A stretch of DNA of 36,330 nt from assembly GCA_964443635.1 (NCBI GenBank), contig CAYUDJ010000002.1, positions 6,565-42,894 on the forward strand. Direction: 5' to 3'. The notes below the pieces were generated by a model. The model was not told the origin of the DNA. It searched no databases and saw nothing but the letters and a program-made list of their open reading frames with translations. Shown piece by piece: positions 1 to 36,330 of this stretch (positions within the stretch are counted from its first letter, which is position 1; every line of letters begins with the position of its first letter). The DNA is from an uncultured Candidatus Saccharibacteria bacterium (GTDB lineage Bacteria; Patescibacteriota; Minisyncoccia; Phycocordibacterales; UBA9973). The position numbers and the translations under genes were made by a program.

Positions 1-79
1 TTGGATATGAAAAAGTAGCTGACACCTATCTCAATACTATCTATCGAGATACACGGACTGCTCTTGCTGGCTGGTAACT

Positions 80-1129
80 ATGATTTGCAACGAACTCTAC
101 AACGATCAAGGCCTCGGCAACCAACTCTGGAACTATGCAGTGACCCGCATTCTCGCAAAGAAAAACAATTGCGACTTTTCTATTCTCAAAAAAGAACGAT
201 TCAAGGGAAAGGAGTTTATGAATCTCGACTTTGGTACCCCTCTGGCAGGTGGGCACACTTCGAAAAGAGGATATTTATTCTCGCTTCCACGAGGTGTCCA
301 GAACTACTACGGTGAAAAACGAGAGCTATTCGGTACTACATTGTCGGACATGACCGATGATATATCGCGTACCGATACTCATCTGCTCAACCTATCACCC
401 TCTACCAAGTTTGATGGCAACTGCCAATCAACAAAGTACCTCGAAGGACATCGAGCAGATATTTTGAAATGGATATCTATTAAAGATGAATATACAACGT
501 ACCAACCTGCCCCAAACGTATGTGTCATCCATCTGCGTTGCGGAGACTTCATGCAGTCCAAGGCATTTTTGCCAATAGCGTATTATAAAAACGCGATTGC
601 ATATATTCAATCCCTTGATCAACAAGTAGTCTTTCAATGCGTTACCGACCAAAAAGCTATGGCGGAAACATTGCTTCCTGGTGTAGAGATTATAGGATCA
701 GCGCTTGCGGCAACTCCAGATGCACACAAGGCCGGACATCACCATGGTGGACCAATCGGTATCGACTTTTCTTTACTCACACACGCACAGTATCTGATCA
801 TTCCCAACTCAAGCTTTTCATGGTGGGCGGCGTATTTGAATACTGATAAGAAAATAGTTGTGGCTCCAAAGTACTGGGGGCGATTCAATATTGCAGATGG
901 CTTTTGGTCACCTTCGGATATCATTACCGATGGGTTTACCTACATGAACAAAGAAGGTACTGCATTTTCTTCATCTGAGTGCTGGATTGAAAAAGATGAT
1001 TTTGAAAAGGGTCACCAAGATATGTTCAATGCAAACAATCCGTTAAACAAGCCCTGGAAAAAGCATCGATTCCTTGCTACTGCATATATTGTATTTCTTA
1101 TCAAAAAGATCCGCGCAAAACTCTTTTAA
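80..1129 (+). CDS. GT11-family glycosyltransferase (alpha-1,2-fucosyltransferase-like), divergent paralog
   Basis: 349-aa ORF with ATG at 80. It has GLGNQLWNYA near the N-terminus (cf. GT11 GGxGNQMFQYA), HLRCGDF (cf. HxRRGDY) and IIPNSSFSWWAAYL (GT11 C-terminal motif). The same three motifs occur in the clearer paralog at 2147-3028. The 3' end overlaps the convergent GT4 gene by 29 nt (1101-1129). Confidence 0.65.
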   Translation: MICNELYNDQGLGNQLWNYAVTRILAKKNNCDFSILKKERFKGKEFMNLDFGTPLAGGHTSKRGYLFSLPRGVQNYYGEKRELFGTTLSDMTDDISRTDTHLLNLSPSTKFDGNCQSTKYLEGHRADILKWISIKDEYTTYQPAPNVCVIHLRCGDFMQSKAFLPIAYYKNAIAYIQSLDQQVVFQCVTDQKAMAETLLPGVEIIGSALAATPDAHKAGHHHGGPIGIDFSLLTHAQYLIIPNSSFSWWAAYLNTDKKIVVAPKYWGRFNIADGFWSPSDIITDGFTYMNKEGTAFSSSECWIEKDDFEKGHQDMFNANNPLNKPWKKHRFLATAYIVFLIKKIRAKLF

Positions 1130-2150
1130 CAAATAGTGCAAATTTTGATACGAGATACATTGGGAGTTTTTTCAGTGGCACGTTAAAACTACTCTTAGAA
1201 TCCGTATTTCTAAATTCTTCCACTACTTTCATAAAATCAGTAACAACAACCTTATTGTCAAAATACGACTTCGCATACTCGATAATTTGAGGACGATACT
1301 GAGCATTGTTTTGTATCTGGAGGCTGATCGCTTCAGCTATAGTTGCAGGATCGGAAATATCATCAGGCAATATAGTAGCAAACGACAGCTTCTCATCCAG
1401 ATTCGCTGCAGCGGATTTTGTAACAACAATAGAAAGTCCCGCAGCCAGTGCCTCTGGCACAACAAGCGGCGCTGCTTCTCCATCAGAGAGGAGGACTAGA
1501 CAGTTGTACTGCGAGAGATTTTTATACACCTCGTCTTTCATCCAGTACCCCAAATGTCGACACCTTCCTTCAACCTTGAAGGATTCATCCTGTATTGGCC
1601 CGACAAAATCCAAATCAACTGTATTTGAAACAATACGCGCAAGCCATGCTTGGCGCTTCCGTGGTTCAATTCTTCCCAGGCATATAGCTCGATCATTTCC
1701 CTGCTGCTTCAGTACAAAATTTTCCACATCGATACCATTGCGCACAACACGTACAAATCCTTTGTAGCCATTATCTACATAGAGCTGCTGTATTTCTGGT
1801 GATAGACAAATAATACCGGGACACTTCATCGTGTCATAAAACACAGAGTGGTATCCAATAGACCATTTCTTTTTATTGGTGACATACCCGGAATGACACA
1901 CCGTACAGAAAGGGACAGTGAGATGTTTTGAAAAAAAGCTAACGTACTCACTATAGTTAAGCTCAACGAAATCAAATCCTCCTGTATTCACCCGCTCCGC
2001 AACTTCACGCAAATTTTTCGTATTAAAAATAACCACCTCATGCCCGAGAGCCTCCAAGTCCCGCTTGTAGTTCCACAAGATCATTTCAATCGCTCCAAAT
2101 TTTTTTGAAGGAATATCATCAAGTCCTCCGGCAATCAATGCTATTTTCAT
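1101..2150 (-). CDS. GT-B fold glycosyltransferase, family 4-like
   Basis: ORF 1101-2162. The preferred start is ATG at 2150 (MKIALIAGG...), which forms an ATGA start/stop overlap with the upstream GT11 stop codon (2147-2149). The C-terminal half has LGRIEPRKR ... SDGEAAPLVVPEALAAGLSIV, an E-x7-E type signature typical of GT4 enzymes. Confidence 0.75.
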   Translation of the reverse strand: MKIALIAGGLDDIPSKKFGAIEMILWNYKRDLEALGHEVVIFNTKNLREVAERVNTGGFDFVELNYSEYVSFFSKHLTVPFCTVCHSGYVTNKKKWSIGYHSVFYDTMKCPGIICLSPEIQQLYVDNGYKGFVRVVRNGIDVENFVLKQQGNDRAICLGRIEPRKRQAWLARIVSNTVDLDFVGPIQDESFKVEGRCRHLGYWMKDEVYKNLSQYNCLVLLSDGEAAPLVVPEALAAGLSIVVTKSAAANLDEKLSFATILPDDISDPATIAEAISLQIQNNAQYRPQIIEYAKSYFDNKVVVTDFMKVVEEFRNTDSKSSFNVPLKKLPMYLVSKFALFVKRVLRGSF

Positions 2151-3028
2151 ATGCGTATCCACTCCTCTGGTATACGATTACTCGTATCTATAGAACTATC
2201 CGGAAACCACTTTTTTGGAGCAATAACGACTTTATGTTCATACTCTCCCAACCATGCAGCCCACCACGCAAAGCTACTATTAGGAATAATGAAATGCCTA
2301 CATGCTCGCATGAGCGCAAGATGCCCTGACGCCCTATCACCTGCATACTCTTCCCCAACAAATGTAACAGGATGAGAGAAAGTCATAGTATCCCGGCACC
2401 ACGCAATATCGTCCGAAAAAACATACAGGTGTTCAATTGAAGTTTTCTCTTGCAAAACCGCAATTGCCTCATCATAGTAATCTTTGAATACTACCTCATG
2501 ATAAGGATTGCCAACATAGTCTCCTCTGCGAACATGCAGACACACCGAGTTTTTACTTTTGATTTCAGTCTCCAATAACTGCACATTGTCTGGTAACGGA
2601 TTTTTAAAACTAAAATCTTTTCTGATCGTATCGGCAATCGACTCAAAATATTTGTGACTCTGCCAATAACCATCGATATACGCATCTGATCCGATCGATA
2701 GTATATTCGGATTGTAGGTAAATCCTTTTTCTCTTCCCTTCCCACCAAACACGAGCCTGCGAATTTTATTGAGATATACCCCGAGTCTACCGCCTCGTAT
2801 TGAGCGATATCGCAATGGTACTTTTGATTGCGGAACTACCTCTGCGTGTATATTGAAAACATCGAGGTCGTAGTCACGAAATGTAAACCGCCCTGGACGA
2901 GGTGTTCTATCAAGGAGGTCCTGTACATCCAATCCTACACTAGTATTATTTTTAATCGCAATAGTACGCCCCAGCGCATACTGAAACATTTGATTCCCCA
3001 TTCCTCCTGAAAGTCGTACGATGATCAT
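2147..3028 (-). CDS. alpha-1,2-fucosyltransferase (GT11 family)
   Basis: The tracked ORF 2147-3043 starts on TTG. ATG at 3028 gives MIIVRLSGGMGNQMFQYALGR, the canonical GT11 N-terminus. HVRRGDY and IIPNSSFAWWAAWL motifs are present. This start lies 1 nt after the TPR gene stop codon (3030-3032). Confidence 0.85.
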   Translation of the reverse strand: MIIVRLSGGMGNQMFQYALGRTIAIKNNTSVGLDVQDLLDRTPRPGRFTFRDYDLDVFNIHAEVVPQSKVPLRYRSIRGGRLGVYLNKIRRLVFGGKGREKGFTYNPNILSIGSDAYIDGYWQSHKYFESIADTIRKDFSFKNPLPDNVQLLETEIKSKNSVCLHVRRGDYVGNPYHEVVFKDYYDEAIAVLQEKTSIEHLYVFSDDIAWCRDTMTFSHPVTFVGEEYAGDRASGHLALMRACRHFIIPNSSFAWWAAWLGEYEHKVVIAPKKWFPDSSIDTSNRIPEEWIRI

Positions 3029-3029
3029 A

Positions 3030-3878
3030 TTAATTTTTCTCAATGTTGATTGGTGGCAACATATTTCGTTTGGTTACATACTCGACTATCTGTTTGTACA
3101 ACTCTCCTTGTTCCCTATCGAGCTCTACCAATCGTGTTGTTACAACAACAAAACGCTGTATATCTTTCTTGAGATAGTACTGTTCAAACAATTTGGTATA
3201 CACATCTTTGGTAATATCAGGTTCGAATAGTACGTTGATGCGTAGCGCATCTTCAAATGCATCAAGCGCATCATTGTATCTATCGAGTTTGAAATATGCC
3301 AGACCAAGATAGTAATGAGAGTCAGCAATCTTTGGATTAGTCTTGAGCAAGTCTTCAAGTAGCCCAAGTCCTTCTTTTATTTTTCCTTGATCAACAAGAC
3401 TGACACCCCATGCATAAGTAATGTCAGGGTTGTGTGGCACAAGCGCGAGTGCTTGCTGATAATACTTATTTGATAGTTCGTATTCTGATGACGAGGACGT
3501 CAGCTCAGCATGGAGGTTGTATCCTTTTGCCATTGTCAGGAGATATTTGGGATGGGTTGCATCACGATCAACGACTTCACGCATTTTTTCATTCGCAAAT
3601 GGCAGCACGTCCATAGTGAATTGCGATTTATTTTTATATAAATCAAACGTGAATTCGAGTAGCTCATTACGAATCTGCGGCTGTGCGTAGGTGTATGGAT
3701 TAAATATACTTGAAGTATTCAGTACCGCTTCAGTATTTCCTTCTTTCGCTTTTTGGAATGATTGATAGGCATGTCGTATTTGATAGTGCGGGATTATCGT
3801 CCAAGCGACAAATGATACCGCAAGGAAAAGCATTGTGACACCGAGTACTATACTGATGATTGTATTGTTATTTTTCAT
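3030..3878 (-). CDS. membrane-anchored TPR-repeat protein
   Basis: 282 aa. An N-terminal hydrophobic helix (IISIVLGVTMLFLAVSFVAWTII) is followed by TPR-like repeats (YYQQALALVPHNPDITYAWGVSL; ADSHYYLGLAYFKLDRYNDALDAFEDALRIN). The ATG at 3878 overlaps the upstream gene end by 11 nt. Confidence 0.7.
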   Translation of the reverse strand: MKNNNTIISIVLGVTMLFLAVSFVAWTIIPHYQIRHAYQSFQKAKEGNTEAVLNTSSIFNPYTYAQPQIRNELLEFTFDLYKNKSQFTMDVLPFANEKMREVVDRDATHPKYLLTMAKGYNLHAELTSSSSEYELSNKYYQQALALVPHNPDITYAWGVSLVDQGKIKEGLGLLEDLLKTNPKIADSHYYLGLAYFKLDRYNDALDAFEDALRINVLFEPDITKDVYTKLFEQYYLKKDIQRFVVVTTRLVELDREQGELYKQIVEYVTKRNMLPPINIEKN

Positions 3879-5145
3879 ATGAGGTCGTCGCTACAAATGC
3901 GAGAAGCGCGTAGAAAGAAAAGAGTGTCACCGGCATATCAAAGGCAACAAGATTGTGCAAAAAATAACTGATACCAATGAATAGGAGTGCAAATGCAATG
4001 CGTGGATCTGTCGGAATCATTCGCACACTTGCTCGCAAAAAAGTAACCCATACCCACAGGTATGCAGCAAGCCCAACGATACCGGTCATGATGAGTACAT
4101 CGATGAGTTTATTGTGTGCACGATCCGCATACGACTGATCAAACAAATACACTTTTGGGTCATACTGAGCATTCCAGAAAAATGCATAGTTGTCCCATCC
4201 CCACCCGACAGTCTTGCGCAGTGCGCTACTCTCAACAAATCCTTTTTTAGAAATCTCAAGAAAGAGCAATCGCGACTTGATCGTCGAAGTATCAGTACCG
4301 ATTTGCGCGACACGATCAAGTCCTGGAATATGGGTCCAAAATGATGCCCTACTGGTTACACTAAACAATAGCGCAAAGCCAATCACTGCACCCGCAACAA
4401 TGAGTCCAACCTTTCGAAATGAGAACTTGCCGATTGTCACACCTTTGCCATATACCGCCGCAATAGCTGCACAAATAACAGCTGAGATAACCATCGCAAG
4501 AAGCGTCCCTCTTGTTTTTGTAAGGAGGATACCAAACACACTCGCAATGATTGCTGCACCACCGAGCACTGCGAGCCAGCTTTCTTTTTTTTCTCGGATA
4601 CGCACCACATAGATACCAGCAAATAGTGTAAATACATACCACCCCGCAAGAAATATAGGATTTGCCATCAGAGCGCTCGGGCGAGTATTGAGTGCGGTAA
4701 TTTGCGTACACTGCACAATGACCATGATGATGCTGGCAAGCGCGCTCACGATTAACGCAGCGCGCCATTCTCGTTTGCCAAAGAAAACAGTCAGTGCAAT
4801 AAACAACACATAGAGTGAAAAGAAGGTCACAAATCCCTCACCTCTTGAGAGCTCCCCAAAAAATGCGATAAACCGATCTTGTGCGAACAATGTGCTTATC
4901 GCAATGGTTAGCATGCTCGCCGTCACCGCGAGCACTATCGGTGAGCGCAGCTTTTGTCGTACGGTGCTGAGAAATAACTCTTTGTCTTTTCCTACACTTA
5001 TCAAAAATGCGAGCAGTACCACAATAAATGCAACGCCTCGGTATGCGATTACCTTCCCTTCGATATCAGGGTAAAAAGCAATCGATATACTGACGAGTGG
5101 TACGGCGGCAAGGAGAATGAGGAGCCAAGTAGCTGCTTTTTTCAT
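3868..5145 (-). CDS. O-antigen ligase family (Wzy_C; WaaL/PglL-like) polytopic membrane protein
   Basis: ORF 3868-5268. I prefer ATG at 5145 (MKKAATWLLILLAAVPL...) because the longer version runs over a terminator hairpin at 5171-5197. The protein has many hydrophobic segments and the family-type signature ADRAHNKLIDVLIMTGIVGLAAYLW (AHN..L.....G..G). Confidence 0.75.
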   Translation of the reverse strand: MKKAATWLLILLAAVPLVSISIAFYPDIEGKVIAYRGVAFIVVLLAFLISVGKDKELFLSTVRQKLRSPIVLAVTASMLTIAISTLFAQDRFIAFFGELSRGEGFVTFFSLYVLFIALTVFFGKREWRAALIVSALASIIMVIVQCTQITALNTRPSALMANPIFLAGWYVFTLFAGIYVVRIREKKESWLAVLGGAAIIASVFGILLTKTRGTLLAMVISAVICAAIAAVYGKGVTIGKFSFRKVGLIVAGAVIGFALLFSVTSRASFWTHIPGLDRVAQIGTDTSTIKSRLLFLEISKKGFVESSALRKTVGWGWDNYAFFWNAQYDPKVYLFDQSYADRAHNKLIDVLIMTGIVGLAAYLWVWVTFLRASVRMIPTDPRIAFALLFIGISYFLHNLVAFDMPVTLFSFYALLAFVATTSYEK

Positions 5146-5170
5146 ATATTCCACTACTATATCACAATAC

Positions 5171-5197
5171 AAAAACCGCCCATAGAGAGCGGTTTTT
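5171..5197 (-). terminator. rho-independent terminator-like hairpin after the 5222-5728 gene
   Basis: aaaaaccgc-ccatagaga-gcggttttt: a GC-core stem flanked by an A-run and a T-run, 25 nt downstream of the stop at 5222. Confidence 0.7.
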
Positions 5198-5221
5198 GCG
5201 ACAGTTATTACTATAGTTCTT

Positions 5222-5728
5222 TTATTTCGCTGTAACGATAACAGTAGTCGTGCCTGTTTTAGGGTCACACGTTCGAGAGATTACTCCATCATTTGGGAGC
5301 GAAGCGGTACGGTATCCCTGCGCACCAATCTGATACGTTGTTCCGGCAAACACCACAGTGTGAGCCTTGGTCGCATCATTATCAAGCATCACCTTTTCAC
5401 CCTTTTTGAGCGCAAGTGTCTCTGTTACCTTTTCAGAAACACACTGGTCAGTGATTCGGATGATTCGGTCTTGATAGAGATCAAGCGCTTCTTTTCGTGA
5501 AAGAGTTGTTGGTGTTGTAGTAGTCGTAGTTGTTGTCTTCGTACCAGTTATACCTGATGTTGTTTTTGTTCCATCAGTGCTCGTCTCAGTAGGAGCAGTG
5601 TTTGGTGTTGCATCCTTTGATTTCTTTGGTGAAGCAAATGCAATGATTACAATAACGATAATAATAACTATAACAGTAATAATAGTTCCACGGTTGTTTT
5701 TGTTTGGTGCTTGGTTATTTGTTTCCAT
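5222..5728 (-). CDS. membrane-anchored exported protein with poly-Thr linker (unknown function)
   Basis: 168 aa with ATG at 5728. It has an N-terminal Ile/Val-rich TM helix (TIITVIVIIIVIVIIAF), then a Thr/Pro/Ser-rich linker with a T10 run (GTKTTTTTTTTTTPTT) and a ~90-aa C-terminal domain with two Cys. It is flanked by terminators on both sides. Confidence 0.6.
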   Translation of the reverse strand: METNNQAPNKNNRGTIITVIVIIIVIVIIAFASPKKSKDATPNTAPTETSTDGTKTTSGITGTKTTTTTTTTPTTLSRKEALDLYQDRIIRITDQCVSEKVTETLALKKGEKVMLDNDATKAHTVVFAGTTYQIGAQGYRTASLPNDGVISRTCDPKTGTTTVIVTAK

Positions 5729-5780
5729 ACGTTAAGTGTATGCTTCCTGCCAGGCATTGCAAGGTGTTATCCCCTATATA

Positions 5781-5808
5781 AAAAACCAACCTTTTTAGGG
5801 GTTGGTTG
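5781..5808 (-). terminator. rho-independent terminator-like hairpin after the 5822-6784 gene
   Basis: Minus-strand reading: caaccaacc-cctaaaaa-ggttggtt followed by tttttt. It starts 14 nt after the stop at 5822. Confidence 0.7.
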
Positions 5809-5821
5809 TGATAGGTACACA

Positions 5822-6784
5822 TCATTTATTAAATTTTTCGAAATAATACTGACCTATCCCTGAAGAATAAAAATCATTTGACCAATTTAGAAGATATTGT
5901 GCCGGTGTTGTAATGGTATACAAGAGTGCACCCGTAGGAGAAAATTTCTTTAATTGTATATTTCCTGGAACTGATAATCCATAGTAATTTCCATTTGTAT
6001 CAACAAGAAATGATCGGGAAAAATCACCAACTGACCCAACTGTAGCTGAGGAAATATAAGTGAACACTGTTCCTGACATAGAATATTTCGCAATAACATT
6101 GTCATTAGGAGAATTCCCTGCATTGTAACTGAAGAAAAAATCCTTACCGTCAGAGGTCATGATTATCTCATTATTAGTATTACTAAGCGCAAGCCCAGAA
6201 AAAGAAATACGTGTACCCCCAGCATTAATATTGTTTTTGTCATACCGATAGATGCGATTTTCTGCAGTCACCCCATATATCATTCCAATATATAGATAAC
6301 CCCCAAGAAAAACCGCTCCTCCTTGGGCATTAAAATCAGATAGACTAACTGGCCAATCAAGTTGCAAGTCTCTTTCCTGTATGGGCAATACGCCCGTTTG
6401 AAGGTTTAAGTACTGGCTATGTGTTTGAGGTAAACCAAGTTTATCAATCTGATCTCTATACAGAGCTTTGGGTGGTATACCTGCGCTCAGTGGATTAAAG
6501 ATGTGTTTCCCCCAACCAACAATATCTGGGTGTGTTTGAATTGAATTACCCAGAACCCTGTTAAGAGAATCAACTGACAGCTTGTGTATATTTGAATCCA
6601 CATTGTCCAATGTTAGGACATATGTCGGACTCAGCGAAACATACGGACTACCAAATCTCAGCGTACCGTGAATATGTAGTGTTGCCATAGGCTCATCAAT
6701 ATTGATGCCAATTCTTCCGTCTTGTGCGAACAATTTGTTTGTAAATACAAACAAGATAGATACTGCAAATAAAATCTTTTTCAT
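5822..6784 (-). CDS. secreted protein, unknown function (AT-rich gene)
   Basis: 320 aa with ATG at 6784. The signal-peptide-like N-terminus is MKKILFAVSILFVFTNKLFA/QD, followed by GRIGINIDEPMATLHIHGTLRFG and a Gly/Asn/Tyr/Ser-rich, apparently beta-rich body. It has its own terminator and lower GC than its neighbours on hand counts. Confidence 0.6.
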   Translation of the reverse strand: MKKILFAVSILFVFTNKLFAQDGRIGINIDEPMATLHIHGTLRFGSPYVSLSPTYVLTLDNVDSNIHKLSVDSLNRVLGNSIQTHPDIVGWGKHIFNPLSAGIPPKALYRDQIDKLGLPQTHSQYLNLQTGVLPIQERDLQLDWPVSLSDFNAQGGAVFLGGYLYIGMIYGVTAENRIYRYDKNNINAGGTRISFSGLALSNTNNEIIMTSDGKDFFFSYNAGNSPNDNVIAKYSMSGTVFTYISSATVGSVGDFSRSFLVDTNGNYYGLSVPGNIQLKKFSPTGALLYTITTPAQYLLNWSNDFYSSGIGQYYFEKFNK

Positions 6785-6864
6785 GATTGTGTTTTTAGGT
6801 TATGAAATTGTGAAGTAGTTTTTACTACTGTATCAAACACAGATAAAGTCTTTCTCAAGAAAAC

Positions 6865-6890
6865 AAAAAACCGCCCGAAGGCGGTTTTTT
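6865..6890 (-). terminator. rho-independent terminator after the 6918-8795 gene
   Basis: aaaaaa-ccgcc-cgaa-ggcgg-tttttt: a perfect 5-bp GC stem with a tetraloop and flanking A/T runs, 28 nt after the stop. Confidence 0.8.
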
Positions 6891-6917
6891 GTTTAAGTAC
6901 TATCTAATCCCTAGAGA

Positions 6918-8795
6918 TTAAACGCCACTTACGTAGATGAGGTTAGTCTTGTAGTCACCGTCAATACCCATATTTGAAGTATAAACGTTACTCAAGGTAG
7001 CAGCATCTGAAGTTCCATATTCGAGAGCGTAGAGGATAGCACGCTGTTGAGCACCACTTCCTGTTGCGTTAACAGTGATAGTGAAGTCAGCAGTTGCGCC
7101 GTCTGCGATCAAGTATGTGTTTGTCTTCTCAGAAGCATCATTGTCTGTTGAAGAGATTGATGCTGAGAAGCCAGCTGTAAGTGTAGTTCCTGCAGCGCTA
7201 ACAACGTTTACACGGTTGTTACCAGTAGCAGTTGTTGATGAACTTGATGACTGAGCAAAGCTCTTATCAAGGTATACATCCTGATCTACAGCTGTAACAC
7301 TAATTTTGATAGTGTATGCAGAGTAGTCAGCAGCACCGTCAACAGCTTCTGCAACAGCAGAGATTGAACCAACCTTTACTGAGATACCCTGTGTCATAAA
7401 TGACTGAAGGTCACCAGTAAGTGTTCCAGTGAGTTCACTAGAAGTAAGGTCTTCTTTTGATTCATCTCGTGCGTCAATGTCATCTGAATCAACAGTAGCT
7501 GAAAGTGAATCACCTTCTGCAACAGTTGTTCCGTCAACTTCATTGATGTCAGCAAGAACTTCGAAGTCTACAGTATCGCCTTCACTGATAGTCATATCAA
7601 TGTCGTCGAAATTGTAAGTTTCAGTTGTTGAAGTACATGGTGTTGAAACACATGCAGCTGCGTCAACTGAGTCAACCTCTTCACCGTCGATCTTAACGAT
7701 AAACTGTGAAGCGATTTCGTCAATGTCACCAGTACCAGACTTAGTAACACTTACGATAAGACCCTTGATCTGAATGTCAGAACCTTGAGCCTTGAGCTTG
7801 CCCTTGAGCAAGACAACGCCGTCAGTACTGTCATTCTGGTCAGCCATTACAACTGAAGCATCTGGGTTCTCAGTAGATTCAGTAAGTTTCAATTCTACAT
7901 CATTTGCTGTAGAGAAAGATTCAAAGCTGAATGAACGTGTTGAGAGACTTGGGTCTTCTGAGATAGTTGCACCTTGTGCATCTACCCATCGAACAGTAGT
8001 CACATCAACTGACCAGTCTTCACCGATGTCATCTGAGTCAAGGTTACTTGCACCAGAGATAGCTACGTAGAAGTTACCAGTCTTTCCAGCCTTGACGATA
8101 GCGTCAGATGAGAAAGAGATAGTCTTCTTGTAGTCGTTGTCATCGTTAAAGTCTTCTCCGTCAACTTCTGCAACCTTTGTTGATCCGTACCAGATAGATA
8201 CAGAGTCAGCATAGTCTTCGAAGTTGTCAGATGCAGGGTTTGTAGGGATTGAACCAAGTTCAAGACGTACTGACTTCACATTGAGGTCAGATGAGTCATC
8301 AGCTTCAACAGAGAAACCGAGAACCTTTACGTTGCTCTGGTCTTCACCAACATCCTGATTGTTTGAAGGAGAAGCAAGGAGCTTGTATTCATTAACTGAA
8401 CCAGCACCACCAGTAAGACCAGTAGTAGTAGTTGTAGTTGTTGAAGAACAAGCTGCACCTGTCATTGGGTTAAACATCTGTCCTACTGCACAACCATTTG
8501 TAGTTGTAGTAGTTGTAGTTGTTGAACCAGCAAGAGCTGCACCAGTAGCAGGACCTACAACGCCATCAGCGGTGAGACCATGAGCTGCCTGGAAAGCTAC
8601 AACAGCTGCCTTGGTGATTGAACCAAAGTAACCAGTTGCAGGTGTAACGCCAAGAGTAGTCTGAAGACTAAGAACCTGTGCGCTACGTACGCCAACCTTG
8701 AGGGTTGTTGTGTGCATGTAAGCTGCAGATGCTGCTGTTGCAGAAATTGCAAAAGCGAGTACTGCGCCTACGAGAAATTTTGTAAATTTTTTCAT
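6918..8795 (-). CDS. large cell-surface protein with N-terminal peptidoglycan-binding domain and poly-Thr linkers
   Basis: ORF 6918-8915. The realistic start is ATG at 8795 (MKKFTKFLVGAVLAFAISATAASA, a signal peptide). A PG_binding_1-like segment follows (LQTTLGVTPATGYFGSITKAAVVAFQAAHGLTADGVVGPATGAAL). Next come T8, a Cys-bounded loop (GCAVGQMFNPMTGAAC) and T7. The remaining ~480 aa are very acidic and Asp/Ser/Thr/Val-rich. Confidence 0.75.
   Translation of the reverse strand: MKKFTKFLVGAVLAFAISATAASAAYMHTTTLKVGVRSAQVLSLQTTLGVTPATGYFGSITKAAVVAFQAAHGLTADGVVGPATGAALAGSTTTTTTTTNGCAVGQMFNPMTGAACSSTTTTTTTGLTGGAGSVNEYKLLASPSNNQDVGEDQSNVKVLGFSVEADDSSDLNVKSVRLELGSIPTNPASDNFEDYADSVSIWYGSTKVAEVDGEDFNDDNDYKKTISFSSDAIVKAGKTGNFYVAISGASNLDSDDIGEDWSVDVTTVRWVDAQGATISEDPSLSTRSFSFESFSTANDVELKLTESTENPDASVVMADQNDSTDGVVLLKGKLKAQGSDIQIKGLIVSVTKSGTGDIDEIASQFIVKIDGEEVDSVDAAACVSTPCTSTTETYNFDDIDMTISEGDTVDFEVLADINEVDGTTVAEGDSLSATVDSDDIDARDESKEDLTSSELTGTLTGDLQSFMTQGISVKVGSISAVAEAVDGAADYSAYTIKISVTAVDQDVYLDKSFAQSSSSSTTATGNNRVNVVSAAGTTLTAGFSASISSTDNDASEKTNTYLIADGATADFTITVNATGSGAQQRAILYALEYGTSDAATLSNVYTSNMGIDGDYKTNLIYVSGV
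8421..8522 (-). repeat. two ACN-codon (poly-Thr) tracts flanking a Cys-loop coding segment
   Basis: 8421-8441 encodes T7 and 8499-8522 encodes T8, built from alternating agt/tgt triplets on the plus strand. This is low-complexity, potentially slippage-prone DNA inside the surface-protein gene. Confidence 0.8.
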
Positions 8796-8859
8796 AGTTT
8801 TTTTAATTCTTAGTAATGCGTATGTACATATATAGAGTGAATGTAGTGTCGACAACATC

Positions 8860-9250
8860 ACTCTGATGTACAAACGTTTGCATGGTGTGAAGCAGTCTTT
8901 ATCACCGCCGCACACTATGCGAGCTGCAGATACACGGTAACGAGCCGTATAGTATCTGCCGTGTCGACAAGGCCGATATCATGTCTCCGTCCATCGCCCA
9001 TCCGAAGAAAGGCGAAAGACAAAAAACAAAAAGAACGACCGCCGAAAATTTCGTAACGGATTTTTATTTCGCTATTTCATTTTCAACGATCATTCCGATG
9101 TGGATTTCCAACCCACACTTACGTGTGGGACGAACCGCTCTTGCGAGCGAACCGCACATTTGTCTTCTGTATTCCGCACTCTATTTGCATAGAACGAGGG
9201 ACAGAAAGACAGTCATCATACTACCATACAAAACCCTTTCGGACTAGTGT
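8860..9250 (-). ncRNA. unclassified structured RNA candidate (long 5' leader of the surface-protein gene or an independent ncRNA)
   Basis: It lies within a 572-bp gap with no credible ORF. Read on the minus strand, several hairpins are capped by stable tetraloops: cccacac-GUAA-gtgtggg (9112-9129), cgctc-GCAA-gagcg (9136-9149), a UUCG-capped hairpin (about 8995-9014) and a 12-bp bulged hairpin (8926-8959). I could not match it to any RNA family by eye. Confidence 0.3.
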
Positions 9251-9261
9251 GGCAGAATGAT

Positions 9262-9306
9262 GGGCACAGTATAGCGCGTTGCTATATATGATGCCAGTGC
9301 CTTTTT
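9262..9306. other. composite stem-loop with T5 on the plus-strand side (orientation ambiguous)
   Basis: ggcac (9263-9267) pairs with gtgcc (9297-9301), and the inner stem tatagc (9270-9275) pairs with gctata (9281-9286). ttttt follows at 9302-9306. It lies 62 nt downstream of the minus-strand regulator stop, but the U-tract would be on the plus-strand transcript. Confidence 0.3.
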
Positions 9307-9367
9307 GTACAGTAGACAAAATATGTGGAAAACCACTTACATCTTAGACGCAACAGTGAGACGTTTA

Positions 9368-9970
9368 TTACACCACAGCCATGTACACACTCCATCGTTT
9401 TGATCCCCTTTTTGTGATGAGACCTTTTGCAACGAGTAGTCCGAGTTCGCGCTGAATCGTCTTCTCAGATAACTCCGGAAAGAGCGTGGTGATGTCTTTT
9501 ATAGCTGCACTTTTACGGTCATTTATAAAGGACAGTATTTTAGTCTGCCTAAGGTCTTTGTTATCAAAAGATTGGTTTGTTTTAGCGTGCCCAATTGATG
9601 TCCTTTTCTCTATAGGACTATCCTTTTTAAAGGACATAATGGACGGTTGTCGCTGCGCAGACAATGTCTCATTTTGTGCAAAGAGACTTGTGAGCATTGC
9701 ATGACGTGATTCAAACATAGGAGTAGCAAAATGACGAAGCTCAAGACTAATGATGGATGCGTTTTTTTCTGAGATCAAACTCGCAAAAACTGCTGCTGAG
9801 AGCAGTGTGTCGATACGAGATGCAACAACTGATTTTGCTTCATCAGTTTCCTCTTCCACAAGCACTACGGCATACTCGCGCAATGCCATACGGATCGGAT
9901 CATTGTCCGATAGATGGTTGGTGACGAGATAGAGTGCTGCGATAATCTTTTGTCCTTTAGAAGTATCCAT
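9368..9970 (-). CDS. winged-helix (DeoR-like HTH) transcriptional regulator
   Basis: 200 aa with ATG at 9970. The C-terminal part ILSFINDRKSAAIKDITTLFPELSEKTIQRELGLLVAKGLITKRGSKRWSVY looks like a DeoR-type wHTH. The N-terminal ~100-aa helical domain is of unknown function. Confidence 0.6.
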   Translation of the reverse strand: MDTSKGQKIIAALYLVTNHLSDNDPIRMALREYAVVLVEEETDEAKSVVASRIDTLLSAAVFASLISEKNASIISLELRHFATPMFESRHAMLTSLFAQNETLSAQRQPSIMSFKKDSPIEKRTSIGHAKTNQSFDNKDLRQTKILSFINDRKSAAIKDITTLFPELSEKTIQRELGLLVAKGLITKRGSKRWSVYMAVV

Positions 9971-10179
9971 ATAGTTTAATCTGTGTTGCTTATAATAGTC
10001 CTTTTGTGTCCGTAATGAATCAAGAGATAGGTTTGTCTTTTATAACAAACGTTTCGGTCAGTATAACGGACAGATTTCATATCCACAACTTTTTCGTGTG
10101 TCCCAATATATCCTTATGGTATAACGATTTTTTATAGCGTACGCGCTGCGGCAGTGATATACTTGAGGCTGTTATCGCT

Positions 10180-12351
10180 ATGGCAAAGAAACAACAGTCA
10201 TCAAAAGATTCGAGTAAAAAAAATAGTACCAACCATGTTATTCTGGGGCTTTTATTTGTATTAATAGCAATCCTGGCTGCAGGTGGTATAGCAGGTGGCG
10301 CAGGTGCTGGTGGCTTCCTCGTTGCAAGTGGTGTGCGCGCACTCTTTGGTGCAGGGTCAGTGATTTTCCCGCTTGGGTTCGGTACTGCTGGAGTACTACT
10401 GATGCTCAAGCGTCCACTAGTGGCAACCACAAAAAAGTGGGTGACAGGTATACTCGGAGTGCTCTCTCTCTTGGCGCTCTGTACTATCAGTAATCCTGTT
10501 CTCGGAGGTCTCGTCGGCAAAGTACTTGCTGTACCACTTATCGCAGCGTTTGATACAACATTTAGTGCAATTATCCTGGCATTTCTAGCTGCAGGATCCC
10601 TCATTGTATTCTTTGACCATACACCAAAACTCTTTCCATTCTTTATGGCGCTCTGGGCAAAGGCCGAGGCGTGGTGGGCGCGTCTTTTTTCTCGAGCTCC
10701 TCGTATCGAAGAAGATGTGAACACTATAGTCATGGACGAGATGTCAGCAGGACGACCAGCCCCCCAAGAAATAGAGGAGGCTCCGAAAGAAAAGCCTGCA
10801 GTACTAAAAGTAACTGATCCGAGCACTGATGACTTCGTTGTTTCCAACTTCAAAAAGAGTAAAGGGTTCGGCGGCTATACTCCTCCTCCACTTTCACTCC
10901 TTGAAGGTGATCGAGGCAAGGCAAATGTCGGCGACGTCAAAGCTAATGCTAATGTCATCCGACGCACCCTCATGAACTTCGGTATCGAAGTTGAAATGGA
11001 CGAAGTCACCATCGGTCCGACTGTCACTCGCTATGCATTAAAACCTGCACAAGGTGTCAAACTCTCACGTATTGTAGGGCTGCAAAACGACCTCGCGCTC
11101 TCGCTCGCGGCTCACCCCCTCCGTATCGAAGCACCTATTCCTGGCAAATCACTCGTTGGTATTGAAATTCCTAATAAAACAAAATCAACTGTCGGTCTCT
11201 CTAGCCTTCTCTCTGATCCTGCATTCCAACAATCAAGACCTCTTACTATTGCTCTCGGTCGTAACATCGGTGGAAAGTCAGTACTCAAGAGTATTGCAAA
11301 GATGCCGCACTTGCTCATTGCAGGTACGACTGGATCCGGAAAGTCTGTGACCATCCACTCGATCATTACTTCTCTATTGTATAAGCACGGTCCTGACGAA
11401 CTCCGATTCATATTCGTCGACCCAAAGCGTGTCGAGCTCACTCTCTACAACGGTATCCCTCACCTTCTCACTCCGGTTATTACTGAAAGCAAGAAAGCAA
11501 TCCTTGCCCTCAAATGGGCAGCAACTGAGATGAATCGCCGATACGATATCCTCGAATCTGAATCTGTGCGCGATATTGATTCGTACCACAAAAAGTACGC
11601 ATCAGTTTTTGCAAAGCCGGCAGATACTGACGAAGATGGCGGACCTGACCGCATGCCGTACATTGTCATCATCATCGATGAGCTTGCCGACATCATGCAG
11701 GCATTTCCTCGTGAACTCGAAGCGGCTATCGTCCGCCTCGCACAAATGTCACGAGCTGTCGGCATTCACCTTATCCTTAGTACACAGCGCCCTGAAGTCA
11801 ATATCATCACCGGACTGATCAAGGCCAACGTCCCTGCTCGTCTCGCACTTCGTGTGCCAACCGGCATCGACTCACGCACTATTCTCGACACAACAGGTGC
11901 TGAAAAGTTGCTCGGGAATGGTGATGCTCTCGCACTTATTGAAAGCAATCAACCAGAGCGTGTCCAAAATGGGTACATCAGTGAAGAAGAAGTCAAAGAA
12001 GTGGTAAAATATCTCAAGAACACGTTCAAGGATGATATTCGTGACCAGATTGAACTCTCAGGCGTCGTTGCAGGAGAAAAACCAATGTGGGGCGATAGTA
12101 TGGAAAGTGGCGATGACGATGACGCCCTCTATGAGGATGCACGCGCTGCAATCATGGAGGCTGGCAAGGCATCAACATCGTACATCCAACGCAAACTGAA
12201 GGTTGGCTATGCCCGTGCAGCACGTCTGATGGATATGCTCGAGGAACGTGGAGTGATCGGACCTTCTGACGGAGCAAAACCACGCGAGGTATTATCAGGA
12301 GGGATAAAGAACTCAGTAAGTGACCAAGTAGCCGAGGATATGGGTATATGA
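10180..12351 (+). CDS. ftsK: DNA translocase FtsK/SpoIIIE
   Basis: 723 aa. It has N-terminal TM segments, a Walker A (AGTTGSGKS), a Walker B region (YIVIIIDELADIM) and the FtsK block HLILSTQRPEVNIITGLIKANVPARLALRV. The C-terminal gamma wHTH is ASTSYIQRKLKVGYARAARLMDMLEERGVIGP. Confidence 0.95.
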   Translation: MAKKQQSSKDSSKKNSTNHVILGLLFVLIAILAAGGIAGGAGAGGFLVASGVRALFGAGSVIFPLGFGTAGVLLMLKRPLVATTKKWVTGILGVLSLLALCTISNPVLGGLVGKVLAVPLIAAFDTTFSAIILAFLAAGSLIVFFDHTPKLFPFFMALWAKAEAWWARLFSRAPRIEEDVNTIVMDEMSAGRPAPQEIEEAPKEKPAVLKVTDPSTDDFVVSNFKKSKGFGGYTPPPLSLLEGDRGKANVGDVKANANVIRRTLMNFGIEVEMDEVTIGPTVTRYALKPAQGVKLSRIVGLQNDLALSLAAHPLRIEAPIPGKSLVGIEIPNKTKSTVGLSSLLSDPAFQQSRPLTIALGRNIGGKSVLKSIAKMPHLLIAGTTGSGKSVTIHSIITSLLYKHGPDELRFIFVDPKRVELTLYNGIPHLLTPVITESKKAILALKWAATEMNRRYDILESESVRDIDSYHKKYASVFAKPADTDEDGGPDRMPYIVIIIDELADIMQAFPRELEAAIVRLAQMSRAVGIHLILSTQRPEVNIITGLIKANVPARLALRVPTGIDSRTILDTTGAEKLLGNGDALALIESNQPERVQNGYISEEEVKEVVKYLKNTFKDDIRDQIELSGVVAGEKPMWGDSMESGDDDDALYEDARAAIMEAGKASTSYIQRKLKVGYARAARLMDMLEERGVIGPSDGAKPREVLSGGIKNSVSDQVAEDMGI

Positions 12352-12743
12352 TGACACTCCCTACACAACTCAATATTAAAACAGTCTTGTGGTCGATTAT
12401 TGGTATCGCCGTCTTGAGTCTGGTAACCTATAACCTCAAAGACAGGATCTTCGGAGCACCGTTGATGGTGATGACAGCACCAGATGGTGCAACACTCGAT
12501 ACCCCATTTCTGCCAGTGACAGGCATCGCCCGACATGCCCGTGAAATCTCAATCAACGGCCGTGCAGTAACTATCGATCGCCAGGGTAATTTTAATGACG
12601 AAGTCGTTCTCTCCCCTGGGTATAATATCGTAGAAGTCGCTGCAAAAGATCAATTTGGAAATGAAAAACGGAAAACATATCAGGTTGTCGTAACCCCTGG
12701 GCAAAATGTCGCGAGCACAATCAGTGTCCACACCAATCTGTAG
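12348..12743 (+). CDS. membrane-anchored protein with small beta-sandwich-like ectodomain (unknown function)
   Basis: 131 aa. ATG at 12348 overlaps the ftsK TGA (ATGATGA). There is one TM helix ([16 protein letters not shown]), then ...[49 protein letters not shown]. Confidence 0.55.
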
Positions 12744-12784
12744 GGCTTGAGAAAAAATTTAACAGCATTATTTATACTTTATTT

Positions 12785-13831
12785 ATGGCAAAAAAATCAG
12801 CACCAAAAGAAACAAATAGTTCAGTCGAAGATACTATCAAAAGTATTCAGACAAAGTTCGGTGAAGGCGCAATCATGAAGCTTGGCGACTCCCCAAAGGT
12901 TAACATCAGTACTGTACCAACCGGTTCAATCGGTCTTGATATCGCACTAGGTATCGGAGGACTTCCCCGTGGACGCATCATCGAAATCTTTGGACCAGAG
13001 TCATCCGGTAAGACTACCCTTGCGCTCCATGTTGTTGCAGAGGCACAAAAGCTCGGAGGTATCTGTGCGTACATTGACGCAGAGCATGCCATGGATCCAG
13101 ACTACGCTGCAAAGATAGGCGTAAAGATCAACGAACTCCTCATCTCTCAGCCTGACACCGGTGAGCAAGGTCTTGAAATCTGTGAGTCTCTCGTCCGCAG
13201 TGGCAAGATCGATATTATTGTTATCGACTCAGTTGCGGCACTGACCCCAAAGGATGAGATCGAAGGCGACATGGGCGCAAGCCATATGGGTAAACAAGCA
13301 CGTCTTATGTCCCAGGCACTGCGCAAGCTCACTGCAATCGTCCACAAGTCCAAGACCATCGTTATCTTCATCAACCAAATCCGCATGCAGATCGGTGTCA
13401 TGTTTGGTAACCCGGAGACTACTCCAGGTGGTAAGGCACTTAAATTCTACACTTCTATCCGTCTCGATATCCGTCGTATTGCCCAGATCAAAAAAGGTGA
13501 CGAAGTCGTCGGATCCCGTACTCGCGTAAAGGTTGTCAAAAACAAAGTTGCCTCCCCTTTCAAACAGACAGAGTTCGATATCATCTATGGTGAAGGAGTC
13601 TCACTTGAAGGCGAACTCCTTGCATTGGGTGAAAAACTTGGTGTTATTACAAAAAGTGGTACGTCATACTCATACCTCCCTGAAGGTAAAGACAAAGAAG
13701 AAGTGAAACTCGGCCGCGGCTATGATGCCTCACGCGTGTTCATGAGAGAAAATACCAAAGTTCGTGACGCTATTACGAAAGACGTTCGCAAGCGAATGAA
13801 AGATGTCGTTGCAGAAAGTTCTGGAGAATAA
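12785..13831 (+). CDS. recA: recombinase RecA
   Basis: 348 aa. It has [27 protein letters not shown] (Walker A), [10 protein letters not shown] and [37 protein letters not shown]. Confidence 0.97.
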
Positions 13832-13856
13832 TACATTTTAAAATAAGAAAAAATTA

Positions 13857-13878
13857 AAAGCCCCGAAAGGGGCTTTTA
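13857..13878. terminator. bidirectional rho-independent terminator between convergent recA and the 13893-14453 ORF
   Basis: aaaa-gcccc-gaaa-ggggc-tttt: a perfect GC stem with a GAAA loop and A/T runs on both sides. Confidence 0.8.
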
Positions 13879-13892
13879 GCATTGTATGGAGA

Positions 13893-14453
13893 TTACTTCT
13901 TACAAGTAATACCATTGATTTCAACCGGGAGAATCTGAGAACCTGTTTTGAGATATTTGTTTGCCCATTTGTTGTCCGGATCAGTAAAAAGGCGCTGTGC
14001 AATCTTCCCTAAACCAAAGAAATGTTGCTTAGATACGTTACTGCCCTCAAAGGAAAGCCGCATACTACATCCTGTTGCTGTCACATCGACATTGGATTCA
14101 AAAATCGTTCCTCCTGTTTCTGATGCTTTGAACGAAGTGCACTTCGCGTGAACACTTCCTATCGAAGCAAGTTCGTCGACATTTTGCCCTGATACCGGTG
14201 GATAATTAAGCACCATCAATTGAACTGAGTTGTTTTCCTCAGGTATACCTTTCGCAATTTGTGTATCTAAAAGAAGTAAACATGGTTTTTCAGTCCCTGC
14301 CTCAGGAAGATATGCTAACGTACAAGCAAGTGCCGGGTTTTTATCATTATAATTAATGTTTATCTGTACATTTTTAATGTACCCCAAATCTGCCAGGTAC
14401 TCCAGGAGCACAATCCCCGGGAAGTCATAGAGTAATTTAAATTGATGTGTCAT
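13893..14453 (-). CDS. hypothetical protein (no recognisable domain)
   Basis: ORF 13893-14591. Starting at the internal ATG 14453 (MTHQFKLLYDFPG...) avoids overlap with efp and leaves a 94-bp divergent promoter region. There is no signal peptide and there are several Cys. Confidence 0.45.
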   Translation of the reverse strand: MTHQFKLLYDFPGIVLLEYLADLGYIKNVQININYNDKNPALACTLAYLPEAGTEKPCLLLLDTQIAKGIPEENNSVQLMVLNYPPVSGQNVDELASIGSVHAKCTSFKASETGGTIFESNVDVTATGCSMRLSFEGSNVSKQHFFGLGKIAQRLFTDPDNKWANKYLKTGSQILPVEINGITCKK

Positions 14454-14547
14454 ATAACATATTTTTGTTTGAACTAACACTATCATGTCCTGGACATGCG
14501 TCAACCACGGTAGACTTTCTGGGTCTTTTCGGCTACAATCTGGTCCT

Positions 14548-15135
14548 ATGGCAATGCTTGAATACAACGAAATCACCCTCCGCAAGATCATCGTATGGGA
14601 TGGACTTCCTCACGAAGTACTCGCCTCTCACGTCTTCCGTAAACAGCAGCGCAAGCCGGTCAATGCGACCAAGCTCAAAAATCTCATCACAGGGCGTGTC
14701 GCTGAAATCTCCTTCGGAGGATCTGAAAAAGCAGAAGAAGCTGATATCTCAACCCGTACTGCAATCTATCTCTACAAAGCAAAGGGTGAGATCTGGCTCT
14801 GTGACCCCAAGGACCGTGCAAAGCGCTACACACTCAAAGAAGAAATTGCTGGGGACAAGATGAAATACATCAAAGAAAACAGCGAGATAGAGCTCATCAT
14901 TTATACCAATGACGAGGATGAAGAACAGGTTATTGGTATCAAGGTACCCGTTAAGGTTGAGCTCACTATCACTGATGCTCCCCCATCCATCAAAGGATCT
15001 ACTATGACCGGCGGAAACAAAGTTGCAACCGTCGAGACTGGCGCAAGCGTCAATGTTCCCCTATTCATCAATATTGGAGAAAAAATTCGTATCAATACAG
15101 AAACTGGAGAATATACAGAACGAGTAAGCTCATAA
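14548..15135 (+). CDS. efp: elongation factor P
   Basis: ORF 14485-15135. ATG at 14548 gives a 195-aa product of normal EF-P size. The sequence ...KLKNLITGRV...YLY...F.D... and the C-terminal block DAPPSIKGSTMTGGNKVATVETGASVNVPLFINIGEKIRINTETGEYTERV match the EF-P OB domains. Confidence 0.9.
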   Translation: MAMLEYNEITLRKIIVWDGLPHEVLASHVFRKQQRKPVNATKLKNLITGRVAEISFGGSEKAEEADISTRTAIYLYKAKGEIWLCDPKDRAKRYTLKEEIAGDKMKYIKENSEIELIIYTNDEDEEQVIGIKVPVKVELTITDAPPSIKGSTMTGGNKVATVETGASVNVPLFINIGEKIRINTETGEYTERVSS

Positions 15136-15137
15136 AT

Positions 15138-15163
15138 AAAAACCCCTCAATTGAGGGGTTTTT
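15138..15163. terminator. bidirectional rho-independent terminator between convergent efp and the 15178-15618 ORF
   Basis: aaaaa-cccctc-aatt-gagggg-ttttt. Confidence 0.8.
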
Positions 15164-15177
15164 ATTTATGAAGCTAT

Positions 15178-15618
15178 TTATCGTGTCTTTATTGTTTTTA
15201 TAGGGGTGGTTGAGGAAGGAAGATCGGTCTTCAATCCTGAAGTATTAACTTTCAAGTTTTCGATAATCACTACTGCGGGGCAATGAGAGTTTGCCATGAT
15301 GTTATATGGTACACCTACAGTAGTCCACGAACCACCGATATGCCAACCAAAAATGTTCACGCCTCCCGTAAACTCTTCATTGACCCATGCGGTGCCGCCA
15401 GGAACACCCGGATACGTGATACAGCGACTACGACTCCTTCGATCTGGTGTTTTTGTATCTGTAGAAGCAGCTACAACAGTTTTCTGAGCTACAAGTTCAT
15501 TTGTTGCCTGCCCGGCAAGCGCAGCCTGCCCAGGCAACTCTTGGTTTTTCTTAACATATAAAAATGCCACAACTACAACGACAGCAATGACAAAAGTAAC
15601 AATAAGTGATTTCTTCAT
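15178..15618 (-). CDS. membrane-anchored or exported small protein (unknown function)
   Basis: 146 aa with ATG at 15618. The N-terminal hydrophobic helix is LIVTFVIAVVVVVAFLYV, followed by a C-terminal Gly/Trp-rich domain with two Cys. Confidence 0.5.
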   Translation of the reverse strand: MKKSLIVTFVIAVVVVVAFLYVKKNQELPGQAALAGQATNELVAQKTVVAASTDTKTPDRRSRSRCITYPGVPGGTAWVNEEFTGGVNIFGWHIGGSWTTVGVPYNIMANSHCPAVVIIENLKVNTSGLKTDLPSSTTPIKTIKTR

Positions 15619-15662
15619 AGTATAAATGTTACTGCTAAATAATTACTCGTGTAGTATAGCAT

Positions 15663-15688
15663 AAAAAAGCCGCCTCTTTCGAGACGGC
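15663..15688 (-). terminator. terminator-like hairpin after the 15714-16136 gene
   Basis: Minus-strand reading: gccgtctc-gaaa-gaggcggc followed by tttttt (one mismatch in an 8-bp stem). Confidence 0.65.
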
Positions 15689-15713
15689 AATAAAACCCTT
15701 ACAAAACCAAAAA

Positions 15714-16136
15714 TTATGATTGCTCGGGTATATAAAGCAATGTAACTTTTTTTCCAACAAAACGTTTTGAGGACTTTCTATAGTCGATGACAAAAATCTT
15801 TTTTCTTTTTTTGTATGTAGCCACCACTATACCGTGATCTACTTTTACAATAATTTTTCTTCTATGTTTCTTTGGTAAACTATCCGGATTTCGGAAGTCA
15901 TACCAAATTAAAATTGAAGGTCCATCATATGGCGTCAACGATGACGATATACTGCCATCGTAGACAATTTCTTTTTGAGAGATTGTGTCAGTGGGACCGG
16001 TCGGCATACCCGACGGCTTACCCTGAGCAATTTTCTCTTCCATTCTTTTGGTATACGCAAAATTCTTTTTTATATCCTGAGAATACCCTACTGCACCAAT
16101 AACTATTAGTGCAGACAAAACAATGATTTTTTTCAT
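15714..16136 (-). CDS. small secreted basic protein (unknown function, AT-rich gene)
   Basis: 140 aa with ATG at 16136. The signal-peptide-like N-terminus is MKKIIVLSALIVIGAVGYS/QD, and the C-terminal half is Lys-rich. It has its own terminator. Confidence 0.5.
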   Translation of the reverse strand: MKKIIVLSALIVIGAVGYSQDIKKNFAYTKRMEEKIAQGKPSGMPTGPTDTISQKEIVYDGSISSSLTPYDGPSILIWYDFRNPDSLPKKHRRKIIVKVDHGIVVATYKKRKKIFVIDYRKSSKRFVGKKVTLLYIPEQS

Positions 16137-16225
16137 TATGGTGATTTTATGGTGTATGAATTTGTGACAAAGATTCTGTGTTTATAGTAGAATATAACTA
16201 CTATACTGTCAATAGAGGCCGCTCC

Positions 16226-16263
16226 AAACAAAAACACTCCCCTTTCGAGGAGTGTTTTTGTTT
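16226..16263 (-). terminator. rho-independent terminator after rpsR
   Basis: cactcc (16235-16240) pairs with ggagtg (16249-16254), extended by A/T pairs. There is a U-run on the minus strand. It starts about 7 nt after the rpsR stop. Confidence 0.75.
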
Positions 16264-16269
16264 GGGTTA

Positions 16270-16470
16270 TTAGTTCACGATGAACGGGATAAGTCCCATG
16301 AATCGTGAGCGCTTGACTGCTTCAGCCAGCTGACGCTGGTTCTTTGCAGTGAGACCTGTTCGTCGTCGTCCGACAATGCGGCCGTTCGGATTCAAGAATC
16401 GCTTCAAGGTATCAATATCCTTGTAGTCGATAAAGCGAATGTTGTTTGCGTTAAAGTAATCGTTTTTCAT
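16270..16470 (-). CDS. rpsR: 30S ribosomal protein S18
   Basis: 66 aa. The sequence FIDYKDIDTLKRFLNPNGRIVGRRRTGLTAKNQRQLAEAVKRSRFMGLIPF is typical of S18. Confidence 0.93.
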   Translation of the reverse strand: MKNDYFNANNIRFIDYKDIDTLKRFLNPNGRIVGRRRTGLTAKNQRQLAEAVKRSRFMGLIPFIVN

Positions 16471-16492
16471 ACGTAAGAATTATTAGTTAAGA

Positions 16493-16969
16493 TTAGAACG
16501 GAATGTCTTCGAGGTTGATTTCTTCATCTGGATATTCGATAGTATCGAGATCTGCGGGAGCATCCTTTTGAGGAGCTTCGCCATCACCGATGCCGTTTGA
16601 GCTCTGTGAAGGACCACTACCCATGCCGCCTGTCGCCCCACCTGCTTTCGGACCAAACTGGAAGTTTTCCACAATGATCTCAGTACGGTACTTTTTCTGA
16701 CCATCTGCAGCATCCCAGCTACGAGTCTGAATACGTCCTTCGACATACACAGAACTACCCTTCTTGAGCCATTGTGCCATTGTTTCAGCCTGACGACCGA
16801 ATGCAACGACGTTGTGATACTCAGTCGAGTCTCGCTTTGCACCGCTCTGGTCTTTCCAGGTACGGTTCGTAGCAATACCAATTGCAGCAACTTTGCTGCC
16901 GGTTGGTAGGGCTTTGAGTTCAGGATCGCGGGTAAGATTACCGATAAGAAATACTTTGTTTAAATACAT
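16493..16969 (-). CDS. ssb: single-stranded DNA-binding protein
   Basis: 158 aa. It has MYLNKVFLIGNLTRDPELK...TEYHNVVAFGRQAE...YVEGRIQTRSW, a Gly-rich linker and the acidic C-terminal tip ...EDIPF. Confidence 0.93.
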   Translation of the reverse strand: MYLNKVFLIGNLTRDPELKALPTGSKVAAIGIATNRTWKDQSGAKRDSTEYHNVVAFGRQAETMAQWLKKGSSVYVEGRIQTRSWDAADGQKKYRTEIIVENFQFGPKAGGATGGMGSGPSQSSNGIGDGEAPQKDAPADLDTIEYPDEEINLEDIPF

Positions 16970-17044
16970 ATGTTCTTAGTCTATAGGTGAAGCTGATAGT
17001 GTGCAAGATGAGAAATCCCCAGAAGTAAAGGAAAAATAAATTCC

Positions 17045-17572
17045 TTATTCTGTCTCAGTTTCTTCCTTTTCTGCCGGAGCAGCTACTACTTCCTCCTCGA
17101 CACTTGGAAGTTTTTCGTGATCTTCTTTCATATCATCTTCAGTAATATCATCGAGAGTTTCGTCTTCGAGACCTTCAATCAATTCATCTGCCAATGATCC
17201 TCCGCGCTTTGCTTCGGTCTTTGGCTTCTTGAAGATGATGCTGTTGTCAGCAGTCGTCTTGATGAGGAGGTATCGGATGAGAGTCTGATCAGCATCGAGT
17301 GCCTTCTTGAGTGCAACGAGTGCATCAGGGGCAGCTTCAAATTTGATCCACCCAAAATATCCTTGCGTCCATTTTACTTTCTTTCCAGAGACATCTTTTT
17401 CCATCTGGTATGCAAGGTCAATGAATTCAGGAAGTCCGTCTGAAAGAACGGTTCCCTCTTGTTTGGTAATGTGCGCTTTGAGTGCGTCAACTGAAGAAGC
17501 AATATCGCCTTCAGTGATACTCGGTACGAGGATGAATCCAAGCTCGTACACACGTGTCATGGTGTCTGACAT
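17045..17572 (-). CDS. rpsF: 30S ribosomal protein S6 with long acidic C-terminal extension
   Basis: 175 aa. ATG at 17572; the alternative ATG at 17560 gives MTRVYELGFILVP, the usual S6 N-terminus. The gene order S6-SSB-S18 is the classical operon. The last ~60 aa are Glu/Asp-rich. Confidence 0.88.
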   Translation of the reverse strand: MSDTMTRVYELGFILVPSITEGDIASSVDALKAHITKQEGTVLSDGLPEFIDLAYQMEKDVSGKKVKWTQGYFGWIKFEAAPDALVALKKALDADQTLIRYLLIKTTADNSIIFKKPKTEAKRGGSLADELIEGLEDETLDDITEDDMKEDHEKLPSVEEEVVAAPAEKEETETE

Positions 17573-17702
17573 ATAACTATTTGTTTGTTTAATAAAAAGC
17601 CCGTTTCGGACCGATGCCCTAGGATTAATGCCTTAGAAAACAGGCGCTTCCCAGAGAACGGGGCTGTGGGCACATACTACCCTAAAAGGAGGGTTTTGTA
17701 AA
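17573..17702 (-). promoter_or_regulatory. candidate rpsF 5' leader / attenuator-like element
   Basis: 130-nt spacer between the tatD stop and the rpsF start. On the minus strand, agccccgtt...aacgggct can pair with one bulge, enclosing ~55 nt, and is followed by tttttatt only ~30 nt before the rpsF ATG. There is little room for a separate promoter. Confidence 0.25.
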
Positions 17703-18488
17703 TCAGCTTATTTTGAAGAGGTTTTTGCTATTTTGGAGGAGCTGAGCCTGTGTTTCTTCTACAGAAATTCTTTTCAGCTCAGCAATCTTCTTCACTACTT
17801 CTACAACATACGCCGGTTCATTACGGGTGCCACGATATGGGATAGGTGCTGCAAATGGAGCATCAGTTTCCGGGAGAATACGATCGAGTGGGACATATCG
17901 AACCACTTCCTCATACTCAGGAAATATCGTAATGATGCCGGAAAATGAAATATGAAAACCAAGATCCAAAAATTGCTGTGCGGTTTCCTTCGTCCCTGCG
18001 AAAAAATGCGCAGTACCTCGCATGCCAGGCCATTGTTTTTTCCATTCCCCTAGTATGACTAGCGCATCTTCATACGCGTCCATACTATTGTGTTGTGGAC
18101 GAATATGGAGCATGAGGGGCAAATCAGTTTCCTTTGCGAGCGCGATCTGTGCCTCAAATAGTTTTTTTTGTTCTGGAATATGTTCACGCTCTCGCTCGCG
18201 ATAGTAGTCGAGTCCACATTCACCTATTGCGACAACTTTGCTCTGCCCTGCCAGAGATATAAAAGCATCAGTATCGAATTCTTTGAACCATTCGGTCGGA
18301 TGCTGCCCCACGCATGCCCAAATACTGTCATGTGTTGCAGCAAACTCTACAGCTTTTGCACTGGTCTCTTCGTCTACGCCGACGCATATTGTCCCTACCC
18401 CAGCGGAGTCCATACGCGCAATCGCCTCATCGCGATCAGTATCGAATTGAGTGAGATTGAAGTGGGAGTGAGTGTCGACGATGTTCAT
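17703..18488 (-). CDS. tatD: TatD-family metal-dependent hydrolase/DNase
   Basis: ORF 17703-18512. ATG at 18488 gives MNIVDTHSHFNL (the TatD HxH motif) and sits 2 nt after the upstream stop. Also present are AIGECGLDYYR, LPLMLHIR and ETDAPF. Confidence 0.88.
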   Translation of the reverse strand: MNIVDTHSHFNLTQFDTDRDEAIARMDSAGVGTICVGVDEETSAKAVEFAATHDSIWACVGQHPTEWFKEFDTDAFISLAGQSKVVAIGECGLDYYREREREHIPEQKKLFEAQIALAKETDLPLMLHIRPQHNSMDAYEDALVILGEWKKQWPGMRGTAHFFAGTKETAQQFLDLGFHISFSGIITIFPEYEEVVRYVPLDRILPETDAPFAAPIPYRGTRNEPAYVVEVVKKIAELKRISVEETQAQLLQNSKNLFKIS

Positions 18489-18490
18489 AG

Positions 18491-19261
18491 TTACCATTGA
18501 AATTCCTGCCAATCCATTTTCTTTTTATACTCTTTCAAAAGTTCATGAAGCTCTCCTTTTGGTTCTGAAGCACGGATCATATCGATTCCATTTTCTAAAT
18601 TCATCATTTCATCTTCAACACCAAAAAGCTCCTTGTTCATTCGATTTGGAGACATAAACTCATCTTTTTTGCCGAGGACTACATGGTCTTGAATAATATC
18701 AGCAGGATCAAAATTAGGATTATCCCGCTCCTGATATAACCTCCCAGCAATAGCAGATCCTATTGAACTGTTTACACTATATGCCTTATCTATTTCTTGA
18801 TCATAATTGAGAGTGTTATTCAAAATGGTTATAATTTTTTTTAGAGGCGGAACTGTATATCCATTATTCATATTTTCTGCATTTGTTTTAACCAACCAGT
18901 TATCTCCAAAACCAAGAAAAGGATACCATCCACCCTGGTTTTTTCCATCTGTTCCTTGCTTTGATCGATAAAAAGGGATGACGTGATCATTAACTTTCGA
19001 AAAGAGAATTGGTCTACCCCATCGAAACGACCAATTTTTATCGGGTGCAGCATGAGCAAGAATGCCATTCTCTAATAAAGCTGACACTCGTTCGTTTTCT
19101 GGCAATGCATTTATTTTTTCGATGTATTCATTTTCTGAAACACCAATAGTTGAAAGAATATCTTCTTTATCAATAGAAAATCCAGACTCTTGCGCAACAG
19201 TAAGAAACGGTCTTTCGATTATTATTTCTTTATTTTCTTGACTGAAAGGGATTTTTTCCAT
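18491..19261 (-). CDS. hypothetical protein (AT-rich ORFan between metG and tatD)
   Basis: 256 aa with ATG at 19261, 3 nt after the metG stop; its stop is 2 nt before the tatD start. It has no signal peptide or TM helix, and I recognise no motif. It is rich in Asn/Lys/Glu/Ile. Confidence 0.6.
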   Translation of the reverse strand: MEKIPFSQENKEIIIERPFLTVAQESGFSIDKEDILSTIGVSENEYIEKINALPENERVSALLENGILAHAAPDKNWSFRWGRPILFSKVNDHVIPFYRSKQGTDGKNQGGWYPFLGFGDNWLVKTNAENMNNGYTVPPLKKIITILNNTLNYDQEIDKAYSVNSSIGSAIAGRLYQERDNPNFDPADIIQDHVVLGKKDEFMSPNRMNKELFGVEDEMMNLENGIDMIRASEPKGELHELLKEYKKKMDWQEFQW

Positions 19262-19264
19262 ACC

Positions 19265-20698
19265 TTAATTCAATCTTTGGAATAATGGTGTTTCTGGTTT
19301 CTTATTTTCCTTAATAAGCGCAAGGATTTTTGCAGATGTCTCAGGGAGAAATGGCGCAAGCGAAGTTGCAATAGTATGCAACTCTTGCACCAATTTTTTA
19401 ATCATATCTTTTCCAACTTCTGGATCAACCTTCACCACCGAGAATGGTTTCTCCAATGCAATACGCGCATCGAGCTCCCCTATTTTTTGCCAGATGATTT
19501 GCATCGCTATCTGGATATCAAAATGCTCCATCACTTCTGCAAGCTCTGGGATACTATCTTCTGATACCTCAACAGACTCACAGTGCGCTTCGGAAAGCGT
19601 AAGAATGCGAGAAGTCAGATTACCAATACCGTTGGCAAGACCTGATTGAAATGAATCGCGAAAGCGCTCAATCGTAAATGGGCTATCCTCAAAGCTCAAT
19701 ATTTCTTTCAAAAGGAAAAATCGAAGCGCATCAGTGCCGTATTCATTTGCAATAGACAACGGATCAACAACATTTCCCAATGTCTTTGACATACGCAGAC
19801 CTCCATCAGCTGTTATAAATCCATTGATGACGATTTGAGCTGAATTTGGAAGCTCTGCTGCCATGAGCATTGCCTGCCACATGACCGACTGAAAACGTGT
19901 ATTGTCTTTGCCGCAGTATTGTGTTGGCGTACCCTCCGTCCAATATTTCTCAAATTTCTTTTCGTCTTCAGGCCAACCAAGGGTCGAGATATAGTTGGTG
20001 AGTGCATCAAACCATACATACATAACCTGGCTTTCATCTCCCGGTACTGGCACACCCCATGACATTTTTTCTTTCATTCTCGAAATTGAGAAATCTTGGA
20101 GTCCGCGCGAAACAAATGACTTCATTTCATTGAAACGAAATTCCGGGATGACAAACGTTGGATGCTGATCATAAAAGGCGAGTAGTTTTTCTTGAAATGC
20201 AGAGAATTTGAAAAAGTAATTTTCTTCACTGATTACTTCAAGCACAACCCCAGGGTGGAGTGGGCACTCTCCTTCTACAAGCTCTGAGTCGGTCTTTTCG
20301 GATTCGCAGCCGACACAATATTTGGCTTCATAATTTTTTTTATAAATATATCCACGGTCAGCAACGCGCTTCCAAAATTCCTGTGCAGCACGAACATGAT
20401 GCTCATCAGTTGTACGAATAAAATGCACCGCATCAGTTATACCAAATGATGCGACCTGTGTTTTAAATGTTTCAAATCCTCTATCAACAAACGCTTGTGC
20501 GGACATTCCCTCTTCAGCTGCTTTTGTCGCAATTTTTTGTCCATGCTCATCTGTCCCCGTATTGAAAAAAACATCGTATCCTTGCAACATTTTGTATCGC
20601 GCGAATGCATCAGTGCGAACAAATTCTAACGCATGCCCCATATGAAGCGGTGCATTTACATACGGCAATGTGGTCGTTATATAGAAAGGTTTAGACAT
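19265..20698 (-). CDS. metG: methionyl-tRNA synthetase (minimal form, no C-terminal tRNA-binding domain)
   Basis: 477 aa. It has YITTTLPYVNAPLHMGHALE (HIGH-type motif), a zinc-knuckle region YCVGCESEKT...EGECPLH, and GGLRMSKTLGNVVDP (KMSKS-type motif). Confidence 0.93.
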   Translation of the reverse strand: MSKPFYITTTLPYVNAPLHMGHALEFVRTDAFARYKMLQGYDVFFNTGTDEHGQKIATKAAEEGMSAQAFVDRGFETFKTQVASFGITDAVHFIRTTDEHHVRAAQEFWKRVADRGYIYKKNYEAKYCVGCESEKTDSELVEGECPLHPGVVLEVISEENYFFKFSAFQEKLLAFYDQHPTFVIPEFRFNEMKSFVSRGLQDFSISRMKEKMSWGVPVPGDESQVMYVWFDALTNYISTLGWPEDEKKFEKYWTEGTPTQYCGKDNTRFQSVMWQAMLMAAELPNSAQIVINGFITADGGLRMSKTLGNVVDPLSIANEYGTDALRFFLLKEILSFEDSPFTIERFRDSFQSGLANGIGNLTSRILTLSEAHCESVEVSEDSIPELAEVMEHFDIQIAMQIIWQKIGELDARIALEKPFSVVKVDPEVGKDMIKKLVQELHTIATSLAPFLPETSAKILALIKENKKPETPLFQRLN

Positions 20699-20700
20699 AT

Positions 20701-21783
20701 TTATACAATTGGTTCTGAAAATGTTGAGTGTGGCGGATTTGATTGTATCGGTACGAGCTTTTGTTTTTCAACATCACTCATATATTCAAGTACAAATACT
20801 GCAACCGGCATTGCAATAACTGCACCCCAGAATCCTGCAAGCGTAATACCGACCAAGAATGCGAGCAAGACGACCAATGGCGGAATACCAACAATGCGTC
20901 GTGCGACAACAGGACTCAACACATAACTCTCGATCTGCTGGATAACAATATAGAAGATAAGCACCTTCACACCGAGCAATACCCCTCCATCAATCACTGC
21001 AAAAAGGATTGCAGGGATCGCCGCAAATATAATACCGAAAGGCACGAGCTCAGCAATACCGGAAATAACTCCAATAAGGAATGCATACTGTACACCGAGC
21101 AATGCAAGCACTACAAATACTGCTGCCCCTACAATAAGTCCAAGCAAGAGTTGCCCCTTGAACCATAGCCCAATCTTGCGTTGCGTACGAGCCCAGAGGT
21201 CTACGACATATCGTTCATGTTTGGCAGGAGTGAGAATACGCAAAAAAGTATCAATACCCTTTTCCTGAATTGAGAGATAAAATGACATTACTACGATAAG
21301 GATACCGTTAAGGAGTCCTCCAAAGGTAGAGCCAATGAATGAGGTCGCTCCTTGGGAAAGAAGTGACGCAGATGTTTTGATATTACCAATCAAATCAGTC
21401 AGTGAAGACTGTTTGGTTATATCAGTAACAAGCTGGGTTGCACCGTCGATTGACTGTTTGTCGACTCCGCTTGAAGGGAGATATTTGAACAAGAGTGCGA
21501 GCATGTCGGAGAGTTCGCGCATGACAATCGGTACGAATGCATAAAAAATACCGAAAATGATTAACATGGTAAGTGTAAAAATAATCGGAACCGACAAGTT
21601 GCGACCAATCTTGTACCGAGCAAATGCATGCACCCCTGCTTCAACAAATGATGCGATGACTATGGAGACCAGAACGAGTAGCAACACATCCCGAAGCATA
21701 AATAAAATATACGTCAGGAAAATAAGGAGAATAAGCCGGATGATAGTACCATTGCTGATGCGTGTCGTATGGGATTCACTCAT
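20701..21783 (-). CDS. AI-2E family transporter (PerM/UPF0118-like permease)
   Basis: The tracked ORF starts on GTG at 21801; ATG at 21783 (MSESHTT...) is preferred. It is a polytopic membrane protein with the family-typical ...GVISGIAELVPFGIIFAAIPAILFAV... segment. Confidence 0.75.
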   Translation of the reverse strand: MSESHTTRISNGTIIRLILLIFLTYILFMLRDVLLLVLVSIVIASFVEAGVHAFARYKIGRNLSVPIIFTLTMLIIFGIFYAFVPIVMRELSDMLALLFKYLPSSGVDKQSIDGATQLVTDITKQSSLTDLIGNIKTSASLLSQGATSFIGSTFGGLLNGILIVVMSFYLSIQEKGIDTFLRILTPAKHERYVVDLWARTQRKIGLWFKGQLLLGLIVGAAVFVVLALLGVQYAFLIGVISGIAELVPFGIIFAAIPAILFAVIDGGVLLGVKVLIFYIVIQQIESYVLSPVVARRIVGIPPLVVLLAFLVGITLAGFWGAVIAMPVAVFVLEYMSDVEKQKLVPIQSNPPHSTFSEPIV

Positions 21784-21810
21784 ATACTGGTATGGTACCA
21801 CCCTCTGCCC

Positions 21811-23082
21811 CTACAAGGAAGCGAGTGCGGTTGTATCGATATCCTTCTCTTCATATGGACCTACCACGGAAAGAGTAGCCCTTGTCCCCACAAAAAGCTT
21901 GCGCGCAATACGCCGAATGTCAGCAGCAGTGACTGCTCGATACTCCTTTTCTATGTCCTGTGGTGTCATCAGCTCCTTGCCCATGACTGCAGGAACTCCA
22001 TAAAATGACGCGACTTCATCAGTTGTCTCAAGTCCGAGGCGAAGCATGCCGATTGCATATTCTTTTGCTTTTGAAAGTTCTCCTTCAGATATGGGTGCCT
22101 GTTTGAGCACTGAAAGCTCAGTCGCAATACGTGCAATGATTTCATTGATGCGAGCCTTGTCGATACCTGCAACAATACAAAATATTCCGTGATCCATAAA
22201 CCCTTCTTGTTCCACATGCACGTAGTACGCCGCGCCCATGTCTTCGCGAAGTATCTGAAAGAGTCGCGCACTCATACCCCTACCCAACAATGTCGCCAGT
22301 AGTTGCAATGCGCGCGCATCGCGATGTCGATATGCAACTGAGCGAAAACCGATTGCGATATGTGCCTGGTCAGACGGACGATACATGAGTCCTCGGACAA
22401 ATGCACTCTGGTTGTCATTTGTTTTTTTCATTTTCACTCCTTTCCGAGCAGTGCTTGTAGCGAATGCCTTTGCGACATCTCTTTTTACAGAAACACTATC
22501 AATAGGTCCGGCAACAATGACGACGGTATTGCCCCCATGGTAATGGGTCCGAACATAGTCAATAAAATCCTTTTGCGTAAATGATGAAACAGTTTCTTTA
22601 CTTCCGATGATGGGTCGCCCAGCAGGCTGATCGGGATACATGAGTTTCACCAATTGCTCCCCCGCTTTTTGTGGCAACTGGTCTTCGTACATATTGATTT
22701 CCTCGATAATCACCCCTTTTTCCTTTTCAATTTCGATCTCAGGGAATGTTGAATGCAAATAAATATCTCCCAGCACATCGATGAATGTTGCGAGGTGTGA
22801 TGGGTTGCCTTTGGCATAGTAACCAGTGTACTCATTGCTCGTGAATGCATTGGACACGGCACCGATTGCATCAAGTTCTTCGGCAATAGCGCGGGAAGAC
22901 GTACGTTTGACGGTACCTTTAAAAGACATGTGTTCCAAGAAATGCGAAAGGCCGGCCTGTTTGTCCGCCTCATACGATGAACCGGTACCAACAAGGACAA
23001 GTGCTGTTGCAGTCGTTGCATCAGGTTGTGGAATGGTAATGAGACGCAAACCGCTTGGGAATGTAGTGATTTTTGGTTTCAA
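21811..23082 (-). CDS. M16 family (pitrilysin/insulinase-like) zinc peptidase
   Basis: 423 aa. It has the inverted zinc motif HFLEHMSFKG (HxxEH) with downstream EKGVIIEEINMYED. The only available start is TTG at 23082, 4 nt after the glyQS stop. Confidence 0.85.
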   Translation of the reverse strand: MKPKITTFPSGLRLITIPQPDATTATALVLVGTGSSYEADKQAGLSHFLEHMSFKGTVKRTSSRAIAEELDAIGAVSNAFTSNEYTGYYAKGNPSHLATFIDVLGDIYLHSTFPEIEIEKEKGVIIEEINMYEDQLPQKAGEQLVKLMYPDQPAGRPIIGSKETVSSFTQKDFIDYVRTHYHGGNTVVIVAGPIDSVSVKRDVAKAFATSTARKGVKMKKTNDNQSAFVRGLMYRPSDQAHIAIGFRSVAYRHRDARALQLLATLLGRGMSARLFQILREDMGAAYYVHVEQEGFMDHGIFCIVAGIDKARINEIIARIATELSVLKQAPISEGELSKAKEYAIGMLRLGLETTDEVASFYGVPAVMGKELMTPQDIEKEYRAVTAADIRRIARKLFVGTRATLSVVGPYEEKDIDTTALASL

Positions 23083-23086
23083 TGGT

Positions 23087-24508
23087 TTATTTCAACTTAC
23101 TACTCAAGTAGCTTTCAAGCTCTGCAATTGCAATACGTTCCTGTGTTCCTGTATCACGATCACGGATCGTCACCGTATCAAGCAGTTCAGGATTTTCACC
23201 CAATGTATCAAAGTCGATCGTCACACAATATGGTGTACCGATTTCATCCTGGCGACGATAGCGTTTGCCAACATTTCCGTTGTCATCAAATTCACACATG
23301 AAGTTTTGGCGAAGTACTGAAAATACTTCTCGCGCCTTTGCAACAAGTTCTGGTTTATTTTTCAAAAGTGGAAAGACCGCGCATTTGATTGGTGCGAGTT
23401 TTGGATGGAGTGCAAGATACATACGTGTGTCTCCTTCACCAAGGTCTTCTTCACGATACGCATTGTCCAGGAACATCAAGAACAGACGTGCAAGTCCGAC
23501 CGATGTCTCAACGATATGCGGTACAAATCGCTCCTTTGTGTCTTCATCAAAATAGTTGAGATCAACACCCGAGAATTTGGAATGCTGCGAAAGATCCCAA
23601 TCCCCTCGCGCATGCACTCCTTCTACCTCTTTGAAACCACCAAGACCTCCAAAGTTGTATTCGATATCATATGCATCACTTGCATAGTGAGCGAGTTTTT
23701 CATGCTTGTACCAATGAATCTTTTCCTCTGGGATGCCGTAGTCAAGATACCACTGCCATCGCGCATCTTGCCATGATTTGAAGAGTGCTGCAGTCTGGCT
23801 CTGATGATGGAAATACTGCATCTCCATTTGCTCAAATTCTCGTGTACGGAAAATGAATTGGCGAGCATTGATTTCATTTCGAAATGCCTTTCCAACTTGA
23901 GCAATACCAAATGGCATTTTCGGATGCAATGAATCAAGTGTATTTTTATACTCCAAATAAATACCCCCACATGTTTCAGGACGAAGATACACTGGATCTG
24001 CCTCTGCAAGGTTTTCTGTTACTGCGCCAAGATTTGAATTGACCATCAGTGAGAACACTTTCGCTTCGGTAAAGTCACATTTACCACAGTTTGCGCATAC
24101 GAGCTTTTTCTCTGCTTTCAATTTCTCAAGTTCAGTATTGATGAATTCAATCGGCATCTTGTCAGCGACAATACCAAACTGCTCAAGGATGTGATCTGCA
24201 CGATAGCGCGCCTTACAGTTGCGACAATCAATCTGTGGATCGTTAAATCCACCAACGTGTCCGGACGCAACCCAGGTCGTCGGATGCATAAAAATAGCAC
24301 TATCAAGCCCTACCACATCGTCCCGGAGTTGAACCATGGATTTCAGCCATGCCGCACGGATATTGTCTTTCAGTAGCGTGCCGTAGTGCCCATAATCATA
24401 AATACCCGCCATCCCACCATATATTTCAGATGACGGATAGACAAATCCCCTTCGTTTGCAAAGGCTGATAAGTTGTTCCATTGATACGTGACTGGTCATA
24501 TTGGTCAT
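23087..24508 (-). CDS. glyQS: glycyl-tRNA synthetase, homodimeric class II type
   Basis: 473 aa. It has LCKRRGFVYPSSEIYGGMAGIYDYGHYG, YLRPETCGGIY, GIAQVGKAFRNEI.ARQFIFRTREFEQMEMQYF and an anticodon-binding C-terminal part. Confidence 0.93.
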   Translation of the reverse strand: MTNMTSHVSMEQLISLCKRRGFVYPSSEIYGGMAGIYDYGHYGTLLKDNIRAAWLKSMVQLRDDVVGLDSAIFMHPTTWVASGHVGGFNDPQIDCRNCKARYRADHILEQFGIVADKMPIEFINTELEKLKAEKKLVCANCGKCDFTEAKVFSLMVNSNLGAVTENLAEADPVYLRPETCGGIYLEYKNTLDSLHPKMPFGIAQVGKAFRNEINARQFIFRTREFEQMEMQYFHHQSQTAALFKSWQDARWQWYLDYGIPEEKIHWYKHEKLAHYASDAYDIEYNFGGLGGFKEVEGVHARGDWDLSQHSKFSGVDLNYFDEDTKERFVPHIVETSVGLARLFLMFLDNAYREEDLGEGDTRMYLALHPKLAPIKCAVFPLLKNKPELVAKAREVFSVLRQNFMCEFDDNGNVGKRYRRQDEIGTPYCVTIDFDTLGENPELLDTVTIRDRDTGTQERIAIAELESYLSSKLK

Positions 24509-24514
24509 AGGTTT

Positions 24515-26404
24515 TTATGGTACCACACGTTCCTTTCCGACGATATAGAGGGGGTCTGTGGCCAGCACAGTGGTCAATGCGGGCCGAGTTGCAGAAACAG
24601 CAGTATTTGTCACCGCGTCAGTTGCAGAAATTTCTGTCTCCCCGAGAAGCGAAAGCTCAGATCCGACCTGAGTCTTGGTCGGTTTGACTTTGACTTGGAA
24701 TGACACACTCTTTGATCGAGGTGTTGCAGTGGCACGAGGCATTGAACCAGCATTCCATGTCACGGTCCTTGTGTCGGGATTATATCGAACATCTTCAGTT
24801 GAAGGATTGATGACTCCGGTCCAGGTTGTACCATTTGGAAGCACCGCTGAAGACATAACACGCGACAATGCATTTTCAGCAGGTTGAATCGTCCAAGTGA
24901 GCGTATAGGTTGTTTCAACATCTGCCTTTGCTGGATATGGTCCCGTGTTTTTGATCAAGCCGACTGAATACAATGCCTGGGCTGCGAACTGAAGATTTGA
25001 AGAGAATCGTACCGTCTTTTGATCAATCGTATCAATCGACTGCTCTGTGTTCTCCCGATCCGGAAACGTACCCCGTACTGAAAGCGCAAGGCTGATATCT
25101 TTGAGTCCCGCAGTACCACTAATGGTTGAAAATTTGAATGGAAATTGACCTCGCGCTCCCGGCGCAATACTGCTGATACTCGGATCGGAGTCCGCAGTCC
25201 ACGTGAGTGTATTTGCAAGCGGGTCATAATAACTATCTGCGGCATCAATCGAAGCAGTATCGATAGAAGTACCCTCGAGAGCAATCGTAAATACTGGATT
25301 GATGATAGTAAGTGGTGAATTGTTTACCCACGTGAGCACTCCCTGGATCGGCAAACCGATTGGTACTGCCACGATATCTTCAGACATTCCATTCACCTGA
25401 ATTTGTCCAGAAATAAACGGCTGCGCAATGACAGTAGATGCAAGTACCGAGCTATAGGTCACCGCAATCTTGCTACTCGTATCACTCTCAGGTGTTCCAA
25501 CATACACACGGAATGCTTTTTCATCCTGCTCTTGCCCCACTATCCTACCCTGGATTGAGATAGTGCGCTCTGCACCCTTCTCCAAATCTCCAAGCGCCCA
25601 GACATTATTACCCGCAACGGGAGCCGGGATCGCAGACTGAAAAACAAAACCATCGGGATACTCGACACGAGTGACAACATTGTTGAGGAGTTTATCACCA
25701 GAAAATGTGTTGTGGATGGTAAGAGTAAAAGGTTGGTTGGAAACAATAGCCGTCGGAGCATCGACCTTGAGCCCTACAGGAGAAGAACTAATCAGTACCG
25801 AGAAGCTATTCTCCTTTTGAAATGTTGTTGCTGTTCCCTTGAGCTGGTAACTCAGCGTTGCCTTAATCTCACGACTCGCACCCTGCTCTCCATAGAGAAC
25901 GACCGAGAAACTATGACTCTTGGTTTTACCTGAACCAATCGTATCAAGTGGTTGCTCAAGTCTCACCACATCACTTCCCGTCTCATCAGTCGCTCCTTTT
26001 GGATAGTTGATCGTGAGCACTGCGTTGACGAGGTCCGCCGCATTTTTGTTGACCACCTCAACCTGGATCGGCAATGCTTCTCCTCCACCAACAAATGAGT
26101 TCCCCAGAATAGTCAGATCAACATTCTTGCTTGAGAGTGTGAGTGCGCCACGATAGATTGAAAAGAGTGCGGCACCGGCGCCAATGATAAAAAAAATAAG
26201 TGTGAAGAAAAAGAATCGCTTGTATCCTGACACACCGGTCGGATGTTTTATTTTTTCGTCAGGAAGTTCCGTCGCCCCCCATGTCGATGTCGTATTTTGT
26301 TTGATTGGATGAAGAATACCAAACTTGCGCTGCGGCTGTCCTGCAGGGTCACGTGTATAAAGTTTTTTCTGGAGTTCAGCAATGTGATCTATTTCTCCGG
26401 GCAT
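24515..26404 (-). CDS. membrane-anchored protein with tandem beta-sandwich (CARDB/DUF11-like) repeats, unknown function
   Basis: 629 aa with ATG at 26404. A ~65-aa cytoplasmic N-terminus is followed by one TM helix (FFFFTLIFFIIGAGAALFSIY). Then come repeated ~100-aa Thr/Ser/Val/Gly-rich segments (e.g. ...GEALPIQVEVVNKN..., ...NQPFTLTIHNTF..., ...NVWALGDLEKGAERTISIQGRIVG...). The stop is 6 nt before the glyQS start. Confidence 0.65.
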   Translation of the reverse strand: MPGEIDHIAELQKKLYTRDPAGQPQRKFGILHPIKQNTTSTWGATELPDEKIKHPTGVSGYKRFFFFTLIFFIIGAGAALFSIYRGALTLSSKNVDLTILGNSFVGGGEALPIQVEVVNKNAADLVNAVLTINYPKGATDETGSDVVRLEQPLDTIGSGKTKSHSFSVVLYGEQGASREIKATLSYQLKGTATTFQKENSFSVLISSSPVGLKVDAPTAIVSNQPFTLTIHNTFSGDKLLNNVVTRVEYPDGFVFQSAIPAPVAGNNVWALGDLEKGAERTISIQGRIVGQEQDEKAFRVYVGTPESDTSSKIAVTYSSVLASTVIAQPFISGQIQVNGMSEDIVAVPIGLPIQGVLTWVNNSPLTIINPVFTIALEGTSIDTASIDAADSYYDPLANTLTWTADSDPSISSIAPGARGQFPFKFSTISGTAGLKDISLALSVRGTFPDRENTEQSIDTIDQKTVRFSSNLQFAAQALYSVGLIKNTGPYPAKADVETTYTLTWTIQPAENALSRVMSSAVLPNGTTWTGVINPSTEDVRYNPDTRTVTWNAGSMPRATATPRSKSVSFQVKVKPTKTQVGSELSLLGETEISATDAVTNTAVSATRPALTTVLATDPLYIVGKERVVP

Positions 26405-26424
26405 CCTCAGAGTATAGCAAAAAA

Positions 26425-27000
26425 CTAGAGATGTGTTTCGGTAATCGCCTGTTGAACTTCCCGTATCAGACGTTTGCTTGTCGCAGCATCAGTTGCACGA
26501 ATTGCATCGCCCAGTGGTAGCATCAGGAGTTCCTCATCCCCACCCGCGACTGCAATATAGCCAAGCAGTACCAGCGTCCTCCATATTGATATCGTATCAA
26601 ATGCAACCACGTCGTATCCGCCTTCAACCAAACAATCCGCACATGATCGCAAATGACTAAAGAGTTCCTCATGCGGTGCCTCCCCCGCCAAAAATCGCTC
26701 AAGCGTAGCGAGTGTACGAACAAAACTTCTCGTCAACGGATCCCTCACTCTTCCTCGCACCGGCTCATCATCAAGCACAGCACTCACCATCCGCCATACT
26801 TCCTTGCCCCGAACGAGATCGGCAGAGATAAATGAATAGTCGGGCGTCTGACCGCGCAATTTTGCCTCAGGCTTCCTGACCCCTTGTGCCACTGCCACCA
26901 CCAGGCCAAAGTCCTTGGTAAAGAGCCAGAAACGCTTGTTAGCCTCTGCTGCCGGCGCGCTCTTGAGGATGACCGCCTTGGTGTGATGGATAGCGTGCAT
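26425..27000 (-). CDS. recO: DNA repair protein RecO-like (short form)
   Basis: 191 aa. The N-terminal OB-fold pattern TKAVILKSAPAAEANKRFWLFTKDFGLVVAVAQGVRKPEAKLRG...DLVRGKEVWR resembles RecO (GIVL....YGE.DK...LFT...GK....A.GARK..SKL). Only one CxxC (CADC) is present, and the protein is ~50-60 aa shorter than classical RecO. Confidence 0.55.
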   Translation of the reverse strand: MHAIHHTKAVILKSAPAAEANKRFWLFTKDFGLVVAVAQGVRKPEAKLRGQTPDYSFISADLVRGKEVWRMVSAVLDDEPVRGRVRDPLTRSFVRTLATLERFLAGEAPHEELFSHLRSCADCLVEGGYDVVAFDTISIWRTLVLLGYIAVAGGDEELLMLPLGDAIRATDAATSKRLIREVQQAITETHL

Positions 27001-27090
27001 GATGCAAAAAGTGTAACACGGGGTGTTCTTGACATATTAAAGAAAGTGTTTATAGTAAAGACAAATTGTTAACACTTAAACTACATAGAT

Positions 27091-27459
27091 ATGCCAATCG
27101 TAGAGATTCATTCACGGATACAGGCTTACCATATCCCTGTTCTGGACGCAGCCATAAAAGCTGCGCTCCTCTCAATCGAAGAATTAGAGCTCAAAGATGC
27201 TTCATGGATAAAAGTTTATTTTGTAACGACGTATGCAATGGAAAATCCCTGCATGGTAAAAATAACATTGGACAAAAAGCTGCAACGCACCAAGGAAATC
27301 CTTGATAGAGCAGCGGACGCCATTCACGACATCTTGAAAGATCATGGAGACTTCACTATGATCGAAGTCCTGACATTTTGTTTTACTCCTGCTCTATCAG
27401 GACAGAGACTAAGCAGAAAAGAAGATAAGCCCGAAGAAGAAAGTAACACCAATGCGTAA
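27091..27459 (+). CDS. hypothetical protein (two beta-alpha-beta units; possible tautomerase-superfamily fold)
   Basis: 122 aa with ATG at 27091. It starts MPIVEIH..., and a second similar unit is CMVKITLDKKLQRTKEILDRAADAIHDILKD...TMIEVLTF. It is the only plus-strand gene in this stretch, between two minus-strand blocks. Confidence 0.45.
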   Translation: MPIVEIHSRIQAYHIPVLDAAIKAALLSIEELELKDASWIKVYFVTTYAMENPCMVKITLDKKLQRTKEILDRAADAIHDILKDHGDFTMIEVLTFCFTPALSGQRLSRKEDKPEEESNTNA

Positions 27460-27470
27460 GCTGCGGTGTT

Positions 27471-28130
27471 TTATTTATTACATACCATCCACTTCCCCTC
27501 ACTAATAACTTCTACATCTCCATCGATAACCTTTACTGCTGATTGATCATCAATAACATATATCTTTTTACCCATATCATCAGTAACCTTTTTAATATTT
27601 TCCTCCCTAACTCCAGGAAAGTTTGAGGACTTGAAATGAGGAATAACATAGAAATCAACAAGGTTCAAAGCGTCCATATCTTGTGACTTATCCATATCCT
27701 CACTATAGAGCACCTGAGAAACAGTCAGTATAAGATTTGGATTCGTTACCATACTTCCCGCACTGACTCCTACATAAACCTTTTTTGAAAGAAGATCAGG
27801 TAGCATTTTGTCCAGACCACTTTTCTTGATCCATTCCATGAGATAGTACGTATTTCCTCCTTCAAAAAATAGTACATCAGCCGCTTCTATCTTTTGCTTC
27901 CACACGGTCTCGGGAAATGATGAAATATCAGCAATATCAATCGATTTACATTGCTGGTTTTTAAGATTAACCAAATCATCAATGAGCCATTCCTTGCCAC
28001 CCATTTCTATATTTGATGCTGTTGGGATAACGACAATACTGGTTTCAGCTGCAGGTTTCCCCACAAGATCAAAAAGTGCTTTTGCGATTGAGTTGTTTGA
28101 TAGACCGTTTGAGGTGAGTAGTAGTTTCAT
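27471..28130 (-). CDS. S51 family peptidase (dipeptidase E-like)
   Basis: 219 aa. It has MKLLLTSNGLSN..., VLFFEGGNTYYLM, YVGVSAGSM (nucleophile Ser context) and VIPHF. The gene is AT-rich. Confidence 0.7.
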   Translation of the reverse strand: MKLLLTSNGLSNNSIAKALFDLVGKPAAETSIVVIPTASNIEMGGKEWLIDDLVNLKNQQCKSIDIADISSFPETVWKQKIEAADVLFFEGGNTYYLMEWIKKSGLDKMLPDLLSKKVYVGVSAGSMVTNPNLILTVSQVLYSEDMDKSQDMDALNLVDFYVIPHFKSSNFPGVREENIKKVTDDMGKKIYVIDDQSAVKVIDGDVEVISEGKWMVCNK

Positions 28131-28139
28131 ATATCTATT

Positions 28140-28511
28140 TTACTTTATTGGGCGGATACTTCTCCAATATTTTCTCCACAGTGGATAGAGCAGGAAAATA
28201 CCGACACCAGCAAGTGCAGACCAGGCACCGAGGAGAATGAAATAAATAAACCAGAGCATCTCTTTTACATAGAAATAGTAATGCAGCTTCCAATAGCACT
28301 CTATTTCTACTTTCTCTCGGGCAGCATGGCGCAGCGCCTCACGTTCATGGAGGCGTTCCGCGATTTGTGTATGACCAAATGTAACCAAGACAGCCAGCAC
28401 ACCAATCCATTCAATAAGCCCTTTTTGAGTAATAAGCGCGACCGCAACTAAAATCGCTGCAACAACTGCAAACTCCCCTACCCATGTTTTGTACGTAAAT
28501 ATCTTTTTCAT
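28140..28511 (-). CDS. small integral membrane protein (unknown function)
   Basis: 123 aa with ATG at 28511, 3 nt after the ileS stop. It has about 4 hydrophobic segments separated by a charged helix (ERLHEREALRHAAREKVEIE). Confidence 0.5.
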   Translation of the reverse strand: MKKIFTYKTWVGEFAVVAAILVAVALITQKGLIEWIGVLAVLVTFGHTQIAERLHEREALRHAAREKVEIECYWKLHYYFYVKEMLWFIYFILLGAWSALAGVGIFLLYPLWRKYWRSIRPIK

Positions 28512-28514
28512 ACG

Positions 28515-31500
28515 TTACTGAATTATTATTTCTTCCCCACTGACAACAACTTCCTTCGCCCCAACCGTCTTCTTCAATTCCTCACCAAACATATCTACAA
28601 TCTCTTGGTATTTTTCTGGAAGGGTTAACATGATCACATCCTGCGGTGCGAGATCTTTTTCTTTGCGGAGATCTTGCACTGCACGGACAAGCTCGCGATA
28701 GTCACCTTCGAGTTTGAGCTCGGGGGTAATTGCTGTATCAATAACAACACTTAATTCATTACCTTCATTAAATTTAACTTCTTTTACATTCAATTCATCT
28801 TTAATTAAAGAAACCATAGAAGCTTTAAGTTGATATCCAAAAGTATTGAGAAGGCCCAAAGGTTGACGGATCGGAAGATTCTCTTTTTTTCGAAAAGCGT
28901 TTCCCATTGTTGAAATTTCTCTTGTTTTTTTCATTTCTTCCAAAATTTCAAAATCAATTTCCGTCGCCTTTGACCAGGTACTCAAATGCACACTTTCTTC
29001 GTCAGTATCAGTTTTCAACTTCTGCCAAAGATCTTCTGTCATGAACGGTGCAAACGGAGCCAACAGTTGGGCCGTTGTTTTCAATACATGATAGAGCGTT
29101 CGTTTTGCATCAGTGTCCCCATCCTTGAGGCGGTCACGGGAACGGCGCAGGTACCAGGTTGAAAGGTCATCGAGGAATTCACGGAGGCTGCGGGTCGGTG
29201 TAAAGAGGTCATACGCATCAAGACCAGTAGTGACTGCTTCGATCGTCTGATTGAGTCGTGCCATGATCCATTGATCAAGGACATTTGCGCTCTCTGTATA
29301 TGAACCTTCGAGGTTCTTGTCGCGATAGAGTTCGTAGAATGAATACACATTTCCAAGGAGATTGAACACCTTGTTGTTGATTTCAGCAACACTCTTCTCA
29401 TCATAGTTCTTGCTCTCGCCTGGCTGGTTCACCGAATACATCCAGAACCGCACCGCGTCCACACCAAACTTATCCATTTGTTCAAATGGTTCGACGATAT
29501 TACCAATCGATTTGGACATTTTTTTGCCATCTTTATCAAGCAAGTGTCCGAGGGAAATGACGTTCTTGTACGGTGCGCCACGCTCCATGAGTACACCCAC
29601 TGCAAGGAGTGTATAGAACCATCCGCGTGTCTGATCGATTGCCTCTGAGATAAAGTCTGCTGGGTATGCCAGAGTCTCTGAGTGTTCGAATGGATAGTGA
29701 TCCTGCGCAAATGGCATCGAGCCCGAGTCGAACCATACATCCATCACTTCCTTTACACGGCGGAATTCCTTGCCATCTTTTTCGAGAATGACGTCATCGA
29801 TATAGGGGCGGTGGAGATCAAGCTCGTAGCTATCATTGTGCGGAAGTGGCGTGAATGAAATCTGACGAATTTCTGCATTATTAAAATTTTTATACTCCCG
29901 AGTCTTTGCAAACATTGTACTGATAGCAATATCATTGGATAGAAGTTCCAATGCGCGAGCAGTCGCACCGTGACATACGATAAGAATATTTTTATCTTTG
30001 TATTTTGCATCGATACTATACAGGAACTCTGCTGACCGTTTGAAAACTTCCGCATATGATTCTCCATCGGAAGTTTTGAACTCGTATCGATCCACTACGT
30101 CTTTGTTGCGTATTTCAAAATAATCTTCGATTGATTTATTAGTGGTATTAAACTCACTTCCAACATTCCATTCCCCTATGCGAGGATCAGGTACTATGTC
30201 CTTTGAAGAAATACCTAGTGCATTTGCAACAAGCTCTGCCGTCTCTCGAGTTCTAACAAAAGGAGAAGTAACAATAAGATCTATATGCTTGTCCGTAAAA
30301 GCTACAGTAGCGGTACGCACCTGTTCTTTTCCTGCCTCCGTAAGAGGGTCATTTGCAGTACTATCACAACTCCATTGTTGCTTTACATTACTTTCAGATT
30401 GCCCGTGACGCATGATCGTATACGTATTACCTGACTTCTTACTGTACTTCTTCAAGGTATCAACCGAATCAACGACAATCTTCTCGCCATCAGCAGCAAC
30501 CCAAATCGGCAATGGTGTCCCCCAGTATCGCTCGCGGCTGATCGCCCAGTCTTTGACCTCGCGGATCCATTCGCCAAAACGTCCTTCTTTGATATGGTCG
30601 GGCTCCCAATTAATCGTGTCATTTGCCTTCATGAGGTCATCGCGAAGTTCTGACATGCGGATATACCAGCTGTCACGCGCATAATAAATGAGCGGTGTCT
30701 TACAACGCCAGCAGTGCGGATATGAGTGCTCGTACTTTTCTTTTCTAAATAATAGTCCGCGATGTGCAAGGTCTTTGATGATATCAATAGCTACTTCTTC
30801 ATCTTTTACAAAACGACCTTCAAGGAAATCAATCCCTGCAATGAACTTTCCTTCTTCATTGACTGTGTGTATCTTTGGCAATCCAGCACTCGTACCAAGC
30901 ACAAAGTCATCTGCTCCATACATCGGTGCAATATGTACAATACCGGTACCGTCAGTTGTGGTGACAAAGTCTGCTGCATATATTTTGTGTGCAGTATCAG
31001 ACTGGAGTGCTGCTACCGTGTAGATCTGCTCATATTCCATACCCACCATCTCACTTCCCTTGTGCTCTGCAACTATTTCATACGGATCGGTAATAAGTGA
31101 GAGTCGCTCTCTTGCAATGACGAGTATTTCTTCCCCTACTTTTATTTCGACATACTCAATATCGGCGCCAACTGCGAGTGCGACATTTCCTGGCAGTGTC
31201 CACGGTGTTGTTGTCCATGCTACAAAATATGCTTTTTCAAATCCTTTGATTGGAAACTTCGCATACACCGTCAGGTCCTTGTCATCATGATATTCTTGTG
31301 CCAACTCATGCGACGCAAGTGTTGTTCCACAGCGAGGGCACCACGGCAATACTTTATAGTCTTTGTAGAGCAATCCCCGATCGTTGACCTTGCTGATGAT
31401 ACTCCAGAGCGACTCCATGTATGATGGATTGAATGTATAGTATGCGGTTTTTTTATCAACCCAGTAGCCGATACGATCAGTGAATACTTCCCAGTCATGA

Positions 31501-31883
31501 ATATATGTAAATACGCTCTCTTTGCATTCTTTATTGAATGCCGCCATACCGTATTTCTCAATATCTTTTTTACTCGCAAGTCCGAGTTTCTTTTCAATCT
31601 GAAGTTCAACAGGGAGACCGTGCGTATCCCACCCCGCACGTCGTGGTACAGAGAATCCTTGCATTGTTTTATAGCGCGGGATTACGTCCTTGAATGCGCG
31701 AGCTTCGAGATGGTGGAGTGCAGGCTTTGCATTTGCAGTCGGTGGCCCTTCGAAAAAGACGAATGGTTCGCCGTCCTTGTTTTTCTCAAGGCTTTTTTGA
31801 AAAATATTCTGTTCCTCCCAAAAAGCCAAAATACGCTCTTCCCGGAGCGCTGCAGCTGATTTTTCAAAGCTTTTTTCTTCCAT
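28515..31883 (-). CDS. ileS: isoleucyl-tRNA synthetase (type 2) with embedded histidine-phosphatase domain
   Basis: The tracked ORF begins with GTG at 31901; ATG at 31883 (MEEKSFEK...) is preferred. It has FFEGPPTANAKPALHHLEARAFKD (HIGH-region variant), the editing-domain motif WTTTPWTLPGNVAL, CWRCKTPLIYYA, WAISRERYWGTPLPIW, DVWFDSGSMPFAQ, QTRGWFYTL and KKMSKSIGN (KMSKS). Confidence 0.93.
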   Translation of the reverse strand: MEEKSFEKSAAALREERILAFWEEQNIFQKSLEKNKDGEPFVFFEGPPTANAKPALHHLEARAFKDVIPRYKTMQGFSVPRRAGWDTHGLPVELQIEKKLGLASKKDIEKYGMAAFNKECKESVFTYIHDWEVFTDRIGYWVDKKTAYYTFNPSYMESLWSIISKVNDRGLLYKDYKVLPWCPRCGTTLASHELAQEYHDDKDLTVYAKFPIKGFEKAYFVAWTTTPWTLPGNVALAVGADIEYVEIKVGEEILVIARERLSLITDPYEIVAEHKGSEMVGMEYEQIYTVAALQSDTAHKIYAADFVTTTDGTGIVHIAPMYGADDFVLGTSAGLPKIHTVNEEGKFIAGIDFLEGRFVKDEEVAIDIIKDLAHRGLLFRKEKYEHSYPHCWRCKTPLIYYARDSWYIRMSELRDDLMKANDTINWEPDHIKEGRFGEWIREVKDWAISRERYWGTPLPIWVAADGEKIVVDSVDTLKKYSKKSGNTYTIMRHGQSESNVKQQWSCDSTANDPLTEAGKEQVRTATVAFTDKHIDLIVTSPFVRTRETAELVANALGISSKDIVPDPRIGEWNVGSEFNTTNKSIEDYFEIRNKDVVDRYEFKTSDGESYAEVFKRSAEFLYSIDAKYKDKNILIVCHGATARALELLSNDIAISTMFAKTREYKNFNNAEIRQISFTPLPHNDSYELDLHRPYIDDVILEKDGKEFRRVKEVMDVWFDSGSMPFAQDHYPFEHSETLAYPADFISEAIDQTRGWFYTLLAVGVLMERGAPYKNVISLGHLLDKDGKKMSKSIGNIVEPFEQMDKFGVDAVRFWMYSVNQPGESKNYDEKSVAEINNKVFNLLGNVYSFYELYRDKNLEGSYTESANVLDQWIMARLNQTIEAVTTGLDAYDLFTPTRSLREFLDDLSTWYLRRSRDRLKDGDTDAKRTLYHVLKTTAQLLAPFAPFMTEDLWQKLKTDTDEESVHLSTWSKATEIDFEILEEMKKTREISTMGNAFRKKENLPIRQPLGLLNTFGYQLKASMVSLIKDELNVKEVKFNEGNELSVVIDTAITPELKLEGDYRELVRAVQDLRKEKDLAPQDVIMLTLPEKYQEIVDMFGEELKKTVGAKEVVVSGEEIIIQ
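29826..30434 (-). other. in-frame histidine phosphatase superfamily (phosphoglycerate-mutase-like) domain inserted in ileS
   Basis: ORF aa ~490-692 carry TIMRHGQSESN (codons verified at 30413-30381), TSPFVRTRETAELV, RIGEWNVGSEF and ILIVCHGATARAL. The segment is flanked by canonical IleRS blocks PLPIW (upstream) and DLHRPYIDD (downstream). Confidence 0.8.
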
Positions 31884-31934
31884 ATGGACTGATTTTAGCA
31901 CAATTTTTTAGAGATGTTTCTTTTCAAGCAATTC

Positions 31935-34355
31935 TTATGCTTTGACTGTAATACGAATACGGCGGAAGAAAAATACCTTTACGAGCTCAATCGATGCGAA
32001 GTACGCGAGACTGATACCAATAATTGTTGCAATGATGAATCCTGGTACCGGAGTGAATCCAAAATATGTACCGAGTTGTGAGAGTGCGATACTCCACGCA
32101 ATGATAGTCGTGAGGAATGCAGCGCCGATTACCAAACGATGCGGACGACTCACCTTCCAGACGGCATGCGCAGTACGGATAAAGAAGACCGCAAATACCT
32201 GAGAGAAGAATGACTGCATAAACCAAGCGGTTTGGAATCCGCTCGCACCGAGATGATAGAGCTTGTACAAGACAAAGAATACGAAGAAGTCGAATACTGA
32301 ACTGAGCAAACCAAATACAATCATGAACCGTTCGAGTGCCTTGATGTCCCACGGGCTCGGACGGTTGAGCACATGCTCGTCGACGTGATCAGCAATGAGC
32401 GCAATCTGCGCAGATTCGTAGAGCAAGTTATTCAAAAGAATCTGAGTTGGCAGCATTGGCAAGTACGGCAGTACAAGCGACGCACCGGTCATTGATATCA
32501 TATTGCCGAAGTTTGATGACACTGCCATCGATATATATTTCTGTGTATTTGCAAATGTCTTTCGTCCTTCCTTCACTCCTTGTACCAAGTGGTCGAGGTC
32601 TTTGGTCGTCAGCACAATGTCCGCACTTTCCTTTGCAACATCGAGTGCGTTGTCGACTGAGATGCCCACGTCCGCACTACGCAATGCTGGCGCATCATTA
32701 ATACCATCTCCCATATAGCCGATCGTATGACCTCGAGCCTGGAGCGCACGGATGATGCGGTTTTTCTGAATCGGGGTCACTCGAGAAAATATAGTCGTTT
32801 CTTCTGCGCGGACCTGGAGTGCCTCGTCAGGCATCGTCTCAATCTCTACCCCATCAAGCGTGCCTTTTGAAATGAGCCCTACTTCGCGCACAATATGCTC
32901 AGCAACGAGTCGATGATCTCCGGTGATTACTTTTACCTCAATATTTTTGCGACAAAGTTCCTCAAGGATACGCTTCGCATTTTCTTTTGGTGGATCAATG
33001 AATGCAATGAAGCCTGCAAATGCTAAATCATGCTCATCGGCAACAGTATAGGTATCTTTTGTTGAAACAATACCCGTTGCAACCGCAATCACACGATACC
33101 CTTCTGCTGACAATGACTCAAAGAGTGCAAGTGCAACAGTCTTTGCAGCAGTATCAATACGACACACACCAAGCACTGCTTCAGGGGCACCCTTGGTGAT
33201 GAGCTGGGGTTCGTTCATACCCTTTCGAACAATCATACTGTCCCGACGTCGCTCAAAGTCAAAAGGAATTTCATGAACCTTTTCATACGTATCAGTTGCA
33301 AACGTTTCGCCCTCAATAATAGCAGTATCTAGTGGTGTCTTTGCAGAACCTTTCAATACACTTGATATGTACGCCGCTTCAAGGACTTGTTGTGACGTTG
33401 CACCGGCACCATCGACATATTTAACCAATACGATACGGTCTTCAGTGAGCGTACCAGTTTTATCAGTACACAATATGTCCATTGAACCAAAGTTCTCGAT
33501 TGCCGAAAGCTTTTTCACAATGACGCCTTTTTTCGCCATACGAAGAGATGCACGCGAGAGATTTACTGCAATGATGACCGGCAGCAAATCAGGTGTGAGC
33601 CCTACAGCGAGAGCCAGTGAAAAAATAAGAGATGAGAGAATATCATGCTTAAGATATGCATTGATCAAAAAAATAATAATGACCAATATAAGAATCACTC
33701 GAGTGAGCAATATACTGAAACGGCGAATACCTCGCTCAAATTCACTTGGCTGTTCTTTTTCGGTCAACAACAATGCAATACTTGCAAACTTCGTTGAGCG
33801 ACCGATCACCATGACTTCAAGCACTCCTTCTCCACTCACTACCCCACTACCCATGAACACATTGTCACCGACGCGTTTTTCAACGGGCAATGATTCACCA
33901 GTAAGAGCACTCTCATTCACATAAAGCGTGCCTGATGCACGGATAATCCCATCAGCAGGGATTACACTTCCTGCAGCAAGTACGACAATATCCCCCGGCA
34001 CGATTGTCTCGTGCGGTATTGAGACTACGACACCATCGCGAATGACGGTCGCTTTTGGTGAAACGCGAGACGCCAATGCCTGCGCCGCTTTTTGTGACTT
34101 GTATGAAATAACAAAATCAAGAATTGAACTCACTACCACAATACCGATAATGAGAATGCCACTGACTGTTGCGCCCGTTGATAGAGCGATTACCGCTGCA
34201 GTAAGCAACACTAGTACGAGCGGATTCTTGAACTCTGCCAGAAATGTGATAACAGCAGATTGCTTTCGTTCAGTCACTAGAATATTGCGACCAAACTTCT
34301 CTGCACGAACTACTGCGTCAGAGTTGGTGATGCCATGAAAGGTGCTGGTATCCAT
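31935..34355 (-). CDS. mgtA: P-type ATPase, Mg2+-transporting MgtA-like (type IIIB)
   Basis: 806 aa. It has LTGESLPVEK, the phosphorylation site CTDKTGTLTEDR, and MGDGINDAPALRSADVGISV. The C-terminal block RPSPWDIKALERFMIVFGLLSSVFDFFVF resembles the MgtA-specific region. Confidence 0.8.
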   Translation of the reverse strand: MDTSTFHGITNSDAVVRAEKFGRNILVTERKQSAVITFLAEFKNPLVLVLLTAAVIALSTGATVSGILIIGIVVVSSILDFVISYKSQKAAQALASRVSPKATVIRDGVVVSIPHETIVPGDIVVLAAGSVIPADGIIRASGTLYVNESALTGESLPVEKRVGDNVFMGSGVVSGEGVLEVMVIGRSTKFASIALLLTEKEQPSEFERGIRRFSILLTRVILILVIIIFLINAYLKHDILSSLIFSLALAVGLTPDLLPVIIAVNLSRASLRMAKKGVIVKKLSAIENFGSMDILCTDKTGTLTEDRIVLVKYVDGAGATSQQVLEAAYISSVLKGSAKTPLDTAIIEGETFATDTYEKVHEIPFDFERRRDSMIVRKGMNEPQLITKGAPEAVLGVCRIDTAAKTVALALFESLSAEGYRVIAVATGIVSTKDTYTVADEHDLAFAGFIAFIDPPKENAKRILEELCRKNIEVKVITGDHRLVAEHIVREVGLISKGTLDGVEIETMPDEALQVRAEETTIFSRVTPIQKNRIIRALQARGHTIGYMGDGINDAPALRSADVGISVDNALDVAKESADIVLTTKDLDHLVQGVKEGRKTFANTQKYISMAVSSNFGNMISMTGASLVLPYLPMLPTQILLNNLLYESAQIALIADHVDEHVLNRPSPWDIKALERFMIVFGLLSSVFDFFVFFVLYKLYHLGASGFQTAWFMQSFFSQVFAVFFIRTAHAVWKVSRPHRLVIGAAFLTTIIAWSIALSQLGTYFGFTPVPGFIIATIIGISLAYFASIELVKVFFFRRIRITVKA

Positions 34356-34361
34356 AGGAGG

Positions 34362-35018
34362 TTATGCGGTGGCAAGTTGGTGCGAAGGAGAATTGATCGC
34401 GCGTTTATCAGCTTCTACCATTTCAATCACCCGAGCAACCAGGCGCTTTGGATCACTATCAAAAATTATTTTATCTCCTGGACGATCGCTCTTTGCAATC
34501 ATATCCTTGATTTGTTCTGCCATGGTCCATGGACCTTCGAGTACACCAATCGGTCGCCCATCTTCAAATGCAATCGTAAACTCGTGAATAGTACCAATAC
34601 GTCCACAACCGATAAAAACAGCATCGCAACTACGGGTGAATATAATGTCACGCCCCGGAAACCCAAATCCGGTATAGATAATGAGATCCATATAATCCAC
34701 CGGGAGACGGTAGTTCTCTATGTGTTCTTTTTCAGTTGCTGCCGGAGAGAGTCCGATTGAAACACCGTGCTCTGCTTTTGCACCCATACATGACCATAAA
34801 GGAAACCCCGTCGTAGCGCCAGTTATCAGTATGCCACCTTGGCGGACAATCTCAGCACCGAGCTCTTTTGCTTTTTCAAGTGCATTGAGTCCACAATGCC
34901 CCGTCTCGGCAGCACCGGAGACCCCAAGCTTGAGCTTCAAATGCCCATGCTTATCATTATTTTCAAGTGGGCCGTTGTAACAGATGTATTGGTTTGTTGG
35001 TGTCGGTGTTGTATCCAT
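34362..35018 (-). CDS. LOG-family / TIGR00725-like Rossmann-fold protein
   Basis: 218 aa. It has LGVSGAAETG...AKELGAEIVRQGGILITGATTGFP...GVSIGLSP and CDAVFIGCGRIGTIHEFTIAF (cf. the LOG PGGxGTxxE motif). Confidence 0.65.
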   Translation of the reverse strand: MDTTPTPTNQYICYNGPLENNDKHGHLKLKLGVSGAAETGHCGLNALEKAKELGAEIVRQGGILITGATTGFPLWSCMGAKAEHGVSIGLSPAATEKEHIENYRLPVDYMDLIIYTGFGFPGRDIIFTRSCDAVFIGCGRIGTIHEFTIAFEDGRPIGVLEGPWTMAEQIKDMIAKSDRPGDKIIFDSDPKRLVARVIEMVEADKRAINSPSHQLATA

Positions 35019-35022
35019 TTTT

Positions 35023-36330
35023 TTAATTGCAATCCAATTCTACCACGTCATTTGCTTGTGGCGCGAAAGCCATGATGCCAAGTGTATCGCGCAGACGCTG
35101 GGTGAGAAACAGCGCCGATGCGGGTTCCCCCATGACAACAAACACTTTCTTCACGGTGTCTTGGACCTGTTCGACAAACTCCACCAAATGATCAGAGTCT
35201 TTGTGTCCAGAATATCCGTCGATAAATACGACATTGGCACGTACAGAAATACTTTGTCCATTAATATGCACTTCCTTTGCGCCTTCTTGGATTGCACGAC
35301 CCATCGTGCCCTGTGATTGATACCCGGTCAAGAGTAGCGTGTTGTTCGGGTCAGGTAAATAATGAGCCTCATGATGAAGCACACGCCCACCATTACTCAT
35401 CCCACTCCCCGCAATCACGATCTTTGGATTGGGTGCGTGGATGATATCTTTTGACTCTTCGGTGAGCAGTGTGGATTTGAGTCCCGGAAAATTAAAGATG
35501 TCGTCGCCATCCCCGATCTGCTTGCGCGCAAAGTCATTGAAATATCTCGTAAAGCCACCATATATTTTCGTCAGACGGATACCAAGTGGTGAATCAAAAA
35601 ATATCGGCATCTGCGGCACACGATCATGTTCAACGAGCTGATCGATTTCAAACAAGAGTTCTTGAGAACGCTCGAGTGAGAACGTCGGAATGATGAGTGT
35701 GCCCTTGCGGCGAAAGTTGTCCTCGATTGTCGCCTCAAGTTTGATACGCCGTTCGTTGCGGTTTGAGTGATTGCGGTCACCGTACACACTTTCCATGACC
35801 ATGTAGTCGACGTTTTTCAAACTTTCGGTGTCATTGAGTAACGGAGACGGTGAGTTTCCAAGATCCCCAGTAAAGATAATCTTTTTATTATTATATATAA
35901 TCTCGAGCATACCAGAGCCGAGAATGTGCCCCGCATCGCGGTATCGGAAAATGAAGGGACCAATCGCAAGGTCCTGATGATAATCAATGACCTTCCAACT
36001 TGAAAATACTTTTTCTAAAATTACAGGACTATATATTTTGCTGAGCAACTCATTTTCGCTATGCGAAAGAATATTCGCAGTATCATCAAGCATGAGCTTG
36101 GTTATATCCTTGGTAGGAATAGTCGAATAGATGGTACCCTTGAACCCATCATGAATAAGTTTTGGAATGCGGCCGATATGGTCGATATGTCCATGAGTAA
36201 TAAAAAGGTAGTCGATAGTTGCAGGGTCGTAGACAAATGGTTCCCAGTTCTGCTCATCCGCCATTTTTGTCCCCTGCGAGAGTCCGCAGTCGACGAGAAA
36301 CTTAATCCCTTCCGCTTCAACCAAAAAATT
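35023..36330 (-). CDS. MBL-fold beta-CASP family RNA-metabolising hydrolase (5' end outside window)
   Basis: It has the HxHxDH motif ITHGHIDHIGRIP, with GIKFLVDCGLSQG before it, and DYMVMESVYGDR, PTFSLERSQELL and GYSGHKDSD later on. Homologs have about 20 more N-terminal residues, so the true start probably lies beyond 36330. Confidence 0.8.
   Translation of the reverse strand, partial: NFLVEAEGIKFLVDCGLSQGTKMADEQNWEPFVYDPATIDYLFITHGHIDHIGRIPKLIHDGFKGTIYSTIPTKDITKLMLDDTANILSHSENELLSKIYSPVILEKVFSSWKVIDYHQDLAIGPFIFRYRDAGHILGSGMLEIIYNNKKIIFTGDLGNSPSPLLNDTESLKNVDYMVMESVYGDRNHSNRNERRIKLEATIEDNFRRKGTLIIPTFSLERSQELLFEIDQLVEHDRVPQMPIFFDSPLGIRLTKIYGGFTRYFNDFARKQIGDGDDIFNFPGLKSTLLTEESKDIIHAPNPKIVIAGSGMSNGGRVLHHEAHYLPDPNNTLLLTGYQSQGTMGRAIQEGAKEVHINGQSISVRANVVFIDGYSGHKDSDHLVEFVEQVQDTVKKVFVVMGEPASALFLTQRLRDTLGIMAFAPQANDVVELDCN

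Follow-up and report, generated by a model that had tools for sequence, protein, structure and literature searches.

The CP1 editing domain of the class-Ia synthetases IleRS, ValRS and LeuRS, a hydrolase nested in the Rossmann-fold catalytic domain, offers a conceptual model for one enzyme housed within another. A precedent for an isoleucyl-tRNA synthetase (IleRS) with a second enzymatic domain is given by family NF040702 (isoleucine--tRNA ligase, N-acetyltransferase domain-containing), and a branch-1 histidine phosphatase joined to a nucleic-acid enzyme is found in the bifunctional RNase H/acid phosphatase (Rv2228c type, NF005567). The published surveys of IleRS architecture that we consulted mention no insertion of the kind reported here, and the full-text literature consulted held no report of a phosphatase embedded in any aminoacyl-tRNA synthetase (aaRS), in keeping with a preliminary description of this DNA whose author was aware of none. 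Here we show that an IleRS with an embedded phosphomonoesterase, an undescribed architecture, is the normal form of the enzyme in hundreds of species-level genomes of Patescibacteria. The starting point was a stretch of 36,330 nucleotides (hereafter the window) from an uncultured Candidatus Saccharibacteria bacterium.

The gene in question, ileS, encodes a type-2 IleRS with a nested histidine phosphatase and occupies a single ORF (28515..31901, (-) strand, as are all features below; GTG start, 1128 aa) without interruption, as had been read at the outset; the database copy of the protein (P0121) begins 6 codons downstream and has 1122 aa. It matches TIGR00392 (ileS, NCBIfam) with 877.2 bits, above the equivalog cut-off of 621.4, in two stretches because the insert interrupts the match, and the Pfam tRNA-synt_1 match (E=2e-119) is likewise broken into two stretches by the phosphatase. 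The CP1 editing domain (30702..31304, approximately aa 200-400, boundaries approximate) carries the editing motifs WTTTPWTLPGN (229-239) and GTGIVH (318-323), both invariant in 67 homologs. The invariant DVWFDSG block (29721..29741, aa 721-727) opens the second half of the catalytic Rossmann/HUP fold, a boundary placed by comparison with residue 513 of PmIleRS2 (PMC10485003), and is followed by the invariant KMSKS loop motif (29508..29522, aa 794-798). With the anticodon-binding domain (28857..29276, aa 876-1015; PF08264, Anticodon_1, E=5e-33) and the type-2 C-terminal domain (28536..28763, aa 1047-1122; PF19302, DUF5915, E=5e-15) also present, the full set of domains of a type-2 IleRS is found. 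The claim that the synthetase motifs are intact thus stands for CP1 editing and KMSKS; the HIGH position of the class-I signature (31710..31721, aa 61-64) reads non-canonical ALHH, with A61-L62-H63-H64 invariant in the 67 homologs. ALHH is also the signature of the Deinococcus radiodurans IleRS2, of the mupirocin hyper-resistance type (PMC10485003), and judging from its residues it is the experimentally validated A/GXHH variant of IleRS2, a known functional form that we count as the predicted HIGH motif. An AF2 model of the whole protein (pLDDT 81) has IleRS2 structures 8C8W and 1ILE as its top PDB fold matches. The window gene is, as read from its translation, a genuine full-length type-2 IleRS, and formation of Ile-tRNA(Ile) is predicted.

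The landmarks between which the preliminary description had placed about 200 additional residues, W452..W467 and D695..F731, were located as described. In insert-less patescibacterial IleRS approximately 19-25 residues lie between 'P[IV]W' and 'DLH[RK]', and the extra segment of the window protein is therefore approximately 205 aa. By alignment this segment spans 29820..30449 (aa 485-694) and, at this very position of the alignment, is missing from IleRS whose phosphatase gene lies upstream; the interval originally marked, 29826-30434, corresponds to aa 490-692 of the ORF, and the C-terminal stretch PLPHNDSYEL of the segment may be native type-2 IleRS sequence. On its left lies one arm of the hairpin that closes CP2 and was formerly a zinc knuckle (30450..30506, aa 466-484, IWVAADGEKIVVDSVDTLK), which pairs in the alignment with 'IW.C..C....GS..EL' of insert-less IleRS, both Cys being gone in the window's clade. 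The right arm of the same hairpin (29742..29819, aa 695-720, DLHRPYIDDVILEKDGKEFRRVKEVM) pairs with 'DLH[RK]..ID....C..C', again with the Cys gone in the window's protein. The phosphatase is thus placed, by alignment, in the tip of a formerly zinc-binding CP2-end hairpin, approximately 25 residues before the DVWFDSG strand, and one identical insertion site was seen across all nested forms compared.

The core of the insert (29940..30416, aa 496-654) matches His_Phos_1 (PF00300, E=1.2e-30) with 107.1 bits against a gathering threshold of 21.7, which assigns it to branch 1 of the superfamily, so that the profile check proposed in the preliminary description returned both expected families above cut-off. 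Translation places all four motifs where they had been reported: TIMRHGQSESN (495-505), TSPFVRTRETAELV (545-558), RIGEWNVGSEF (574-584) and ILIVCHGATARAL (639-651). Within these lie the predicted nucleophilic His and first catalytic Arg of R498-H499-G500 (30402..30410; R and H invariant, G500 almost so, at least 90%), the second catalytic Arg, R550, of the SPFVR motif (30252..30254), the predicted general acid E577 (30171..30173) and the second active-site His, H644, of the CHG motif (29970..29972), i.e. the entire branch-1 core of RHG His, two Arg, second His and acidic donor. R498, H499, R550, E577 and H644 do not vary among 121 close and 20 distant copies (29-54% identity), while substitution overall is faster in the insert than in the synthetase body. 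The insert had been described as looking catalytically intact, and down to 29% identity it apparently is; in the predicted active site His499 would act as nucleophile together with Arg498, Arg550, Glu577 and His644.

AF2 folds the insert confidently on its own (pLDDT 91.7, pTM 0.90), and Foldseek aligns this model to GpgP, PspA and PhoE with a probability of 1.00 and a TM-score of about 0.7, consistent with the family's alpha/beta fold; PDB profile matches include PhoE 1EBB (4e-26) and PspA 4IJ5. The initial label of 'PGM-like' did not survive: the dPGM equivalog cut-offs are missed (dPGM_arch 66 vs 225; PRK01295 34.7 vs 316; GpmB 48.9 vs 261), and PDB matches to dPGM span the N-terminal half only. 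Cut-offs for CobC (TIGR03162, 73.2 vs 162.9) and PspA (55.5 vs 350) are also missed, and since the insert reaches none of the NCBIfam equivalog cut-offs, the substrates of known phosphatases cannot be assigned to it. From its profile matches and model, the insert is classed as a branch-1 histidine phosphatase resembling the small-molecule enzymes PhoE, PspA and GpgP, and not a cofactor-dependent mutase.

The insert is present in 120/120 of the best full-length homologs, which derive from independent assemblies with contigs of up to 804 kb, and the same IleRS-phosphatase join occurs in 80/80 GTDB loci. At 50% identity, 526 clusters match the insert profile (E<=1e-30), and the nested form is encoded by no fewer than 590 GTDB species genomes of Patescibacteria; the genome scan was based on an alignment of 8 insert sequences, a 20-sequence alignment being too diverse to give a usable pattern. 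Database proteins that match PF00300 only and split ileS calls do occur (P0040, P0025), as would be expected if the gene were a chimeric assembly, two genes joined by a sequencing error, or the carrier of a decayed phosphatase remnant. Both stem from ileS genes broken up by frameshifts on error-prone contigs, for which reason they were also rejected as free-standing relatives, and the catalytic residues are invariant. Given the intact architecture in >120 full-length proteins of independent assemblies and in 80/80 GTDB loci, mis-assembly, a doubt that had been raised from the start, is excluded, and the probability of an artefact or pseudogene of any kind is negligible. The accompanying doubt, that such an insertion might already be a common and annotated feature, is borne out as to frequency, but the nested proteins are named 'class I tRNA ligase family protein' or 'isoleucyl-tRNA synthetase' in the databases and are not annotated as bifunctional.

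A free-standing phosphatase family of approximately 190 aa is hit by the insert profile with E-values near 1e-50, and identity between free and nested copies reaches approximately 78%. In insert-less relatives the genes are ordered argS - His_Phos - ileS and separated by a few bp, and the IleRS beside the free-standing gene is 931-1025 aa long and contains no insert. In a sample seeded from ileS-linked phosphatase copies, the phosphatase was linked to ileS at 70/70 evaluable loci (44 adjacent, 4 within 1.4 kb, and 22 nested), and an upstream copy beside a nested form was found in none of these loci. In the loci examined, lineages therefore have the phosphatase as an upstream gene or as a nested domain but never in both forms, and the sequence similarity indicates that the insert shares ancestry with the phosphatase gene of the argS-ileS operon. 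In a Neighbor-Joining tree of the phosphatase domain alone, a short domain with poor resolution, nested and upstream forms interleave with 9 changes, and a distance tree of the IleRS body gives at least 5 state changes in 60/60 bootstraps; as these are distance trees made without a species tree, no number or direction of insertion events is claimed.

The family has also been captured elsewhere. Other IleRS carry it at further insertion sites (B and C) and as tandem copies, one ValRS bears four phosphatase copies, and two divergent TsaC-His_Phos fusions were found. The ValRS example lies on a contig of 2x coverage and contains an internal stop; recoding of UGA was ruled out as its explanation, the codon being TAA. 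Capture by adenylate-forming, tRNA-related enzymes has thus occurred repeatedly, namely in IleRS (three or more sites), ValRS and TsaC. Free-standing copies work in trans, and insertion sites are several; taken together, precise geometry is evidently not required, and the pattern is compatible with mere co-expression.

The best overall explanation of these data, which we put forward tentatively as coming close to an even call, is a nested, active phosphatase that is functionally coupled to class-Ia aminoacylation. Under this explanation the domain would cleave the phosphomonoester of a small ligand, probably of nucleotide type, that is tied to the ATP-dependent, adenylate-forming step, the candidates being by-products, contaminants and inhibitors of the IleRS synthetic site, and nesting would provide a 1:1 stoichiometry of phosphatase beside that site. 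A coupled small-molecule substrate is our best guess, offered with considerable doubt. The domain might instead, along the lines of one idea in the preliminary description, be an ordinary housekeeping or metabolic small-molecule phosphatase with no mechanistic link to aminoacylation that by chance lay upstream of ileS, deletion-biased tiny genomes having repeatedly absorbed it into permissive surface loops of essential neighbours, which would ensure its expression. In other bacteria the order ribF-ileS-lspA shows that ileS neighbours can be widely conserved yet functionally unrelated. The nearest relatives in sequence and structure are metabolic phosphatases without a link to translation, the insert outpaces the synthetase body in evolution, proximity of the donor gene accounts for ileS as the usual recipient, and the action of free-standing copies in trans, the multiple insertion sites and the tandem copies speak against an exact geometric requirement. 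We regard this chance association as rather unlikely, though little less probable than the coupled substrate. Against it, linkage is complete at the 70 evaluable loci, over deeply diverged lineages and with an either/or pattern, and IleRS (at three or more sites), a ValRS and TsaC have each captured the domain independently. These capturing enzymes are all ATP-dependent, adenylate-forming and tRNA-related, and such enzymes account for only a small percentage of the genes in a small genome.

Two further proposals assign the domain a defined role in tRNA charging. It may, before charging, free the terminal adenosine of the tRNA 3' end of a 2'- or 3'-phosphate, of the opened product of a 2',3'-cyclic phosphate, or of a (pyro)phosphate added by a toxin, in a repair layout analogous to the nested CP1 editing domain. 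Such healing of tRNA ends would suit the fusion partners and operon neighbours, which are all tRNA-related (IleRS, ValRS, ArgRS, TsaC; infC-rpmI-rplT and smpB are also found near these ileS loci), and class-Ia synthetases already hold, in CP1, a nested hydrolase that receives the tRNA 3' end. The tRNA 3' end is not handled by TsaC, however, the nearest relatives of the domain use small molecules, and a repair useful to all tRNAs would gain little from tethering to one or two synthetases. The window insert is, moreover, acidic (net -4, pI 5.5) and gives no sign of an RNA-binding surface, but free copies have a pI of 9.9 and nested copies of 5.8, and since the IleRS bodies shift in parallel, the charge of the domain is uninformative on RNA binding. 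End-healing is accordingly judged to be clearly unlikely, and the TsaC fusions together with the small-molecule-phosphatase fold lead us to lean towards the by-product or inhibitor idea. Even less probable, and doubtful throughout, is removal of the PPi released upon amino-acid activation, which would pull adenylate formation forward. The partners do share PPi-releasing adenylation chemistry, the insertion sites flank DVWFDSG or follow KMSKS, i.e. elements that handle ATP and PPi, a ppa gene, too, is found directly upstream of ileS, and branch-2 members of the histidine phosphatase superfamily can cleave phosphoanhydrides (PMC13573052). That ppa gene, however, would also make such an activity redundant: at locus L145 the nested ileS::His_Phos gene is directly preceded, with an overlap, by a gene for a canonical family-I PPase (PF00719, 204 bits), and a matching PPase hit lies directly upstream of the nested ileS at L156. 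The presence of a canonical PPase at both loci weakens the case for the insert as the PPase of the cell, which it probably is not, and also counts against the favoured coupling, since PPi, the by-product that the partners most plainly have in common, is already dealt with there; the full-text literature consulted contained nothing on PPase loss in Patescibacteria. PPi also diffuses freely, so that tethering would add little, and to our knowledge no branch-1 histidine phosphatase acts as a PPase.

Returning to functional coupling, a bolder version would have Patescibacteria repeatedly build a hydrolytic 'service' domain into class-Ia synthetases and TsaC that acts in cis on the aminoacylation cycle, either by stripping phosphate or pyrophosphate from the tRNA 3' end before charging or by destroying, at the synthetic site, a phosphorylated inhibitor or by-product of nucleotide type. 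We regard it as speculative and on the whole unlikely; if true, translation would include a step of quality control or repair that was not known before. The architecture suggests that tRNA charging, or its nucleotide economy, has an unrecognised requirement in ultra-small bacteria that are not culturable alone, and it links a phosphatase family that is uncharacterised to a functional partner with which it can be tested. It also constitutes a natural experiment in which an essential protein has taken up a whole enzyme within its catalytic core, and it exposes a case of under-annotation in which fragmented gene calls yield spurious stand-alone phosphatases in databases.

Compared with known systems, the synthetase body is an ordinary IleRS2, resembling those of Priestia megaterium (8C8W) and Thermus thermophilus (1ILE) in fold (target-normalised TM-scores of 0.72-0.87) and sequence (32-36% identity), sharing with bacterial IleRS2 a TIGR00392 score above cut-off, CP1 editing motifs, KMSKS and type-2 C-terminal domains, and having a signature identical to that of D. 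radiodurans IleRS2. It differs from these in holding a phosphatase of approximately 205 aa inside the CP2-end hairpin, whose four zinc-binding Cys are gone in the window's clade. The insert shares the PF00300 fold, a length of approximately 190-200 aa and the complete RHG...R...E...H set with PhoE/YhfR (1EBB, 1H2E), the phosphoserine phosphatase PspA (4IJ5), glucosyl-3-phosphoglycerate phosphatase (4PZ9, 6S2Q), the alpha-ribazole phosphatase CobC (6NRU) and the riboflavin-pathway HFP (9MMH). Profile E-values against branch-1 small-molecule phosphatases reach 4e-26 with TM-scores of about 0.7, yet identity is only 20-25%, and, unlike the branch-1 enzymes of metabolic pathways, the insert family is nested in, or operon-linked to, an aaRS. 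NF005567 is its best NCBIfam phosphatase match, at 77.6 bits far under the cut-off of 326; fusion in that type is end-to-end with RNase H as the partner, whereas the window protein is nested and Pfam and NCBIfam detect no RNase H domain in it. Similarly, the window protein scores 346 against the NF040702 cut-off of 1999 and has no acetyltransferase Pfam match, the extra domain being a GNAT in that family and a phosphatase here. CP1, finally, is ancient and universal and hydrolyses mis-acylated tRNA esters, whereas the phosphatase is lineage-specific, related to a separate operon gene, and predicted to employ phospho-histidine chemistry.

The window's ileS is a single unbroken open reading frame of 1128 aa with a GTG start (28515-31901, minus strand), in agreement with the preliminary description, and profile searches support the assignments made there to both ileS and the histidine phosphatase. 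Pfam places the class-I synthetase catalytic domain in two stretches with His_Phos_1 (PF00300) between them at aa 496-654 (E=1.2e-30; 107 bits vs a gathering score of 21.7), followed C-terminally by the anticodon-binding domain and the type-2 C-terminal domain, and the NCBIfam ileS model TIGR00392 matches the protein likewise in two stretches (877 bits vs a cut-off of 621). In the translation, the four phosphatase motifs and the IleRS blocks on either side of them lie where originally reported, nt 29826-30434 corresponding to aa 490-692. The nesting of a phosphatase within this ileS is therefore confirmed.

The synthetase body is a type-2 IleRS, with Priestia megaterium IleRS2 (8C8W) and Thermus thermophilus IleRS (1ILE) as its best structural matches. 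The synthetase motifs had all been described as intact; this holds for the editing motifs and KMSKS, but the class-I 'HIGH' position reads ALHH in the translation (aa 61-64; 31710-31721, minus strand) and is non-canonical. Such A/GXHH signatures are fully functional in IleRS2, where they confer mupirocin hyper-resistance (Brkic et al., PMC10485003), and Deinococcus radiodurans IleRS2 carries exactly ALHH (PMC10485003). Among relatives, canonical HYGH and swapped G/AxHH forms are both present, in lineages with nested and with upstream phosphatases alike.

The nested architecture is neither an artefact nor rare. All 120 best hits of a whole-protein search (61-100% identity, 1056-1189 aa) contain PF00300 together with IleRS domains; they derive from independent assemblies, with contigs up to 804 kb, of Candidatus Nomurabacteria, Paceibacterota, and Minisyncoccia. 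Scanning a single genome for each GTDB species gave at least 590 loci that encode a relative of the insert, the best 80 of these all being nested in ileS and labelled Patescibacteria except for one probably mis-binned 'Nitrospira' contig, and the insert profile matches 526 clusters at 50% identity (E<=1e-30). The preliminary description had allowed that such an insertion might already be a common, annotated feature of IleRS: common it is, but the phosphatase is absent from the names, the 120 best hits being called just 'isoleucyl-tRNA synthetase' or 'class I tRNA ligase family protein'. Patescibacteria-type ileS::His_Phos genes also occur in bins labelled Nitrospira sp. (locus L010) and Sedimentisphaerales (protein P0031); L010 is likely mis-binned, given that it comes from the same study as the Parcubacteria bin L026. 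In two ENA ERZ250394xx contigs (L081, 4496-7869; L082, 3657-7147) ileS is broken, most likely by indel errors, into a run of 3-4 ORFs that carry its N-terminal part, the phosphatase and its C-terminal part in turn, and two apparently stand-alone 'histidine phosphatase' proteins (P0040, P0025) are spurious products of split ileS calls.

An alignment of 116 IleRS with and without the phosphatase domain reveals one insertion point throughout, some 25 residues ahead of DVWFDSG and at the tip of a small hairpin. By PmIleRS2 numbering, DVWFDSG opens the second half of the HUP catalytic fold (PMC10485003). The hairpin is bordered by 'WG.P.P[IV]W-CxxC-...GSxxEL' before and 'DLH[RK]P[YF]ID...CxC' after the insertion point; its arms (30450-30506 and 29742-29819, minus strand) correspond to what is a CxxC...CxC zinc knuckle in insert-free IleRS. 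The four cysteines are kept in those forms and in many nested ones, but all four have been lost from the clade of the window (VAADG / EKDG).

The insert profile also matches free-standing proteins of about 190 aa (E of about 1e-50) from Patescibacteria, annotated 'histidine phosphatase family protein/PhoE'. Their genes are flanked by argS and ileS in the same orientation, the adjoining ileS being without the insert (931-982 aa); in locus L083 the phosphatase gene ends 1 bp from the start of such an ileS. The free-standing profile retrieved 80 metagenome loci: the phosphatase is directly upstream of ileS in 44 (median gap about 32 bp), within 1.4 kb of it in 4, and nested in 22; the other 10, one of which (L168) is a TsaC fusion, break off within 1.7 kb past the phosphatase, show no ileS, and are not evaluable, so that linkage to ileS is found in 70/70 evaluable loci. 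No nested locus has a second phosphatase copy upstream of ileS, and argS directly abuts ileS in 52 of 79 nested loci. Free and nested domains share up to about 78% identity. Neighbor-joining trees of the IleRS body require at least 5 changes between nested and upstream states (60/60 bootstraps; 23-32 with shuffled labels), evidence of interconversion or exchange of the two states, although the changes give neither an event count nor a direction. At L085/L086 (8652-9819), an RHH antitoxin and ParE/YafQ-like toxin pair plus an HD_3 phosphohydrolase gene lie between the free-standing phosphatase and ileS, with a NUDIX and a PolX-like gene nearby.

Downstream synteny of the window (ileS, recO, DUF11/CLIPPER protein, class-II aaRS, M16 peptidase) is common with distant loci such as L083; upstream of ileS, a P-type ATPase stands in place of argS. 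Besides ileS, the window contains two more aaRS genes, all three lying within a span of 13 kb (19265-27000 region, minus strand): MetRS at 19265-20698 and, at 23087-24508, a class-II aaRS whose anticodon domain is of the HGTP type. At 191 aa the recO ORF is short, and it matches RecO_N only. Farther upstream than the P-type ATPase, genes for a SLOG/LOG-like protein (PF18306) and an RNase J-like beta-CASP metallo-beta-lactamase RNase occupy 34362-36324 on the minus strand, the RNase ORF reaching the window end.

Mean column conservation across 121 full-length homologs is 0.65 for the insert vs 0.75-0.81 for the synthetase body, yet R498, H499, N505, S546, R550, E577, and H644 are each at least 98% conserved, in keeping with the original view of an apparently intact catalytic site. 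The R-H, S, R, E, R, and H residues are invariant in 20 inserts only 29-54% identical to that of the window. AF2 models were confident, with pLDDT 81 and pTM 0.71 for the whole protein (insert blocks 73-95), and pLDDT 91.7 and pTM 0.90 for the insert alone. Judged from active-site conservation and these models, the phosphatase looks active. By profile and fold, the nearest proteins of known structure are phosphatases of small molecules: PhoE/YhfR, phosphoserine phosphatase PspA, glucosyl-3-phosphoglycerate phosphatase, CobC, a riboflavin-pathway phosphatase, and TIGAR. The NCBIfam equivalog cut-offs for dPGM, GpmB, CobC, PspA, and RNase H/acid phosphatase are all missed by wide margins. Given these relatives and missed cut-offs, the initial 'PGM-like' label was dropped and PGM identity ruled out; by sequence, the insert is a histidine phosphatase to which NCBIfam equivalogs assign no substrate class.

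IleRS linkage accounts for 121 of the top 150 profile hits, and another 26 are short; among the exceptions are a ValRS fragment and a TsaC fusion. In other IleRS the domain is present as tandem copies at the insertion point described above, in the segment separating DxWFxSG from DQxRGWF, or some 70 residues beyond KMSKS. Two or more such domains are found in some IleRS of 1379-1468 aa (P0286, P0324, P0317, P0346, P0265, P0293), in tandem or at different sites; P0286 is found on six contigs of up to 1.06 Mb, and one relative is labelled Candidatus Peribacteria. The ValRS fragment (P0241; L170/L171, 366-3851) contains four, one after 'SPQWF' and three after 'WGHRIPVWY'. Coverage of its contig is 2x, and within the fourth domain the ORF is interrupted by a TAA before continuing in frame; this is weak evidence for such a ValRS, and an error or a pseudogene is possible. 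The same family is fused C-terminally to TsaC/Sua5 (threonylcarbamoyl-AMP synthase) in two contigs (L169, 977-2140; L168, 1615-2946), confirming that fusion, with TsaC parts only 55% identical. IleRS, ValRS, TsaC, and the neighbouring ArgRS are all tRNA-related enzymes that convert ATP to an acyl-adenylate and PPi.

Considering the bifunctional polypeptide, the purifying selection on its phosphatase active site, and the ancient, near-obligate genetic linkage to ileS, we infer that the predicted phosphomonoesterase would be active and functionally coupled to aminoacylation. Its substrate may be a small, probably nucleotide-type molecule of the adenylation step, a coupling that we propose tentatively. 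Fold relatives, TsaC fusions, and the acidic window insert (net -4) favour such a substrate over the tRNA 3' end; healing of tRNA ends by the phosphatase is improbable. The existence of several insertion sites and of trans-acting free copies implies that exact geometry is not needed, which keeps alive a further, only slightly less probable explanation, namely that the phosphatase hitch-hikes with ileS and has no mechanistic link to aminoacylation.

PPi itself is an unlikely substrate. Members of the superfamily can cleave phosphoanhydrides, as is known for branch 2 (PMC13573052), but in L145 the gene immediately before a nested ileS (4035-4529) encodes a canonical family-I pyrophosphatase (PF00719, 204 bits); it overlaps ileS by 14 nt and is itself preceded by nusA, and a matching tblastn hit is similarly placed in L156 (about 4056-4526).

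The ileS-nested phosphatase is real, widespread, and un-annotated. In line with the initial impression that no synthetase with an embedded phosphomonoesterase had been described, no histidine phosphatase in any aaRS was found by full-text literature searches or in the most relevant papers on IleRS architecture (among them a survey of about 109,000 bacterial IleRS), the AARS Online description, or a large aaRS evolution survey. The general idea has precedents: the CP1 editing domain is itself nested in a synthetase, an NCBIfam model describes IleRS with an additional GNAT domain, and RNase H/acid phosphatase proteins exemplify phosphatase fusion.
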